DNA of 64,000 nucleotides from Candidatus Bathyarchaeia archaeon (GTDB taxonomy: Archaea > Thermoproteota > Bathyarchaeia > TCS64), in contig JBEKDF010000012.1 of assembly GCA_050014495.1 (NCBI GenBank), positions 1 through 64,000 of the forward strand, given 5' to 3'. The notes beneath the pieces are model-generated. The model saw only the letters and a list, made by a program, of their open reading frames with translations. It ran no database searches and had not been told where the DNA came from. The translations under genes and the position numbers were made by a program. This document shows, piece by piece, positions 1-64,000 of this stretch (within the stretch, counting starts at the first letter, position 1; the number at the start of each line of letters is the position of its first letter).

Positions 1-145
1 TGCACTAATAGATGATGATAGGTACATCCTATTTTTAGTGTGTAGGTCTCTATGGCCATCTTCAATCGAATATGTCAACGAAGAAAGCGCAATTATATGC
101 AAGAATAAACACATAGGAGATTAGAAAATATGTGGCTGTAGTGGA

Positions 146-856
146 TTAGGGGTGCTCAAGCTGGAAGTGGACAATCTTCTTCCCTTTCTTCGCCTCCTCT
201 AAGCGAAGCTCCACGAGATGTCCGATCTCCGCTGTGCTCTTCACGTGAGTGCCAAAGCAGAAAGTCGAGGCGTAGGAGCCTATGTCGACGATACGTAGTC
301 TATCCACACTTCTCGGTATCTTCTGGAGGAAGCTAATCTTTCGGGGGTCGCCAGAGGCGTCGATCTTTGCACGGTCCTCATAATAGACTCGAACTAGCAC
401 ATCTTCCTCAATTATCTCGTCAAAGCGGCGGTGGATGTTTTCAATTTGTTCGATTGTTAGGTTTGATGGCTGATACTCTAGTTTCTCTAGGTTGCTGAAT
501 ACCTTTGGGGGCTCACCGATGGACTCAATGAGGCCTGTGAGGAGGTGCTCAGCGGAGTGGCGCCTCATATTCCAACTCCGAGTTGGCCAGTCTATGACGC
601 CTCGGACTTTAGTACCTGTAGGCATATCTGCATTTAAATAATGAAATATCTCGGACCCTCTCTTCACAACCTTTGAGACTAGGGCCACTCCGCCAGAGTA
701 GTTAAGGACACCAACGTCACAGGGCTGACCACCTGAGTCAGGATAGAATGCAGTTCTATCAAGGACGACGAACTTAGGTCCCGCCTTGACGACTATAGCG
801 TTGAACTCAGTTAGGTGGCTATCGTCTGCATAGAGGGGGACGCTGTTGAAGCTCAC
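146..856 (-). CDS. alaX: Free-standing alanyl-tRNA editing protein (AlaX-M type)
   Basis: DRTAFYPDSGGQPCD motif, zinc-binding HSAEH (HxxxH) and CFGTH (CxxxH); 236 aa. Confidence 0.9.
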   Translation of the reverse strand: MSFNSVPLYADDSHLTEFNAIVVKAGPKFVVLDRTAFYPDSGGQPCDVGVLNYSGGVALVSKVVKRGSEIFHYLNADMPTGTKVRGVIDWPTRSWNMRRHSAEHLLTGLIESIGEPPKVFSNLEKLEYQPSNLTIEQIENIHRRFDEIIEEDVLVRVYYEDRAKIDASGDPRKISFLQKIPRSVDRLRIVDIGSYASTFCFGTHVKSTAEIGHLVELRLEEAKKGKKIVHFQLEHP

Positions 857-898
857 GTCCTTTATACTGTTGAACCCTCGATTGAGTTTTGCGTCGCG

Positions 899-1741
899 TC
901 AGGTGGGGATGAACTTCTGAATTCGCTGTCCTTCGAGGACCTCACCGACGTATAGGGCGCCGTGGCTATCTTTCCAGACGCAGTGAGGTGCGACAAACTG
1001 GCCTGGGATGAAGCTCTTCTCCCCTCCAAGGCGTGCGAGGACCTCGCCTCTCTTGTTTAGGATACTCACTCGGTGAGTGAGTTCTGCAGTATAGACGCGT
1101 CCTCTGTTGTCAAAGTAGATGTCGCAGGGTCTTAGAAGGTTTCCCCACTCCTCGATGTACTCCCCCTCGGGTGTGAATATCTGGATACGGTTGTTCTGAC
1201 GATCCGCTACGTAAACCTTGTTGTCATCAACCCAAATTCCGTGTGGGAGGTTGAATTGCCCCGGGCCATTTCCAGGTTCTCCCCAACTCTGGATCAACTC
1301 ACCTTGTGCTGTAAATCGGTGGACATTGTTATTGCCATAGCCATCACTGATATAGAGATCACCATTTGGGGCCTGTGCGAGGTCCGTGGGCTTGTTGAAG
1401 GGCTTCCCAGGGGGAGCAGGTTTGTCCTCGGTGCCGAGCTTGAAGACTAACTCCCCATCCTTTGCAAACTTGCGGACAGTATGGTCGCCGCTGTCAACGC
1501 AGTAGAAGCTATCCTCCTTATCTATGTAGGCACCATGGGCATTGGAGAAGATGCCTTCACCCCAGCTCTCTATGAACGCACCCTCCCTGCTAAAGACGAT
1601 AATGGGATGGTCACCCCGACACAAGACAAGGACCCTGTCAGTAGAATCTACAGCTACACCAGCAACTTGTGTGTATACCCAACCTACGGGTAGCTTCCCC
1701 CAGCCTTCTACGACCTCATATTCAAGACCCTGCCTAATCAT
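899..1741 (-). CDS. NHL-repeat beta-propeller protein (peptidylglycine alpha-amidating lyase-like)
   Basis: Repeated NHL units such as FNKPTDLA..YISDGYGN and GQFNLPHGI..VYVADRQNNRIQIF. Confidence 0.85.
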   Translation of the reverse strand: MIRQGLEYEVVEGWGKLPVGWVYTQVAGVAVDSTDRVLVLCRGDHPIIVFSREGAFIESWGEGIFSNAHGAYIDKEDSFYCVDSGDHTVRKFAKDGELVFKLGTEDKPAPPGKPFNKPTDLAQAPNGDLYISDGYGNNNVHRFTAQGELIQSWGEPGNGPGQFNLPHGIWVDDNKVYVADRQNNRIQIFTPEGEYIEEWGNLLRPCDIYFDNRGRVYTAELTHRVSILNKRGEVLARLGGEKSFIPGQFVAPHCVWKDSHGALYVGEVLEGQRIQKFIPT

Positions 1742-1784
1742 GCATATCAGGGTGATAGTTGTCTCGGGCTACTTGACACCTGTG

Positions 1785-2453
1785 CTATGTTTCTTCCTCA
1801 AAGTGGGAGCCATCGCAGAGTGGAAGGGACTCAGACCTACCGCATCGACATAGTGTGACGCGATTTCGTCTCTCATAGACATAGCCATCTGAGGCCTCTA
1901 TTTTGACCCCACCCATGACCCAGAGGGGGCCCGCTATGCCATCCTGATCCTCAATCACAGCTATGCCAGCCTCGAGAGTGGGTTCAAACGGTTTTCCCTT
2001 CTTATCCCACTCGACAAGGCGTCCAGAGGGGCAGTCCGCTGCCTCCTGTATCGCCATCGATTTATACTCTGATGTGTCGCTGTTGATTGTTAGGTTCCAA
2101 ATATTGCCAGCACGCGTACAAAAGCCAGCGCCAACACAAAGCTCCCTCTTATCGGTGAGCTTGAGCTCTGGGCCTTCGTAGACCTTCACTCCCTTGAGGT
2201 AAAGGGACCGATCCGCGGTTTCCGAACCCTCGAAGTTGTTCTTCGTATGTGAACCGTCGCAATATGGTTTGTTTTTAGACTTCCCGCAGCGGCAGAGGAG
2301 GTAGTTCTCATTCTGTGGGTAAGTTTCCACTCTCCGCCACATGAGGGGGATTCCTTCTGTGTCAGCGTCGATGACCATCTTTGTTAGTGGGAGGCTACCC
2401 ATTACCTGGTAGGGCCCACCCTTGGTAACCTTAATGCTGCCCTTCCCTGCCAT
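1785..2453 (-). CDS. CDGSH iron-sulfur domain protein with central divergent ferredoxin-like domain
   Basis: Two LCRCG..S...P.CDGSH motifs flanking CVGAGFC...CPSGRL. Confidence 0.9.
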   Translation of the reverse strand: MAGKGSIKVTKGGPYQVMGSLPLTKMVIDADTEGIPLMWRRVETYPQNENYLLCRCGKSKNKPYCDGSHTKNNFEGSETADRSLYLKGVKVYEGPELKLTDKRELCVGAGFCTRAGNIWNLTINSDTSEYKSMAIQEAADCPSGRLVEWDKKGKPFEPTLEAGIAVIEDQDGIAGPLWVMGGVKIEASDGYVYERRNRVTLCRCGRSESLPLCDGSHFEEET

Positions 2454-2559
2454 GAGTAGCGTCCCGGAGTCGCGGAAGATGAAGGTTTCACCATATTACG
2501 ATGGCAAAAAGGACTATCATTATGGTAAATTAGATGATTATCAGAGAAATTAAGGGATC

Positions 2560-2937
2560 TTAAGGTTTGATCTCCAGAAACTGCTCGACTAGCTTCTGGT
2601 TTACGATGCTGTAGAAAACCCACTTCCCCTCTTTTCTACTCTGAATGAGGTTCGCTTCCTCAAGGATCTTGAGGTGATGACTAGTCGTTGGCTGGGTCAT
2701 GGATAGAGCGGTGATGAGTTCGCAGACGCACATCTCGCGTTTCTGGAGGAGGTTGAGCATCTTTTGCCGGGTCTCATCGCCCAGGGCCTTGTAGAACTTG
2801 CCCCGCTTCCTCGCATTAACGGGGTTCATGTCACCCCTAGCGAGATCCCTAAGTTGAGATGCGTACTCCTTTACGTTTACACAGTTGCATTTTCCAGAGG
2901 AAACAAGCCTCTCTAAGGACTCATCGTTTTTAGACAC
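2560..2937 (-). CDS. ArsR/SmtB family transcriptional regulator
   Basis: KALGDETRQKML...MCVCEL...QPTTSHHLKILEEANLI...GKWVFY helix-turn-helix signature. Confidence 0.92.
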   Translation of the reverse strand: MSKNDESLERLVSSGKCNCVNVKEYASQLRDLARGDMNPVNARKRGKFYKALGDETRQKMLNLLQKREMCVCELITALSMTQPTTSHHLKILEEANLIQSRKEGKWVFYSIVNQKLVEQFLEIKP

Positions 2938-2946
2938 GAAAACTAT

Positions 2947-2968
2947 ATATTGAAACGAATTTAAATAT
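2947..2968. promoter_or_regulatory. Imperfect palindrome, probable ArsR operator
   Basis: ATATTGAAA-CGAA-TTTAAATAT inverted repeat 10 bp upstream of the ArsR start. Confidence 0.5.
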
Positions 2969-3056
2969 GTTTAGTAAATTTACTCCTCTATTCGCTTCGC
3001 AATGGAATAGAGAGCACCCTTTAACTGTGGAGTGTATTATAAAGATTGGGTTAGTC

Positions 3057-3161
3057 ATGGCTGTAGCTCCTGTTGAGAGAAAGAAGGTTAAGAAGCCTAG
3101 AAAGTACCTTGAGAAGAAGATTCTAAGAGGGGGACCGCCAAAAAATATGAAACGGCGTTAG
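3057..3161 (+). CDS. Putative 34-aa highly basic microprotein
   Basis: ATG at 3057; MAVAPVERKKVKKPRKYLEKKILRGGPPKNMKRR, 14 of 34 residues K/R; occupies an otherwise empty intergenic gap. Confidence 0.45.
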   Translation: MAVAPVERKKVKKPRKYLEKKILRGGPPKNMKRR

Positions 3162-3367
3162 GAACTCGAAGCTATATAGGAGAATTAGGCGCTGCCCCAG
3201 TTTTTACAAAGTCGCGCGCACTTCAGGTAGCCCTTAGTGTTTCTTAATGAATGCGATTTGTTAATTAGTTGATATCTAAGAGAAAATTAGAGAATGAATA
3301 TCGAAAAAGATAGAAAAAGAGACCCTTTGGGGAGGTTAAATTAAAGGTTGGTTATTACCCCGTGTGG

Positions 3368-5137
3368 TCATCGTCTTCTCAGCTTCCTGTACAAAAAGAC
3401 GAAGACTCCAGCTGCTACCACGAGAAGTATAATTCCATATATGCTTAAGGAGGAAGCAACGTTGACGGTCACCCTTATAGATTGTTGAGCGGTCTCCACC
3501 TCATTCGATGATGCGGTTATTTGTACTAAGTAGTCCTGAGCAGCGGTCCCACTCGGGGGGGTTATCGTAAGTATAAAGTTTGCCTTTGAGTTGGTGTTTA
3601 GTGTAGTTACTTTAATTGGTGTCGCCGTCACATTCCAGCCGCTGGGGTAGGTTAGTGCGAGTTGGAGGTTGTTTAGGGCTGAGTAGCCAGTGTTTGTCAG
3701 AGTGATGGCCTCGGAATAGGATGAACCGGCGTTCGTAGCGAAGTAAAGAGAATCGACTGTCATAGTTAGTCCAAACGAGCCACCTATACTGGCATTTAGT
3801 GTTATCTTTCCGCTACTATAGTCACCCTGTGCGGTCACTATAAATGAGTTAGAATTTTGAGTGCTGCTGAGGGCTGGTGTCACCTCTAGAATAACCGATT
3901 CGGACGACTGCGCCTCAATGAGTATCGAATTAATCTGTTTTCCATCACTTGTGAGGAAAGCAACGGTCCAACCACTTGGAACTCCTTCCGCCTTGAGGCC
4001 GACTAGTTGCGTCGCTCCTGGGTTTGAGATCGTTAATGGATAATCGGTGGCTTTCCCGAGTGCGATCGTCTGGGACGGATATTTCGAGGTCACTGTCAAC
4101 CCCGCGCTAACGTTACTTACAGTTATAGTCAGTGGTAGTGACGTCACGATTCCGTTGGCTGAAGCTTTGAGAGTTATGGCGTAGTCGCCTGAAGTAGAGT
4201 TGTTGGGCACATTACCGGTCACCTGAAGATCCACAGATTCGCCCGCATTAAGTGATATGGAACTGACCTTCTCGTTTTTGTCGTTCTCAGTGTAGAGACT
4301 CCAGCCACTTGGACCGTTAAGATCGATGTTGAAGGTCTGCGTGTAATAATAGGGGTTTTTCAAAGTGACTGCAAAGGCAAAGACATCACTTGGCATCACT
4401 ACCTTACCAAGGTATGTGCTACTGAGCACACTACCTTCGGCCTCAATCACCTTGAGATGAACGATGTTGTCTGTTTCGAGGTTCCCGATGACTTTTATGG
4501 TGAGGTCTGAATCGGTCGCATTGAGTGGAGCGGTTACATCGACATTCACTGACAAGCTCCCAGAGGCAGGGACATATACACTCTGCACCTGTTGGTCGTC
4601 CTGATTCAGAATGGTAGTGGTGTAGCCGATTCCGGAGATTGCTATGATTGAAACGGTCTCAGCATCTCCAGCGTTCTTAATAGTCACGGGGACCTTCAGC
4701 GTCTCGCCATCATGCACCTCGATAGTAGATGATGTCACCTGCACACTAATACTATCACTTAAAGTAATCTTGTTCGCGTCATACGTGAACTCCGTCGCTG
4801 CGTTGAGATTCACATTTAAGGTTCCTGTCTGGTACCCGGGTTTACTGAGGGTTATCGAGTATGAGGCCCTATCGAGGCTTAGGGTGAACGCCCCATTGGT
4901 GTCGGTTGTTCCAGTCTTAACATATTGACCCGGAAGGTTGCTACTAATCACAAGATTCGTTGTCGAGTAGACGGTTAATGTGACCCCACTCACAGGGTTC
5001 CCCTCGGAGTCGATCACAGTACCCGTCACCGTGTAACTAGTGTCTGAATGCACAATCATTAGGGGAGCAGACAGCACTCCCAACAGCATTAACAGAGCCA
5101 AAACGCGTGTAAATATACTAGTTTTCTTTTCAGACAT
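3368..5137 (-). CDS. Exported, C-terminally membrane-anchored Ig-like/NEW3-repeat protein (COG1470-like) with N-terminal carboxypeptidase-regulatory-like domain
   Basis: N-terminal signal peptide, VTGTVIDSEGNPVSG domain, repeated P(S)GW beta-sandwich units, C-terminal TM helix followed by RKLRRR. Confidence 0.8.
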   Translation of the reverse strand: MSEKKTSIFTRVLALLMLLGVLSAPLMIVHSDTSYTVTGTVIDSEGNPVSGVTLTVYSTTNLVISSNLPGQYVKTGTTDTNGAFTLSLDRASYSITLSKPGYQTGTLNVNLNAATEFTYDANKITLSDSISVQVTSSTIEVHDGETLKVPVTIKNAGDAETVSIIAISGIGYTTTILNQDDQQVQSVYVPASGSLSVNVDVTAPLNATDSDLTIKVIGNLETDNIVHLKVIEAEGSVLSSTYLGKVVMPSDVFAFAVTLKNPYYYTQTFNIDLNGPSGWSLYTENDKNEKVSSISLNAGESVDLQVTGNVPNNSTSGDYAITLKASANGIVTSLPLTITVSNVSAGLTVTSKYPSQTIALGKATDYPLTISNPGATQLVGLKAEGVPSGWTVAFLTSDGKQINSILIEAQSSESVILEVTPALSSTQNSNSFIVTAQGDYSSGKITLNASIGGSFGLTMTVDSLYFATNAGSSYSEAITLTNTGYSALNNLQLALTYPSGWNVTATPIKVTTLNTNSKANFILTITPPSGTAAQDYLVQITASSNEVETAQQSIRVTVNVASSLSIYGIILLVVAAGVFVFLYRKLRRR

Positions 5138-5143
5138 GTTAAT

Positions 5144-6115
5144 TCACCGGATCTCCTGGCGTGTGAATATCACGTAGGAAGCAGCAAAGATGGCGATGAG
5201 TAAACCGACAAAGTAGATTAAGCTTGGAAGAGAGGTCATCAGAGCTGTCGTGACATTCACTGAGATTACCGTCGGTGAGCCGCTACTGAATTGAAGCTGG
5301 CTCGTCGTAAGTATCGAGTTCACGATATTCTCGTAGGCAGTTGATGGTGAGAGACCTGAGATTATGGCTCTTATGGTTGTGAATCCAGCCTGTGTAGCAA
5401 AGCTTGGTCTACCATTTGTGACACTAAACCTGACAGGGTATAGTATCTGACCTATGAGGTAACCTATGTTTGGTATTAGCTGAATTGAGGCTAGCCATAC
5501 TATCATTGCTGCGAGCAGGGAGGTAGAGGGTAGAGGTAGTACTATCGAGAGAAGCAGTCCTATAGCTAGGAAAATTGCCATGTACACAATTGTTACCCCG
5601 AAGAAGATGAGGAGACGAATAACTGTGTCCATAGTTAATGCGAGCCCGGTTACTGAGATGAAGACACCCATCCCTGCGAGGAATGTTATTACTGCTACGA
5701 GGGCGACCGCGATGAGACCACCCAGATACTTTCCATATACTATTGAGTCGCGGTAGATCGGGTAGGAAAGTAGAGTCTTCAATGAACCTTTCTGTCGTTC
5801 GTTGTTAATAGTGTCGAAGCTTATAGCGATGGCTAAGACGCCACCTACAAGACTGAAGTTTGTGATCATGCTGCTAAGGGACCTTGATAAACTCTGAGCG
5901 GAACCAAATTCCCCGAAACCACCCCCACCACCTGGTCTCGTGGCGTTACCGGTTGTTATAGAAGTCGTTGAGCTCTGCGAACTGCTGTAGCTTATACCAC
6001 CCTCGAAGGTTGATACGAGTACAACTATCAGTAGTGTGGCAAAGATGAGTAGGAACTTCTTTTCTCCTATTATGTCGAGGAACTCCTTTTTCGCCATGGT
6101 GAAGAGTCCGGCCAT
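5144..6115 (-). CDS. ABC transporter permease (NosY/ABC-2 type)
   Basis: AKKEFLD N-terminus, ERQKGSLKTLLSYPIYRD..GKYLG motif, multiple TM helices; likely ATG at 6115, directly after the ATPase stop. Confidence 0.88.
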   Translation of the reverse strand: MAGLFTMAKKEFLDIIGEKKFLLIFATLLIVVLVSTFEGGISYSSSQSSTTSITTGNATRPGGGGGFGEFGSAQSLSRSLSSMITNFSLVGGVLAIAISFDTINNERQKGSLKTLLSYPIYRDSIVYGKYLGGLIAVALVAVITFLAGMGVFISVTGLALTMDTVIRLLIFFGVTIVYMAIFLAIGLLLSIVLPLPSTSLLAAMIVWLASIQLIPNIGYLIGQILYPVRFSVTNGRPSFATQAGFTTIRAIISGLSPSTAYENIVNSILTTSQLQFSSGSPTVISVNVTTALMTSLPSLIYFVGLLIAIFAASYVIFTRQEIR

Positions 6116-6116
6116 C

Positions 6117-6857
6117 TTAGACAACCCCCTGGTATCGGAGGAAGACCTGCTCAAAATCCTCCCCTTCAGTGGCATCCACCTGCTTACGAAGCTCCGGGAT
6201 CGTGCCGAGGCCAGCTATCGTACCATTCTTCATGATTGCGACTCTGTCGCATAGTTTGTTGATTTCATAGAGTACATGGGTGGTGAAAATTATCGTCATT
6301 CCTTTTTCCTTAGAGAGCATTCTGATAAGTTCCCTAAAGTCTCGTGTGCCTTCGGGGTCGATTCCCTGCGTAGGCTCGTCTAGTATGAGTATCTTCGGAT
6401 CTCTCACCAATGATTGTGCTATGCCAAGCCTCTGCTTCATTCCTCTTGAATAGGCTCCGACCTTGACACCCTTTTTATCACTGAGACCGACCAAATTGAG
6501 TAGTTTCTCTATCCTCTCTTTGGCGACGTTGAGTGGTACCTCAGCTAACTCGGCGTAGAAGCTGAGGTTCTGTCTTGCGTTCAAGTTTTCGTAGAAGCCA
6601 GCTCCTTCGGGTAGAAGACCAACGTTTCTCCTCGCCTGGAGCGGTTCCTTTATGATGTCAGCTCCGTTTACAATGGCTGTCCCCTCCGTTGGTGGGATCA
6701 GCCCTATTAGCATTAGAATCGTGGTCGTCTTTCCTGCACCGTTAGGTCCGAGGAGCCCGAATATTTCGCCCTCCTCGACGTTGTATGTCACGTGATCGAC
6801 AGCCATTAGGTCACCGTATTTCTTCGTGAGGTTCTTTACTTCTATTACAGCGGTCAA
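6117..6857 (-). CDS. ABC transporter ATP-binding protein
   Basis: Walker A GPNGAGKTT, signature YSRGMKQR, Walker B ILILDEP. Confidence 0.95.
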   Translation of the reverse strand: MTAVIEVKNLTKKYGDLMAVDHVTYNVEEGEIFGLLGPNGAGKTTTILMLIGLIPPTEGTAIVNGADIIKEPLQARRNVGLLPEGAGFYENLNARQNLSFYAELAEVPLNVAKERIEKLLNLVGLSDKKGVKVGAYSRGMKQRLGIAQSLVRDPKILILDEPTQGIDPEGTRDFRELIRMLSKEKGMTIIFTTHVLYEINKLCDRVAIMKNGTIAGLGTIPELRKQVDATEGEDFEQVFLRYQGVV

Positions 6858-6927
6858 CGCTCTTACCTCCTAAGCCATTTAGTAGCTATGGATGCATGTG
6901 TAGAAAGGAATATAAAGGTTTTTATCT

Positions 6928-6947
6928 GCCCTAGTAATTACTAGGGC
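6928..6947. promoter_or_regulatory. Perfect 20-bp palindrome, probable BlaI-family operator
   Basis: GCCCTAGTAATTACTAGGGC between TATA-like elements (6911-6926) and the regulator ATG at 6958. Confidence 0.7.
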
Positions 6948-6957
6948 TGATAGTAGG

Positions 6958-7362
6958 ATGTCTAATGATAGTTATTCTCCTTCCGGGTACAAGCCAGACG
7001 CCAAAGACCTTGAGGCTATACTCGGCCCACTCGAAGCAGACGTCCTGAGCGAAGTATATGAGATGGGAAAACCCGTTAGAGTGCGTGAAGTTTTTGAGAA
7101 GATGAAGAGCGAGAGAAAGATCGCCTACACTACAGTCATGTCAACTATGAATACACTCTACGAGAAGGGCATTCTAGATAGGAAGGTCACTGAAGGAAGA
7201 GGTGGCTTATTATATGTGTACTGGCCGAAGATGAGCAGACCAGAGATAGAGCGATCGGCAGTGAAACATATAATGGATAGTCTTGTGAAGAATTTTGGTG
7301 AAGCTGTCACATCGTACCTCGTAGAAATGAAGACAATGGAATCTAATGAGAAGAAGGCGTAG
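6958..7362 (+). CDS. BlaI/MecI/CopY family transcriptional repressor
   Basis: LGPLEADVL...VREV...IAYTTVMSTMNTLYEKGILDR...YVYWP signature. Confidence 0.92.
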   Translation: MSNDSYSPSGYKPDAKDLEAILGPLEADVLSEVYEMGKPVRVREVFEKMKSERKIAYTTVMSTMNTLYEKGILDRKVTEGRGGLLYVYWPKMSRPEIERSAVKHIMDSLVKNFGEAVTSYLVEMKTMESNEKKA

Positions 7363-8576
7363 TGGGTATGGATGTAGTTGATGAGCTCCTCAGAATCATT
7401 ATGATGCCTCCGCTATTGCAGGTGGTTGTGACCTCTGCCGTTGTACTCGGCGTTACATATATTTTGATGAAGGTCCTACACCTGAACAACCCTCGGGTTA
7501 GGAGCTTCTACTTCTGCCTAGCGCTCATGATGCCGATTGTAATGTATGTGCTCTTCACACCCTCGGTCTGGATTACTAGGTTAATGGTCGAGCGTGGTTT
7601 TGCACCCTTTCCGGATGTACCTTCGATTGACTTCGTTAGGGTTGTTGAAGTGAATTATGTAGGGGTTGTCTGCATCATTGGTCTCATTTTCGGAACTGTA
7701 ACATTTCTCATCTCAAACGTTTTCAGCATTTCGATAGTTAAACGACTGCAAGGCGTCTTTGAGGTTAAGGCTGATGAGGAGCCAAGTCTCTACGGTATCG
7801 TTGAGAAGGTAGCGAAGAAAATGGGGGTGACTACTCCTCGTATTGGATTAACTGAACATCTCCAACCAAACGCCTTCACAATAGGGAGGGGAAGAAATGC
7901 CATGGTTGTCTTCACCATGGGAATACTCAACACCCTCGATGTGAAAGAACTCGAGGCCGTTGCGGCCCACGAGCTTGCTCACATCAAGAACAGGGACTTT
8001 AGCATCATGGCAGTAGTTACGGCACTGAAGCTCGTATTCTTCTATAACCCCGTATCATACCTCGCTGCATCGATGGTATCGAGGGAGAGGGAGTACCTCG
8101 CAGACGAGGTTGGAGCCAAAGTTATGTCTCGAACGAGGCAACTCAAGAGTGCACTCATCAAGATTTCTAGTGTTAAGACTGATCAGAGATCGAATTTCAT
8201 CACCGCATGGACTACTAGCCTCTTCGTCTACTCACAGATTACATCCCTGAAAGCAGCATTCACGGCTCACCCCAACCTCGACACGCGCCTCAGGCACATC
8301 GGGGGAAATACAAACTCGAGGGGGGACACTGCGAAGACAGTTGTCGTCGCCCTGCTCCTGGGGAGTACACTATTCCTCGCTGGGGGTTACATCTCACAGC
8401 CCATGAGACTCGTCGACCAGATCCTCTTTAGAGTTGACGAATCCTTCGGCTTGAGGCTGATGAGATTCCCGGATAGGGGAGGTCACCTTGAGGGCGCGGT
8501 CACTGGTGTACCGAGGGTGGTCCCACCAATCGAGGACATGATGGCTTACAAGGGGAAATCGATACCATCCCCTTAA
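7362..8576 (+). CDS. M56/M48 membrane zinc metallopeptidase (BlaR1/HtpX-like), no penicillin-binding domain
   Basis: N-terminal TM helices, PNAF, HELAH, REYLAD and HP...R motifs; coupled to blaI-like gene. Confidence 0.88.
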   Translation: MGMDVVDELLRIIMMPPLLQVVVTSAVVLGVTYILMKVLHLNNPRVRSFYFCLALMMPIVMYVLFTPSVWITRLMVERGFAPFPDVPSIDFVRVVEVNYVGVVCIIGLIFGTVTFLISNVFSISIVKRLQGVFEVKADEEPSLYGIVEKVAKKMGVTTPRIGLTEHLQPNAFTIGRGRNAMVVFTMGILNTLDVKELEAVAAHELAHIKNRDFSIMAVVTALKLVFFYNPVSYLAASMVSREREYLADEVGAKVMSRTRQLKSALIKISSVKTDQRSNFITAWTTSLFVYSQITSLKAAFTAHPNLDTRLRHIGGNTNSRGDTAKTVVVALLLGSTLFLAGGYISQPMRLVDQILFRVDESFGLRLMRFPDRGGHLEGAVTGVPRVVPPIEDMMAYKGKSIPSP

Positions 8577-8585
8577 AGAGGGACA

Positions 8586-9665
8586 TCATGCTATTCTGCA
8601 GCGCAACATCTCCTTACTAAACACGCTGTCCGATTCACAGGCATCGCATCGTATGCAGGATGCCTCTTTTTGCCCAGATTGTAGCCTCTTGACGAGATCG
8701 GGTTCATTTATGAAGGGGCGACTCAAGCTGATGAGGTCAGCTATTCCTCTGTCGACTATGGCCTGCATAGCTAGTTTGGTTCTGAAGCCATTTACGAGTG
8801 AAAGAGGCTTCGGTCTCGTGGTTGCGCGTATCTTATCGCAGTGGCTAGCGAAGCTGGGCTCACTGAGTTCAGGGTCTTCGTGACGGGCGCGCTCCTTATA
8901 CTTGTCTTCTTGGCCTATGCCGCCTCCGCTAACCTCGATCATGTCCATGCCTCTTATGGCCATTGCCTGGGCAACCTGCGCTGCCTCATCGACGGTGAAG
9001 CCATCTCTGCTGAAGTCGTCGCAGTTCATCTTCATCGATATGACTGCTTCTTGGCCGAGGCGTCCTCTCACATCCTCGTAGACCTCCTTGAGGAGGCGCA
9101 TCCTGTTCTTGAGTTCGCCACCCCATTCGTCCGTTCGGGTGTTTGCGTGCTTGCTTAGAAACTCAGAGATGAGATAACCATGAGCCGCATGAAGCTGGAC
9201 GCCATCGAAACCGGCGTCTATGGCTCTCTTAGCGCCTTCCCCGAACCTGTCGACGACCTCCCAGATCTCGCTCGTGCTCATTGCGCGTGCCTTCCACCCT
9301 TCCCCCTTATAGTCACTGGGTCCTATTCTCTCGCCTGCACTAGCTTGGTATCCACCAAAGTTAATTTGGGCAAGTATCGCACCGCCGTGGCGGTGAACCG
9401 CGTCTGTGAGCTCCTGGAGCTTGGGGACGACCTCGTCTCTGTGTATACCAGCCATCCCCTCATGAGCCTTCCCCCTAGCGTCAACGTAGAGATGGCCCTT
9501 GATTATGAGGCCCACTCCACCCTCAGAGAGGGCCTCGTACAGCTTTATGATCTCGGGGCGGATGACGCCATTCTCGTTAGCCCACGCGCTGGTAGTAGCG
9601 CTTCGGACGAACCGGTTTCTGATTTCCAGTTCGCCTATCTTATAGGGTTTGAAGAGCTCAATCAT
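8586..9665 (-). CDS. NADH:flavin oxidoreductase (Old Yellow Enzyme family)
   Basis: IRNRFVRSAT, AGFDGVQLHAAHGYL, NTRTDEWGG, SRPFINEPDL, C-terminal CxxCxxC; likely ATG at 9665. Confidence 0.92.
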   Translation of the reverse strand: MIELFKPYKIGELEIRNRFVRSATTSAWANENGVIRPEIIKLYEALSEGGVGLIIKGHLYVDARGKAHEGMAGIHRDEVVPKLQELTDAVHRHGGAILAQINFGGYQASAGERIGPSDYKGEGWKARAMSTSEIWEVVDRFGEGAKRAIDAGFDGVQLHAAHGYLISEFLSKHANTRTDEWGGELKNRMRLLKEVYEDVRGRLGQEAVISMKMNCDDFSRDGFTVDEAAQVAQAMAIRGMDMIEVSGGGIGQEDKYKERARHEDPELSEPSFASHCDKIRATTRPKPLSLVNGFRTKLAMQAIVDRGIADLISLSRPFINEPDLVKRLQSGQKEASCIRCDACESDSVFSKEMLRCRIA

Positions 9666-9739
9666 TGATGAGGGCTGATGCGTCGCCGTTTTTGAATGCA
9701 TCGGGCACAGAACCTTTACACGCACTGGGTTAGATCTGT

Positions 9740-10543
9740 TTGGGTGATCTATTGTCAATTCCAAAGTTGAGGGATGGTGAGCAGAGAGTTTACTTTAAGG
9801 CGGGGGGCGAGTGGTGTTACCTCTGGACCCCAAATAAGTTCAGGGTCAGTGGAAAGACTCCGGTGATTATGCATAATCATGGCGCAGGTGGCTATGTGAG
9901 AGAAGGCTCAGCGGATTGGCCAGACACTGAATCTAAGGCCACCTTCTTGAAGGCGATTATGCAGAACGGGATAGTTGTTGCGGGTAGTAATGCTTGCGGG
10001 GACCATTGGGGTAACCCCTGCGCAGTAGCAGCAAACGCAGCTCTTCTGAAGGAGCTAGATATCACGCATGGACTTGACATGTCGAGGCTTGGCCTCATGG
10101 GAGGGGGACTCGGCGGGACGCTTGTGTGGAATTCCGTCCTAGGGCCTCTTGCAGGGCGGGTTAAGCTCGCTGCCGTCATCCAGGCGGTCGCTAACCTTGA
10201 TGCAACGATAAAGGAGAAAAAGTTCCGGGATGTCACCCTCAAGGCTTACGGCTTCGCGCCGGATACTCCGGATGATGTCGCCTACAAAGTGATTCAGCCC
10301 AGCGATCCAATGCCAAAGCTGAAGGCTCTAAGGGGGGAAACGAACCTCCCTAAGGTTGCTATTTATCACGGGTCGAAAGACAATAACATCCCGGCGGAGA
10401 CGAACGCTATACCTCTAGCTGAAGCGCTGCGCGCTGCGGGTGCTGAAGTCGAGCTTAATATTTTCCCAAATATACAGCACAATGTCTACTCAATGGGGAA
10501 GGATATGGAGGATAGGTTGAGAAGATTCTTCTCCAATCTATGA
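9740..10543 (+). CDS. Alpha/beta-hydrolase fold protein with atypical nucleophile elbow
   Basis: HNHGAGG oxyanion region, RLGLMGGGLGG elbow, HGSKD Asp motif, FPNIQH His motif. Confidence 0.75.
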   Translation: MGDLLSIPKLRDGEQRVYFKAGGEWCYLWTPNKFRVSGKTPVIMHNHGAGGYVREGSADWPDTESKATFLKAIMQNGIVVAGSNACGDHWGNPCAVAANAALLKELDITHGLDMSRLGLMGGGLGGTLVWNSVLGPLAGRVKLAAVIQAVANLDATIKEKKFRDVTLKAYGFAPDTPDDVAYKVIQPSDPMPKLKALRGETNLPKVAIYHGSKDNNIPAETNAIPLAEALRAAGAEVELNIFPNIQHNVYSMGKDMEDRLRRFFSNL

Positions 10544-10629
10544 TCATAAAAGTGATTAAGGAATCAAAGAGACAGCCGCGATGCTTTAATTGCTGAAGCG
10601 CGTGCCGTAAGAGAAGGCATTGATGAAAA

Positions 10630-11175
10630 TTAACTCAACTTCAGCTTATCGTGGAATTTCTTCGTAAGCTTCTCCACCTTCGGTGTAATAACGTACTGAG
10701 AATAGGCGGCATCCCTGTTCCTCTCGTAATACTTTTGGTGGTATTCCTCGGCCGGGTAGAAGGCTCTGAAAGGCTCGACCTTAGTGACTATGGGATTGTT
10801 GAAAGTCTTCTTTTCAGTAAGTTCTCTTATGTATGTCTCTGCATCCATTCTCTGCTCCTCGGTGTTGTAGAAGATGACTGAGCGGTACTGTGTCCCAACA
10901 TCTGCACCCTGCCTATTGAGAGCAGTAGGATCATGAGTGGCGAAGAATATCTCGAGAATCTGGCGGAAAGTGATCACAGAGGGGTCGTAGGTGATCTGGG
11001 TGACTTCGACGTGACCCGTTTTGCCTGTTGAGACCTGTTCGTATGATGGGTTTGGTATCTTACCCCCGCTATATCCGGGGAAGGCACTCGTGACACCCTT
11101 GAGTCGAGCGAAAACAGCTTCTGTACACCAGAAACACCCTCCCCCGAGTGTGATGGTTTCAATTCCGCTGCTCAT
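10630..11175 (-). CDS. msrA: Peptide methionine (S)-S-oxide reductase
   Basis: GGGCFWC, GYSGG, NRQGADVGTQYRS, FYPAEEYHQKY. Confidence 0.96.
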   Translation of the reverse strand: MSSGIETITLGGGCFWCTEAVFARLKGVTSAFPGYSGGKIPNPSYEQVSTGKTGHVEVTQITYDPSVITFRQILEIFFATHDPTALNRQGADVGTQYRSVIFYNTEEQRMDAETYIRELTEKKTFNNPIVTKVEPFRAFYPAEEYHQKYYERNRDAAYSQYVITPKVEKLTKKFHDKLKLS

Positions 11176-11232
11176 GGGGTCCAGCGGGGAAGCCAGCTAA
11201 ATATAGGTTACAAACCCCGTAGCACGCGCAAG

Positions 11233-11313
11233 ATGGGATGGATAGCCCACGGCGTAGACACCAAGAGCAGCATCTTCGGACTCCACCAAGATATAACTGG
11301 GGTGAAGATGTAG
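11233..11313 (+). pseudogene. Possible 3' remnant of a VOC/glyoxalase-family gene
   Basis: Translates to MGWIAHGVDTKSSIFGLHQDITGVKM*, resembling the GMGW.A...DTEGN.FGL.Q C-terminus of VOC proteins; T-tract follows at ~11336-11349. Confidence 0.45.
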
Positions 11314-11349
11314 GTCCTCACCGAGATTTACTTAATTTATTTCTTTTTT

Positions 11350-12156
11350 CTATCCACGACGCTTCTTCGCCGATTCTGTGAGGTAGTAATCTGGTAGGAA
11401 GTTTGGCTCTTGGTCGACACCTCCGAAGGGGATAGGTGTAGGTAGGAGGTGCTTCGTCTTCTCGAATCCATCAATAACGTCGTTAAGCAGGTTGTATGGT
11501 ATTGTTATGGATATTTCCTGGTCCTGTACTATGCTAGACACGCGTTCTCCTCTACATGGGAAAGCAACTGCGGGTTTTCCAGTGACGTATGCTTGTGCCA
11601 TTCCCTCGACACAAATACCATACTTAGCGCATGTTGTTATAGTGAAGCGTGGCTCCTCCGCGTAGACGTAACCCTGCACGAGTTTTAGGACCTGAAGAGG
11701 GTTTCCGTAGACTATTACCTGGTCGGGTTTCGTCTCCATTTTGTCTAGGGGGGCGAAGGCGATAGCTTTAATTTCATTGAAGTTTAGTCGAGGCAGCGTC
11801 TGGAACATGGCTTCGCATAGCTCGGGTGTCTTCCGGACACCATCCTTCTTCGCGATCTCCCCGTGCTCCATAGTGTCGTCGAATGGATATGCCCCAGTTA
11901 CTAGAGCGCCTATGTTGCAGACCTGGTCCTCAGCTGTGGCGACTACCTTTCTTAGGTGATGACGCGCTTGGCCAACGAATTGACAGACATTGAGGGGCGC
12001 CTTGGGGCGGTAGTAGCCCAAATCAGCAAGCTCCCACTCCTTGTCGTCGTTCCATTCCTTGAAATATTTCACAGCCACTGGAGGAGTCTGCAGGCTCAGC
12101 ATCCTCATGAGCCACTCATGTTGTTGACCCTGATTCATTTGGCTGTGTTTTGGCAC
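11350..12156 (-). CDS. DUF169 family protein
   Basis: PPVAVKY, CQFVGQAR, PDQVIVYGNPLQV, PCRGER. Confidence 0.85.
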   Translation of the reverse strand: MPKHSQMNQGQQHEWLMRMLSLQTPPVAVKYFKEWNDDKEWELADLGYYRPKAPLNVCQFVGQARHHLRKVVATAEDQVCNIGALVTGAYPFDDTMEHGEIAKKDGVRKTPELCEAMFQTLPRLNFNEIKAIAFAPLDKMETKPDQVIVYGNPLQVLKLVQGYVYAEEPRFTITTCAKYGICVEGMAQAYVTGKPAVAFPCRGERVSSIVQDQEISITIPYNLLNDVIDGFEKTKHLLPTPIPFGGVDQEPNFLPDYYLTESAKKRRG

Positions 12157-12207
12157 CGCCCAATTTAACGATTTGTGGAGAAGGGATTAATGTGAAGTAA
12201 CTATTTG

Positions 12208-12630
12208 CTAGCTCTTGCTCAATGAAATCTTGCTACGTATTCTATCAGCGGTGTCTGTTAGGTCGATTTTACCTCCTGGACCAAGGTTCTGTATTATGCC
12301 TCCCCCGTCCCCTCGGCGTCGGGGAATTATGTGGATGTGGACGTGCTGGATCTCCTGGCCACTACCTGGACCATTATTCACGCCAATCGTGGTTGCGTCT
12401 GCACTTACCGCTTCACGGATCGGTAGGAGGATCTTGTACAGGGCGGAGAAGAGAGCCTTAGTTTGATCAGGGGAGAGATCCTCTATTCTGGCGGCGTGTG
12501 CTCTAGGTACGAGGAGTGTATGTCCCGTCGCGACAGGGTGTGCATCGAGAAAAGCTACTGAGCTTGCGTCCTCGTAGACTAAATGGCTTGGTAGTCGCCT
12601 CTCTATTATTGAGCATATGAGGCATGTCAT
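12208..12630 (-). CDS. HIT family nucleotide hydrolase
   Basis: CLIC N-terminus, GHTLLVP, HVHIHIIPR triad. Confidence 0.95.
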   Translation of the reverse strand: MTCLICSIIERRLPSHLVYEDASSVAFLDAHPVATGHTLLVPRAHAARIEDLSPDQTKALFSALYKILLPIREAVSADATTIGVNNGPGSGQEIQHVHIHIIPRRRGDGGGIIQNLGPGGKIDLTDTADRIRSKISLSKS

Positions 12631-12722
12631 GGTTTTCTCTTTGGAGAGGGAGTTTATTGGTCTTATCCCAATGGGAGCGCTAGATGATCTAGGAAAGATT
12701 CGATCATTAGCCCTGATCTAGG

Positions 12723-13991
12723 TTGGGCGCATCAATTTTTGTGATTTCTGAAGATATTCCCATCGCTTTCTTTAAATTCTGCCTTTGCTCTCCTGACGCA
12801 ACACCAGTATCGGTGGAAGATCCGAGTTTGCGTATACCGACGTTCGCTGATTTGAAGAGCGTATGGGAGGACACCTTAAAAGCCTCCATAGTGGCGCAGT
12901 TTCTCTGTTCGCTGGCATTCGGATTGATGGGCAGCTTCATGCCACTCTTCATCAACCACGACCTCGGCGAGTCCCTAGTTAATGCGACCTACTGGACGGG
13001 TGTCTCAAACCTCGCCTGGTACGGTGGTTTGGCCTTCACCGCGCCTGTCTGGGGATGGATATGTGATAAGGTCGGTACAAAGCGGGTACTCATCATCGTA
13101 CTAATCGGGAATATAGCGACATATGCGGGAATGGCGTTCTCGCAGAATGTCACGCAGCTCGTTGCCCTCAGGATCATCCAGAGTCTATTTGGCGGTTTGA
13201 GTACCATACTCTTCGTAGTTGTTGGGATCGTCGCTTCTTCACAGGATCTTAAGAAGTATCTGGGTTATCAGATCGCTGCTTCCACGATCAGCAGCATCAT
13301 CTCCCCGGGTTTAGGCGGTGCTATCGCAGTTGTTATCGGCTATCGTTGGACGATTTTTATGCAGGCCGTGGTCTTCGCGTCCATCTTCCCACTTATTCTT
13401 TTAATGAAGACTGCGAGGCCGGAAGGAAAGGGGAGAGATGTCTTCAGGCTTAGCGATATCCGAACACTGCTGCCAACAGCAGCGGCATTATTCTGTGCAT
13501 ACGCTGGCCTCAACTTTATCACGCCAGTAGTTCCATTCTTACTTTCGTCCCTTGGTGTGGCTTCGAAGGATCTCCTGACTTGGACGACGATTGCCACGAT
13601 CGCGAATGGACTCGCGTACGCGGTGGCTACACCATTCCTGACGAAGTTGTCTTCGGGTAGGAGGATCACTGCGTTCCAGTTGGTTACGGCGGTGATGATA
13701 GAGGCAGCGGCATTCGCTTTCAGTCCCATAGTCTTCATAATCATGAGGGTCGGCATCGGTGTGGTCCAGGCCGGGTTGCCCCAGAACCTCCTCGGAGGTA
13801 ATGTGGGGAGGACGGGTCAGGGCATGGGGCTTCTCAATACGGCACGTTACCTTGGGATGGCTCTGGGGATGTATGTGGCGCCCCTTATCTTAGAGTCGGG
13901 TGCGCCACCGATTAATATGTACTCGGTATTGGCGGCATCAGCCCTTTTCAGTGCGGTAGTGACCTATTTCTTCGTCAAGCCCGAGGACTGA
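12723..13991 (+). CDS. MFS transporter
   Basis: About 12 hydrophobic segments, motif A WGWICDKVGTKR; true start probably ~100 nt downstream of 12723. Confidence 0.88.
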   Translation: MGASIFVISEDIPIAFFKFCLCSPDATPVSVEDPSLRIPTFADLKSVWEDTLKASIVAQFLCSLAFGLMGSFMPLFINHDLGESLVNATYWTGVSNLAWYGGLAFTAPVWGWICDKVGTKRVLIIVLIGNIATYAGMAFSQNVTQLVALRIIQSLFGGLSTILFVVVGIVASSQDLKKYLGYQIAASTISSIISPGLGGAIAVVIGYRWTIFMQAVVFASIFPLILLMKTARPEGKGRDVFRLSDIRTLLPTAAALFCAYAGLNFITPVVPFLLSSLGVASKDLLTWTTIATIANGLAYAVATPFLTKLSSGRRITAFQLVTAVMIEAAAFAFSPIVFIIMRVGIGVVQAGLPQNLLGGNVGRTGQGMGLLNTARYLGMALGMYVAPLILESGAPPINMYSVLAASALFSAVVTYFFVKPED

Positions 13992-14004
13992 GGAGTTTAC
14001 AGGG

Positions 14005-15342
14005 TTAGAATCTAGGTCGATTTGAATTAGTACGTGGGGAGTAGCGACGGGGTCTTGCCGGAGATCGATGGTCGTTGCCCGGCTCGGGTCTTGGTCTTCG
14101 TTTGTTCTGGTAGTTTTTGTAGCACGTGGGACAGTAGGTGGGCTGGTTTGGAGGGGGGATAAAGGTTGGGGTGAAGGTTTTTCCGCATTTAGCGCATTTG
14201 GTTGCGGCGGGGGCCTCGGTATGTTTGTAGTCGATGATGAGGGGGGCTATACGAGTCTTAGTCATAGCCATTATTCTTTTTAAATCCTTGAGCTCGTCCG
14301 GTGCTGTGAGGCTTATGGATGTGCCCTCGGCGTCCATGCGGGCGGTTCTGCCTATTCTGTGGAAATAATTGACGGGGTCCTCGGGGATATTGTGGTTGAT
14401 TATGTGAGTGACGTCGCGGATGTCGAGGCCTCTTGCGGCGACGTCTGTTGCTACCAGAATTCGTAGTTTTCCTGCGCGGAACTGCTCTGTGACGGAATCG
14501 CGCTGTGGCTGTGTTAGGCCGCCGTGTAGGGGTCTGGCGTCGTAGCCACGGTCATGTAACATCTTGGCTAGGCGCTGTGCGCCGCGTTGTGTGCGGGCGA
14601 AGATGATGGCGCGTTCTACGTTCTGGGTGTCGAGTATGACTGTCAGGGCCTGGAATTTGTCGCGGGGCTCAACTTCGACGAAGCGTTGCTTTATCTGGAT
14701 GACGGCGATCTCGTCGCGGCTGACTATGATCTTGAGTGGATGGTGCATGAACTCCTTGCTGAGCTGGAGGACGTTGTTGTCTAATGTGGCGCTGAAGAGG
14801 CTAAGTTGTTTCTCCTTGGGGGTGTCGGCGAGTATTCGCCTTATGTCGGGTATGAAGCCCATGTCGAGCATTCGGTCAGCCTCATCTAGGACTGTGACGG
14901 TTACGTTTCGGAGGTTCAATGTACCCTGAGCGAGGTGGTCAAGGATGCGGCCGGGGGTGCCTACGACTATGTTTGTGCCATGTTTGAGGGCGCGTGTCTG
15001 GCGTTGTATGGGTTCGCCGCCGTAGATGGCTGTGGCCTTGATGCCGCTGTGTGCTGCGAGGGCGTTTAAGTGGTCAGCGATCTGGACTGCCAGCTCTCGG
15101 GTGGGGGCGAGCACTAGGCCCTGCACGGTCTTGAGTTTTGGGTCTATGCGCTCTATCATGGGTATGCCGAATGCGGCGGTCTTGCCCGTGCCTGTCTGTG
15201 CCTGTCCGAGGACATCTCTGCCGTCTAGGAGTGGTGCCATGGCCTCGGCCTGTATTGGTGTGGGTGTCTCCCAGCCCATGTCGGCTATGGCCTGCATGCT
15301 CTCTGGGGTGAGGTGTAGTTGGTCGAATGAGGTTATCTGCAT
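14005..15342 (-). CDS. DEAD-box RNA helicase with C-terminal CxxC-x17-CxxC zinc-ribbon domain
   Basis: PTPIQ, AQTGTGKT, PTRELA, DEAD, SAT, HRIGRTAR; ATG at 15342 preceded by AAAGGAG; tail CAKC...CPTC. Confidence 0.95.
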   Translation of the reverse strand: MQITSFDQLHLTPESMQAIADMGWETPTPIQAEAMAPLLDGRDVLGQAQTGTGKTAAFGIPMIERIDPKLKTVQGLVLAPTRELAVQIADHLNALAAHSGIKATAIYGGEPIQRQTRALKHGTNIVVGTPGRILDHLAQGTLNLRNVTVTVLDEADRMLDMGFIPDIRRILADTPKEKQLSLFSATLDNNVLQLSKEFMHHPLKIIVSRDEIAVIQIKQRFVEVEPRDKFQALTVILDTQNVERAIIFARTQRGAQRLAKMLHDRGYDARPLHGGLTQPQRDSVTEQFRAGKLRILVATDVAARGLDIRDVTHIINHNIPEDPVNYFHRIGRTARMDAEGTSISLTAPDELKDLKRIMAMTKTRIAPLIIDYKHTEAPAATKCAKCGKTFTPTFIPPPNQPTYCPTCYKNYQNKRRPRPEPGNDHRSPARPRRYSPRTNSNRPRF

Positions 15343-15800
15343 GTTTTGGTCTCCTTTGTCACTGGAATTCGGCTTGTCGTTGTCGTGGCCTTCTGGGATT
15401 CGTGCCAAAACATGCGGGATTCTCTGGTGACTGGTGGAGTGGGTGGGTTGCTGGTTAAAAGGGTTTAGTTTTTCGTGGATGTCTCGCGTATAACCGGTTC
15501 TGTGAGACGCCGTGTTTAGCTTTAGCCTCCTTGAATTAGGGCATACGTTTGAGGAGTGCTGGGTGATATCGTTTGTATGTATATTGAATACAATCAACAT
15601 TATACGCGACATCTAGCTTCTTAACTCTTGACAGTTTCAGAATGATCTCGATGATTAATGCATGAAGCATGCAATGTTACTGATTCTGATTTCATGTAGC
15701 GTGTGACTTCACCCACCTTCATCCTTTCGGAGATGTTCACGACTATTTTTTTAGACTCTGCTTTTGACCAGAGGGGGCGGCACCTTCCACTGTAATACAC

Positions 15801-16238
15801 TCAGCTCAGCAGAAGGCTCCCGTTGTTGCTTTGCCAAAGGTTCCCATTGCTTTGCCGAAGGCCTTTCCAAAGGCTCCCGTTGCTTTGCCGAAGGCCTTTC
15901 CAAAGGCTCCCGTTGCTTTGCCGAAGGCTCCCGAAGCGCCTTGCCGAAGCCTTCCGAAGGCTCCCGTTGTTGATTACCGTTAGAAGACGCCCGTTGATTA
16001 CCATTGACGCCCGTTGATGCCCGTTACGAAGTGTGGTTCGCTCCTGTAGTAAAGCCCTGTATAGACGTCCCTTCTGCACATCCTCTTGCACCGCTTCGGC
16101 TTCTCCTTCAACATCATTCCCTTCAATGCCTTCAACAACATCATCCATGGTGCCACTGGTTTTAACGGTGGGTAAGTCCACACCTTTGGTCTTCAGATAC
16201 TCAATGTAATCAAATCGCCTTCGAGTCTTCCCACCCAA
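15801..16238 (-). CDS. Hypothetical protein with low-complexity repeat C-terminus (may be degenerate)
   Basis: Protein-like acidic N-terminal half, then LRQSNGSLWKG repeats encoded by the tandem array. Confidence 0.35.
   Translation of the reverse strand: MGGKTRRRFDYIEYLKTKGVDLPTVKTSGTMDDVVEGIEGNDVEGEAEAVQEDVQKGRLYRALLQERTTLRNGHQRASMVINGRLLTVINNGSLRKASARRFGSLRQSNGSLWKGLRQSNGSLWKGLRQSNGNLWQSNNGSLLLS
15812..16026. repeat. Imperfect tandem repeat array (33-bp unit plus shorter CCCGTTG derivatives)
   Basis: AAAGG(C/T)TCCC(G/A)TTGCTTTGCCGAAGGCCTTTCC repeated about 2.6 times; about 8 CCC(G/A)TT cores overall. Confidence 0.9.
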
Positions 16239-16517
16239 TCAGGGAGCGTATCATCGGAATACTGGGCTCTGATCCAAGCTATGACCTCCGGTTTGATCTA
16301 AAGCCACGTTTGCGCGGTAATATGCATTGTTTCCTACCTAATCTAAATGGGTGATTCCTGAGAATGTACATTGTATAAAATCCACATTGTGCATATTTAC
16401 AAGCCTTTGCGCCCTGTACATTCACCCTGCGTTTAAAGTATAGAAAAATACGATGTTGATTTCACGCATTGAACATCGTCCGATAGCTATTAATCTGCTC
16501 AAGCGATATCCAGATCG

Positions 16518-16835
16518 ATGAATGGTAACCCACTCCGTTGGCTTGATGAGCCGAGCGCCGCGTTGAGGATGCTTCTCGAGATATCGGGGAAGGGACAGGG
16601 CATCAACGTCACCAGGTTATACGAGGTCATGGGTGCCCTCGGCGTTGGTAGGACCGCTGTTGACTCCTCGCGTCGATCCTTGATCGTGGCGGGGCTTACT
16701 GAGGAGGTTAAGATGAAAGGGGAGAAGGGGAAAACTCTTACAGTATTAATTTCTACGCCCCTAGGCTATGAGGTTGCTACGAAGATCAGGGAGATCCAGG
16801 AGATCATGGATAGGACAACAACAGACTCCTCCTAA
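16518..16835 (+). CDS. Small winged-helix DNA-binding protein (hypothetical)
   Basis: GVGRTAVDSSRRSLIVAGL helix followed by wing and TPLGYEVA, typical of wHTH/MarR-like folds. Confidence 0.6.
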   Translation: MNGNPLRWLDEPSAALRMLLEISGKGQGINVTRLYEVMGALGVGRTAVDSSRRSLIVAGLTEEVKMKGEKGKTLTVLISTPLGYEVATKIREIQEIMDRTTTDSS

Positions 16836-16915
16836 TGAGCTCGCGTGAAACCCAGATTGCCAAAAAAAGTGAGTAGGGTTCTGCACGCATTCACTCGTGG
16901 TAGTACGTTATGGGG

Positions 16916-18046
16916 CTAGGTGTACTTACCCCGCGCCGTGATTGGCCATACCGCTGCCACACGCCCACCTTTCACAACCAACATCTCATCATGTTGGTTG
17001 ACACATGTGCAGCAGTGGCTCGGCGTCAGCTCCACCTTATCCCCCCACCCAAGTTTGCGTCTTTCTGGGTCTCCCATCTTGAACACTAGCGTGCAGTGCT
17101 CCTCACTCATACCAGCTCTCTCAAACCGTAATGGTTCCCCGGATATGCTCGCCAGCACTGCGGGTTTAGCATCCGGGTTACCACCACTCAGAGCCTTCAA
17201 ACCCGCATCCGTTACCACACGATCCGGAAAGTTGTCGCTGATTACCGAAGCTAACACAGTCAGGCTATTCTTGAAATAAATCCCGTTGTTACTACTCCAG
17301 CCATAGCCACTCCCCTCCGGACCCGCCCCAAAGACGAAACTCCCGGGTTCAATCTCCGTAATACCAGGATACGACCCAGTCACCTCATATGTGTCTGTCG
17401 AACCAGCCGACACGATCTCAACAGGGATCCCAGCCGCCCGGATCATCTCAGCCGTGTCAACCGTCAGTTTATCCCTCTCAAGTGCCAGCTCCCTCTTCAC
17501 AGGGTTCTCATACCCATATATCCCCCTGAATACCAGCCCAGGAAGCCTAACGATGTGCTTCGCGAGGTTCACGGTGGGCTGACCCGCTGCTGTCCCGCAG
17601 CGCCCGTGGCTCATCTCAATCACCACATGCTGCTTCACACCCCAACGCAGTGCCGCCTCATTGATCATATCAACCTCCATCACATTGTCGACACTAGTGA
17701 GCACCTTACCCTCACCCATCGCCACGTTAAACCCCACAAGCCGCTCAACCTTCCCTGGATCCGTAAACTCCTGACTCACCAGAATATTCCTATCCCCATA
17801 CAATATCCCACTATTAAGAAGCACCTCAGCCTCACTCAGCTTCTGTGTCATCACACCGAGGGCTCCCGCGGAGATTAACCGGTTACAGATTGCGGCGGCC
17901 TTGAACGTCTTAGCGTGTGGACGAACGCCTACCCCCACTTTCCTCGCGAAGGTAAACATCTTTTCGACATTCCACTCGAACTTATCCAGATCCAACAACA
18001 ATGCCGGAGTCGGAATCTCAGAAACAGAACGCCCAACCAACGACAA
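16916..18046 (-). CDS. DSD1/D-threonine aldolase family PLP-dependent enzyme (alanine racemase fold)
   Basis: IPTPALLLD, RPHAKT, DAGLKALS, SEEHC, PSHCCTCVN. Confidence 0.9.
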   Translation of the reverse strand: MSLVGRSVSEIPTPALLLDLDKFEWNVEKMFTFARKVGVGVRPHAKTFKAAAICNRLISAGALGVMTQKLSEAEVLLNSGILYGDRNILVSQEFTDPGKVERLVGFNVAMGEGKVLTSVDNVMEVDMINEAALRWGVKQHVVIEMSHGRCGTAAGQPTVNLAKHIVRLPGLVFRGIYGYENPVKRELALERDKLTVDTAEMIRAAGIPVEIVSAGSTDTYEVTGSYPGITEIEPGSFVFGAGPEGSGYGWSSNNGIYFKNSLTVLASVISDNFPDRVVTDAGLKALSGGNPDAKPAVLASISGEPLRFERAGMSEEHCTLVFKMGDPERRKLGWGDKVELTPSHCCTCVNQHDEMLVVKGGRVAAVWPITARGKYT

Positions 18047-18233
18047 TAGAGATCAAGGACCAGAGACTCGGAACATTAGTAAAACTTTCCATACCCTAGG
18101 TCTTAATTAAAAAGACCTCTTCCTCGTCTCGTATGCTTACGCCTTTACAACTGTTAATTTGTGTTCACCTTAAGGTTAATAGACGAATAAACTCATCATC
18201 ACCCTATTCGACAAGACGTAATTCAGATTTGAG

Positions 18234-18398
18234 TCAAAGGACATTCCTGAGAATGTCAAGAAGCAGTACTATCAAGGTCACTCCCAACAAGACGTAACCA
18301 AAGATATCCCCGACCATTGGCTTGATGGAGAAGAACTCCAATGCCATCACTAGTAAAATGATGATAGCCTCAGAAAACAGACGACCCAAGTTAGCCAT
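18234..18398 (-). CDS. Small two-helix membrane protein (54 aa), below ORF-track cutoff
   Basis: MANLGRLFSEAIIILLVMALEFFSIKPMVGDIFGYVLLGVTLIVLLLDILRNVL*; TATA-like CTTAAAAG ~25 nt upstream. Confidence 0.6.
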   Translation of the reverse strand: MANLGRLFSEAIIILLVMALEFFSIKPMVGDIFGYVLLGVTLIVLLLDILRNVL

Positions 18399-18594
18399 GA
18401 ACAAAATGTATGTCCGAGTCGTCTTTTAAGCATTACAATAGTTGGATAAATTCATCATTGTTAATATGCTTAGGGTAATTTTCTTATCATCGGCTTAGAT
18501 TTGTATGTTCTTTCTTATGTGCGCGTGAGGATATTCAGAGCCTAATAATATGAATAGCCTAGCGAATATATAACCCGAGATATAAGAAATACCC

Positions 18595-19230
18595 ATGTCA
18601 TCTGACGAGGAGACTCTCCAACAAATAATTAATGACGCAACTGATGAACTCCAGGCCCGCGAGAAGGCGAGGGACGAGGCCCTCGCTAGGGCAAGGAAGG
18701 CGCGCCAACTGAGCAAACAAGCCATCCTCCTCGACCACAATAAGGAACCTAACCGCGCTCAATCCAATCTAGATGAGGCTCGCCACCTCCTCGACGAGAC
18801 GAAGCCCCACATTCAAGCTCACCCAGAACTCGATCAGTACGAGGAAGTCGAGGCAGCTCACGAAGAACACGCCGAGGCGACTATACTTCACTGTCTTCTC
18901 ACCAAAGACAACTTCCCAACATTGGAGCAAGCTGCTGCCACGTCAACCCGATACATTCTAGGCCTTGGAGATGTTCCTGGAGAACTTCGCCGCGAGGCCC
19001 TCGACTCACTAAGAACCGGTGACCTCCAAAAAGCGGAGTATCAACTAAACAGGATGGAACAGATCTACCTCCACCTAGTTGCCATGGAGGATGCAAGCCT
19101 ACTTAAAGGCCTGAGACGCAAACTCGATATCACACGTGGAGTCATTGAGGCAACGCGGAGTGAGGTTACAGCCGAGACAGGCCGAAGACGACTAAGCGAC
19201 CAACTCAAAGAGCTGACAAAACGACCATAA
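18595..19230 (+). CDS. Archaeal translin/TRAX (C3PO-like) protein
   Basis: All-helical; EEHAEA, YILGLGDVPGELRR and GLRRKLD motifs. Confidence 0.85.
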   Translation: MSSDEETLQQIINDATDELQAREKARDEALARARKARQLSKQAILLDHNKEPNRAQSNLDEARHLLDETKPHIQAHPELDQYEEVEAAHEEHAEATILHCLLTKDNFPTLEQAAATSTRYILGLGDVPGELRREALDSLRTGDLQKAEYQLNRMEQIYLHLVAMEDASLLKGLRRKLDITRGVIEATRSEVTAETGRRRLSDQLKELTKRP

Positions 19231-19362
19231 ACAGCCCAAACGTTTCCCTCAACCCTTATAAATATCCCCAACCAACCTCAACCAGCTAAAAGGGAAGAAT
19301 GAGACTATTGTGTCAGATAGTCTAAGCCTAGAGATAGTAACCCACCTAGCGGAGACAAAATT

Positions 19363-20835
19363 TTGGAGGAACAAACCGTGACCACAGGCAAGATACAGTT
19401 ATATGATACGATGACCCGCTCGAAGCGCCTCTTCGAGCCGTTAGAATCAGGAAAGGTCAAGATGTATGCCTGTGGGCCAACCGTCTACGGTGACCCACAT
19501 ATAGGTAACTTCAGGAGCTTCGTCTCTATAGACCTCCTCCGCCGCTGGCTCGAATATCGCGACTACGATGTCACCATGGTTATGAACATCACAGACATCG
19601 ACGACAAGACGATACGCGACTCAGCTAAGGCTGGTGAGCCTATCAGGCTATTCACCCAGAGATACACACGCAGCTTCTTACACGGTCTAGACCTACTCAA
19701 CATTCGCCGAGCCACAGCAAACCCACGCGCTACAGAATACATCCCCCAAATGATATCCTTCATTCAACAACTCGTCGAAAAGGGAGCAGCCTACATTGCA
19801 GAGGACGGTGTCTATTTCGACATAGACAAGTACCCAGACTATGGCTGCTTAAGCGGAATGGACCTCACACAATCTCAGACTACAGAGCGGATGTCAAAGG
19901 ACGAATATGACAAAGAGTCAGCCCAGGACTTTGCACTGTGGAAGAGAAGCACGCAAGATGAACTTATACGAAGCGAATCAGAACCAGAACTAGCTTGGGA
20001 TAGTCCTTGGGGTAAGGGTCGTCCCGGTTGGCATATAGAGTGCAGCGTGATGACACAGGACCTCCTCGGTGACACACTCGACATCCACGCCGGCGGTGAG
20101 GACCTAGTCTTCCCGCATCACACTAATGAGATAGCACAGAGTGAGACCCTTACTGGTAAGCAATTTGTTAGGTATTGGGTCCACATCCGTCACCTAATGA
20201 TAAACGGAAGGAAGATGAGTAAGAGCCTCGGAAACTACATTGGCTTCGAAGAGGTCCTAGCAAAATATAGCCCCGACGCATTCCGATACTTTTACCTAGC
20301 CACCCATTACCGCCGACCTCTCGACTACACGGACGATGCGATGAAGAGCGCAGAGGGCTCAGCGAAAAGATTGGAGAACACCCTTGATCTCCTTGAAACT
20401 GCACAGAAAGCGGCAGACACGAACCTCGATCTCGGTCCACGTGAGCGAAGGGTTTTAGAAGACGTAGAGAAGCAGCGCGCTTCCTTCGAGACCGCTATGG
20501 ACGACGATCTGGACAGCCACACAGCCATAGACGCCCTTCATGCCATGAGTGGGACCATAAACGATTACCTCACAACTACTCCAAATAAGGGGGTCACCCT
20601 CAGGGTGTACATGATATACCGTAAACTCCTTGATGCCCTTGGTCTCTTTGAAAAACGGGGTGGAGGAACGGACAAACTCACAGAGGACCTCATCAAGACG
20701 CTCATCGACTTACGCAATCATTACAGGAAGGACAAGAACTTCAAGGGTGCTGATGAAATCAGAAACAGACTAACCTCCTTGGGCGTCAGCCTCACTGACA
20801 ATGCTGAGGGCACCACTTGGAAGATCTTGAAGTAG
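19363..20835 (+). CDS. cysS: Cysteine--tRNA ligase
   Basis: YACGPTVY, HIGN, GRPGWHIECS, FPHH, KMSKS. Confidence 0.97.
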   Translation: MEEQTVTTGKIQLYDTMTRSKRLFEPLESGKVKMYACGPTVYGDPHIGNFRSFVSIDLLRRWLEYRDYDVTMVMNITDIDDKTIRDSAKAGEPIRLFTQRYTRSFLHGLDLLNIRRATANPRATEYIPQMISFIQQLVEKGAAYIAEDGVYFDIDKYPDYGCLSGMDLTQSQTTERMSKDEYDKESAQDFALWKRSTQDELIRSESEPELAWDSPWGKGRPGWHIECSVMTQDLLGDTLDIHAGGEDLVFPHHTNEIAQSETLTGKQFVRYWVHIRHLMINGRKMSKSLGNYIGFEEVLAKYSPDAFRYFYLATHYRRPLDYTDDAMKSAEGSAKRLENTLDLLETAQKAADTNLDLGPRERRVLEDVEKQRASFETAMDDDLDSHTAIDALHAMSGTINDYLTTTPNKGVTLRVYMIYRKLLDALGLFEKRGGGTDKLTEDLIKTLIDLRNHYRKDKNFKGADEIRNRLTSLGVSLTDNAEGTTWKILK

Positions 20836-20917
20836 AGAGATCATCCCTAAACGCGCAGGCATCATTTCAAGCTACCGATGCGGATAAGTTAAAAAAAAGT
20901 GCAAAAAAAGATCTCGC

Positions 20918-22381
20918 TTAGCTACTCACCATCTTCTGAAGCATCATTGCCCCTGCCTCACGGACCTTTCCCACGAGTAGATCGAAGTCCTCTCTCTTAC
21001 TCCTGTGGTTCACGACGCACACCCTCAAAGCTAATTTACCCCCGAGCTTTGTGTCGGAGATCATAGCGGCCCCCATCCCCATAAGCATCATCGGCAGCTT
21101 CGAATTCAACTCATTCAATACCTCATCGGATAATCCAGGAGATCTGTACCTGAAACAGACAACATTCGAAGCAACAGGCGCCATGAGTTCTAGCTCCTGA
21201 GTCGCCCCGATTAGACCCGCGAGGTACTTCGCCTGGTCACAATTCTGCTGAACCAGCCGCCCATACTTGTTTAACCCATGTTCCTTGATGCCCATCCAGA
21301 CCTTCAGACTACGGAAGTACCTGCTAACCTGAAGACCATAGTCTGTCCTCATCTTCATCGTTGCGGCGTTACCAAAATAATCAGGGTGTTCAGCGAAGGT
21401 CTTGTAGTGATCCTCCTCTCGTCGGATAAGGGTACAGGCAATGTCGAAAGGCATGTACATCCACTTATGGAGATCGAAGGCGAGGGAGTCAGCCCTATCT
21501 ATTCCCTTGACCAGGGGCTTGGTACTGCCCCCTATAGCGGCCCAAGCCCCGAAAGCACCATCAACATGGAACCAGAGACTCTCCCTCTGACATAAGTCCG
21601 CGAGAGCCAATAGATCATCGAAGGAGCCGGTGTTCGTCGTGCCAGCGTTACCCACAACGCAGAATGGCTGAAGCCCCGCCTCTTTATCCTTCCTGACCTC
21701 CTCCTCCAAAGCATTTACCTTGATACGATAATCGCCATCAACAGGTATCTTCCTGAAGTTCTCCTCCCCGAGACCGAGAAGCTGAACAGTCTTATCAATA
21801 CAGACATGTGTCTCCGTCGAGCCATAGATGATCATAGTCTTCTGTGCAGCACCCTGCCCCTTCTTCCTGACATCAAATCCAGCCTTAGTGTTGCGAGCAA
21901 CGGCTAGACCGAGGAGATTAGCCTCAGATCCGCCCCCCACAAGGAGTCCACTAGCCCCCTTTGGGAAGCCGAACACTCCTTTGAACCACTCAAGGACCTG
22001 CGTCTCCATTAGGACAGGCGCAAACGGGCCGCCGGGCATATTGAAGTTGATGCCCGTCGCGAGCATCTCAGCCAGCGCTCCCTGAGCCGTACCAGTGCCC
22101 ACAACCCAACCCCAGAAACGTGAATGAGTGTTCAGCCCCATGTGGGTACCCAAAACACCTTCCTTGAAGTCCTCATACGCCTTCTCGATTCCCTCAGGCT
22201 CAAATGGTATAGGCTTCATGAAGGCAGCGGCCATCTGCTCATTGATAGGCATCGCTGGGGGCCTCTGTCTCACAGTGGCGAGGTGGTCTATCATGTCGTC
22301 CACCATCCGGTGGCCGAGCACCTTTAGCTCATCCCAGTCCTCTGGGTCTAGTGTCTCCTCAATTCGTCGCTCATCTACCAT
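20918..22381 (-). CDS. Group II PLP-dependent amino acid decarboxylase
   Basis: GGSEAN, AGTTNTG.FD, WFHVDGAFG, DLHKW (PLP lysine). Confidence 0.92.
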   Translation of the reverse strand: MVDERRIEETLDPEDWDELKVLGHRMVDDMIDHLATVRQRPPAMPINEQMAAAFMKPIPFEPEGIEKAYEDFKEGVLGTHMGLNTHSRFWGWVVGTGTAQGALAEMLATGINFNMPGGPFAPVLMETQVLEWFKGVFGFPKGASGLLVGGGSEANLLGLAVARNTKAGFDVRKKGQGAAQKTMIIYGSTETHVCIDKTVQLLGLGEENFRKIPVDGDYRIKVNALEEEVRKDKEAGLQPFCVVGNAGTTNTGSFDDLLALADLCQRESLWFHVDGAFGAWAAIGGSTKPLVKGIDRADSLAFDLHKWMYMPFDIACTLIRREEDHYKTFAEHPDYFGNAATMKMRTDYGLQVSRYFRSLKVWMGIKEHGLNKYGRLVQQNCDQAKYLAGLIGATQELELMAPVASNVVCFRYRSPGLSDEVLNELNSKLPMMLMGMGAAMISDTKLGGKLALRVCVVNHRSKREDFDLLVGKVREAGAMMLQKMVSS

Positions 22382-22485
22382 GAAATCACGATCTAATCAA
22401 TGTTCGGGTAATTTATTAATCAGAGAGGTTAATCTCCGCACCTCCACAAGGCAACTTCATTAAAGCGTCTTGCGAAGATGTAACT

Positions 22486-23832
22486 ATGGAAACTCCTCAG
22501 CTATACTTCCCGCGTGGATTCCTCCTCGGCACAGCAAGCGCCTCGTACCAGATAGAGGGTGCAGTCACAGAGGATGGCAGAGGCCAAAGCATCTGGGACA
22601 CATTCAGTCACACACCAGGTAAGATCGAGGATGCAACAAACGGTGACAATGCCTGTGATCATTACCATCGCTACGAGGAGGACGTCGAACTTATGAAGAA
22701 ATTAGGCGTCAATGCCTATAGGTTCAGCATATCATGGTCAAGGGTCCTCCCGAAGGGTAGGGGGAAGATAAACAACAAGGGGCTCCAGTTCTACAGTAAC
22801 CTCGTTGACTCTCTAATAGACGCGGGGATTACCCCATTCGTTACCCTCTACCACTTCGACCTACCCCAAGCCCTCCAAGATGAGGGGGGAGGCTGGCTGA
22901 GACGAGGCATCGTGGATGACTTCGAGGCCTATGTAGACGCAGTTAGTGTGGAGCTTGGAGACCGAGTCAAGCACTGGGCTACGTTCAATGAGCCATGGGA
23001 ACTCGCCTGGCAGGGTTACGTCACTGGTGAAGACGCTCCAGGACTAAGACTCGGTAACAACGCTGCTCTAAAGGCCAGCCACAATGCCCTACTCGCCCAT
23101 GGCGCAGCCGTCAAGACCCTCAGAGATAACTCATCTAACTCAGAGATCGGTATAGTTCTACACCTCAACATGGTAGAGCCCGCCAGTGAACGCCCCGAAG
23201 ATGTCGCCGCGGCACATAGATGGGAGCTCTGTCAAAACAGGTGGTACATAGACGCCCTTTACAGGGAGAGTTACCCCGCTGAGATGGTCAAACTATTCGG
23301 CAGCGAAGCACCCGAAGTCATCCCAGGTGATATGGAACAGATACAGGAGGGCATCGACTTTCTAGGCATAAACAACTACAGGAGGAGCGTCGTCGCAGCC
23401 GGAACCGACATGCCCCCCATCAACATGAAGAGGATGAGTCCCCCAGGAGAGTACACTGATATGGGCTGGGAGGTTCACCCCGAGGGAATCTACAAGATTC
23501 TCAAGTGGATCCACGCAAATTATCCGGTCCCACTCGTTTATGTCACGGAGAATGGCGCAGCATTCTCCGACAAAGTCTCATCAAAAGGTAAAGTCCACGA
23601 TGATAAGCGTCTTTCCTACCTCAAAGAGCACATTAAGCAGGTCCACAGGGCGATGAGGGAGGGCGTACCAGTGAGGGGGTACTTCGCTTGGAGTACATTG
23701 GATAACTTCGAATGGGCCTACGGCTACAGTAAGCGCTTCGGTGTGATTCACGTCGACTTCGACATCCAGAAAAGGACGATAAAGGACAGCGGCTACTTCC
23801 TCTCAGAGGTGGCTAAGGGACTCAGGGGCTGA
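22486..23832 (+). CDS. Glycoside hydrolase family 1 beta-glucosidase
   Basis: SASYQIEG, YRFSISWSR, catalytic TFNEP and VTENG, DNFEW. Confidence 0.96.
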   Translation: METPQLYFPRGFLLGTASASYQIEGAVTEDGRGQSIWDTFSHTPGKIEDATNGDNACDHYHRYEEDVELMKKLGVNAYRFSISWSRVLPKGRGKINNKGLQFYSNLVDSLIDAGITPFVTLYHFDLPQALQDEGGGWLRRGIVDDFEAYVDAVSVELGDRVKHWATFNEPWELAWQGYVTGEDAPGLRLGNNAALKASHNALLAHGAAVKTLRDNSSNSEIGIVLHLNMVEPASERPEDVAAAHRWELCQNRWYIDALYRESYPAEMVKLFGSEAPEVIPGDMEQIQEGIDFLGINNYRRSVVAAGTDMPPINMKRMSPPGEYTDMGWEVHPEGIYKILKWIHANYPVPLVYVTENGAAFSDKVSSKGKVHDDKRLSYLKEHIKQVHRAMREGVPVRGYFAWSTLDNFEWAYGYSKRFGVIHVDFDIQKRTIKDSGYFLSEVAKGLRG

Positions 23833-24178
23833 ACTTGGGCGAAGAGGTCTAAACTTCTGTACCGAGCTCCGTAGGCTACTGCAGCAGATCCCAAACAAAT
23901 TCTACACAAAAACATTAGAGCTTGCACTAGCCTTAGGCGACGAAGCCTCCTCTACCGCGATCCATGAGACCCTTCACTGCTTCGATTATCGCATGCGCAA
24001 TCCCTCATCCTAGCCCACAAACTCGCAAAGACAGTGTTCCTCAAAATCATATTCATCTATTAGAGAACCTCACAACACATTGTCGCTGCCACCAACGCCA
24101 TTCTGACTCAAATTGAACATGATTTCCCCAATCCAAGGATTTTAATCGCTGAGACCCCGATTCGGTTCGGGGCATCAG

Positions 24179-25636
24179 ATGAGCAACTTGAGTATAGAGA
24201 AGGCTACCGCAGAGAAGTGGGTTGAGGGCAACGCAGCTGAGCTGGCTGAAATGAGTGATAAAATCTTCTCGTATGCCGAGCCAGGTCTACGTGAGTACAA
24301 ATCTTCTAAACTACTTGTAGATTATCTGAGGAGGAACGACTTCGACGTAGAGGTCGGAGTATCTGGTATGCCAACAGCATTCAATTCAGAGTGGGGAGAG
24401 AAGGGCCCAGTAATAGGCTTCTTCGCCGAATACGATGCCACACCAGGCCACAGCCAGAAGGCAGTGCCATGGGAAGAACCCGCAGTACCCTACGGCGCTG
24501 GATTCACTGATGCCCACAACATGCTAGGCGTCGCCTCCTGTTTCGCCGCTGTAGCACTTAAAGAGTCATCCGAGCATCACAACCTGCCCGTCAAGATCAA
24601 GCTTCTGGGTACGCCCGCGGAGAAACTCTGCGTCGGGAAACCCTTCATGGCCCGCGATGGTCTTTTCGAGGGTATGGATGCTCTACTCGCCTGGCACCCA
24701 GGTGGCCCAACAAGCGTCCTCGGCGAAATCTGGCCACTCACTTACATGAGCATGGTATTCGAGTTTAAGGTCGAGTCTGCCTCCGGCGGCCAGAGCGGGG
24801 ACGTGAGCTACCCCGGCGCCCTCGATGCAGCTGTCATCATGTACAATAACGTCAACATGATGAAGGAGCACATGCCAGCACTAATGCGCCGCGGAGGTAG
24901 CATCAACGAGTTCGTCATGACAGGCGGCCAGTGTACAGTCAGCACACCCGATTTTAGTCAGTTGGTCTACGCATGGAGGACAGAAAACTTACCCGACCAA
25001 GACGAAATAAGAAGGGTCATTGAGCGCTGCGCGCAGGGGGCAGCTATCGTGGCTGCCTGTAAGGTCGATCCCCGCCTGATAACCGCTGTGAGGACGGGCC
25101 TACCAAACACGACTATGACGAACATAGTCCTTGCAAACCTAAAGGAGCACGGTCCAAACAAGTATAATGATGAGGACAAAGCCTTCGCGAGGGAGATCCA
25201 GCGAAATCTGGGCATGAAGGAGACTGAGCAGCCCTACGACGTCTCCATTGTTGAGCCAGATAAGGCATACGGTGCATTTCACCCCGCCGATGACGTCAAT
25301 GAGTTTACCTGGCATGCCCCAACTGCCCGCCTCTATGTGAGTAAAGCGATGGCTCCGGGATTCAGATATCCTCGCTGGGTCGAGTCAGCACTCTGTAGCA
25401 TGGGAGCGACTCATCGCATGGGAGAAACAGCGGCAAGCGTCCTTGCTGCTAGCGCAATCGACCTCTTAAAGAGGCCCGAAGCGCTAAAGGCGGCGAAAAC
25501 CGAGTTTGATAAGAGGCGTTCTGAGCACTGGGAGAAGCCGCTTATGCCAACTGGTCTCAAGCCTCCAGTGAGCCTGCACTGGCCGGAGTGGGTTAGTCGC
25601 CCAGGATCTGAGTGGTGGATACCTTCTCCAAGCTAG
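24179..25636 (+). CDS. M20 family amidohydrolase (AbgB/aminobenzoyl-glutamate hydrolase subunit B-like)
   Basis: GMPTAF, AEYDA, HNMLG, GTPAEK, WHP motifs. Confidence 0.8.
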   Translation: MSNLSIEKATAEKWVEGNAAELAEMSDKIFSYAEPGLREYKSSKLLVDYLRRNDFDVEVGVSGMPTAFNSEWGEKGPVIGFFAEYDATPGHSQKAVPWEEPAVPYGAGFTDAHNMLGVASCFAAVALKESSEHHNLPVKIKLLGTPAEKLCVGKPFMARDGLFEGMDALLAWHPGGPTSVLGEIWPLTYMSMVFEFKVESASGGQSGDVSYPGALDAAVIMYNNVNMMKEHMPALMRRGGSINEFVMTGGQCTVSTPDFSQLVYAWRTENLPDQDEIRRVIERCAQGAAIVAACKVDPRLITAVRTGLPNTTMTNIVLANLKEHGPNKYNDEDKAFAREIQRNLGMKETEQPYDVSIVEPDKAYGAFHPADDVNEFTWHAPTARLYVSKAMAPGFRYPRWVESALCSMGATHRMGETAASVLAASAIDLLKRPEALKAAKTEFDKRRSEHWEKPLMPTGLKPPVSLHWPEWVSRPGSEWWIPSPS

Positions 25637-25679
25637 GTATGACAAAGTTTTTGCCGGTCGAACCCAAGTCACAAATGAA

Positions 25680-26525
25680 GTGTCCCAATTGAATCCCTAC
25701 AATGATTATGGAAGACGCATTGAGGAACAGATACGCCCCGCTAGCTACACTCTTGCAATAAAGATGCTGAGGACCCCCGAAGATGTTCCGCAGGGAGCTG
25801 AGAGGCCAAAACGCGACTACGGAGCCTGTATGTCGACCTGTCAGTGCTTCTCTCTATCCCGAAAGTTCGGTAAAACCGTTGCCCAACTTTTCGAGGACAT
25901 GTGGTGCCCAGAGCCCGTCATAGGTTTCGGCCTCGTCGAGCCCCCCAGCAATTTCCTGGCCGGCGAGACACGCTACCCGGATGGAGTCGCCTCGCTTGAG
26001 GCTGGTGCTAACTGGGCTCGCGAGATGCCAAGGCTCAAAGTCGGTGAGTACATAGGTGTAGTATCAGCGCCGTTAAAGACTGCGAGTTTCGAGCCCGACG
26101 CCGCGGTGATCTACTGCAACTCGGCCCAGCTACTAAAGCTACTACTCGGTATAGCATACAGGGATGGGAGGGACATCACAACCGTCCTCGGCGGACACTC
26201 AGCATGCGTCTACTCCGTTGTTCCAAGCCTTACAAAGAATGAGTGTCAGGTATCAGTCCCCTGTAGAGGTGACAGAGGATATGCAGGTGCCCAGGATGAC
26301 GAGATGATCTTCACAGCCCCAAAGAGCAAGATAAGTGAACTCGCCTACGGCCTCGAGCAGAGGGGGACGAGTAGCCTCCCAACTAGGTTCACGATGTCTC
26401 CAGAGTACAAACTCTCAAAGGGCTACGCAGAGGCAGCACGCCGGATGGGTCAGAAACGAGCGGATGGCTCAGAGATAATTGGATTCGACGAGAAGGATCG
26501 TTTACTATCACTCCAGTATCGTTAA
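25680..26525 (+). CDS. DUF169 family protein (second paralog)
   Basis: LAIKM, TCQ, MWCP, FEPDAAVIYCN, PCRGDR. Confidence 0.85.
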   Translation: MSQLNPYNDYGRRIEEQIRPASYTLAIKMLRTPEDVPQGAERPKRDYGACMSTCQCFSLSRKFGKTVAQLFEDMWCPEPVIGFGLVEPPSNFLAGETRYPDGVASLEAGANWAREMPRLKVGEYIGVVSAPLKTASFEPDAAVIYCNSAQLLKLLLGIAYRDGRDITTVLGGHSACVYSVVPSLTKNECQVSVPCRGDRGYAGAQDDEMIFTAPKSKISELAYGLEQRGTSSLPTRFTMSPEYKLSKGYAEAARRMGQKRADGSEIIGFDEKDRLLSLQYR

Positions 26526-26532
26526 AAAAAGG

Positions 26533-28377
26533 CTAAGTGGATCTCGTGGAGGCCTCTGTTGAGGCCGAGTCCCCAGCCATTCCACTCTCTTCCTTAAACT
26601 GCATCTTGTAGAACGAAGAGTATAACCCACCGCTAGCCATCAGGACGAAATGGGATCCACGCTCCACGACCACACCATGATCGATCACCAATATTTCGTC
26701 GCAGAGCCTGATAGTTGACAGTCTGTGTGCGATGAGGATGGCCATCCTGTTCGCAAGAAGGGCCTTTAGCGCGTTCTGGATGACTAACTCAGTGTACGGG
26801 TCGATGCTTGATGTGGCCTCATCGAGTATGAGGAGATCTGGATCCATCAGTAGAGTCCTAGCGAAGCTGATGAGCTGCCTCTGCCCGATAGAGATGTTGC
26901 TCGACCCCTCCTTCAGGATGTAGTCGTATCCGCCTGGGAGCTTCATTATGAAGTCGTGAGCCCCAACCGACTTCGCAGCTGCCACGACCTCGTCGTCGCT
27001 CGATTCAGGCTTACCGAACCGGATGTTATCCCTGACGCTCATCGCGAATAGGAACGAGTCTTGGAGAACTATGCTCATATGGGCCCGCAGAGACTCCGTT
27101 GTGATATCCTTCATGTTATGCCCGTTGATGAGAACCTCACCTCCGAGCGGCATGTAGAACTTGGAGATTAAGTTGATGATCGTGCTCTTACCCGCCCCTG
27201 TTGGACCGACGAATGCCATCTTCTTGCCCTTCGAGAGGGTGAAGGAGATGTTCTTGAGCACTGGAATGTTCTTGTCGTATCCGAAGGTTACATCGTCGAA
27301 CTCGACCTCCTCGATATGTTCTATATTGATAGCTGTTTCCTGAGAAGGCTCCTGTATCTCAACCGTTGTATCTATGAGGTCAAACATCCTCTCGATGGCG
27401 GACATAGAAGACTGGTACTGGTCCCACTGAGTTATGAGGTCGAGTAGAGGTTGGAAGTACTGGAACTGGTACTCTGTGAAAGCGACTAGTATACCAATCG
27501 TGATCTCTCCAGACATAGCCATTACTGCACCGAAGTAGAGGATCAAAATCGTCCCGATGATTCTCATTATAAGTAAAACGGGTTGGTACGAGCTTGAGAT
27601 AGCAACTGTTCGTATACTTGTTCTGTATACCTTGTCCTGTGTATCTACGAAGCCTTTGGACGTCCTCTCCTCCTGAGTGAAGGCCTTGATAACCTTGATG
27701 CCCGATAGGTTCTCCTGGATCTTCGCTACCATGCCAGAGGTGTAAAGGAGAACCCTCCTGTAGTACTTCCTCGATATCTTCCCAAGGCTCCAAGCCAATA
27801 TAACAGCAAACGGGAGAATTGATACAGCGATCAGCGCCAGTTTCGTGTTGATGAAGAATATAATCAGAAGAGAGCCGACTATCGACGACACGTCGAGCAC
27901 TATCTGAGCCAACCCCTGCCTGATGAATATACGAACGACGTTCGCATCGTTCACCGGCCTCGATAGAATCCTGCCCAGCTCCCCCTCCGAGAAGTACCTG
28001 AGGGAGATCTGCTGGAGCTTTCTGATCATCTGGTCCCTCATCTTCGCGACGACGTTCTCGCCGACTATCCTCATCTGGTATATCTGGGTGTACTGTACTA
28101 GGTAGTGCGCCGCTGTGACAAATAGGAAGATCGGGATCCACCACATGAATCCTGAGAGGTCCTTAGGCGTGATAATATCGTCAATCACCACGAGGTGGAG
28201 ATAGGGTATGGTGAGTGAGGTCACGGCCGTCATGACGATTGTCGACATGCCAATGAGGAAGTTCCTTCTGAAGCCCTCTGCGTAGTTGTAGAGTCGCTTA
28301 ATCAGGTCTACATCGGAAACCGTTCTCTTCCGGGCTTCCTCCGTCTTCGTCGAGAAATCGCTGAATTCGCGTGACAT
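26533..28377 (-). CDS. ABC exporter half-transporter (TMD-NBD), canonical Walker B subunit
   Basis: GPTGAGKST, ISIGQRQ, ILDEATS, IAHRLS. Confidence 0.95.
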   Translation of the reverse strand: MSREFSDFSTKTEEARKRTVSDVDLIKRLYNYAEGFRRNFLIGMSTIVMTAVTSLTIPYLHLVVIDDIITPKDLSGFMWWIPIFLFVTAAHYLVQYTQIYQMRIVGENVVAKMRDQMIRKLQQISLRYFSEGELGRILSRPVNDANVVRIFIRQGLAQIVLDVSSIVGSLLIIFFINTKLALIAVSILPFAVILAWSLGKISRKYYRRVLLYTSGMVAKIQENLSGIKVIKAFTQEERTSKGFVDTQDKVYRTSIRTVAISSSYQPVLLIMRIIGTILILYFGAVMAMSGEITIGILVAFTEYQFQYFQPLLDLITQWDQYQSSMSAIERMFDLIDTTVEIQEPSQETAINIEHIEEVEFDDVTFGYDKNIPVLKNISFTLSKGKKMAFVGPTGAGKSTIINLISKFYMPLGGEVLINGHNMKDITTESLRAHMSIVLQDSFLFAMSVRDNIRFGKPESSDDEVVAAAKSVGAHDFIMKLPGGYDYILKEGSSNISIGQRQLISFARTLLMDPDLLILDEATSSIDPYTELVIQNALKALLANRMAILIAHRLSTIRLCDEILVIDHGVVVERGSHFVLMASGGLYSSFYKMQFKEESGMAGDSASTEASTRST

Positions 28378-30210
28378 CTACTTCACACTCCCAATGAGAA
28401 TCTCCTCAGGAGCCTTTTCCAGGAACTGCGTCTCATAGATTCTCTTATAGATCCCATTCATCGCCATCAATTCAACGTGGTTGCCAAGTTCAACGATCTC
28501 CCCGTTATCGAGGACGATTATCCGATCCGCGTTCTTGATCGTTGATAGTCTCTGGGCGATCATAAGGGTCGTTCTCCCCTTCATCGCCTCGTCGATGGCC
28601 TGCTGGATCTCGTGCTCCGTCTTCGCGTCAACGAATGAGAGTGAGTCGTCTAGTATCAGTATCTTCGGGTCCGTGAGTAATGCACGTGCGATTGTAACCC
28701 TCTGTTTCTGCCCACCTGACAGGGTTACACCACGCTCCCCAATTAGAGTATCGTACTTCTCAGGAAGGCTATCAATGAAGTCATGTATCTGAGCCAGCTT
28801 CGCTGCATTAACCACCTCTTCATTTGACGCGTTCTGATTACCGAAGGAGATGTTGTCCCTAATTGTCCCCGAGAAGAGGAAGACATCCTGTAAGACAAGG
28901 CCGATCTGTCTCCTGAGAGAAGCCAGCTTGTAGCTCTTGATGTCCCTTCCATCGATTGTGAGGCTGCCCGAGGTAATATCATAGAACCTTGGCACCAAAT
29001 AGATTAGTGTCGTCTTCCCAGACCCTGTAGCCCCTAGAATCGCTATCTTCTCCCCGGGCTTTACCACAACATTCACTTTATTGAGGACGGGAATGTTAGG
29101 ATTGTACCCAAAACTGACGTCATTGAAGACGATCTCACCACGATCTATTTTGTGCTCCTCTGCATCTGGTAGATCCTTCACTGCTACGGGGGCCTCCATC
29201 ATGTCGTTGACACGCTCGAATCCAGCGGAGGCGTTTACCCATTGCCCAATTACCATGCTCAGGTTCTTTAGAGGCATGGTGAGCCTGCGCATGTACCTTG
29301 TGAATAGAATGAGGTCACCGATCGTGAGAAGAGCGAGAGGGGCAACGATCAAGTTTGCTCCGTAGACATAGATGAGGGAAACACCAATAGAAAGGCCGGC
29401 TTCAGCTGCAGGGGTATATATGGATTGTATCCTACCTGCCGTAATCGCAGTCTCGACGTACTTCTCCTCGACCTGTTTGAAGCCATCCTCCATCTCATCC
29501 TCTCTCTGGAAGATGCGGACATTCTTCATCCCGATGATATCCTGCTGAATGTAGGCACCCAACCTACCCAGAATTAGCTGCATCCGCCTGAAGAGAGGCA
29601 TCGTCCTCGTGAATAGGCCTACATTAAGATAGAAAACGATGATAATTGGTACAATAGCGATATAGCTCATGGTTGGGTTGATCGAGAACATTACAATGAA
29701 CACCGCAATGGCAGTAAAGAAAGCATCACAAACAGTACCAATTGCCTGAGCAAGGAACATGTCTAGTGGCTGAAGGTCCATCGTCGCCCTCGAGATTAGG
29801 TCCCCAACCGCAGCGGCGTCGTGGAACTCGAACGACTTCTCCTGTAGAGATCTGTAGTAATCAGTACGGATGTCCCTGATCATGCTCTTAGCTGTGTAGC
29901 CATTTAGGAAGATGATTATGAAGTTCAGTATCCCAAAGCCCGTTACAGCTAGGAAAATATTGATCAACAAACCAATTAGTAGATTATAATCATTCGCGAC
30001 TATGACATTGTCAATTATCTGAGCTGTATATAGGGGCTCAAGGGTGAAGAGGTAGGATCGAGCAGCGGAGAAGATGACGATTAGTCCTAAGAAAGGCCAG
30101 TAGGGCTTGTTATACTTGGCAACTATCTTGAAGGCTTTTATCGACCTCTGCATATCGAGCTGCACTTTGAGATTCTTCACGTACTCGAGGATTGGCTTAG
30201 CAACACTCAC
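28378..30210 (-). CDS. ABC exporter half-transporter (TMD-NBD), degenerate Walker B subunit
   Basis: GATGSGKTT, LSGGQKQR, ILDDSLS (E to D), IAQRLS (H to Q): heterodimeric exporter pattern. Confidence 0.95.
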   Translation of the reverse strand: MSVAKPILEYVKNLKVQLDMQRSIKAFKIVAKYNKPYWPFLGLIVIFSAARSYLFTLEPLYTAQIIDNVIVANDYNLLIGLLINIFLAVTGFGILNFIIIFLNGYTAKSMIRDIRTDYYRSLQEKSFEFHDAAAVGDLISRATMDLQPLDMFLAQAIGTVCDAFFTAIAVFIVMFSINPTMSYIAIVPIIIVFYLNVGLFTRTMPLFRRMQLILGRLGAYIQQDIIGMKNVRIFQREDEMEDGFKQVEEKYVETAITAGRIQSIYTPAAEAGLSIGVSLIYVYGANLIVAPLALLTIGDLILFTRYMRRLTMPLKNLSMVIGQWVNASAGFERVNDMMEAPVAVKDLPDAEEHKIDRGEIVFNDVSFGYNPNIPVLNKVNVVVKPGEKIAILGATGSGKTTLIYLVPRFYDITSGSLTIDGRDIKSYKLASLRRQIGLVLQDVFLFSGTIRDNISFGNQNASNEEVVNAAKLAQIHDFIDSLPEKYDTLIGERGVTLSGGQKQRVTIARALLTDPKILILDDSLSFVDAKTEHEIQQAIDEAMKGRTTLMIAQRLSTIKNADRIIVLDNGEIVELGNHVELMAMNGIYKRIYETQFLEKAPEEILIGSVK

Positions 30211-30563
30211 ATCATGTCATCCCTGAACCCATAATGTAGGCCTAAAAGCGGCGTCTATCAACTGAGACCCCATAGAGAATGTGCTCGTTGTTAGAGGTTT
30301 GAAACATTCTAGAAATTCAATATTAAATGTCAAGATAACGGCCTGCAATTATTCTTCCAAGGGTCCTATGTACCCTGTAATAAGTTTGCCGGAAGTCCAA
30401 CATTCAAAGTCGTTATATGCGAAGGGACGATCGCGATCGAAGTAAAAAATAGTTCACATGCAAGACGAAGCAAAAAATGAAGCCCCACACGACTGCCTGC
30501 GGAGAAGGGGTAGATTTAAACGCAACATACTCCGCCCAAAATCTGTCCGGGCGATTCACTACC

Positions 30564-31772
30564 ATGGAAGAAGACAAAGAGAACTCAGGTATGTCGGATA
30601 AGGCGGTGCTCGGTGTTGTCACGATTTCCCACACCTCACAGCACTTCTTCCAAGGCGCTGGTATTCTCAACCAAAGCATGATAGATGCTCTGAAGCTCGA
30701 CTATACGCAGATTGGGATAATGACGGGGCTCCTGAATGTGCTCGGGGTCCTCCCTATACTTTATAGTATACTTAGCCGCAGGATCTCGAGACGTGTCCTC
30801 CTCGGTAGTTCCAACATTCTGATGGGCCTCGGGTGCATTCTAACTGGAGCAGCTGATAGATTTGCCCTCGTTTTAGGTGGTACTTCCGCTTCGGGTATAG
30901 GCCAGGCTGGGCAGCACCCCATGAGCTCATCGATAATTACGGAAAAATACGAGAAGAGGGGGATCGGCTCCGCCCTCTCAATATTCTTCGGGCTCGGGTA
31001 CGTAGGCAACATCATAAGCCCTCTGCTCCTTTCGAGTGTGGCTTTCCTCTACGGCTACCAATCTGCTTTCTTTGTCCTTGGCCTGATACCGATCTTTACA
31101 GGTATACTCATTCTCGTAGTGCTGAGAAAGGAACCAGCAGCCAGTGTCGTTCAGATAGATCACAAAGATAGAAACCTGGGACAAGATGTTAGGGCGTCAC
31201 TTAAGGTCCCTGGCGCGATCGCGATCCTCCTGGCGTACGGCTTTGTCTCCGGTGGTACGGGGCTCGGAGTTCTCAACACCTGGGTCCCACTGTTTCTTAG
31301 GAGTCCAAAGGGGTTGAATCAGCCGATACTTGCAGCTGGCATCGTCAGCGCTCTTGGAACAATAGGCGGCGTAATAGGCACGATCTATCTTGGGAGGGTT
31401 GCTGAGAAGAGAGGCTACCTCAAGATCGCGATGATCTCATTGACTATCACCACGTTGATGATCCTATCCCTGAGCTTCTACACGACGTTCAGCTTACTAA
31501 TAATACCGAATCTTTTCCTACTCTCACTGACAACCTTCTCACTGACATCATTGATGCAGGCGCACTTGATGAGCGTGGCAGGTCCCAACGAACGCGACAT
31601 TCTCACTGGTTTGTTTTTCGCTGTCGGCGCGGGAGTCAGCGCCTTATGGTCGACGCTCCTCGGTTTCTTGATCGATAAATACAACTTCAACGTAGTCTGG
31701 ACGACAATGGGCGTAGCAGGAATAATTGCACTCTTCCTGCTAATCTACTCATACAGGAGCACAAGAAACTAG
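30564..31772 (+). CDS. MFS transporter
   Basis: About 12 TM segments, HPMSSSII..KRGIGSALS and LGRVAEKRG loops; start taken at ATG 30564. Confidence 0.88.
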   Translation: MEEDKENSGMSDKAVLGVVTISHTSQHFFQGAGILNQSMIDALKLDYTQIGIMTGLLNVLGVLPILYSILSRRISRRVLLGSSNILMGLGCILTGAADRFALVLGGTSASGIGQAGQHPMSSSIITEKYEKRGIGSALSIFFGLGYVGNIISPLLLSSVAFLYGYQSAFFVLGLIPIFTGILILVVLRKEPAASVVQIDHKDRNLGQDVRASLKVPGAIAILLAYGFVSGGTGLGVLNTWVPLFLRSPKGLNQPILAAGIVSALGTIGGVIGTIYLGRVAEKRGYLKIAMISLTITTLMILSLSFYTTFSLLIIPNLFLLSLTTFSLTSLMQAHLMSVAGPNERDILTGLFFAVGAGVSALWSTLLGFLIDKYNFNVVWTTMGVAGIIALFLLIYSYRSTRN

Positions 31773-31886
31773 ATTAGTACTGATATATTACTTGCAAAGG
31801 TCTGATTTGCGAATCGCCAGAGATCAGTCTTGAGAAACCTCCCCATGCCGGATTTAGGGGAACACTATCCGATTTAATCTAGTCGA

Positions 31887-32660
31887 TTAGACTGCCTCGT
31901 TCCTCTCGAATAGAAAAGTGCCCAATAGTACTATTCCGACACAGAATCCGGTCAAGAGAACTAAATTGATGATCCATGGCAGAAAGGAGACGCTTATGAG
32001 TGCCCCCCGCAGGCCATCCACTCCATAGGTTAAGGGGTTAAGATATGAGACTACGCGAAGAGCCAAAGGCAGATTTTCTATGGGATAGAAGATGCCGGAG
32101 AGGAAGAGTAGTGGTGAGATTATGAAGTTCATTATCAACCCGAATCCCTGCTCATCCTTAAGCAACGAGGCGATCGCAAGCCCAAGTCCTATGAAGGAGA
32201 CCGAAATCAGAACCATGAAGACCAGGGTGAGAATCAGGTCGCCGATACCACTTACCTTGAAGCCGAGGAGCAAGGAGATGGCGAGGATTGAGAGCCCCTC
32301 AAACATCGAGGTAGTTAACCCACCCGTAATTCGGCCAAGTACAATCGTCATCCTACTCACAGGTGTCACCATTATCTCTTTTAGGAAGCCATAGCGCCTA
32401 TCCCACAGCACCGACAACCCCGTAAACATTGATGTGAAGATCATCGTCATCCCGATTATCCCCGGGGTGAGGTACTCAAGGTAACCCACGCTGGAAGGTA
32501 TTCCTGGGAGGACCGCACCAGCAAAACCCGCCCCCAGGAAGGCGAGGAGGAATAGGGGGGTCACCACTGTGCCCACTATTCGTGACTTAGCCCTGTAGAA
32601 GGTTTTCATCTCCCTGAGCCAAAGGATATAGATTGCTTTCAGGCTGATGCCACTCATCAA
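31887..32660 (-). CDS. ABC-2 type permease (DrrB-like)
   Basis: DRRYGFLKEIMVTP, LSGIFYP, NPLTYGVDGLR. Confidence 0.93.
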   Translation of the reverse strand: MMSGISLKAIYILWLREMKTFYRAKSRIVGTVVTPLFLLAFLGAGFAGAVLPGIPSSVGYLEYLTPGIIGMTMIFTSMFTGLSVLWDRRYGFLKEIMVTPVSRMTIVLGRITGGLTTSMFEGLSILAISLLLGFKVSGIGDLILTLVFMVLISVSFIGLGLAIASLLKDEQGFGLIMNFIISPLLFLSGIFYPIENLPLALRVVSYLNPLTYGVDGLRGALISVSFLPWIINLVLLTGFCVGIVLLGTFLFERNEAV

Positions 32661-33649
32661 TTTCCCTCCTCACTTTCCGAGGCTCCACCGAGGCCACTCT
32701 GGCCTGCCTCTTGTTCACGTATTTTCCTCCCAGTGTACTTCAAGTAGACATCCTCAAGGGTAGGTTTTCTGAGGTGAACCGAGGTGATGGTGACCCCCAT
32801 CTTCTCCGCTGCTTTGAAGACCTCCGGAAGGTGTCGGTCAGCGTTCCTAACTCTCAATTCCATGGCCCCGTTTCGCACATCCACCCCAACGACCCAATCC
32901 ATGGTCTCGAACTGCTCCTCTAATTTGGTGTCTGTTGATTCAGAGATCTCCAGGGTGAGGACATCGCCTCCAAGAGCGTCCTTAAGGTTAACCGGTGTGT
33001 CGATGGCGACTATTCTGCCGTGATCCACTATTGCGACCCTGTCGCATAGATAGTCGGCCTCCTCCATGTAGTGGGTCGTCAGGATGATTGTTACGTCCTC
33101 TTCGTTCAGTTTCTTAATGTACTCCCAGATGTTTCTCCTCGTCTGAGCGTCTAGACCAAGTGAGGGCTCGTCTAGGAACAACACCTTCGGTCTGTGGATT
33201 AATCCCCTAGCGATCTCGAGGCGCCTCTTCATCCCACCAGAATACTTCTCGACTAGGACATTCGCCTTATCTTTTAGCTCTACGAGGTCCAGAACCTCAT
33301 CTATTCTCTTGTGTCTAATCTCTGTAGGAATATTATACATGATGGAGTGGAAGTCGAGGTTCTCCCTCCCAGTGAGTCTCTCGTCGAGGGCGGTTTCCTG
33401 GAAAACGATTCCTATGCTGTTTCTAACCATGTCTTTCTTCTTCGCCACGTCGTACCCCGCTACTTCGGCGTAGCCTGAGGTTGGCTTTAGGAGGGTGCAA
33501 AGCATGTTAATCGTAGTGGTTTTGCCAGCCCCGTTCGGTCCTAGGAGACCGAATAGCTCCCCGCTCTCGACCTCGAAGGAGATATGGTCGACGGCAGTTA
33601 GGTTCTTGAACTTCTTGGTCAGGTCAACGACCTTGATTGCATAGTCCAT
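32657..33649 (-). CDS. ABC transporter ATP-binding protein (DrrA-like)
   Basis: GPNGAGKTT, YSGGMKRRLE, FLDEP, PTLEDVYL. Confidence 0.95.
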   Translation of the reverse strand: MDYAIKVVDLTKKFKNLTAVDHISFEVESGELFGLLGPNGAGKTTTINMLCTLLKPTSGYAEVAGYDVAKKKDMVRNSIGIVFQETALDERLTGRENLDFHSIMYNIPTEIRHKRIDEVLDLVELKDKANVLVEKYSGGMKRRLEIARGLIHRPKVLFLDEPSLGLDAQTRRNIWEYIKKLNEEDVTIILTTHYMEEADYLCDRVAIVDHGRIVAIDTPVNLKDALGGDVLTLEISESTDTKLEEQFETMDWVVGVDVRNGAMELRVRNADRHLPEVFKAAEKMGVTITSVHLRKPTLEDVYLKYTGRKIREQEAGQSGLGGASESEEGN

Positions 33650-33799
33650 TTTTTTACCTGCGGGAAGCCGGTCTGCTGGGCTTCATGGTCTCTGTCTGAG
33701 AATCATCGAATATATTGGTTCCCCATTCGATCCTAGCTTGAGGCTGTCAAAGGTTTAACTGGTCTGGCTGATGCTTACACTTGGTGTTGAGGGGAGTAT

Positions 33800-35416
33800 A
33801 TGCACCCTGATTTGGTACTTATTAACGGTGAAGTTGTGACACTAAACCCTTCTAAGCCGCGGTGTGAGGCCGTGGCTGTCCAGTTCGGTCGGATAATTGA
33901 GGTTGGATCGACGAAGGATGTCATGAGTAGCGTCGGGGATAGCACACGAGTTATCGACCTCCAAGAAAAGACGGTGTTCCCCGGATTCATTGACACCCAC
34001 GTCCACCTCGACGACTTCGGCTTGACACTCCAGACCATAGACCTCGATGACGCGAAATCGGTGGATGAAGTGAAGAGGCTACTGTCGGAGCGAATTGGTC
34101 GCACACCGAAGGGAGGGTGGGTTCTCGGCAGAGGGTGGAACGAGAACAAGCTCAGGGAGCAGCGATTCCTTACCCGCTGGGACATCGACGAGGTGTCACG
34201 TGACAACCCAGTCTACCTCCACCATTACTCCTGTCACGCAACGCTATTGAACAGCAGGGGCCTCGAGGCCTCCGGCATCGATAGGCACACCAAGCCACCG
34301 GCCGGTGGCTGGATAGAAGTGGATAGTTCAGGTGAGCCAACGGGGTTCCTGAGGTCGAACGCCCGATTCATGGCCCCTGTGGGCCTTAATGGTGTGAGGC
34401 CCCGCCCAGACCTAGCGACTCTCAGAGAGGCGATCTTGATGGGGGTCAATGAGGCTGTGAAGTATGGTCTAACTGCCATACATGTCCCATCTGCTGACCA
34501 CGACGAGATCAAGGTGACGCAGGAGCTTGCCGCGGAGGGTAGACTGCCCCTCCGCGTGACCCTACTTCCTAAGGTGGAGTTACTCGATCACATTCTCAAG
34601 CTTGGTATAAAATCCGGCCTCGGGGGAGAGTGGTTGAAAATGGGCGCGATCAAGATATTCAGTGACGGCTCCCTCATCGCTAAGACCGCTGCGATGAAGG
34701 AGCACTTCGAGGGTGAGCCTGAGAACAGTGGTATACTGAATGATCCAAAGGTCTTCGCGAGGCAGATCATGGAGGCTAACCGCGCTGGTATGCAGATAGC
34801 CGTCCACGCCGTCGGCGACAAGGCCATTGAGGCCGTCCTAGATGCCTACGAGGCTGCGCTTAGCGACACACCTCGCGTCGACCACAGACACAGGATAGAG
34901 CACGGCAGCATCGTTCCCAGGGACCTTAGGGATCGTGCAAAGAGGCTCGGCGTCATTGTTTCGACGCAGCCTGAGCTCGTGACGAGGAACGGGGATGGCT
35001 TCCAGGCATCCTTGGGCGATGCGAGGATGACTTACACTTATCCGATCAAGTCGATGCTCGATGAGGGGATAGTGGTGAGCGGGAGTTCGGATTGCCCCCT
35101 GACTTACCCCAACCCACTTAAAGGAATCTGGTCGGCAGTGACCCGCTCCTCCGAGATAACTGGCAAAGCAATTACACCCGGGGAGAGGGTGACCGTTGAC
35201 CAGGCAGTTCGTATGTACACCATAAACGCCGCATATGTTGGATTCGATGAGAAGATTAAAGGAACCATCGAAGAGGGAAAACTCGCCGACTTCACCGTCC
35301 TCTCAGGCGACCCCTACGCAGTCGGTGATGAAGCCATTCGAGACCTGAGGGTCGAGATGACCATCGTCGGCGGGAAACCGGTCTACGAGAGACACCACGC
35401 TACCCCAACGGTTTAA
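33800..35416 (+). CDS. YtcJ-like metal-dependent amidohydrolase (Amidohydro_3)
   Basis: PGFIDTHVH, KIFSDGS, HAVGD, HRIEH, SSDCP, GKLADF. Confidence 0.93.
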   Translation: MHPDLVLINGEVVTLNPSKPRCEAVAVQFGRIIEVGSTKDVMSSVGDSTRVIDLQEKTVFPGFIDTHVHLDDFGLTLQTIDLDDAKSVDEVKRLLSERIGRTPKGGWVLGRGWNENKLREQRFLTRWDIDEVSRDNPVYLHHYSCHATLLNSRGLEASGIDRHTKPPAGGWIEVDSSGEPTGFLRSNARFMAPVGLNGVRPRPDLATLREAILMGVNEAVKYGLTAIHVPSADHDEIKVTQELAAEGRLPLRVTLLPKVELLDHILKLGIKSGLGGEWLKMGAIKIFSDGSLIAKTAAMKEHFEGEPENSGILNDPKVFARQIMEANRAGMQIAVHAVGDKAIEAVLDAYEAALSDTPRVDHRHRIEHGSIVPRDLRDRAKRLGVIVSTQPELVTRNGDGFQASLGDARMTYTYPIKSMLDEGIVVSGSSDCPLTYPNPLKGIWSAVTRSSEITGKAITPGERVTVDQAVRMYTINAAYVGFDEKIKGTIEEGKLADFTVLSGDPYAVGDEAIRDLRVEMTIVGGKPVYERHHATPTV

Positions 35417-35442
35417 GTCTAGCCAATTAATCATAGCGGGGA

Positions 35443-36423
35443 GTGGCTCAGATGCAGGTCGCCGACGGCGTATACCAATTCAAGGTCCCAATGAAACACA
35501 ACCCCCTCGGCTTCACATACTCATACTTCCTAAAGGAGTCTAAGACTCTCATAGACACGGGCATACCCGACTGGGGATCATTCAACGCCCTCGAGAGACA
35601 GCTGAGCGAACAGGGGACACGCATCAAGGATCTTGAGAGGGTCATCATCACCCACATGCACAACGACCACGTCGGACTCATAGAGTACATAAGGCAGAGC
35701 GTCGACGTCGAGACCATCGCCCACCGCATCGCCGAGGAGCGCCAGCTAGAGCAGATCAGAGTCTACAAGGACATGTACAAGAACACATCTGAGGAGCTCC
35801 AGCTTATGGGCGGCGGCTCCTTCCAGCAGTTCCTCAGCCGCTTCGAGCACGCCTTCATAGAGGACTCTGAACCACTGAGGCTCGATAAGCTCCTCGAAGA
35901 TGGTGACACCATCGACCTCTCGGGCGTGAAACTGAAGGTGATCTGGACCCCAGGCCATGCGGCCGAGCACATCTGCCTCCACGATACGGATAGGCGGATC
36001 CTCTTCAGCGGCGACCACGTCCTGCCTAAGATCACGAGCCACGTCAGCCTTCACACCTGGGAGAATAGGGACCCGCTTAGAGACTACCTGAATAGCTTGA
36101 ATAAGGTCAAGGACCTACCAGTGGATCTCATCTTACCCGGCCACGAGACAAACTTCACGGATCTTCGCGGCCGAGTCACGCAACTCCTTGCCCATCATGA
36201 GGCCCGCCTGACGGAGGTAAAAGAGGCCCTGAATAGCGGGAAGAGCACGATCTTCGATGTCGCAGGCACGATTCACTGGGATAGTCGCCCATGGAGGTTA
36301 ATGGACTTCTGGACAAAGAGGATGGCCGCAGCCGAGACCTACGCCCACCTAGTCTACCTGAGAAACAAGGGCGAGGTAAAAGAGACCATAAAAGAAAACA
36401 CACTTCACTACAGCCTCAGCTGA
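35443..36423 (+). CDS. Metallo-beta-lactamase fold hydrolase
   Basis: THMHNDHVG, TPGH, SGDH, PGH. Confidence 0.92.
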   Translation: MAQMQVADGVYQFKVPMKHNPLGFTYSYFLKESKTLIDTGIPDWGSFNALERQLSEQGTRIKDLERVIITHMHNDHVGLIEYIRQSVDVETIAHRIAEERQLEQIRVYKDMYKNTSEELQLMGGGSFQQFLSRFEHAFIEDSEPLRLDKLLEDGDTIDLSGVKLKVIWTPGHAAEHICLHDTDRRILFSGDHVLPKITSHVSLHTWENRDPLRDYLNSLNKVKDLPVDLILPGHETNFTDLRGRVTQLLAHHEARLTEVKEALNSGKSTIFDVAGTIHWDSRPWRLMDFWTKRMAAAETYAHLVYLRNKGEVKETIKENTLHYSLS

Positions 36424-36638
36424 AGCACCCCAACACATCCAGTTATTCATCATGAACCAGATAACCCTAGAAGCCAAAACCTCACCCACCTCTTCCTTGA
36501 TTAAAATCCCCCGCATCAAAGTGTCCATACGCGAAAAGAAGAAAACTGATTATCAAATCATAGCAATAATAAACTAATCCCAAAAACTAGAATAAGAAAT
36601 CTTTAACTAAACCAGATTCAAAGACGATTTAAAAAAAT

Positions 36639-37298
36639 TTAGCGCCAGACCTTAACGCCCTTCTCGACGAGGTACTGAGCCGCCAAATCCGCGATATCGG
36701 GAGCCTTGAAGGGTATCCGCATCACCTTAATCTGATCAAGAAGGTCCCTATACGTAATCTCCTCACGACCCTTCTTGACATACTGGTCGAGAATAGTCTG
36801 CGCCACCTCCTCAGCAACGCGATACTTCGGACTCAAAGTCCTATAATGATGCTTCAACGCAGCAGCGATCTCATCCCCACTCGCACTATCAAGCGCCCAG
36901 ATAGTCGGACGAGGACCACCCTTACTCGACTGAACCTTCGACACCTTAAGAGCCGGCCCCACAAGACCAACAGCTCGAAGCCTCTTCAACGTCCTATAAA
37001 CCGTAGCCTCGGGTTGATTAAGCTCAGTCTGAAGCACCCAAGCCGTCGCCGCCCCATTCAAACAGAAGTAAAGAAAAGCCTCCGCCACCGCTGGAGAACT
37101 AAAAATGTTCTCACTGAAATTCAGCAACTCCTGAATATTCTTCAACGTAGTAGCGAGATCATTCTTCTCATTAAGCAGAAGCAGCTGGCGAAAGATCTGC
37201 GTATACTTAATAAAATTAGTCTCCTTCGGCGTAATCCTATTAACCGATCGACTTTTATCGCCGTTTAACGCATCTCTCAGGGGCACAACTCGAGCCAT
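36639..37298 (-). CDS. Hypothetical winged-helix DNA-binding protein
   Basis: LQTELNQPEATVYRTLKRLRAVGLV HTH followed by GGPRPTIW wing. Confidence 0.65.
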   Translation of the reverse strand: MARVVPLRDALNGDKSRSVNRITPKETNFIKYTQIFRQLLLLNEKNDLATTLKNIQELLNFSENIFSSPAVAEAFLYFCLNGAATAWVLQTELNQPEATVYRTLKRLRAVGLVGPALKVSKVQSSKGGPRPTIWALDSASGDEIAAALKHHYRTLSPKYRVAEEVAQTILDQYVKKGREEITYRDLLDQIKVMRIPFKAPDIADLAAQYLVEKGVKVWR

Positions 37299-37361
37299 AT
37301 AGTCGTCTCCATAATCGCCGGTCGTCGGCGAAAGAAGAACTTCCGCGATAAGCTTATAAGA

Positions 37362-37414
37362 TTACTTGTTAACAAGTAAACATGTAAACAAGTTATCTGG
37401 TCGCACTGTAAACA
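37362..37414. promoter_or_regulatory. Operator array: 18-bp palindrome plus 8-bp direct repeats
   Basis: TTACTTGTTAACAAGTAA (37362-37379); WGTWAACA at 37367, 37375, 37383 and 37407, downstream of TATA-like CTTATAAG. Confidence 0.7.
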
Positions 37415-37860
37415 TGACACGCAAGACTGTCGCCATCCGGGGTCTCGATACGGGGCTTTACAATGAGGTATTCTCTATGGCGAAGAAAGATGGTAAGCGT
37501 GTCAGCGATCTAGTGAACTCGGCCCTGAAAGCGTACATTGATGGGGACATAGCCGAAAATGTAGTTTTGCCTGTCGAGGATGGAGGAGAGGTTCAAGCCG
37601 GGGGTAGCTTCATCCTATCAGTCGAGGATGAGGGTGAAGTGACCCTGTCGAAGAACGACGTACTCGACATTAGTAGGGATATGGGCCCATTCAGGATCGA
37701 GAGCAGCGGGACCCTAGTCTTCGAGAAGGATGTTGACGCAGAGGCACTTCGTGGGATTGAGAAGATAGTAATCCTCAGCGGCGAGGTAAAGGTACCGAAG
37801 AAGGCTTATCCCCAGTTCCTTATTAAGTGCCAGATTAAGGGTAAGCTCGAGAAGTATTGA
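37414..37860 (+). CDS. Ribbon-helix-helix (CopG-like) protein with unknown C-terminal domain
   Basis: MTRKTVAIRGLDTGLYNEVFSMAKKDGKRVSDLVNSALKAYI fits the strand-helix-helix pattern; ATG at 37414. Confidence 0.65.
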   Translation: MTRKTVAIRGLDTGLYNEVFSMAKKDGKRVSDLVNSALKAYIDGDIAENVVLPVEDGGEVQAGGSFILSVEDEGEVTLSKNDVLDISRDMGPFRIESSGTLVFEKDVDAEALRGIEKIVILSGEVKVPKKAYPQFLIKCQIKGKLEKY

Positions 37861-38411
37861 GTTCCCTCGACCTCGTTGGAGTAGAGGATGGTGGCTTCAA
37901 GGCATTCCAGCCTGGGCAGTCGACTTTTTTATGTGCTGTCTCGATGGTGGGGAACAGTATCGAGTCCATTGAGTTGAGCAGAATTACGGTCGATGGGAGG
38001 GACGCCACGGAGGTGTTGCTCGGTATGCTTGATACAATCCGCTGTGATGCGGTGATACTCGGAGGCGTCTCCTTCGCCGGGTTCAATATAATGGATCCGA
38101 TGAGATTATACAAGGAATTAGGTGTCCCAGTGATCATTTATTCGGGAGAGAGGCCTGATAGCGCTTCTGTGTTGGCAGCGTTGAAGGTTCACTTCGCTGA
38201 TTGGGAAGTTAGGTGGGCTTCTATTGCGCGACTCGGGGATATTTACAGCCTCATAACAAAGGTGGGTTACAAGCCGGTTTTCTTCGAGGTCGTTGGCGAG
38301 TCGAGAGATTGGTGTGAGAAGGTTCTGAGGTCATCGGCGTCGTTGACGAGGGCGCCGGAGCCGATTAGAGTCGCTAGGATCTTGGCACGTGGCCTCACTA
38401 AAACCGTTTAA
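37857..38411 (+). CDS. DUF99 family protein (endonuclease V-like fold)
   Basis: GVEDG, ITVDGRDAT, GVSFAGFNI, PEPIRVA. Confidence 0.85.
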   Translation: MSSLDLVGVEDGGFKAFQPGQSTFLCAVSMVGNSIESIELSRITVDGRDATEVLLGMLDTIRCDAVILGGVSFAGFNIMDPMRLYKELGVPVIIYSGERPDSASVLAALKVHFADWEVRWASIARLGDIYSLITKVGYKPVFFEVVGESRDWCEKVLRSSASLTRAPEPIRVARILARGLTKTV

Positions 38412-39876
38412 AGTCGAGGTCTAGGGTCTGGTGAGTTTGCAGGTCGAATATTGTGGCAACACCTGTGGTAGGCTCGATCTGCATTCGTTTCTGAAAGGGG
38501 GTCTGATCCTGCCATGAGCCAGCTGAGACTAATGTAACGCCCTTGTATCGCTTAGTCTCGTTAATGTGAATGTGTCCCATGAGCATAGCGTCGGGTATGC
38601 TACCTATAACGAGCCTGTCAGTACGCTCGGGGGCTATGGGAGTACTCTGCCCATAACGAGGGGCGAGATGACGGCATCTGAATAGGAGCTCCATAGCCTT
38701 TATCGGATGGTTGAACTCGTAGCCCGGTGTGCTACTGAGTATATCGTCCAACCCCTTGCCGTGTTCAACGAGAACTTCGACGCCATTGAGGTTAAGCCTG
38801 CATGGACTAGGTAGCATCTTGACACGTGAGTCATCATATAGCTCTTTAGCGTACTCCTTTGGAATAGGTGGTTGGGGCATACTATGGCGAGTAGCGTCGT
38901 GGTTACCGGGTGTTACTACGATCTCGACGTAGTCGGGTAGTTGTTTTAGGAGCTCCGCTGCCACCTTGTACTGCTCACGAATGTCAGTTATCGTAAGCTC
39001 GTCTAACTGCTCAGGATAGATACCAACACCGTCGACGATGTCGCCGGCGATCACAATATATTTAACACGTGCCGCGGCGTCCCTGCTTTGGAGCGGACCG
39101 AGTTCGAGGTTCATCCAGTCAATGAACTTGTCGAAGTAGTCGCCCCTGAAGTATTTTGAGCCGACGTGTACGTCTGCGAGAAAGGCAGCGTATAGTGGTT
39201 CAGGACTTCGACGAGGAGTGTTATTGGGTACATCGGGCCAGATCCAGTTATTTGCTATGAGGAGGTCATCAGTGTACTTTACGGCTTCGACGGCGATAAC
39301 TTGATCTTCTTGGAGCTCCAGCCCATGACGTATGATTTCCTCATCGCTAGCCATGACACTGATTGTGGAGTGACGGTCCTCGAGTTCAATGAATAGTTTG
39401 TTGCCACGTGTTCGTTTCTCGGTAACGATTCCGATAGTCTTGAGCTTGGTCTTTAGAGGGAGCTTAAGAACCTGCTCTATGGATATGGCATCCTTTACAT
39501 CGACGCGACGCTTGAGGATAGTTTCAAGACGGTCATATCGACTCTGAAAATACTCTAGAAACCCCTGAGCATCACTGGCGGGTTGGGCTGGCTCGTCGTC
39601 AAGTACTTTGAGGGGTGTGCCCTTGTCCCTAGCGGGTATTGAGCGGTTTTTTTGAGGAATAGGCTCGGGGCGAGGAGTCTCGACTAAAGTGAGCAGATAA
39701 CCCTTGTCGAGGATAAAGAGAGGCGGAGAGGAAGAATCAGCCTTAAGGACAGCCTTTTGGGATAAAGTGTCGGACGTTTCAGCAGATAACGCCGTGAGAT
39801 AGGCGTAGGCGTCTGGGCTGAGTTGGTAGCCTGCGTCGATTATACGCTGTAGGAACTGGGGTATCCGCTGGCTCAA
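38398..39876 (-). CDS. polD1: DNA polymerase D small (exonuclease) subunit DP1
   Basis: OB fold, DVHVGS, AGDIVDGVGIYP.Q, PGNHD, HG, RHLAP.YG, GHIH. Confidence 0.95.
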   Translation of the reverse strand: MSQRIPQFLQRIIDAGYQLSPDAYAYLTALSAETSDTLSQKAVLKADSSSPPLFILDKGYLLTLVETPRPEPIPQKNRSIPARDKGTPLKVLDDEPAQPASDAQGFLEYFQSRYDRLETILKRRVDVKDAISIEQVLKLPLKTKLKTIGIVTEKRTRGNKLFIELEDRHSTISVMASDEEIIRHGLELQEDQVIAVEAVKYTDDLLIANNWIWPDVPNNTPRRSPEPLYAAFLADVHVGSKYFRGDYFDKFIDWMNLELGPLQSRDAAARVKYIVIAGDIVDGVGIYPEQLDELTITDIREQYKVAAELLKQLPDYVEIVVTPGNHDATRHSMPQPPIPKEYAKELYDDSRVKMLPSPCRLNLNGVEVLVEHGKGLDDILSSTPGYEFNHPIKAMELLFRCRHLAPRYGQSTPIAPERTDRLVIGSIPDAMLMGHIHINETKRYKGVTLVSAGSWQDQTPFQKRMQIEPTTGVATIFDLQTHQTLDLDFKRF

Positions 39877-39896
39877 TGGGTATGCTTCACCATGAT

Positions 39897-40238
39897 TTAC
39901 TTAGCTTTGGCCAAATAGTCTTCGCGTGGAGGGGCAAAGGTCTCTATCAGGATGGTCTCACCTTTGCTAGTGTTTACCCAATCATGACTATCGCCTCCAG
40001 GAATATACCAGCTTGCACCTTTGACGGTATTGTACTTCTTTCCGCCCGAAGTGAGGACACCCTCGCCTTTGATGCAAGTGCCTATCTGGTCGTGGGGATG
40101 TTTGTGATCGGGAACGACAGCCCCAGGTTGGGCTATGATGTATGTTAGCATTACCTTTTCACTACTTCCGAGGATGATGATCTCAACACCCTTAGCGGGG
40201 CTCATACGGGGTGCCTTATCTACACTATTGGTCTTCAT
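39897..40238 (-). CDS. Cupin domain protein
   Basis: PDHKHPHDQ...IPGGDSH...ETFAPPREDY. Confidence 0.9.
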   Translation of the reverse strand: MKTNSVDKAPRMSPAKGVEIIILGSSEKVMLTYIIAQPGAVVPDHKHPHDQIGTCIKGEGVLTSGGKKYNTVKGASWYIPGGDSHDWVNTSKGETILIETFAPPREDYLAKAK

Positions 40239-40427
40239 TCCGCTACTGTGGAGAGATTGAAGGGCTATAAAACCTGCTCGGCGTATATGGTGCTACTACT
40301 CGCGCTCAGTATGAGAAAAAAGCCTAACAAAACAACTTAACTCAATTTTTAGAAGAAAAGACGCCATTTCAAAGTCATTAGGAGTGGAAGTGATTTGTCA
40401 TTCATCTGCATACTTTTAGGAGAGATT

Positions 40428-41096
40428 TCACAAAGTGGGTTTCTGTTCAGGCTGCTGTTGAATTAGGTCGCGAATCTCCTTTCGAACGCTGTAGCGGTAA
40501 GGCATGGAATTTGTGCTACGGTCAACAAAGCCAGATTCATAGAGCTTTTTTAAAGTGCGTGCAGTGTGTTCACGGGTCGTACCGAGATATTCCTTGATCT
40601 CCGGGACTGCCCCCTCCCCAAGCTCGGCGATCTTCTTTAGGGCACTAAACTCAGTCTCAGTCAACTGAGCCAACACATTACCCTGTTGTACGGGGATTGG
40701 GGCCGCGATTTCCTGACCCACAACCACACGTGACTTTGGCACAGAAACGAGCTTCTGAACCTCCTTCCTAATGGACTCAACCTCGGACTCTGTGGAATTC
40801 ATGCGGCTCTGTATAGTCTTCACGACCTCAAGGCCTTTCAGAGTCGTATCCTTAGCCTCACTACTGTTCTTAAGGGCTTCCGATGCAATGATCTTTGCCG
40901 TAGTCGCCTCGTTCTCCGTCTTTGCTATTTCTTGCTGTAAGCGGTTGACTTGACGGGTGAATCCGAAGGTTATATTATGGACGAATTCCCTAGCTCCGTT
41001 ATATTCAGTGGTAGCTTCCTTTATCTTACGATAGAATATGATGGAGGCGGCTACTGTGACCAATAATAGGGCGGCTGCCGTAATTATTAGATCCAA
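40428..41096 (-). CDS. Membrane-anchored coiled-coil protein with C-terminal winged-helix domain
   Basis: N-terminal TM (LIITAAALLLVTVAASIIFY), heptad-rich middle, LTETE...TREHTARTLKKLYESGFVDR...YRY wHTH. Confidence 0.8.
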   Translation of the reverse strand: MDLIITAAALLLVTVAASIIFYRKIKEATTEYNGAREFVHNITFGFTRQVNRLQQEIAKTENEATTAKIIASEALKNSSEAKDTTLKGLEVVKTIQSRMNSTESEVESIRKEVQKLVSVPKSRVVVGQEIAAPIPVQQGNVLAQLTETEFSALKKIAELGEGAVPEIKEYLGTTREHTARTLKKLYESGFVDRSTNSMPYRYSVRKEIRDLIQQQPEQKPTL

Positions 41097-41225
41097 GGTA
41101 TCGCCATCAATACTCTTGTGTGAATATCATCGGTCTAGCTTTTTTATTCTTTGGTTACTCTCACCGCGTAAGGAAATCTAAACTCATCGTTTAATAATCG
41201 TCTCGCCTCTTAGCTTTGAATCGGC

Positions 41226-43550
41226 TTGGGTTCCCCTGGCAGCGTCGAGGCCGAGGTCCATATGACCGGCAGGGTGCAAGGCGTGGGCTTCCGCCCTTTT
41301 ATCTATCGTCTAGCAGTTCGACACGAGCTAAAGGGCTATGTCATCAACCTCGGGGATGCCGGTGTAGAAGCGGTAGTCGAGGGCCCAACTAATAGTATAG
41401 AGGCGTTCATCAAGTCTATTCAAACCGAAGCGCCGCCCGTGTCAGAGATCACTGGAATACACTCATCCTACAGGCCCTACAGAAACAGGTTTAAGGAGTT
41501 TATTATCGATAAAAGCCGGGATAGTAGGCAAGCTATCTCTGGTATCTTCCCACCTGACATTGGGATTTGCCCGAACTGCCTCACTGACATGGCTGACCTG
41601 AAGGGGCGCTGGTTTGAGTATCCCTTTACAGCTTGTGCATGGTGTGGCCCCAGGTTCACAGGTGTCATGTCTCTACCCTACGATAGGGAAAGGACCCACA
41701 TGAACGACTTCCCTATGTGCAAGTACTGCCAGAAGGACTACAGCAACCCCATGAACAGGCGATTCGATGCTCAAGGAATAACATGTAGTGTCTGTGGCCC
41801 TAAGATGAGTCTACTGGACGCCTCGGGATCAGAAATAAAGGTTAGCGACGTCTTCACCGAGGCAGTAAAGTTACTGAGAGAGGGAAGTATTATCGCAGTC
41901 AAAGGAATCGGTGGATTCCATATCGCGGCCCTCGCCACCGAGGATAAGCCAATTGCTAAACTTAGGATCCGAAAGAGTAGGCCATATCAGCCATTCGCAC
42001 TCATGGCGCCTAATCTAGTAGCTACGCAAAGCTTTGCTTCTCCTGATATTTATGAGTCAAGGGCTCTCACCTCGTGGCAGAAGCCTATTGTTCTAGTCAA
42101 GAAGAATGGGAAAGTGATTTCTGATTTGGTTGCGCCAGGCCTCAGCAGGGTAGGCGTCATGCTTCCCTATACGGGAATACATGTGATGCTCTTTAAGAGG
42201 CTGAATGCGCCCGCCCTCGTGATGACGAGTGGAAATAGGTCTGGGTTGCCAATGGTAATATCGAATGAAGCTGCCTTGAGTGAACTTGGCAGCGTCGCTG
42301 ACTACTTTCTTGTCCATAATAGAAAGATCGTGAACAGGTGCGACGATTCTTTAATGCGTATAAATGAGGGAAGGGCAGCTTTCGTTAGAAGGTCACGTGG
42401 ATATGTACCTGACCCTATTGAAATACCTCTAAGTAAAGGCATAGTCTTCGCTGTCGGGACTGAGCAAAGCAACGTTGCTGCGGTTACCCTAGATGGAAGA
42501 TGCTACCAGAGCCAGTACCTCGGAGATGTAATCAATCTAGAGACCATGGAATTCGAAAAAAGTGCTATATTTGCCATGCGTGACCTACTTAAAATCACAC
42601 GTAACCCAGATGTGATAGCCTGTGACCAGCATCCTGGATATATGACATCACAGTTAGCTGAAGTGATATCACAGGAAATGGGCGTAAAAATCACAAAATC
42701 ACAGCATCATCACGCACACGTAATTTCAGTTTGTGCTGAAAACAATATTAAACCAGAAGAAAATGTCATTGGAATAGCCTTAGATGGGGCTGGATACGGG
42801 TCAGACGGCAAAATATGGGGTGGTGAAGTTCTAATATCGACATATTTCGACTATAAACGTGTAGGCCAACTCGAGTATTTGCCAATGCCCGGAGGAGATC
42901 TGTGTACTATATACCCATATAGAATGCTCATTTCAGCCCTCTCTACGATTATGGGAGAAGATGAGCTATGTGATATCACAGAAAATCACATAGTTGAAGC
43001 ATTACCTAACGGTTCAGAAGAACGTAATCTGATTATTAAGCAATCAAAAGCTCAAAACGTATTAAAAACATCAAGTTCCGGTAGATTACTTGATTCTGTC
43101 GCTTCTTTACTTGATTTAACCTATTATAGAACTTATGAAGGCGAACCAGCTATGAGACTTGAAACACTTGCGGAGAATGGAAATCCTAATGCTATAAGAT
43201 ATAAGCCTCAAATTGAAAGAAACAAGGACGTATTAGAGTTAAAAACGATGAATATGTTAAAATATTTAGCTGATAACAAAAATAACCTTAATAAATGTGA
43301 CATAGCAGCTTTTACCCAAAAATATCTATCAGAAGGTGTTATAAGTATAGCAATCGAAGTTGCAAAAGCAGAACACATTCATAAAGTTGCGTTATCAGGT
43401 GGTGTATTAGCTAATAAGTACATCTCACAAAAATTAATAAAAACTATAGAAAGAAGAGGACTTAATGTTTATACGAACACTAAAACTTCGCTTGGGGACG
43501 GCGGTTCTTCTTTAGGCCAATCGTGTATTGCCTTGGCGTCTGTGATATAA
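41226..43550 (+). CDS. hypF: Carbamoyltransferase HypF (hydrogenase maturation)
   Basis: GRVQGVGFRPF acylphosphatase domain, two zinc fingers, KGIGGFH, QHHHAH, DGAGYG, SSSGR, GDGG. Confidence 0.96.
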   Translation: MGSPGSVEAEVHMTGRVQGVGFRPFIYRLAVRHELKGYVINLGDAGVEAVVEGPTNSIEAFIKSIQTEAPPVSEITGIHSSYRPYRNRFKEFIIDKSRDSRQAISGIFPPDIGICPNCLTDMADLKGRWFEYPFTACAWCGPRFTGVMSLPYDRERTHMNDFPMCKYCQKDYSNPMNRRFDAQGITCSVCGPKMSLLDASGSEIKVSDVFTEAVKLLREGSIIAVKGIGGFHIAALATEDKPIAKLRIRKSRPYQPFALMAPNLVATQSFASPDIYESRALTSWQKPIVLVKKNGKVISDLVAPGLSRVGVMLPYTGIHVMLFKRLNAPALVMTSGNRSGLPMVISNEAALSELGSVADYFLVHNRKIVNRCDDSLMRINEGRAAFVRRSRGYVPDPIEIPLSKGIVFAVGTEQSNVAAVTLDGRCYQSQYLGDVINLETMEFEKSAIFAMRDLLKITRNPDVIACDQHPGYMTSQLAEVISQEMGVKITKSQHHHAHVISVCAENNIKPEENVIGIALDGAGYGSDGKIWGGEVLISTYFDYKRVGQLEYLPMPGGDLCTIYPYRMLISALSTIMGEDELCDITENHIVEALPNGSEERNLIIKQSKAQNVLKTSSSGRLLDSVASLLDLTYYRTYEGEPAMRLETLAENGNPNAIRYKPQIERNKDVLELKTMNMLKYLADNKNNLNKCDIAAFTQKYLSEGVISIAIEVAKAEHIHKVALSGGVLANKYISQKLIKTIERRGLNVYTNTKTSLGDGGSSLGQSCIALASVI

Positions 43551-44533
43551 TGTGATATCACATTACTTTAAGCTTGGTTGGATGTGACAATGATTCGATT
43601 CCGAGGGTTAATTCATCTTCTATCCGCTTAAGAATAGCAGGTGATCTCTTACTGCTTGACTTCTCTATAAGAGATAGATACTCTCTCAATTTCTCTGAGA
43701 GATTTTGGTACTCCTCGAAGGGTTTTGAATCATAAATCCCTACATAGCTAAGTAACACTATAGTAAAAATTGAGGATATTACACGATGTCTGGCTTGACC
43801 CAATGTACGGCTAAATGAACCCCGACTGACTTTTCTGGTTCTAAATAAGGTTTTATTCTTTAATGATATCTTTTCATCTGACATTACATCTATTAAGAGA
43901 TCAATCATAAGCGTTTCAAACTGAATCCTTGTTAAATTGCTATTTTTTAGTAATAAGTCAGTAATTGGGTCTTGAAAGGCTTTTTGAATCATATTTTGAG
44001 TTTCTTCTGTAGAATCCATACGGTTTACCTCATTGTTCAATTATATCAATATACGATACTATGGAATACAAAGCTGTATGCCATATTACCCTTTTGATTT
44101 CTTCTCTAATCAAGCTATTTAAGATGAAGTAAATGATAAAATTAATTAACTTGACACTGATCTAGTAAAAAATATAGAATAAATAGTTAAAATTTAACAA
44201 ATATTCCTATCAAATACAGGTTTGGACTCTTAATCATAATTACAAAATAAAAATTACAAGAATCCAAAAAAACTCCCCGAAAATATATAACGATTCGAGC
44301 TAAAGAAATTCCAAAAAATAACAAATAAAATCTTAAGAATAAAAAGCTAATGGTTTAAGAAACTGTGCAATAGATGCAGTTACATAAAAATCCAAGGCTA
44401 TAAAACTCTAAGAATAGAGAAGGTAATTATAATGGCCTATAATTAACGTGATATCACAACAATAACTGATAAAAAATCTCTGTGATGTTCTACTGTGAGA
44501 TTCTCTGAGTCACATGTGACCAGTAGTTATCAC
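42641..44533. repeat. Cluster of GTGATATCAC palindromes and half-sites
   Basis: Perfect 10-mers at 42663, 42970, 43552 and 44448; near copy at 42641; half-sites at 42611, 43541, 44481 and others. Confidence 0.85.
43558..44040 (-). CDS. Conserved archaeal hypothetical protein, probable HTH DNA binder
   Basis: SNLTRIQ...KVSRGSFSRTLGQAR resembles a recognition helix, followed by hydrophobic helix SIFTIVLLSYVG; start may be ATG 44019. Confidence 0.7.
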   Translation of the reverse strand: MNNEVNRMDSTEETQNMIQKAFQDPITDLLLKNSNLTRIQFETLMIDLLIDVMSDEKISLKNKTLFRTRKVSRGSFSRTLGQARHRVISSIFTIVLLSYVGIYDSKPFEEYQNLSEKLREYLSLIEKSSSKRSPAILKRIEDELTLGIESLSHPTKLKVM

Positions 44534-44780
44534 GCTAATTCTGTCTTTGATTTGATAAAGACATAGACTTTCATTAAGATCGTGGGACCTATGATACAAT
44601 AGTAAACTGTTAGGTTATTTAATAAATAACTATGCCAACAGACGGCGCTAGTGTAATCAGCAAAGTACATGTAATCGGAATCCTATAAAAAAATACTTGT
44701 TAAGATATGTAAAAGTTGAGAAGGTAATCAAGATACTAATAGGGACAGCACCCAACGATTATAAGTTCGTGCCTCCGGCA
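44041..44780. other. Very AT-rich ~740-bp intergenic region; candidate replication origin or chromosome-organising site
   Basis: Hand count 11/60 GC at 44161-44220 versus about 50% elsewhere; no ORF; divergent flanking genes; DP1 and DP2 point away from it. Confidence 0.55.
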
Positions 44781-44831
44781 ATCTTAAGACTAAGATAACC
44801 CCTTACCTTAACGCTATACGGAGATAAGTTC

Positions 44832-45083
44832 ATGGGAAGAAGAAGGAAAAAGGAAGAAAAGATTATCAGAAGGACATTGCCAGAGCTGTTCCTCTGCCCC
44901 AAGTGTGCCAAGAACTCCATAAAAGTCACAATAGATCCTAAGAACAATCTCGCTGGTATACGTTGCAGTGCATGTGGGCTCCATGGACGAATAACCATTG
45001 TGCCCAACACCGCCCCAGTAGACGCATACAGTACATACGTCGACAAATACTACGAGGATGGAGCAGCGCAAAAAGTTGGTTAG
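44832..45083 (+). CDS. elf1: Transcription elongation factor Elf1
   Basis: MGRRRKK...LPELFLCPKC...CSAC...VDAYSTYVD. Confidence 0.9.
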   Translation: MGRRRKKEEKIIRRTLPELFLCPKCAKNSIKVTIDPKNNLAGIRCSACGLHGRITIVPNTAPVDAYSTYVDKYYEDGAAQKVG

Positions 45084-45828
45084 TCGAGTAGAGCAACTCA
45101 TCCAAGAGAGGATAAGAAAGGAGGGGTGTATACATATGACCCTCCTTGACCCAGAAAAGAAGTCGGGCTATGACTGTGCCGTCATCGCGAGGGATGCAGA
45201 GGCAGGGGGCACCGCGGCCATCATGGTTGGTGGGAGCACTGTCGCCTCGGGTGTGGAGATGGAGGACGTAGTCAAGAGAATCAAGGCCAATGTTAGAATC
45301 CCTGTTATAATCTTCCCGAATAATATCGCCAGTATTACAGGCGCAGCTGATGCAATGTGGTTTATGAGTCTACTAAATAGCGCTAACACTTACTACCTCA
45401 TAGACAGCCAAGCAATTGGCGCGCCTATGGTGAAAAAGCTGGGACTTGAGACGATGCCTATGGGCTATATAATCGTCGGCTACGGTGGCGCAGCGGGATA
45501 TGTCGGACAAGCACGGGTCATCCCATATGATCGCCCAGAACTTGCGGTTGCTTACGCATCAGCAGCTGAGCTCCTAGGTATGCGTTATATCTACCTCGAG
45601 GCTGGTTCCGGAGCCCCACAGCCGGTCTCACCTATTATGATTAGTGCCGTAAGCAAGTACTGTAAAAGTACCCTGGTGGTTGGGGGTGGGATACGGGATG
45701 CGAAAGCGGCAATAGCTGCCAAGATTGCTGGCGCTCAGATAATCGTCACAGGAACCCTCGTGGAGGAGGAGAGTAAGGTGATGGACCGTATACGTGAAAT
45801 AACAACTGCCCTCACAGCCCAAGCCTAA
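45076..45828 (+). CDS. Geranylgeranylglyceryl phosphate synthase (group II)
   Basis: TLLDPEK, IMVGGST, YLEAGSGA, VGGGIR, VTGT; TTG start at 45076 assumed. Confidence 0.93.
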   Translation: MVSRVEQLIQERIRKEGCIHMTLLDPEKKSGYDCAVIARDAEAGGTAAIMVGGSTVASGVEMEDVVKRIKANVRIPVIIFPNNIASITGAADAMWFMSLLNSANTYYLIDSQAIGAPMVKKLGLETMPMGYIIVGYGGAAGYVGQARVIPYDRPELAVAYASAAELLGMRYIYLEAGSGAPQPVSPIMISAVSKYCKSTLVVGGGIRDAKAAIAAKIAGAQIIVTGTLVEEESKVMDRIREITTALTAQA

Positions 45829-45858
45829 TTATCCACCTCCACACCATACCTTCTAGAT

Positions 45859-48800
45859 TTGAGCCAGCTCCGTATGACGCCAGAGTATAGAGCTTACTTC
45901 GACGAACTAGACAATAAGCTGGCCAAGCTTTACGAGGTCGCGGGTGAGGCAAAAACTAAGGGCCTAGATGCATCTAGGGAAGTCGAGGTACAGATCACCC
46001 ACGACATTGCCGAGCGTGTCGAAAAGATGCTGGGGCCACCCGGACTCACTGTTAGAATGAGAGAGCTCGAGGGCATGGACCGCAGGGAGATGGCTTTCAA
46101 AATAGCAGAGGAGATAACTCTCGGCCGATTCGGTAGTTTTGATAAGGAAAAGTCTGCGGACCAAGCAATCAGAACCGCCCTTGCGATAATGACAGAGGGT
46201 GTTACTGTAGCTCCTATCGAGGGCCTCCCAAAGATAGTCATAAAGGTCAACCCTGACCGCACACAATATCTCAGTCTCTACTTTGCTGGCCCTATACGCC
46301 CAGCTGGTGGCACCGCTCAGGCCATGACACTTGTAGTCGCTGACCATGTGAGGAAACGCCTCGGCTTAGATAAGTTTCAGCCGAGCGAGAATCAAGTGCA
46401 GCGCTTCATCGAGGAGGTGCGCCTATACGAACGCACAGTACGCCGCTTCCAATATCACGTAACGGATGAGGACCTCGAGGCAGCCATCCGCCAGATACCT
46501 GTAGAAGCCACAGGAGTCGCAACAGACCCTTTCGAGGTAAGCAACTACCGGGATATTGTAGGTATTGAGACGAATAGACTCCGAGGCGGGGCTCTTATCG
46601 TAGTCGTAGATGGCATCGTGGGCCGCGCTCGTAAGCTTCACGGTGCTTGCGATAACCTCGGGGTAACTGGCTGGGAGTGGCTCCTGAAGATGGGTAGGAA
46701 GAAAAAGGTAGAAGGGGAGGAGAAAGCGGAGCCTACCGCTGCCTTCATGGATGAGATAATCGTTGGGCGCCCGGTCTTCAGCTTTCCTGGTGCAGTGGGT
46801 GGTTTTCGCCTACGTTACGGTCGCGCTAGAAACACCGGTCTTGCTGCTAGCGGCGTTCACCCAGCCACTATGGTCATCCTCAATAAGTTCCTCGTCACGG
46901 GCGTTCAGATGCGTACCGAGCTCCCAGGAAAATCGGCTGCTACGTGTCCGGTTGACTCGATTGAGCCCCCCGTCGTAAGGCTGAAAGACGGCTCAGTGCA
47001 GCGTGTCGAGACCGAGATAGAGGCGGAGAGGCTTCTGCCCTTGGTAGACAGAATACTCTTCCTAGGTGATTACCTAAGTAATGCGGGGGACTTCATTCAA
47101 AACAATAAGGCTCTCCTCCCTACAGGTTATGATGAGAATCAGTTTATTCAGGATCTCAGAGCAGCTTGCACACATGTAGGGGATGATGCTGCTGTGAGCC
47201 TAACCGGGCTCCTGGCGGAGAGGATTGCGTACCTTAGGTCAAGCCCGCTCAATAAGCCCACAGTTGACGAGGCTCTTGCCCTGACCTCGATGGACGTACC
47301 TATCCACCCCCGCTGGAATTACCACTGGTCCGCCCTTACAAGGGATGAGATCATATCCCTAAGGAACAGTCTCGCGTCCGAGTACAGTCCAGACTCAACT
47401 GAGTTCCCCAACTTCCCAGAGGTGAAATCCGCTTTAGAGAGGCTTCTCATCCCTCACAGGGTAAAAGGTGGCCATCTCGACTTGGGTGAGGACGCCCGCG
47501 TCGTCGCCAGGACCTTGGACCTCAAGCAAAGATACACAGAGATCAAAGGAGAGAAGCCATTAGAGGTGATTAATTTCCTCGCCGACTTTCCGGTGAGGGA
47601 AAAGGTAGGTGTTTTCGTCGGTGCTCGTATGGGGCGACCTGAGAAGGCGAAGGAGCGTAGGATGGCCCCATATGTCCATTGTCTCTACCCCGTAGGGGAG
47701 GCCGGTGGACCTCAGCGCGACATCCTCAAAGCGGAGAAGGGGAAGGTCGTCAGAGTTGAGCTCTCGCAACGTCAGTGCCTAAACTGTGGGGATATCGGGC
47801 CGACTACTGTCTGTCAGAACTGCGGAGGTGAGACTAAGGAGATACGCAGATGCAGCCGTTGCGGTCTCAGATTCGAGGGTGAGCGCTGTCCTCAGTGCCG
47901 ATCTGAGATAGTATCATATGCAAGTGTTGATGTCGACCTCAAGGAGGAATTGGAAGCCGCCCGGAAGATGATAGGGGGGCAGCTCCCGGGGCGTGTGAAG
48001 TGCGTAAAGAGACTCATGAACCAGACCAGGACTCCTGAGCATCTTGCCAAGGGCATCCTCAGGGCCCGATACGACCTAAGCGTTTTCAAGGATGGGACAC
48101 TCCGATTCGACCTCACCGACATACCTCTCACACACTTCAAACCAAGCGAGGTTGGCGTATCGGTGGATGTTCTTCGATCGCTCGGCTACACCCACGACAC
48201 AAACGGCGAACCACTGGTGGAAGAGGGCCAAATGCTAGAGCTCAAAGTGCAGGACGTGATTCTCCCGGAGGACTGTGGGGATTATCTCCTGAAGGTATCT
48301 AAGTTTCTGGACGAACAACTCCGCGATTTTTACAAGATGAAGCCCTTCTATAACGCGAAAAGCCGTAGTGATCTAATCGGCAGCCTATTGTTAGGGCTCG
48401 CGCCTCACACATCCGCTGCCATCTCAGGGAGGCTTGTGGGCTTCACAAGAGTTCGGAACCAGTACGCTCATCCTTTATGGCACGCGGCTAAGCGTAGAAA
48501 CTGCGATGGCGACGAAGATGCCGTGATGCTCGCCCTTGACCCACTCCTCAATTTCAGCAAGGCTTACCTCCCGCAGCAGAGCGGAGGCCAGATGGACGCG
48601 CCCTTATTTGTCATACCCATCCTCAACCCAAGCGAGGTCGATAAGGAAGCCCACAACCTCGATGTGAATGAGAGCTACCCACCCGAGTTCTATAGTCTCT
48701 GCGCTGAGGGTGCTGGGAGCGGACAGTATGGTGCCCTCGTTGACACCATAGGAGCCCGCTTGGGTACTGAAGCTCAGTTCCAAGGATTTAGTTACACCGA

Positions 48801-49299
48801 GGAGTGCAGCGACATTAACCTCGGCAGCTTCCACGGAGCCTACAATACCCTAACTACGATGGTGGATAAGTTGGATAGCCAGCTGGAGCTTGCGTCAAAA
48901 CTTCGTGCTGTCGACTCGAGGCAGGTAGCTCTAAAGATCCTCAATAGTCACTTTATGAAGGACATTGTGGGTAATCTCCGAGCCTTTACGAGTCAGACCT
49001 TCCGTTGTACTAAATGCAACAGGAAGTACAGGCGTCCGCCGCTGAGTGGGAAGTGTCAACGCTGCGGTGGCTCAATTCAGATGACAGTCCATAGGGGAGG
49101 CATAGAAAAGTACCTGAAGACTGCCCTTGATATGGTGAAGAAGTATGACTTAGACCAGTATTACGTAGACCGCCTTGAGTTAGTCAGTCTAGAGATCGGG
49201 CAGATCTTCGTCGAGGAAGCAGTCCCCGAGGAGCTCTCGAAGCAGTTCAGCCTTACTGAATTTATGAGGGGTGGAACTGAGAGGAAGCCGGTACAGTAA
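45859..49299 (+). CDS. polD2: DNA polymerase D large subunit DP2 (no intein)
   Basis: YFAGPIR.AGGT, GFRLRYGR, RMGRPEKA, KDGT.RFD, KRRNCDGDED, C-terminal zinc finger; 1146 aa. Confidence 0.97.
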   Translation: MSQLRMTPEYRAYFDELDNKLAKLYEVAGEAKTKGLDASREVEVQITHDIAERVEKMLGPPGLTVRMRELEGMDRREMAFKIAEEITLGRFGSFDKEKSADQAIRTALAIMTEGVTVAPIEGLPKIVIKVNPDRTQYLSLYFAGPIRPAGGTAQAMTLVVADHVRKRLGLDKFQPSENQVQRFIEEVRLYERTVRRFQYHVTDEDLEAAIRQIPVEATGVATDPFEVSNYRDIVGIETNRLRGGALIVVVDGIVGRARKLHGACDNLGVTGWEWLLKMGRKKKVEGEEKAEPTAAFMDEIIVGRPVFSFPGAVGGFRLRYGRARNTGLAASGVHPATMVILNKFLVTGVQMRTELPGKSAATCPVDSIEPPVVRLKDGSVQRVETEIEAERLLPLVDRILFLGDYLSNAGDFIQNNKALLPTGYDENQFIQDLRAACTHVGDDAAVSLTGLLAERIAYLRSSPLNKPTVDEALALTSMDVPIHPRWNYHWSALTRDEIISLRNSLASEYSPDSTEFPNFPEVKSALERLLIPHRVKGGHLDLGEDARVVARTLDLKQRYTEIKGEKPLEVINFLADFPVREKVGVFVGARMGRPEKAKERRMAPYVHCLYPVGEAGGPQRDILKAEKGKVVRVELSQRQCLNCGDIGPTTVCQNCGGETKEIRRCSRCGLRFEGERCPQCRSEIVSYASVDVDLKEELEAARKMIGGQLPGRVKCVKRLMNQTRTPEHLAKGILRARYDLSVFKDGTLRFDLTDIPLTHFKPSEVGVSVDVLRSLGYTHDTNGEPLVEEGQMLELKVQDVILPEDCGDYLLKVSKFLDEQLRDFYKMKPFYNAKSRSDLIGSLLLGLAPHTSAAISGRLVGFTRVRNQYAHPLWHAAKRRNCDGDEDAVMLALDPLLNFSKAYLPQQSGGQMDAPLFVIPILNPSEVDKEAHNLDVNESYPPEFYSLCAEGAGSGQYGALVDTIGARLGTEAQFQGFSYTEECSDINLGSFHGAYNTLTTMVDKLDSQLELASKLRAVDSRQVALKILNSHFMKDIVGNLRAFTSQTFRCTKCNRKYRRPPLSGKCQRCGGSIQMTVHRGGIEKYLKTALDMVKKYDLDQYYVDRLELVSLEIGQIFVEEAVPEELSKQFSLTEFMRGGTERKPVQ

Positions 49300-49339
49300 C
49301 CCTTTTAGGGGAAACTGCCTGTATCTGGGTGTACCATCA

Positions 49340-49528
49340 ATGAGCGGAAAGAAGAAGAAGAAGGACCAGTCACCTGGGATGCCACAGAGCAGCGCTGGGC
49401 TCATGAGGTTCTTCCAGGACGAGACGAATGGTCCGAAGGTGAGGCCGGAATTTGTCATCGGCGGTGCCTTCGCGTTGATAGCAATTGTCATCGTGGCGAG
49501 AGTGTTCTTCGCAGGCTTACTCGGGTAG
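49340..49528 (+). CDS. secG: Preprotein translocase subunit Sec61beta
   Basis: PQSSAGLMRFFQDE..GPKVRPE plus single TM; ATG at 49340. Confidence 0.92.
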   Translation: MSGKKKKKDQSPGMPQSSAGLMRFFQDETNGPKVRPEFVIGGAFALIAIVIVARVFFAGLLG

Positions 49529-49587
49529 CTCTGTTAAAGCCTTTTAACCACATTAAGTGTAGGTCCATCAATTAGGTAGGGTCAATT

Positions 49588-51363
49588 CTGTCGTCAAGCA
49601 GGGAAGCCATAGGTAACATAATTGACTACTACTCATACCTCTTCACATTTCCCTCTCGCCTTACGATGGTCTTATTCACCCTTGTGACTATGGGAGTAGC
49701 AAGCGCCCTTTCATTCTGTCTAGCTTTTGGTCCGATTGGACTTGCACAGGGCCTAATATTTGGCGTAATGGCAATCGCAGCCCCAGTGATAGCCTCCGAT
49801 CTCGTCACAGAAACTCTCTACAAGGGGGATCCCCTCCTAAATCCGAGGAGGATAAGCATCATATCATTCGTTTGGTGTTTAGCTGGCGGGGCCCTTCTTG
49901 TTGTATTTGGTATACTATCAGGAGTTACAGGTAGGCTTGATTTGCTTCTTCGTGGAATCTTATTGACGGTTTACTCATCCGTGGGGATCAGAACCATTAT
50001 ATTCTCGGTTTTTTCGACACGCAGCTTGGCGAAGACAGCTATGGCGATTGGGTTCCAACCACTCCTGATGCTGACTGGGACCTATCTTTTCTTTCCACAG
50101 GTTTGGCAAGTTTCTCCCTCGGTCCTCCTAATTATTCTCGCATTAATTCTACTTGGACCAGCGATTCTACTCATCAGGTTGAGACTGTGGAGCCTTGGCC
50201 CAATTAGAATAATCCCTCTATTCAGAGGATTTGTCTATGCCTGGGCGGAGCAGTATAATGAGACTTTGGAGGACCAGCTCGCCATGATATCCGAGTCGGT
50301 GAGACTTGAAGCTGACGAGCTTTCATTCTCCGCTTCGGAGGAGTGTCTAGGCAACTTCGTGGCTCCCTACATCCACCCCGGCCCCTTTAGGAACGTCGGT
50401 AGCAGTTGTATCAGTACCGTAATTACAGACGGGATGTCTTGTGAAACGCTGGTTGTACACGGTATTTCGAGTCATGATAGGGATATGGTGATGAGCAGAG
50501 ATATGGAAAGGATTGTCTCGGCTCTAAAAGAACCTTCAAACCAGTTAAAATCGGGGATATGTACTCCCATGGTGAGGGCGGAGGTCTCTGGGGCCAAAGC
50601 GTCGTGTCAAATATTTGGCTCAGTTGCACTCCTCACACTTACCTTAAGCCCAAAGAGCCACGATGATATCCCCGACGTGGTTAAGGACCGAGTTAGGGAG
50701 GCAGCGTCAAAGCAAGGATTAGAAGCTGTGATTGTTGATGCCCATAATTGCCTTGATAGTGAGGACCTAATATTCGAAGTTGATGAGAAAAACCTCATTG
50801 ATGCTGCTGAGAATGCTATGATTAAAGCCAAGAAATCAAATAGCGGGTCATTCAATGCAGGCATCTACCGCATCAGACCATCGGAGTGGGGTCCGAACGA
50901 GGGGATGGGTACATGTGGGATTGGTGTGTTAGTCGTCGAGACAAATGCCGGAAAGAACGCCTATATTGTATTCGACAGTAATAATATAATTCAAGGGCTC
51001 CGGGAGGAAATTCTAGCTCGAGTTTCCTCGTTGAACTTCGTGGAGGCTGAGGTGATGTCTTCGGACACCCATATGGTGAATGCTATCGGTGCCACGGATA
51101 GGGGATACCATCCCGCCGGCGAGACGATGGAGCACAAAAGGGTAATTCAGTATGTCGAGGAGGCATTGAAGGGGGTAGAGTTGTCTCCAGCGGAGGTCTC
51201 CTTCATGAGGGTGGCCGTTGATGACGTGCCAATCATAGGGGTTAAGGGTATTGAGGTCCTCAGAGACGTCGTTAAGACAAGTTTCAGCGTGTTCATTAGG
51301 ACAGCCGCTATAGCCCTACCTCTTAGCTTCGTAGCCGCGGTAGCTGCAGCACTTCTCCTTTGA
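49588..51363 (+). CDS. DUF2070 family membrane protein
   Basis: N-terminal TMs, HPGPF.NVGSS, VDAHN, DSNN, SDTH; frame is open upstream of ATG 49666, start placed tentatively at CTG 49588. Confidence 0.85.
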   Translation: MSSSREAIGNIIDYYSYLFTFPSRLTMVLFTLVTMGVASALSFCLAFGPIGLAQGLIFGVMAIAAPVIASDLVTETLYKGDPLLNPRRISIISFVWCLAGGALLVVFGILSGVTGRLDLLLRGILLTVYSSVGIRTIIFSVFSTRSLAKTAMAIGFQPLLMLTGTYLFFPQVWQVSPSVLLIILALILLGPAILLIRLRLWSLGPIRIIPLFRGFVYAWAEQYNETLEDQLAMISESVRLEADELSFSASEECLGNFVAPYIHPGPFRNVGSSCISTVITDGMSCETLVVHGISSHDRDMVMSRDMERIVSALKEPSNQLKSGICTPMVRAEVSGAKASCQIFGSVALLTLTLSPKSHDDIPDVVKDRVREAASKQGLEAVIVDAHNCLDSEDLIFEVDEKNLIDAAENAMIKAKKSNSGSFNAGIYRIRPSEWGPNEGMGTCGIGVLVVETNAGKNAYIVFDSNNIIQGLREEILARVSSLNFVEAEVMSSDTHMVNAIGATDRGYHPAGETMEHKRVIQYVEEALKGVELSPAEVSFMRVAVDDVPIIGVKGIEVLRDVVKTSFSVFIRTAAIALPLSFVAAVAAALLL

Positions 51364-51405
51364 TTACATTTAAATCCTCAACCACGTCCCTACGCGGATA
51401 AACCC

Positions 51406-51687
51406 TTGATTGGCGACCCACAGGAACGGGGTAACTACGTTATAGTCGGGGCGAAGCCTACGATGAACTATGTAGTAGCCTGCCTGACTTTATTTAATGA
51501 GGGTGTACCAGGTGTAGTTCTGAGAGCACGCGGGAGAAATATTACAAATGCAGTAGACACCGCGGAAATGCTGCGAAGGGTCTTCATACGTGACGCCCGT
51601 ATCGATTCCATAAAAATAGGCACCGACACTAGATTGGACCCCGAGGAAAATGTTTCGACTATAGAGATCGCCCTAATATCCAAGTAG
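51406..51687 (+). CDS. albA: DNA/RNA-binding protein Alba
   Basis: VGAKPTMNYV, LRARGRNI..AVD, IKIGT, VSTIEI. Confidence 0.92.
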   Translation: MIGDPQERGNYVIVGAKPTMNYVVACLTLFNEGVPGVVLRARGRNITNAVDTAEMLRRVFIRDARIDSIKIGTDTRLDPEENVSTIEIALISK

Positions 51688-51710
51688 GATAAACCGTCAC
51701 TATTTTTCTC

Positions 51711-51900
51711 TCACTTACACCGTTTGCACAAGACCTAAGTGAAGGACTCTGGCGGAGAACATTATTTGAAAAGGCTCATAATATCCGCGTTTCCCACCGA
51801 GGTATAGGATTCTACACCGTCTTAACGGTGCACGTTCTGCATGCTCTGCGAAAGCGGGGATGCTACTAGCTGAGAGCAACGGGTGTAGGACTACCCACGT
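51711..51900 (+). ncRNA. Candidate structured RNA element of unknown class
   Basis: Four hairpins, including a GU-containing stem with GAAA tetraloop at 51839-51863, in an ORF-free gap. Confidence 0.35.
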
Positions 51901-52069
51901 ATATGAATAGAGTTTGAATGATAAGATCCAGGATTTCCAATCTTGTCTAGATTCTTCCGATATTCTGGAGAATCATCAGGAAATTTGAGGCTGTGAGGCA
52001 TGTGTTGGGTAAACGTCACTCCTTTTATCCTAGGTAGAATAAAGTAGACCCCGCAGAGGGTGAATAGGG

Positions 52070-53407
52070 TTGAGTTACCCGAAGATAGTTGTCACGCCTC
52101 CTGGCCCCAAGGCAAAGAAGATAGTTGCCAGGGACGAGAGGTACATATCCCCCTCCTTTGGAAGGGCATATCCCTTGGTAGTGAAGGAGGCGAAGGGCTG
52201 TATAGTCACCGACGTTGACGGAAACGAGTTCATTGATATGAACTCAGGTTTAGCTGTTACAAGCGTCGGGCACAGCCATCCTAAGGTGCTAAAGGCTATT
52301 CATGAGCAAGTGGATAAATTCCTTAGCTATAGCTACACAGACTTCTTTTACGAAAACTACGTCGATCTTGGAGAACAACTCCATGGTATCGTGCCAGGGA
52401 CGCATGAAAAAAAGTTCTTTTACGGGAACAGCGGTGCAGAGGCTAATGAGGCTGCGATCAAGCTCGCCCGCTGGCATACGAAACGTCAGTATATCCTCGC
52501 CTATATTAGCAGCTTCCATGGCAGGACGATGGGGGCTTTAAGCCTAACTGCATCAAGACCAGCGCAACGACGATATTTCGCGCCCCTTGTACCCAGCGTC
52601 GAGCATCTATTCTACCCCTATTGCTACCGTTGCCCCTTCAACTTAGAGTGCCCAAGCTGCGACTATTACTGCGTCGACTACATAGAGGAATACCTCTTCA
52701 GTAAATACGTGCCCCCGGAGGAGGTAGCGATGCTCATTGTCGAGGCCGTCCAGGGGGAGGGCGGATACGTCGTGCCACCCAAAGGTTACTTTAAGAAACT
52801 GAAGAAGCTCCTGGACACGTACGGTATACTCCTTGCAGTGGATGAGGTTCAGAGCGGAATGGGTAGGACCGGCAAGTGGTTCGCAATAGAGCATTTCGAC
52901 GTTATACCGGACATTGTCACCATTGCTAAGGCAATCGCTGCTGGCCTTCCACTGGGCGTCATGGCATCACGAGCTGACCTCCAGGACTGGACACCCGGTA
53001 GCCACGCCTCCACTTTCGGAGCTAACCCTGTGGCTTGTGCTGCTGCATCTGCTGTTATAAAGGCGATGAAGGAGGAGAAGATGCTCGAGAACGCCCAGAA
53101 ACAAGGTGCACATATAATGAAGAGGCTTAACGAGATGAAGGAGAGCCACCCGATGATCGGTGACGTGCGTGGTCTAGGACTTATGTGTGGCGTCGAACTT
53201 GTGAAGGACAAAAAGAGCAAGATCCCGGCAGCCCAGGAGACAGAGGATGTAATGATGGATTGCTTTAGGAAGGGTATTGCTCTCGTCAACTGCGGTAAAA
53301 GTGTCATACGAATGATGCCTCCACTCACCATCACGCAGGATCTAGTCGACAAGAGTCTCGATGTCCTAAACGAAAGCATAGGCGTTATTGAGAAGACCCG
53401 GAAGTAA
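52070..53407 (+). CDS. Class III PLP aminotransferase (4-aminobutyrate/acetylornithine type)
   Basis: NSGAEANE, FHGRT, QGEGG, DEVQSGMGRTG, TIAK, STFG. Confidence 0.93.
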   Translation: MSYPKIVVTPPGPKAKKIVARDERYISPSFGRAYPLVVKEAKGCIVTDVDGNEFIDMNSGLAVTSVGHSHPKVLKAIHEQVDKFLSYSYTDFFYENYVDLGEQLHGIVPGTHEKKFFYGNSGAEANEAAIKLARWHTKRQYILAYISSFHGRTMGALSLTASRPAQRRYFAPLVPSVEHLFYPYCYRCPFNLECPSCDYYCVDYIEEYLFSKYVPPEEVAMLIVEAVQGEGGYVVPPKGYFKKLKKLLDTYGILLAVDEVQSGMGRTGKWFAIEHFDVIPDIVTIAKAIAAGLPLGVMASRADLQDWTPGSHASTFGANPVACAAASAVIKAMKEEKMLENAQKQGAHIMKRLNEMKESHPMIGDVRGLGLMCGVELVKDKKSKIPAAQETEDVMMDCFRKGIALVNCGKSVIRMMPPLTITQDLVDKSLDVLNESIGVIEKTRK

Positions 53408-53492
53408 TAGGGTTAATTTTCAAATATGCTCATGCTTCCGACCGTCTGAGGGTTTTCTAAAATAATATGGAGTACATACAACGGTAATGGGT

Positions 53493-55013
53493 CTACTTCT
53501 TTAGAACTTTAATTCTTGTAAATTGGGTACTGGTTACTTGCATGAGTCCATCGAAGGGCTCTCGGATGTTGCAGTTCTCGAGCAGTATTCGAGCCCCGGC
53601 TGTAAGACCCTCAACGGCCTTCCCATGCTCCCTCCAGAGGCTTATCCTAGCCTCTCCAGTACCGTCGTCAACGCGAAAACTCATCACGTTTGTGGGTCCC
53701 CGCATCGTGTTGACTTCCCTACTTATCGGGTCGTCGAGGAGCTGCCCCTCGACCGTGATGTTCTTCTGTCCCTCCTTGAGGTCCTTAATCTGGGTGATAC
53801 GATCGGCGGCATCGAGGATCTCGATCTGGACTTCGGGGGGGTTTATCTTCATAGTGCCGAGGCGGCCCACGTTTAGATCTGTCGAGTTGCCATAGCCAGC
53901 ACGTGTGTAGCCATTCTCAACTGCGACTATAGTACCGATGGGCATATCGCTTAAGGCGTTCACGTCGTCGTCCCAAAGGCTGAGTCTGATTACGCCTGTC
54001 TCGTCCTCAAGGACGACGGAAGCAACACGGCCCTTCGTTCCATCCTTCCGTGTGAACTCTCGAGGCTCTCCGACGCTGGTTACCTTACCTGCGACGCTTA
54101 CACTTCGCATCCCGTCCTTCAGCTCCCCTATCTTCGACCACTGATTGAGTGGCTCATGGGGAAGAACACCCTCCTCTAGTACCTCTACCTCACTGTTCCT
54201 GTTAAGGTGAATCTCAAAGCCACCGCCTTGGCGGACCTTGGCATTAGCTCCTATGATTCTGACCCTCGTGCCGTCACTTAGCTTTGCTGCTTCCTCAACC
54301 TTCTCGTCCCATAGGACCGCTGTGATCTGTCTGCCGCCTTCTTCTAGTGTAAGGCGAACAACCTTACCTTCAGTCCCATCCTTACGGGTGAAGGTTGATT
54401 GAGGGGATCGGCCCATGATGACTCCCTCGACATTGATTGCACCGATAGCGCTTATCTGCCCTGGAGTCTTAAAAAAGGAATCCATTTGAGGGAACTCGGA
54501 GTCGACAACGTCGAGGGGCTCCATGTAAACGCTACCCCTATTGCCCACGTTAACCTCGACTTCACCGCTTCCCTGCCTTTCTCGGCTATAGCCATGAAGG
54601 ACCCTTATAATCTTCCCACGAGTAACCTTGCTTGCTATTATATGATCAGCTTTGTCGTCCCAGAAGACGACTGCAACGATTCCTGTTGCATCCCCTATAA
54701 GCATTCTGAGAACCTTACCCTGGCGCCCGTCGGCCCGCTGGAAGGTTCTCGACGGAAATAAGTGGAGTACTCTCCCCGTGAGACTCACATCGTTGAGACC
54801 CGAGGTGAGAGCCCCTATTTTGAGCTTGGCCTCAATACGCTCGCCCGCTCCATCCATTCCAAGGTTGGAAGCGACCAAATGGGCTGCGGCCTCGTCAGTG
54901 AGTAAACCTGAGGCCTTTGTCTTCTCTTCCTGTATAAGGCGCTCGACTGCCTCCCTGGTTAGATTTGGCTTGACGGCAAGGATTCTTTTTATAACGTCCT
55001 CGGTGGCGGACAT
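53493..55013 (-). CDS. rpa: Replication protein A (four OB folds)
   Basis: N-terminal GLLTDEAAAHLVA helix plus four OB repeats with F.R.DG..G.V and D.TG....W motifs. Confidence 0.9.
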   Translation of the reverse strand: MSATEDVIKRILAVKPNLTREAVERLIQEEKTKASGLLTDEAAAHLVASNLGMDGAGERIEAKLKIGALTSGLNDVSLTGRVLHLFPSRTFQRADGRQGKVLRMLIGDATGIVAVVFWDDKADHIIASKVTRGKIIRVLHGYSRERQGSGEVEVNVGNRGSVYMEPLDVVDSEFPQMDSFFKTPGQISAIGAINVEGVIMGRSPQSTFTRKDGTEGKVVRLTLEEGGRQITAVLWDEKVEEAAKLSDGTRVRIIGANAKVRQGGGFEIHLNRNSEVEVLEEGVLPHEPLNQWSKIGELKDGMRSVSVAGKVTSVGEPREFTRKDGTKGRVASVVLEDETGVIRLSLWDDDVNALSDMPIGTIVAVENGYTRAGYGNSTDLNVGRLGTMKINPPEVQIEILDAADRITQIKDLKEGQKNITVEGQLLDDPISREVNTMRGPTNVMSFRVDDGTGEARISLWREHGKAVEGLTAGARILLENCNIREPFDGLMQVTSTQFTRIKVLKK

Positions 55014-55056
55014 GGCTGTAACGTCCTACCATTCGAGTAGGCGCTATAAAAGTGAT

Positions 55057-55170
55057 TTAGTGCTTTTCTTCAGGCTTTAGGAAGACGTAGATGAAACCCA
55101 AGCCGGCCGCAGCTAGGGCCAATATCCATGAAAGGTCGTTCAGAAGTGTGTAGAATGTACTGATGTCCAT
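55057..55170 (-). CDS. 37-aa single-pass membrane microprotein, below ORF-track cutoff
   Basis: MDISTFYTLLNDLSWILALAAAGLGFIYVFLKPEEKH*, co-oriented between the SWIM gene and rpa. Confidence 0.55.
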   Translation of the reverse strand: MDISTFYTLLNDLSWILALAAAGLGFIYVFLKPEEKH

Positions 55171-55204
55171 ATCGCCTAAGAGTAATTTATTAGAGTATTT
55201 AGGT

Positions 55205-55624
55205 TTAGTCTTCCTCGGAGCGTATCTGAGCACGCCACTCTCCTATGAGTAAGCGGTATGCTTCGTCCTCTTCCACCACAGGATCGTAGCTTCCTAAGGC
55301 ATCGGCGAGCTGTTGGCCAAGGAGGTGGTAACATAGACCTGTTTCCCCGTCAACAACACGAAAGTAGAAGTCGTCGCATCCGCAGTACCCCGCGTTTGGG
55401 TAAATCTGATACTCGCCGCCTTGCCCTACGACAACCCATATGACCCTCTCCGAGGTGTGAAATGTGTATTTCTTAACCCGATTTTCTTGGACTAGCCTCC
55501 ACGCCCTATCGAATCGGTAGCCAAATGTCCCTCGAAGCCTTTCCCAGTTAGAGCGACTCAGCTGCTTCTCCGAACGCACATCGTCAAGCACGCGTTCAAG
55601 TATGAGTCGTTCCTCTGTCACCAA
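55205..55624 (-). CDS. SWIM zinc-finger protein
   Basis: WVVVG..GEY...YCGCDDF...CYH (CxC..CxH). Confidence 0.85.
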   Translation of the reverse strand: MVTEERLILERVLDDVRSEKQLSRSNWERLRGTFGYRFDRAWRLVQENRVKKYTFHTSERVIWVVVGQGGEYQIYPNAGYCGCDDFYFRVVDGETGLCYHLLGQQLADALGSYDPVVEEDEAYRLLIGEWRAQIRSEED

Positions 55625-55715
55625 TCGACTTCATCGTAGAATATGCGTTTCCTTTTTTTACAGTTGCGGAGGGGAACCGGTTTAAATCCAGCGGAGAAGG
55701 GGAGTTCAGGTAGCC

Positions 55716-56555
55716 TTGATACGAGTTCTCGCTCCCTGGCCCGCGCTGCTGGCTGATATCGGCGAGAGAGTACTAATAGTCGCCGACCTCCATATCGGAC
55801 TTGAATATGAGCTCAGCAAAGCGGGCGTCAACATCCCCTTCCAAACGGAGAGAATTCAAGGCGAACTTCTAGCTCTATGCAAGGAGTATAAACCCGACAG
55901 ACTCGTAATCGCCGGGGACGTAAAACATGGTGTTCCAATAACTAGCTTTCAGGAGAAGAGGGAACTACCCACATTATTTGAGGTCTTACTTACTGAGGTC
56001 CCCAGAATTGATGTGACTAGGGGGAACCACGACGGTAACATACAGGACCTGGCTACAAAAAACGTCGAGATACATAGTAGTAAGGGCATAATCCTCGGCG
56101 ACGACTATAAAATAGCCATATTCCACGGTCATGCCTGGCCAAAGCCAAAGGCCCTAGAGGCTGACCTCCTTATAGCAGGGCACAACCACCCCACAGTACT
56201 GCTTCGCACTCCTCTCGGCATCAGGATGACGCAACGTGCTTGGGTCAAGGGAGTTGCAGATCCCCGGAGACTGGCGAAAGCGTTCCTAGAACAGGACGCC
56301 GTGAAGTATGAGGGTGATCCAGTCGCCGCCTTCGAAGAGCATTATAAAGCTGAGATGGGCTGCCCAGAGATGATACTTATGCCCACCTTCAACGATCTCC
56401 TCGGTGGTCTGCCCGTCAACGGGGAAGCCCCCCAGAGCCTCCTCGGTCCGATGCTTAGGAGAAACGCCATAAAGACCGACGACTTCGAGGTCTATCTCTT
56501 AGACGGCACATATCTTGGCACGGTCGGGTTCCTAAGGGAGCTGAACGCTGGTTAG
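55716..56555 (+). CDS. Calcineurin-like metallophosphoesterase (COG1407 type)
   Basis: ADLHIG, GDVKH, GNHD, HGH, GHNHP, MPTFN. Confidence 0.9.
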   Translation: MIRVLAPWPALLADIGERVLIVADLHIGLEYELSKAGVNIPFQTERIQGELLALCKEYKPDRLVIAGDVKHGVPITSFQEKRELPTLFEVLLTEVPRIDVTRGNHDGNIQDLATKNVEIHSSKGIILGDDYKIAIFHGHAWPKPKALEADLLIAGHNHPTVLLRTPLGIRMTQRAWVKGVADPRRLAKAFLEQDAVKYEGDPVAAFEEHYKAEMGCPEMILMPTFNDLLGGLPVNGEAPQSLLGPMLRRNAIKTDDFEVYLLDGTYLGTVGFLRELNAG

Positions 56556-56790
56556 CCCCCTCGTTTCGGTTGGGTTTACGTAGCGGGATTATAATCGTAG
56601 AAACATGAGGCAAAGAGATTACCGAGTTTTTAATAACCCAAAAAACTGGCAAAATATCGGAATCCCGAGGAAAAAAGCATCAAAATCTCTCCAAGGGATG
56701 ACTTCAATGTCGAGGAGTTGTGCGCCAATGCACACTTCAACGAAGCGATCGACGAGTTAATTAAAACTAGGACTCATTGAACCCGAGCTA

Positions 56791-57720
56791 CTACATAGAA
56801 GCGAGTATTGGTTTCAGGACCTCGCTGCACAGGTGGCACTTGTTAACATAGACGCCGCCTGGTCGTCCCTCCGCTAAGCCCATAGGACCCTTCTCCTTCA
56901 GAACTTGGAATACCTCGTTTCGCCATGCCTCCTCGAGCAGTTCCTCAAGATCCCAGTCGGAGAGGTTTCCTATGATAAAACCGGGGAGAGAAGCGGATGA
57001 GGAGCAGCATGGCATCACCTCACCCCCTGGCTTGATCCCAATGTCCCTGAGGACAGCCTCGCAGCCACCTGTTAGGGGTGAGCCGTCGAGGCGCCACTCA
57101 CCTGAGGGGAGGTTCACTCCCCTTCCCACAGGAATGAACCCGGACTCCAAGCCAATAACCGAGCCATACGGGTGACACGAGCTGTTGGGCCTTAACACTT
57201 CCTCCCCAAGTAACTGAGAGACTAATGCTAGGTCGATTTGGCTCGATCTTTTCAGGGTGGTCATAATCACCATCTTTATCCCCAGTCGTTTCGCAGCCTC
57301 GTAGCAGTTGCGTACTCTCTCGAAGGGGATCATGACTTGGTGAAAGTCATCGACGCTAAAGTTCAAGACCTCTAACCCAGCGTCCCTAAGCCGCTTGAGC
57401 GTACTAGTTGCTATCTCTCCCGACGCCGCCCACGAGCAATTCGTAACAAGCTCAGTCCACAGACCCCTCTGCGAGGCATATGCGACGATCCCCTCTAAGA
57501 GACTCGGGTAAAGCATAGGCTCGCCTCCCGTAAGACTCATCCATTTTATGGATGAGATATGTGCAGCCTTGTCTATGTAGCCCTCAGCGTCGTATCTGGA
57601 CATGGTCGCTCCTCTGCCCGGGGCGCAGCTAAACCAGCAGTGCCCGCACTCGACGTCACACTGCTCTGTGACCATCAACCCAACTCTGAACGGGGGAGGA
57701 GACTCAGACATCGGCGACAC
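56791..57720 (-). CDS. Radical SAM protein with SPASM/twitch-like C-terminus
   Basis: CDVECGHC, TGGEP, TN, C-terminal C..PCC..IGN..CHLC. Confidence 0.9.
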   Translation of the reverse strand: MSPMSESPPPFRVGLMVTEQCDVECGHCWFSCAPGRGATMSRYDAEGYIDKAAHISSIKWMSLTGGEPMLYPSLLEGIVAYASQRGLWTELVTNCSWAASGEIATSTLKRLRDAGLEVLNFSVDDFHQVMIPFERVRNCYEAAKRLGIKMVIMTTLKRSSQIDLALVSQLLGEEVLRPNSSCHPYGSVIGLESGFIPVGRGVNLPSGEWRLDGSPLTGGCEAVLRDIGIKPGGEVMPCCSSSASLPGFIIGNLSDWDLEELLEEAWRNEVFQVLKEKGPMGLAEGRPGGVYVNKCHLCSEVLKPILASM

Positions 57721-57725
57721 CGGTT

Positions 57726-59519
57726 CTATAGTTTCCTCAGCGTCTTCTTAATCAGGTCATTCGCTTGGTAGAAGCCGTCCTCCACGAGGTTTCTCTCCCT
57801 CACAAGCTTTGTGTATAGGAACTTGAACTCAGGCGACTGGTGGAGAGTCATTGCGGCGAGGTCTGTGATCTCACTTATCCTCGGGAATGGCTGAGCCCCG
57901 AAAGTCTCCATAGACACCTGGTTTGCTATGTCGGCGTCGCTATGGGATACAGGGTTGACGTGGCGACCCACCCACATGAGACAGTCGTTGAGTTCGGCGA
58001 CCTTCGCCGGGTCCCCACCAGTCGAGACCTTCTTCGCCGCTATCTCAAGCTTCTCAGCTAACGTCCTCAGCTCATTCACCTCAGCAATCAGATGGTGGAG
58101 GTTATAGAATCCGCTGATCTTCTCCGACTTCCCCTGCATGTCCTCGAGTATCTTGATCATCCTCTCGGCATACTGGGTGTAGTTGAAGGGGATGATGGGG
58201 CAGTTTGCTAGGCGCCAAATGAGGTTGAGCTCTATCTTGACGTCTGTGACGAGGATTTCTATATCCATCTTATCGTGGGTTTCGTAGGGGGTGTGCCACC
58301 ACCATCCTCCGCCCGAGTAGTTGACATGGGGATCGTAGGTCTCCTTGGGGCGGCTCGTAGTCACGCTTATGTGGGGTAGCCCAGTGCCCCAGAAGCTACC
58401 GTCCCCTGCTCGAGTGGGCCACCGATAGTCCTCCACGACTATCCCCGTGGCATCCTTGATGCTCTCCAGTACCGCATCGAGGACCTCACTGTATGGTGCC
58501 TCGCGTACAGTAGTTGCTCCTTGAACCCCTGGGGAGTCGATATTATAGCTCGCCACACAGTTGTATCGGAGGTCATGCCAAAACGCGTCGTTATACCACG
58601 TCGAGCCAGCGTACTTCCCTATCTCGTGCCCCGTCCAGTAGGCTATACGAACACTTCTAAGCAGCTTCTCCTTGTTCTTGTTGAGTAATCGGGCGACCTC
58701 GAGGATGGCGGTGTCGCCGCTTATGTTGTCTGTGGCTCCGAGGCAGTATGGTGGCGTATCGACATGGCCGTTGACGAGGATGAACTTGTCCGGTTCCTTC
58801 TTGCCCTTTATCTCCGTAACTAGAAGGGGTAGTTTCTTCCACCGTGTCTCTGCAAAGCTGATAACATGGGCCCTCATTCCTCCGGACTGGGCCATCTTCC
58901 TAAGCTTGGCTCCATCCCTGTTGCTCACATGTAATATTGCGGGTATCTGGGGTATGAGGTGAAGGTTGTCAGGCGTCGGGTTCCCCGAGACGCTGAAATC
59001 GGCTCTCTGGTGGCAGACGGTGGGCATGAAGTCGTCCTGCTCGATGACTATTAGACCCGCAACACCCATTTCCTGCAACTGGAGCAGCAGTTTCCCCTGG
59101 AGCCCCATCCAGTCTCCGCTCGTCTTCTGCTCGCAGAGCACTATCTTCCCCCGACACTCTTGGTACCCAATCATGTCTGGTGAGATGTAGATGACCTCGG
59201 CCTCGAAGCCCTCGGGGGATGTGGATCCTGCCTGTCTGTAGGGGGTGGTCTGGATCTCCATCACTTGCGGCGCCGTGACAGTAAGCCGAGCTGTCTTCGG
59301 GTCCGTGATGTAAGCCTCGAAGCGTAGGACCTTCGGCTCAAGCCCATACTCCTCCAGCTTCCTCCTTAGCATCTGTATCGCCTGTTCCTCCTCAGGGCTC
59401 CCCGAATGGAGAGGTGGGTACTGCATCAATTCGTCGAAGTTTGCCTGCATAGTCTCTTTGGAGATCTCGCCCTCCATCTTCCGGAGTATCTTCCTGTCTT
59501 CTTCGGGTAGGAGAATCAT
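57726..59519 (-). CDS. M28 family peptidase with PA domain
   Basis: GHVD, GATDN, WTGHE, NIDSPG, WWHTP.ET.DK. Confidence 0.88.
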   Translation of the reverse strand: MILLPEEDRKILRKMEGEISKETMQANFDELMQYPPLHSGSPEEEQAIQMLRRKLEEYGLEPKVLRFEAYITDPKTARLTVTAPQVMEIQTTPYRQAGSTSPEGFEAEVIYISPDMIGYQECRGKIVLCEQKTSGDWMGLQGKLLLQLQEMGVAGLIVIEQDDFMPTVCHQRADFSVSGNPTPDNLHLIPQIPAILHVSNRDGAKLRKMAQSGGMRAHVISFAETRWKKLPLLVTEIKGKKEPDKFILVNGHVDTPPYCLGATDNISGDTAILEVARLLNKNKEKLLRSVRIAYWTGHEIGKYAGSTWYNDAFWHDLRYNCVASYNIDSPGVQGATTVREAPYSEVLDAVLESIKDATGIVVEDYRWPTRAGDGSFWGTGLPHISVTTSRPKETYDPHVNYSGGGWWWHTPYETHDKMDIEILVTDVKIELNLIWRLANCPIIPFNYTQYAERMIKILEDMQGKSEKISGFYNLHHLIAEVNELRTLAEKLEIAAKKVSTGGDPAKVAELNDCLMWVGRHVNPVSHSDADIANQVSMETFGAQPFPRISEITDLAAMTLHQSPEFKFLYTKLVRERNLVEDGFYQANDLIKKTLRKL

Positions 59520-59585
59520 AATTATCGGATTATTTACGATTAGAGGCGGTATAATACTTGCGAAGGGGAGGAATAATGATTTGAG

Positions 59586-59662
59586 TGGTGGGATCGCCCG
59601 GATTTGAACCGGGGATCACGCGGTCCCGAACCGCGTATCATACCAAGCTAGACTACGATCCC
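59586..59662 (-). tRNA. tRNA-Pro(CGG), intronless, CCA encoded
   Basis: GGGATCG/CGATCCC acceptor stem, CGCGG-TTCGGGA-CCGCG anticodon arm, GGTTCAAATCC T arm, ACCA end. Confidence 0.96.
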
Positions 59663-59712
59663 TGAATCGTATTAGGCGGTTGGTGACTGAACTTAAAAAC
59701 GATGCGGGGAGG

Positions 59713-60810
59713 CTACGCCTCCGTGACTGCATCGCTGACGGCCATATTCAGAACCGTCTCGGCGATGTCTGCGCCATATTCAGAGGTTCTCAAAATACTC
59801 TCAACGATTAGCCTCAGCTGAGGCACGTCCTCCACTGGGGCGAGTTTGACTATCTTGTGGATAACTTCAGCCTCCATGCCGCGCGTCTCCTCGGCGGCTT
59901 CCATCACCGCGTCGGCTTCGGAGTACTCTTCGTCGAATAGGGCTTCCATTGAGGCCTCGAATACCTTGAGAGCAGACTGACTGATCCTGTTGAGCTCATC
60001 AAGTATCTCCTCGTTTATGGGAACGAGGTGGAGGGCTAGACGGTTCTCCGCGATGTTCGTGGCGTGGTCCGCCATGCGCTCAACCGACTTCGTGATTAGG
60101 CGATAGCTGAGACACTGCCGTGGAGTGGATATGCCGCTCTCTTTTAGTACGTGTGCATCCATGATGGCGACGTTCAGTAGCCTAATCACGTAGAAACTGA
60201 ATCGGTCCACCTCGTCGTCCATATTAACCACCTCCTTGGCTATCCTAGGATTATCAGTGCTAAGGGTCTGGACTGCATCCCTGTGCATTGAAGCGGCAAT
60301 TATGGACATTCGACGGAGTGCGTCCTTTACGGATAATTCCGCATAGCTAAGGAGTATCTGAAGTGTAAGCTCATTTGGTAGATCACTGAGTATCTCAGTA
60401 CCGACGAGTTTCTTGCGGACGAAGTCCTTGATCTCGAAGCGGGTTTCGAGATCTATTCTCTTCTCTGTTGAGCGGATTTGGATTATATTGTATCCCATGA
60501 GGTAGGATGAGACGAGGCGACGTACGACGCTCTCTGGCTTATCACCCTGGTTTATTGTTATTAGGACCTTCTTTACTCTCTCTGGTGATGTCAAGCCCTT
60601 GGGTTGAATAGTTAGTGATCTATCGTCACGTTGACTCATGCTGACTACGCTGCCTCTCTTGAGGCCCATCTGGTCGACCCAACTTTTTGGAAGAGAGATT
60701 ATGTATGTTGAACCGCCAGTAACCTGAATCTTTCTGAGCTCTTCCATCTGATCGTTGGCCAACAAACGCTTTTTCTCTCCTGTTTTTTTCTTGGTTGAGA
60801 TATAGGTCAC
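59713..60810 (-). CDS. phoU: Phosphate uptake regulator (AbrB-type N-terminal domain plus PhoU domains)
   Basis: RKIQVTGGSTYIISLPKSW, DDEVDRF, ERMADHA.NIAE; true start probably ~60747-60765. Confidence 0.92.
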   Translation of the reverse strand: MTYISTKKKTGEKKRLLANDQMEELRKIQVTGGSTYIISLPKSWVDQMGLKRGSVVSMSQRDDRSLTIQPKGLTSPERVKKVLITINQGDKPESVVRRLVSSYLMGYNIIQIRSTEKRIDLETRFEIKDFVRKKLVGTEILSDLPNELTLQILLSYAELSVKDALRRMSIIAASMHRDAVQTLSTDNPRIAKEVVNMDDEVDRFSFYVIRLLNVAIMDAHVLKESGISTPRQCLSYRLITKSVERMADHATNIAENRLALHLVPINEEILDELNRISQSALKVFEASMEALFDEEYSEADAVMEAAEETRGMEAEVIHKIVKLAPVEDVPQLRLIVESILRTSEYGADIAETVLNMAVSDAVTEA

Positions 60811-60855
60811 TCTCTTTTTATGTTAATCATTATAGAAACAATAATAAAAATACTT

Positions 60856-60897
60856 CTATGATATCTCTATATATTTCATAGATAAACTATATATTAT
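60856..60897. promoter_or_regulatory. AT-rich 10-11-bp periodic repeats in the phoU/pstS divergent promoter
   Basis: CTAT(A/G) at 60856, 60867 and 60887, with CATAG at 60877. Confidence 0.45.
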
Positions 60898-60930
60898 TCT
60901 TTGCCGCAGTGGATGGGTGAGAAAAGGAAA

Positions 60931-62055
60931 ATGAGTAATCAGCAAAAGGGAAAAATAAATAATAGAATTATTATCGTAATAGCAGCTGCCATCGTGGTAG
61001 TAGCAGGCATATTCGGTTACATGTATCTTTCACCGCAAACAAGCAAGACACCAGAAACTTTGACCGGTTCAGGAGCAACGTTTCCATATCCTTTGTTAGA
61101 CACAATGATCAAGCAGTATCAAACACAAAAAACCAATGTGCTAATCAATTATCAATCAATAGGAAGCGGAGGAGGCATCTCTGCTCTAGAGGGCAAGACT
61201 GTGGACTTCGCCGCTTCTGACGCACCTCTAGGAGCAGCAGACATGGCGAAGGCGCCAAATTCGCTTCACATCCCAGAAACCATCGGTGCCGTCACACTGG
61301 CGTACAGTTTGCCAAATATCCCTGCGGGTCTTCACTTGACTGGTAAGGTCATTGCCGACATCTTCTCAGGTAACGTGACAATGTGGAACGACCCAGAGAT
61401 ACAGGCACTCAACTCAAACGTGACCCTACCTGCCAAGAGCATCCTCGTAGTTCACCGCTCAGACGGGTCTGGGACAACTTTCATTTTCACTGGATACCTA
61501 ACCCTATCAAGCATTGCATGGAAGAGCGCTATCGGGCAGGGTAAAACGGTCGCATGGCCGGTAGGAATAGGTGCAAATGGAAACACAGGAGTAGCCAGTG
61601 TCGTCCAGGGAACACAGGATACAATCGGATACGTCGAGCTAGCATATGCCCTGCAGAATAAGATGACGGTGGCGGCGATCCAGAACCCAGCTGGAAACTG
61701 GATTTTACCCACGTTAAATAGCATCCAGATAGCGGTGCAATCAGCAGCTTCAGGTGGTCTCCCAGCAGGAAGTGGAGACTGGTCAGGTGTTAATCTACTT
61801 AATGCCCCTGACTCACAAGCATATCCTATAGTCAGCTTCACCTACCTTCTCGTATACAAGGAACTCAACGTAATTCCAGGGATGACACAGACAAAAGCGA
61901 CGTCTCTCGTTCAATTTCTATGGTGGGTAGTACATGATGGCCAGCAGAACGCACCAGCACTAGCCTATGTGCAGCTTCCAGCGAACGTAGTACAAATAGA
62001 CGAAGCTTCAATCAAGTCAATAACGTTCAATGGCCAACAGCTACCGACGAGTTGA
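60931..62055 (+). CDS. pstS: Phosphate ABC transporter substrate-binding protein
   Basis: GSGATFPYP, GSGGG, DFAASD, RSDGSGTT, IGYVE; N-terminal membrane anchor. Confidence 0.96.
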   Translation: MSNQQKGKINNRIIIVIAAAIVVVAGIFGYMYLSPQTSKTPETLTGSGATFPYPLLDTMIKQYQTQKTNVLINYQSIGSGGGISALEGKTVDFAASDAPLGAADMAKAPNSLHIPETIGAVTLAYSLPNIPAGLHLTGKVIADIFSGNVTMWNDPEIQALNSNVTLPAKSILVVHRSDGSGTTFIFTGYLTLSSIAWKSAIGQGKTVAWPVGIGANGNTGVASVVQGTQDTIGYVELAYALQNKMTVAAIQNPAGNWILPTLNSIQIAVQSAASGGLPAGSGDWSGVNLLNAPDSQAYPIVSFTYLLVYKELNVIPGMTQTKATSLVQFLWWVVHDGQQNAPALAYVQLPANVVQIDEASIKSITFNGQQLPTS

Positions 62056-62129
62056 CTACAATGTCATACTCGATTCACTATAAAAAGTTCCATTTTTTTA
62101 ATTACACTAGAATCGAAGGGTAGATTGAC

Positions 62130-63074
62130 TTGAGTCATAAGTCATCGGCGGACAACATATTCAAAATACTGGTCGCTGTTGTCGCGGCATCCGCCCTGAT
62201 AATTCTTAGTGTAACTGGATACACGCTTCTAAACGGGTCCTTACCCGTACTTGAGCGGTTTGGGATACATTTCTTTACTGGAACTCAATGGAACCCTGTT
62301 GAAGGAAAAGAGGTATTCGGAGCTCTACCCTACCTTCTGGGAACACTTGCCACCTCGGCCATCGCCCTACTAATTGGCGTACCCCTTAGCTTCGGAATTG
62401 CAATCTTTTTAGTCGAGATGGCTCCCAGAGCTGTACGCGTCCCAATCTCGTATATAATAGATATCTTAGCCGCGGTCCCCAGTGTGATTTATGGGCTGTG
62501 GGGCCTCTTCGTACTGCGTTTCTGGATTCTGGATTATATTGAGACGCCTCTTTCCACTTACTTAGGTTGGATTCCAACCTTCAGCGGGACTCCTTATGGG
62601 TTAGATGTTTTCACAGCTGGAATAATTCTGGCAATCATGATCATACCAACGATATCCTCTGTCTCAAGGGAGGTCATTCGGGCTGTTCCAAACTCGATAA
62701 GGGAAGGAGCTTACAGCATCGGCGCAACAAGGTGGGAGGTGATCAGGAACTGGGTTTTAAGCTATGGTAGGTCTGGGCTATTTGGCGCTGTTATTCTAGG
62801 CTTAGGCCGAGCAATAGGCGAAACGATGGCCGTCACAATGGTTATTGGCAACACCGTTGGACCCGCGGCGATCCCTACCTCCCTATTCAAAGGCAGCCAA
62901 ACAATGTCGTCTCTCATAGCCAACGGTTTCCTGGAAGCGACCCCAGCATCCCTCGAATTACCAGCTTACATCGGCGTCGGACTGCTCTTGCTGCTTCTAA
63001 GCCTATCAATTAATCTAATAGCCGAAATCATGGTCAGCCGCGTTTTGAAGGTTAAAGGAGGCGCCATTGAATAG
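62130..63074 (+). CDS. pstC: Phosphate ABC transporter permease
   Basis: LAAVPSVIYGLWG, GRAIGETMAV. Confidence 0.96.
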   Translation: MSHKSSADNIFKILVAVVAASALIILSVTGYTLLNGSLPVLERFGIHFFTGTQWNPVEGKEVFGALPYLLGTLATSAIALLIGVPLSFGIAIFLVEMAPRAVRVPISYIIDILAAVPSVIYGLWGLFVLRFWILDYIETPLSTYLGWIPTFSGTPYGLDVFTAGIILAIMIIPTISSVSREVIRAVPNSIREGAYSIGATRWEVIRNWVLSYGRSGLFGAVILGLGRAIGETMAVTMVIGNTVGPAAIPTSLFKGSQTMSSLIANGFLEATPASLELPAYIGVGLLLLLLSLSINLIAEIMVSRVLKVKGGAIE

Positions 63075-63911
63075 TTGAAGAGTTATGCGTTCAGGAGATT
63101 TAAGGATAAACTCTTCTTCGTACTCTGTCTAGCCTGCGTAGTCACAGCATTAGCTCCCCTAGTAAGCATTCTCATCGAGGTTATAGTCAAGGGAGCCCCA
63201 CAATTGAGTCTGGAATTTCTGACTCAACCAGCAGGTGTAATAGGAGGATCCGCTGGCGGTATCGGGCCAGCCATTCAGGGGACTTTGATCCTTATCGCAC
63301 TCACAAGCCTAATGGGCATACCAATTGGAATATTATCGGGAATATACCTAGCCGAATATGGCAACAACAAATACGCATCAACGATGAGGATGTTCAACAA
63401 CGTTCTCACGGAGTTCCCCTCAATTGTCGTAGGGTTGACGGTCTTCATTGTTGTAGTCCTGTCTCTAGGTCACTTCTCCCCCATAGCGGGTGCCATCGCA
63501 CTCTCATTCATCTTGGTCCCTGTCGTCGCTAGGACTACTGAGGAATCTTTGAAGTTGGTGCCCAACTCGGTTCGTGAAGCCTCATTAGCTCTGGGTGTTA
63601 ACAGATGGAGGACGATAGTGAGTGTTGTTTTGCCAGCGGCAAGAGGAGGCCTAGTAACGGGCTCTCTGTTAGCTGTCGCGAGAATTGCGGGGGAAACGGC
63701 TCCATTGATCATGACGGTTCTTGGGAACCAGAACTTCTTTCAGGGATTTAGTCAACCGATGGATGCCCTCCCACTTCGAATCTGGAGGGACGCGCTATTG
63801 CCATACCCTGAGTTTCAAGCACAGGGCTGGGGAGCAGCTTTGGTTCTGATCTTGATGGTGTTGAGCATCAATATCAGTGTGAGGTGGATTAGCACACGGT
63901 TAGGAAGATAA
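63075..63911 (+). CDS. pstA: Phosphate ABC transporter permease
   Basis: GIYLAEY, PSIVVG, ARIAGETAPL. Confidence 0.96.
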   Translation: MKSYAFRRFKDKLFFVLCLACVVTALAPLVSILIEVIVKGAPQLSLEFLTQPAGVIGGSAGGIGPAIQGTLILIALTSLMGIPIGILSGIYLAEYGNNKYASTMRMFNNVLTEFPSIVVGLTVFIVVVLSLGHFSPIAGAIALSFILVPVVARTTEESLKLVPNSVREASLALGVNRWRTIVSVVLPAARGGLVTGSLLAVARIAGETAPLIMTVLGNQNFFQGFSQPMDALPLRIWRDALLPYPEFQAQGWGAALVLILMVLSINISVRWISTRLGR

Positions 63912-63947
63912 TTGATATTATTGGAAATAAGCTTGGAGAAGAGTGAG

Positions 63948-64000
63948 ATGACGCCGAGTACCCACGAAGAGAAATCTTTCGATGAACTAGATACGATGCC
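63948..64000 (+). CDS. Start of a CDS running off the window, probably pstB
   Basis: Open frame from ATG 63948; identity inferred from operon order only. Confidence 0.4.
   Translation, partial: MTPSTHEEKSFDELDTM

Follow-up and report, generated by a model that had tools for sequence, protein, structure and literature searches.

Comparative analysis revealed that the locus between the PolD genes DP1 and DP2 of a Candidatus Bathyarchaeia archaeon is the region in which the replication origin of Bathyarchaeia ancestrally lay, here in an order lacking Orc1-1. The locus carries an array of RTCACR half-sites, which forms one cluster per genome and is conserved within coding as well as dead sequence. 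Our best reading, put forward tentatively, is that the array is an ancient protein-docking platform anchoring the origin region at the membrane. The window analysed was a stretch of 64,000 nucleotides (contig JBEKDF010000012.1, positions 1 to 64,000), in which the following features are relevant.

36639-37298, minus strand: W219, an order-specific winged-helix gene at the place of a lost origin-flanking gene
37366-37860, plus strand: RHH-like gene with a probable start at 37414, in the place of the lost cdc6-1 and immediately upstream of Endo_dU
37367-37393, plus strand: tandem 8-bp GT(A/T)AACA repeats preceded by a TATA-like box, unique in the genome
37857-39876: block of Endo_dU (plus) and PolD DP1 (minus), inverted relative to other orders
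38398-39876, minus strand: PolD DP1
40428-41096, minus strand: membrane-anchored coiled-coil winged-helix gene (transmembrane segment, long helix and wHTH, all predicted)
41226-43550, plus strand: hypF, whose 3′ half holds site clusters C and D
42579-42714: site cluster D, a palindrome (42663-42672) plus half-sites, inside hypF
42969-42990: site cluster C, a palindrome (42970-42979), inside hypF
43541-43588: site cluster B, a palindrome (43552-43561) over the X160 stop codon, at the same position class-wide
43558-44040, minus strand: X160, with the look of a Tfx/sigma-4/LuxR-type HTH
44041-44831: AT-rich gap of 791 bp, 30% GC, a decayed nadE
44447-44534: site cluster A, two palindromes (44448-44457 and 44509-44520) that survive the decay of nadE
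44832-49299, plus strand: Elf1, GGGP synthase and PolD DP2, the conserved right flank
45859-49299, plus strand: PolD DP2

Gene assignments and their orientations were upheld, and the divergence of DP1 and DP2 reported in a preliminary description of this DNA was confirmed, with every gene between them except hypF pointing away from the gap. Endo_dU and the gene at 37366 lie just outside the interval of that description and are oriented toward it. In other Bathyarchaeia orders, both PolD genes run in one direction, and cdc6-1 is located upstream of Endo_dU. No Rfam match was found in 36-56 kb, and a bacterial promoter scan gave a result at chance level.

The earlier proposal of an origin locus lacking cdc6 is supported by the Orc1-1 gene and ORB-like sites found at the same locus in other orders, by the skew flip of a control genome and by the order-wide absence of Orc1-1. 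The Orc1-1 type was found in 13/16 genomes of other orders versus 1/59 in this order, the single case being a contaminant; the Orc1-1 of G027 was ruled out as a true exception by its short-distance grouping with a family of another class in a quick tree. As first described, the interval holds neither orc1/cdc6 nor ORB: there is no Orc1-1 gene at the locus, the flanking gene was also not found in this order, and no ORB or mini-ORB repeats were detected in 36-52 kb. The genome does, however, encode one Orc1/Cdc6, its only one, on another contig (C29), and this groups with the Orc1-2-type, non-origin paralogue. ORB-core matches in the genome numbered 25, all isolated, and ORB cores adjoin cdc6-1 in 5/7 other-order loci. 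A long ORB pattern had no matches, which is uninformative because the control genome, G207, was missed too. Loss of Orc1-1 has been reported before for Thermoproteales and Korarchaeota, according to the available parts of two papers (PMC4010727, PMC3914693); in the literature, as far as it was available, no report was found of Orc1-1 loss in Bathyarchaeia, of this array or of this gene pair.

The suggested skew check gave a flip at the locus in G207, the control bearing Orc1-1 (lead-minus-lag AT skew -0.165, z -6.35), but none in three genomes of this order, G016, G021 and G000 (the genome studied here), with values of -0.012, -0.027 and -0.025 (null sd 0.037, 0.016 and 0.055), respectively. 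In G021 (61 windows, 1.22 of 2.30 Mb), no change point of raw or gene-corrected skew reached significance; for AT skew the strongest one lies at 289 kb, close to the locus and of the control's sign, with p=0.51. G000 has an AT bias linked to strand (r 0.41-0.43), most of which is gone after ~20 kb, and this makes the skew test less powerful. Long-range skew across this order is weak or patchy, and a pairwise estimator of it was noisy even in the control genome.

The gap turned out to be a nadE pseudogene and not an intergenic element dedicated to unwinding; nadE is intact at this position in 28/34 order genomes examined. It is AT-rich as described, but measures 791 rather than ~740 bp and ranks only 11th among 740-bp windows of the 3.1-Mb genome, ten regions being more AT-rich. 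Contigs of three other sequencing runs agree with the gap stretches that they cover.

The palindrome cluster was borne out by shuffle tests and by a position conserved class-wide. The palindrome GTGATATCAC was found at 42663, 42970, 43552 and 44448, i.e. four copies in 1.8 kb; these are the four copies in the window, where shuffles give a mean of 0.07 and a maximum of 1. Genome-wide, four of eight exact copies are at the locus, and the corresponding numbers are 4/5 in G012, 4/4 in G015 and 2/3 in G021. Between 42551 and 44600, 23 RTCACR half-sites were observed (mean 3.0 and maximum 10 in 1000 shuffles), and this is the densest 2-kb half-site window of the genome; other half-site-dense windows were ruled out as a second array, being tandem or coding repeats. 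Half-site spacing peaks at 10-11, 21-22 and 30-32 bp in related genomes, which are not independent. Of the perfect palindromes, a single one falls within the gap, two are in hypF codons and one overlaps the stop codon of the HTH gene. In cluster C, GTGAYRTCAC is preserved in 23/23 hypF genes of the order although the encoded residues differ (C/R, I/V), and cluster A retains 5-7 half-sites in 6/6 genomes with a broken nadE, being the sole alignable part of the gap. Therefore, we conclude that selection acts on the array DNA itself. As in a partition system, the origin locus has a cluster of palindromic sites resembling a centromere.

The presence of a membrane-anchored winged-helix gene in the interval was confirmed. 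The predicted model has a helix at residues 2-118 and a wHTH at 147-214, with a transmembrane segment at residues ~3-21, so that the predicted plan is a transmembrane segment, a ~100-residue helix and a wHTH, and an extracellular sensor is absent. The protein contains a helix with the motif REHTARxLKKL, and its family is present in 110/201 genomes of the phylum. Fold matches of the winged-helix domain were generic MarR/ArsR/AspA winged helices with similar E-values.

Occurrence of the array across genomes suggests that this protein is likely its binder. Four of 81 genomes examined have X160 without the winged-helix partner, and they contain 0-1 half-sites where 2-4 are expected; where families lack X160, 9/10 genomes nonetheless carry 10-16 half-sites around the winged-helix partner (4-7 expected), the whole test of co-occurrence resting on about three independent losses. 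Genomes with a canonical REH(T/S) helix mostly have 10-29 half-sites and those with a divergent helix 2-7. X160 as the site binder was ruled out, the sites vanishing where the winged-helix gene is lost but X160 is retained. The preliminary description had cast the HTH gene as binder and the membrane protein as tether; this division is contradicted, since the sites follow the winged-helix gene and not the HTH gene. The transmembrane helix is absent from the protein in several array-bearing families outside Bathyarchaeia, and tethering is therefore not a universal role. In three genomes checked that have the transmembrane helix and in which the winged-helix/X160 pair is detached from cdc6, origin proximity is preserved (12-33 kb).

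X160 does adjoin the gap and has an HTH-like appearance, as previously noted, and its predicted model has a pLDDT of 85. It is present in 103/201 phylum genomes and is origin-proximal across much of the phylum. A Pfam scan gave no match, nor did X160 match the Tfx family TIGR00721, for which one homologue reached E 1.9e-6 and 27.8 bits, below the cut-off of 60.25. A weak structural match was to the EsrB DNA-binding domain (Z 6.0, rmsd 2.9, 64 aligned), and the best VIA-align score (Z 7.0) was on generic helix pairs. Foldseek found no match at E<=0.001 in PDB or BFVD; four weak 'DnaA C-terminal' rows in BFVD (E 0.9-3.2) are not significant. PDB sequence searches with X160 and W219 returned nothing informative. 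In 14 genomes of this order, X160 has a lowered synonymous GC (median -1.41 logit), but 27 genomes from elsewhere show no such dip (group medians -0.15 and -0.14); its position is that of the array. Synonymous GC is also depressed in the 3′ half of hypF, where GC at 4-fold sites falls by quarter (0.53/0.47/0.31/0.23).

W219 was found in 43/44 order genomes and 0/107 genomes of other orders. Across most relatives its conservation equals or exceeds that of PolD, with identities of, for example, 97% and 70% against 85% and 52% for DP1. It has a TrmB-like HTH match below the cut-off and no match in an NCBIfam scan; likewise, W219, X160 and the RHH-like gene were all without a PHROGs match. A W219 profile found one weak match only in 200 other phylum genomes, and no relatives in viral contigs. 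Its paralogues adjoin integrase, HerA-like ATPase and HTH clusters; their neighbours look regulatory, and no helicase was seen in the short flanks examined. Downstream of W219 there is neither a conserved iteron nor an AT-rich spacer. The RHH-like gene occurs in 43/44 order genomes and, more weakly, in 17/107 others, with weak Omega_Repress matches in 2/6 orthologues scanned. The GT(A/T)AACA repeats are conserved across the 13 loci of the order that were compared, and are likely an operator of the RHH-like gene. The idea of a non-Orc1 initiator gains a candidate, W219 being the best one; it lies outside the interval first described, and skew in three genomes of this order gives no support to present-day origin activity. 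As a replacement candidate W219 is apparently new, not having been found in the literature as far as it was available.

The membrane-anchored winged-helix protein, encoded 1.5 kb away, would bind the 2-kb RTCACR array directly and may oligomerise through its coiled coil, as the 10-11-bp phasing of half-sites suggests. Protein and array together would hold this part of the chromosome at the membrane and organise it there, and the tether would serve positioning or segregation, as do RicO and RocS in bacteria, with X160 possibly in an accessory role. The earlier idea of a site array plus membrane tether is in this way retained as the best reading and as a candidate only, with the membrane protein rather than X160 as the likely binder. 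The genome encodes SMC; a ParA/SegA gene is missing from the locus, and AAA_31 at E<=1e-15 had no match in G000, G012 or G229. Tethering alone leaves the order-specific AT enrichment in the array and the W219 replacement unaccounted for.

It is possible, though unlikely, that replication still starts at this locus, rewired after the loss of Orc1-1, with W219 as a WhiP-like initiator probably captured together with the RHH-like gene from a mobile element, and with the array-bounded, AT-rich 2 kb as the unwinding domain. The complementary distributions of W219 and Orc1-1, the siting of W219 and the RHH-like gene where the flanking gene and cdc6-1 were lost, the integrase and HerA genes beside W219 paralogues, the order-only dip in X160 synonymous GC at the array, and the order-specific inversion that turns DP1 away from the array all argue for such a replacement. 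These order-specific changes are all on one branch, however, and therefore count as one event; and the skew flip seen in G207 and missing in G016, G021 and G000, the lack of an iteron or spacer downstream of W219, its near lack of relatives and the regulatory, helicase-free neighbourhoods of its paralogues speak against it. A replaced origin would be compatible with the tether, and a combination of the two, in which a winged-helix initiator from a mobile element was swapped in order-wide and an AT-enriched 2-kb domain is held at the membrane by the phylum-wide array, is somewhat less probable again.

We likewise consider it doubtful that the array is a transcriptional operator at which the membrane winged-helix protein controls the gene that encodes it and adjacent ones (X160, replication genes), perhaps through DNA looping, origin proximity then being inherited synteny. 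The MarR/TrmB-like fold and the existence of versions without a transmembrane helix fit this account, as do the 4-9 half-sites located at most 200 bp from the winged-helix gene start in 9/20 genomes, but 11/20 have <=1 (some gene starts in these counts being estimates), and the present genome has none within that distance. Moreover, in hypF-type loci the full sites are 1.5-3.4 kb off, inside hypF and nadE, G000 has no second cluster elsewhere, and the protein has no sensor domain outside the membrane. That the features arose by chance or are relics, with no more behind them than conserved codons and an AT-rich pseudogene, would agree with the decayed nadE and the ten more AT-rich regions, yet is highly improbable: it is largely refuted already by the shuffle tests of palindrome and half-sites, the class-wide conservation of site positions and the retention of sites in dead sequence and at synonymous positions.

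Chromosome positioning and segregation in Thermoproteota are poorly known; a review, in its available part, covers only SegAB in Sulfolobus, the mechanism of which it describes as not understood (PMC7617429). If the membrane-anchor reading is true, the locus would be a centromere-like origin anchor in Thermoproteota. W219, if an initiator, would be the second family of chromosomal initiators other than Orc1, WhiP being the first, and is a specific candidate to weigh against origin-independent replication; an order without Orc1-1 is a natural experiment on archaeal replication lacking the canonical initiator. Protein, site consensus and locus can all be named and are all present in family f20, which probably corresponds to cultured ammonia oxidisers, so the membrane-tether hypothesis is open to test.

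Among known systems, MarR/TrmB-type autoregulators share the winged-helix fold and, in 9/20 genomes, promoter sites; in the other 11/20 most sites fall within coding sequence nearby, at kilobase distances from the promoter. In Sulfolobales, a copG gene neighbours WhiP/oriC3, comparable to the RHH-like gene beside W219. The available parts of the papers on WhiP/oriC3 (PMC4010727, PMC5333045, PMC3914693) indicate a likeness in the winged-helix gene, its mobile-element relatives and an ORB-less locus, whereas W219 is a candidate initiator by gene context and nearly without relatives in the phylum genomes sampled (one weak match). The archaeal oriC1/Orc1-1/ORB system, as far as described in the parts available (PMC4010727, PMC3914693), is matched by the same locus in other orders, with Orc1-1, ORB-like sites and the skew flip of G207; here Orc1-1, the flanking gene and ORBs are missing, and the remaining Cdc6 is of the off-origin paralogue type. 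SegAB and AspA-ParB-ParA, in the same partly available review (PMC7617429), likewise have a winged-helix protein on palindromic centromere-like sites, and AspA is among the fold matches; here, however, there is no ParA/SegA at the locus, and the AspA match is no better than those to MarR/ArsR. In Staphylococcus aureus, RicO binds a specific origin-proximal motif, ricS, at nine sites over ~700 kb, according to the available part of the report (bioRxiv 10.64898/2026.03.06.710092), compared with a single 2-kb cluster near the gene here. The likeness to RicO and to RocS of Streptococcus pneumoniae (PMC13042908) is one of architecture, and the function here is putative. As far as these two sources go, the bacterial anchor is a C-terminal amphipathic helix, in place of the N-terminal transmembrane helix predicted here, and the hosts have SMC with an incomplete par system, where we found SMC and no strong ParA. 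For motif binding, the observation here is the co-occurrence of array and winged-helix protein; as in RicO and RocS, a DNA-binding domain, a coiled coil and a membrane anchor are predicted to be united in one small protein.

The G000 genome, whose contig C12 includes the window, is assembled in 92 contigs (3.1 Mb, 96% complete); its close homologues in the databases carry Bathyarchaeia names, which assigns it to that class. Re-examination of the window bore out the gene calls, gene orientations and palindrome cluster of the preliminary description: GTGATATCAC occurs four times (42663, 42970, 43552 and 44448) versus 0.07 expected from shuffles, half of the eight copies in the whole genome. The true unit of the array is the half-site RTCACR rather than the whole palindrome, with 23 half-sites within 2.05 kb versus a shuffle mean of 3.0. 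They form four clusters (A to D), and across relatives their spacing peaks at multiples of 10–11 bp. The features discussed are:

36639–37298 (−): W219, winged-helix gene
37366–37860 (+): RHH-like gene, forming with W219 a divergent pair (36639–37860) specific to the host's Bathyarchaeia order, at the lost cdc6-1/ORF3 position
Between these two genes: genome-unique 8-bp repeats, a likely operator
38398–39876 (−) and 45859–49299 (+): PolD DP1 and DP2
40428–41096 (−): membrane winged-helix partner
41226–43550 (+): hypF, containing clusters C and D
42551–44600: half-site array
43558–44040 (−): X160, HTH gene
44041–44831: AT-rich gap
Other orders (locus comparison): ORF3, small winged-helix gene between the cdc6-side spacer and the membrane winged-helix gene

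The AT-rich gap is present as first described, but it is a decayed nadE gene, which is intact at this position in 28 of 34 genomes of the order and broken in 6. Cluster A retains 5–7 half-sites in all six genomes with broken nadE, and site C is retained in 23/23 hypF genes of the order despite changes in the encoded residues; selection thus acts on the array DNA itself. In a related strain (run X12), 24 differing positions and 3 gaps were found in 385 bp of the gap (44318–44692), and divergence in the flanking genes is about 1–2%; the high divergence inside the gap fits a nadE relic that is decaying neutrally. Short CAGTCAC-type tandem repeats elsewhere in G000 (C16, 17430–17640; C14, 17980–18150) are unrelated to the array. 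The yeast centromere element CDEI resembles the half-site (44447–44534), which we take to be coincidence as its binder is unrelated.

Among 201 genomes of the phylum, X160 was found in 103 and the winged-helix partner in 110. Half-sites around X160 were counted in 81 genomes: the four lacking the partner have 0–1 each, those with a divergent-helix partner 2–7, and those with a canonical-helix partner mostly 10–29, including five of family f20, presumably ammonia oxidisers, with 10–18. In families without detected X160, 9/10 genomes carry 10–16 half-sites near the partner versus 4–7 expected. Half-site counts thus track the partner through about three independent losses, which makes it the likely binder of the array. 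Its predicted structure has a transmembrane segment at the start, a single helix to residue 118 and then the winged helix. Every Bathyarchaeia row except two has a predicted transmembrane segment, as do families f20, f27, f31, f32 and f37; none is predicted in f22, f24, f25, f30, f38, f40, f44, f46 or f47. In G066 (contig C1), from a family without the segment or X160, the winged-helix gene and array lie about 190 kb from Orc1-1, versus 12–33 kb in the transmembrane-bearing genomes checked.

In other orders the typical gene order is DP1, Endo_dU, cdc6, spacer, ORF3, membrane winged-helix gene, X160, Elf1, GGGP synthase and DP2, and the spacer has ORB cores in 5/7 loci of the cdc6-spacer-ORF3 type. 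In G207, a control genome that keeps cdc6 here, orientation-corrected synonymous skew switches sign at the locus: the best purine change point is at 104 kb against the locus at 115 kb (z −4.2), and lead-minus-lag AT skew is −0.165 (z −6.35). The ancestral origin region thus lies at this locus. A third origin-flanking gene (L091:5632–6039 and orthologues, alignment A3), with an N-terminal domain and a winged helix, adjoins ORBs in much of the phylum and was lost along with Orc1-1 in the host's order; it was not found in 7/9 family-f9 genomes, of which G049, G054 and G059 retain Orc1-1.

Origin-type Cdc6 scores highly in 13/16 genomes of other orders versus 1/59 of the order, and ORF3 is present in 90/107 versus 2/44, both matches within the order being doubtful (one the contaminant described next, the other weak). 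G027 was rejected as a true Orc1-1 carrier: its Cdc6 clusters with a family belonging to a different class, and the small contig bearing Orc1-1 and an ORF3 fragment (C37, L104) is probably bin contamination. By genome comparison, the canonical origin module is lost in this order, and an Orc1/ORB identity of the locus was rejected. For the loss of Orc1-1, PMC3914693 offers precedents in Thermoproteales and Korarchaeota. The Cdc6 that the order retains groups with G207's second paralogue, remote from the origin (quick tree, support 100), and by reference to PMC3914693 appears to be of Orc1-2 type, described in Sulfolobus as a damage-response regulator (PMC6061795). A lone ORB-like core upstream of this cdc6 in G000 (C29, 19330; L033:7331) is probably due to chance, since the other loci of the order that were checked lack it. 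The anatomy, conservation and gene losses of the locus are direct observations.

Could the locus remain a replication origin, with a captured winged-helix initiator in place of Orc1-1? We consider this unlikely, although several changes favour it. The DP1-Endo_dU block is inverted in the order, so that DP1 is directed away from the array, and the former cdc6 and ORF3 places relative to Endo_dU are filled by the RHH-like gene and W219. Synonymous GC falls over the array-bounded 2 kb (X160 median −1.41 logit, 14 genomes), and outside the order no such drop is general (medians −0.15 and −0.14, 27 genomes), G054 and G194 being exceptions. However, the GC drop, inversion and replacement are all confined to one branch. 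W219 itself is present in 43/44 genomes of the order and 0/107 others, and is at least as conserved as PolD in most relatives; its paralogues neighbour integrase, HerA-like ATPase and HTH clusters. At 19–25 kb of C9, G000 has a small-ORF cluster with a 638-aa ATPase-like gene and raised GC, in appearance an integrated mobile element. The W219 arrangement recalls the whiP capture reported at Sulfolobus oriC3 (PMC4010727, PMC5333045, PMC3914693), but the likeness is one of arrangement: W219 gave no NCBIfam hit, and no conserved iteron was seen downstream of it. W219 is a candidate initiator, and its having taken Orc1-1's place is doubtful.

The present-day origin first proposed found no support in lead-minus-lag skew, which does not flip at the locus in three genomes of the order: the values are −0.012 for G016 (null sd 0.037; the sample covers 140 kb of a 517-kb contig), −0.027 for G021 (sd 0.016; 1.22 of 2.30 Mb) and −0.025 for the contig that holds the window (sd 0.055). 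This test is weaker because G021 lacks any regional bias and that of G000 and G016 is patchy and mostly short-range. In G000 contigs and G016:C10, the strand-linked AT skew varies at the 10–40 kb scale and often switches sign, and could arise from rearrangement, dispersed initiation or ORF-calling noise. The winged-helix partner may regulate its own gene via the array, as 4–9 half-sites lie within 200 bp of its start in 9/20 genomes; but the other 11, including G000, have at most one there, and autoregulation gives no account of an array maintained 1.5–3.4 kb off, within other genes.

Most likely, the locus works like an origin anchor. We infer binding, oligomerisation and tethering by the membrane protein: it would most likely oligomerise via its coiled coil, its winged helices would coat the phased half-sites, and origin-region DNA would be kept at the membrane. 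It would act together with SMC, which is present in the genome, and without a clear ParA, a profile search of G000 having given no strong match. Membership of ParABS or SegAB was rejected, and a search of the accessible literature found no published account of this system. Looking up X160, W219 and the locus by sequence and by position likewise gave no match. The closest likenesses are by analogy: S. aureus RicO (bioRxiv 10.64898/2026.03.06.710092) and Streptococcus RocS (PMC13042908) work in this manner.

Follow-up and report, generated by a model that had tools for sequence, protein, structure and literature searches.

Why should one palindrome, GTGATATCAC, recur four times within 2 kb of an archaeal genome? 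The window (the whole 64,000-nucleotide stretch analysed) belongs to a Bathyarchaeia genome of 3.1 Mb in 92 contigs. The sequence-only reading of it claimed perfect copies at 42663, 42970, 43552 and 44448, and we find all four. There is no further perfect copy in the window, and the sole copy with one mismatch is at 57865. Our answer is that the palindromes belong to a larger array that is selected at the DNA level, is concentrated at one locus, and lies beside an ORB/cdc6 origin in most of the other families examined. As to its function we lean, though not heavily, toward a centromere-like site that would dock a membrane-tethering winged-helix protein, for the positioning or segregation of the (ancestral) origin region.

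The unit of the array is a half-site

Half-sites had been noticed at 43541 and 42985, along with a related palindrome, GTCACATGTGAC, at 44509, and all of these are present. That reading under-counted the half-sites, however. There are 22 YGTGAY half-sites between 42590 and 44560, where about 4 would be expected (135 in the window). They span 42594 to 44534, are phased at about 10.5 bp, and fall into four clusters, A to D. The true unit of the array is the half-site YGTGAY, and the four palindromes are part of it. The features of the locus are these:

38398 to 39876, minus strand: PolD small subunit DP1, which marks the left side of the ancestral origin cluster
40428 to 41096, minus strand: predicted binder, 222 aa, with an N-terminal hydrophobic segment, a long coiled-coil helix, a linker and a winged helix with REHTAR
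41226 to 43550, plus strand: hypF, with clusters A to C in its 3' part; dispensable for the array
42594 to 42714: cluster A, 8 half-sites plus the palindrome at 42663, in hypF; synonymous codons fixed in 35 relatives
42969 to 42990: cluster B, TGTGATATCACA plus a half-site 10 bp further, in hypF
43541 to 43588: cluster C, a half-site and TGTGATATCACA over the convergent stop codons of hypF and orf160, plus another half-site; its full site is the most constant one across the class
43558 to 44040, minus strand: orf160, all-helical, of no known family; a conserved neighbor, probably not the binder
43800 to 44600: AT-rich trough, 26-30% GC against 49% for the genome
44065 to 44080: inverted repeat of the ATACA-N4-TGTAT type upstream of orf160, distinct from the array motif, likely orf160's own operator
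44250 to 44798 (approximate limits), plus strand: decayed remnant of nadE (NAD synthetase), placed by alignment to four relatives, which have nadE there
44447 to 44534: cluster D, a palindrome, half-sites and GTCACATGTGAC in the nadE remnant; motif bases kept, flanks decayed
44832 to 49299, plus strand: elf1, GGGP synthase and PolD large subunit DP2, which mark the right side of the ancestral origin cluster

A genome-wide count of the GTGATATCAC 10-mer gives an uneven spread, with 8 copies in 3.1 Mb and 4 of them here. It is one of only 2 palindromic 10-mers in the genome that reach 4 copies in 2 kb. The 2-kb stretch that holds the array ranks first genome-wide for GTGATA (10 against a mean of 0.85) and also for TGTGAT (14 against 0.94). 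In half-sites per 400 bp it is exceeded by an unrelated one-orientation repeat tract on contig C16 (14 vs 11), and a hot spot of TGTGA on contig C19 is simply a repetitive surface-protein gene. Across the class, the commonest spacings are 10, 32, 21 and 11 bp between half-sites in the same orientation and 6 and 16 bp between convergent ones, so the copies share one face of the helix. Chance and composition are ruled out by the genome counts, by shuffles and by conservation.

Several simpler identities for the locus were rejected. A dif-like site at 43541 to 43562 has an outer arm that varies in relatives, and the unit there is a 10-bp direct repeat. A structured RNA is not indicated, Rfam giving no match in 40000 to 46000. 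A promoter and terminator scan came out at chance level, using a bacterial consensus that is of little use for an archaeal host. The sites had also been described as dispersed, in the manner of parS or matS. They form instead one tight, helically phased array. The likeness to parS survives in position, which is origin-proximal in relatives, and the likeness to matS does not: matS sites are dispersed over the terminus region, whereas the array sits in a single cluster that neighbors the origin in relatives.

Selection acts on the DNA

The palindromes inside hypF lie in different frames, with the codons as claimed, V480-I481-S482 in one case and C582-D583-I584-T585 in the other. The argument made from this for selection at the DNA level is borne out by synonymous fixation in hypF, by persistence of the array without hypF, and by its persistence in a decayed nadE. 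The synonymous sites were compared at conserved amino acids across 35 distinct hypF genes whose proteins are 55-83% identical. The top codon has a share of 0.95 inside half-sites (21 codons) vs 0.51 outside (204 codons), with a p of 2e-13 that overstates the significance because kin are not independent. Among 29 relative loci, 7 are missing hypF and keep the clusters in non-coding DNA. Relatives have an nadE gene flanked by orf160 and elf1, and it contains cluster D; in the window nadE has decayed, yet an alignment to four relatives shows the motif bases of cluster D intact. Since the codons are fixed and the sites outlast both the absence of hypF and the decay of nadE, we conclude that selection acts on the DNA. 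The same fixation, with the persistence of sites outside coding DNA, rules out a constraint on the protein.

One locus per genome

The array is not peculiar to this genome. At least one perfect palindrome occurs in 29 of 29 relative loci examined, which were the best-scoring ones among the matches to orf160 (a gene found in 45 of 61 genomes in that comparison). The sequence YGTGATRTCACR is present in 153 of the 201 genomes of the class, some of the matches being chance copies elsewhere, and its reversed control is zero in most rows. The strict 12-mer YGTGATATCACR has all of its matches at the array locus in 4 of 5 genomes, and the fifth has none. In 80 background windows (1.6 Mb) YGTGAYRTCACR was found 0 times.

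A candidate for the binder

The protein encoded at 40428 to 41096 is likely the binder of the array. It is predicted to consist of a hydrophobic N-terminus, a 118-residue helix, a disordered linker and a winged helix. The fold is of the generic MarR/TrmB/ArsR type, and no named family fits; Pfam and NCBIfam scans returned generic winged-helix families only. The predicted membrane segment has a hydropathy peak of at least 1.9 in 17 of 18 Bathyarchaeia homologues. Three residues of the REHTAR recognition helix, R175, E176 and R180, do not vary among 24 homologues from across the phylum. Their spacing is that of R180-E181-R185, through which CRP reads TGTGA (PMC11253593).

The gene is present in 160 of 201 class genomes, and the array travels with it. 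Defining a dense cluster as at least 6 half-sites per 400 bp, we find one upstream of the gene in 74 of 75 loci (those with enough upstream sequence among 80 fetched), and the lone exception has an assembly gap. Downstream the count is 0 of 72, and with the reversed motif it is 0 of 75. In a set of 29 gene-bearing loci, with which the 75 partly overlap, 25 beat at least 99 of 100 shuffles and 4 have only chance-level clusters. Four families without the gene keep orf160 and cdc6, and none of their 10 loci examined has more half-sites than chance would give. These families imply two or three changes on a Cdc6 tree, with a single loss not rejected (p-AU 0.052), and may represent perhaps 1-3 independent losses. 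One genome, G077, has the array and orf160 with the winged-helix gene undetected; it is an 86% complete gapped scaffold that also gives no match to origin-type cdc6.

Where hypF is present it parts the winged-helix gene from the array, and so autoregulation can be tested there. Over 26 hypF-containing loci, the window included, the mean number of half-sites is 1.1 in the promoter, 2.0 in the first 1.3 kb of hypF and 14.6 in its last 1.1 kb, and the array sites lie 1.5-3.4 kb from the promoter. That distance argues against simple autoregulation where hypF is present. The earlier view that the sites are not promoter operators holds for these loci and fails for compact loci that lack hypF, in which the array overlaps the promoter region of the winged-helix gene. 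Operators in the gene's own promoter, as an autoregulated MarR/TrmB protein would have, are found in the compact loci and not in the 26.

The other conserved neighbor, orf160 (160 aa), occurs in 175 of 201 class genomes. It is kept in 10 loci without an array, in four families. An inverted repeat of the ATACA-N4-TGTAT type lies upstream of it in 31 of 40 loci, 7 of the 10 array-less loci among them, and is likely orf160's own operator. Fold comparison was uninformative, with no Foldseek match at E 0.001 and a best VIA Z of 5.5, and orf160 has no detectable relation to the winged-helix protein. It is probably not the binder.

The array without the origin

In other orders the usual arrangement is DP1, cdc6, ORB repeats, a small winged-helix gene, the membrane winged-helix gene, the array, orf160, elf1, GGGP synthase and DP2. 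The array lies a few kb from the ORBs and cdc6 in most loci outside the window's order, and the ORBs are a separate element. At the window locus the cdc6 and ORBs that in many other orders stand between DP1 and the winged-helix gene are missing, and the small winged-helix gene is also missing in the window's order.

At E of 1e-60 or lower, an origin-type Cdc6 is found in 1 of 52 genomes of the window's order vs 135 of the other 149 in the class, and that single match has 47% identity and an internal stop. The only Cdc6 found in the window genome is on another contig and is 33% identical to the origin-type protein. No ORB was found at the locus and no ORB pair in the genome, where the best score is 19.8 vs 21-35 for 51 of 54 training ORBs. 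A search of four more genomes in the order likewise gave no ORB pairs, and the control genome has them. It is strongly indicated that the window's order lost origin-type Cdc6 and ORBs yet kept the array; this falls short of proof because the genomes are incomplete and the remaining Cdc6 may be either a paralogue or a diverged orthologue. The reverse case exists as well, in ten loci that keep cdc6 (nine with ORBs detected) and have no array.

In an ORB-bearing genome the AT skew at four-fold sites changes sign at the locus, from +0.054 to -0.103 (p 0.002). In two long contigs of the window's genus there is no flip (p 0.94 and 0.35), a result that counts against the array having turned into the origin. 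This test used 20 windows per contig, covering about 39% of each, with one positive control, and G021 was excluded as a gapped scaffold.

What the array may be for

We favor a centromere-like tether because some 20 phased sites lie at one place, in coding DNA and convergent gene ends, and go with a coiled-coil protein that has a predicted membrane segment and a DNA-reading domain. Among the proposed steps we are most confident that the winged helix would read YGTGA via R175, E176 and R180, as CRP does. With less confidence, we suggest that coiled-coil dimers would sit on the 12-bp palindromes and more copies on half-sites one helical turn apart, giving a multi-protein patch along one face of the DNA. 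That the N-terminal helix would keep this patch at the membrane is more tentative. Our least confident step is that the tether would be needed independently of initiation; we propose this as the reason why the window's order kept its array after losing origin-type Cdc6 and ORBs.

The winged-helix protein could instead be a membrane-bound transcription regulator, its boxes serving as operators of its own gene or of its neighbors (orf160, nadE-elf1-DP2), possibly by looping. Its generic fold would suit this, as would the coverage of its upstream region in the compact loci and the position of cluster D 300-400 bp upstream of elf1. We consider it unlikely, since the 26 hypF-containing loci have about 1 half-site in the promoter and about 15 at a distance of 1.5-2.4 kb, in coding DNA and at convergent gene ends, and full sites are confined to one locus and so give no regulon. 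A role in replication control is a somewhat poorer candidate, the array being either an accessory origin element (for licensing or sequestration) or, in the window's order, a Cdc6-independent origin with a WhiP-like winged-helix initiator. AT-rich DNA flanked by inverted clusters, the constant nearness of PolD genes, and an order with neither origin-type Cdc6 nor ORB pairs all fit such a role. The ten cdc6 loci without arrays do not, nor does a skew that flips in the ORB-bearing genome and not in two of the window's genus, with the single control that this comparison has.

We believe it very unlikely that the binder is orf160 or some unlinked protein (e.g. an SMC loader or a terminus-type organizer), with the link to the winged-helix gene reflecting shared ancestry. 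Cluster C does lie on the stop codon of orf160, G077 has the array and orf160 with the winged-helix gene undetected, the gene losses may be few, and the genome encodes an SMC. Against these points, orf160 lives without the array in four families and has a motif of its own, it went undetected in 10 of 20 loci outside Bathyarchaeia that carry arrays, and the recognition helix of the winged-helix protein suits the motif.

Comparison with known systems

The best reading of the proposed winged-helix tether is that it would work like RicO/ricS and RacA/ram, a likeness put forward for mode of action and not for descent. As far as the available accounts of RicO and RacA go, these anchors have a DNA-binding domain, a coiled coil and a membrane contact in one protein, as is predicted here. 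RicO of S. aureus carries its DNA-binding domain at the N-terminus and an amphipathic helix at the C-terminus, whereas in the winged-helix protein the domain order is reversed and the anchor is a predicted transmembrane helix; its nine sites are spread over about 700 kb, whereas here about 20 are packed in 2 kb beside the gene (bioRxiv 10.64898/2026.03.06.710092). RacA of B. subtilis resembles our case in its winged helix, linker and coiled coil, its centromere-like motif, its neighbor contacts on DNA and its anchoring of the chromosome, but it is sporulation-specific, reads a GC-rich motif and reaches the membrane via DivIVA (PMC4914108). Neither RicO nor RacA is among the matches listed for the winged-helix protein in sequence and fold searches.

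The SegAB/segS system of Sulfolobales also has archaeal centromere-like sites, mostly intragenic and some beside the binder genes, but SegB partners a ParA-type ATPase, SegA, uses another motif, and has no membrane anchor described in the available parts of these papers (PMC12858884, PMC12139799). Among the 13 proteins encoded from 35443 to 51363 there is no Walker-type ATPase and no ParA or ParB, and so no candidate motor for the proposed tether, a point against it; ParA-like AAA_31 matches lie on other contigs of the genome. The origin-proximal position typical of ParABS is seen for the array in most loci outside the window's order.

Origins of the ORB/Orc1-Cdc6, WhiP and ucm/UBP kinds share with the locus repeats near AT-rich DNA beside replication genes, but the ucm probe sequence is unlike YGTGAY and UBP has more than 300 sites genome-wide, according to the accessible text (PMC4010727, PMC12141716). 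An ORB origin is not recognizable here, with no ORB repeats and no adjacent cdc6. CRP/FNR proteins share the R-E-x-x-x-R helix and the TGTGA half-site, but CRP reads TGTGA-N6-TCACA and has a nucleotide-binding domain (PMC11253593), whereas the array has a 2-bp spacer and clustered sites, and its predicted binder a MarR/ArsR-like domain. The winged-helix protein itself has only weak helix-turn-helix similarity to them.

Significance

Chromosome segregation in archaea is largely open. A 2024 review, in the part available, gives SegAB and ParA/ParB homologues as the candidates and the mechanism as not understood (PMC7617429). Our finding offers a defined protein, three residues and a DNA motif. 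If the proposed function is true, the array and its protein would correspond in archaea to the origin anchors of bacteria. The window, set beside its relatives, shows the array outlasting nadE decay, hypF absence and apparent origin loss, and parted from the promoter. That a whole order has apparently lost origin-type Cdc6 and ORBs suggests a lineage in nature that replicates without the ancestral origin. A literature search returned nothing on the motif, the protein, the locus or the Cdc6 loss; it covered main texts, few of them from subscription journals, so a listing in a table of origin neighborhoods could be missed.

Beyond Bathyarchaeia

We would put a little short of even a broader claim, that one winged-helix protein and a phased TGTGA array form a phylum-wide archaeal centromere and membrane tether in Bathyarchaeia, ammonia oxidizers and several other classes of Thermoproteota, and that one Bathyarchaeia order lost its Orc1/ORB origin and kept the centromere. 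If that is true, this order replicates from elsewhere or without a fixed origin. A search of 301 genomes of the phylum (Thermoproteota) finds homologues of the winged-helix protein in 161. Each of 20 loci from other classes, chosen among the matches, has half-site clustering that exceeds at least 98 of 100 shuffles. Unbiased 6-mer counts upstream of 20 non-Bathyarchaeia homologues recover the same motif, with ATCACA at 65 vs 7.7 expected and GTGATA at 45 vs 5.2. The hydrophobic segment is lacking in 9 of 16 non-Bathyarchaeia homologues, though arrays adjoin them, and membrane anchoring is therefore not universal.

Five loci of one family, f31, which its taxon assignment suggests are ammonia oxidizers, carry DP1, cdc6, the winged-helix gene, the array, a diverged orf160, GGGP synthase and DP2. 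Homologues of the winged-helix protein also occur in Nitrososphaerota, a group with cultured members.

Elements associated with the origin

A small winged-helix gene accompanies cdc6, the origin-type initiator gene, and the ORB origin repeats throughout the phylum (85 loci matched; for example L043:9332-9745), and it was not found in the archaeon's own genome. Ahead of the cdc6 that this genome still has stands a single sequence resembling an ORB core, at which both the G-string and a partner ORB are absent:

Contig C29, near 19331 (L031:575-590): ORB-core-like sequence, on the upstream side of this cdc6

The third-position skew of a 1-Mb contig from a relative (G012:C6; L216-L235) is mostly of one sign, left and right of the array alike, as though forks cross the array in a single direction.

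Sequences in the array region

The nadE at 44250-44798 of the window is a decayed remnant, and the gene is broken in the relative G008 too. The array region also carries a second conserved inverted repeat:

Window 44065-44080: ATACA-N4-TGTAT, upstream of orf160

In many relatives this repeat has TATACAAA in common with the published Sulfolobus ucm probe, a match that is perhaps a coincidence.

Repeats and half-sites elsewhere

In the genome just one palindromic 10-mer besides that of the array is present four times within 2 kb: ATGGTACCAT, at C7:399-1651. Abundant words, for example CTTATCCTCA with 164 copies and CGCGCGCGCA with 192, are dispersed genome-wide and probably make up a repeat family. 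Two direct-repeat tracts rich in GTCACG/GTCACA lie outside the window:

C16:17340-17640: 14 half-sites (YGTGAY) per 400 bp
C14:17975-18160: 9 half-sites per 400 bp

The tracts are related to each other and their half-sites all share one orientation; neither tract contains a 12-bp palindrome or coincides with a clear gene. They may be secondary binding sites or unrelated repeats.

The winged-helix gene itself contains half-sites at three loci (L076, L077, L080) of f31, a family of inferred ammonia oxidisers outside the Bathyarchaeia, where they occupy the codons immediately preceding the recognition helix.
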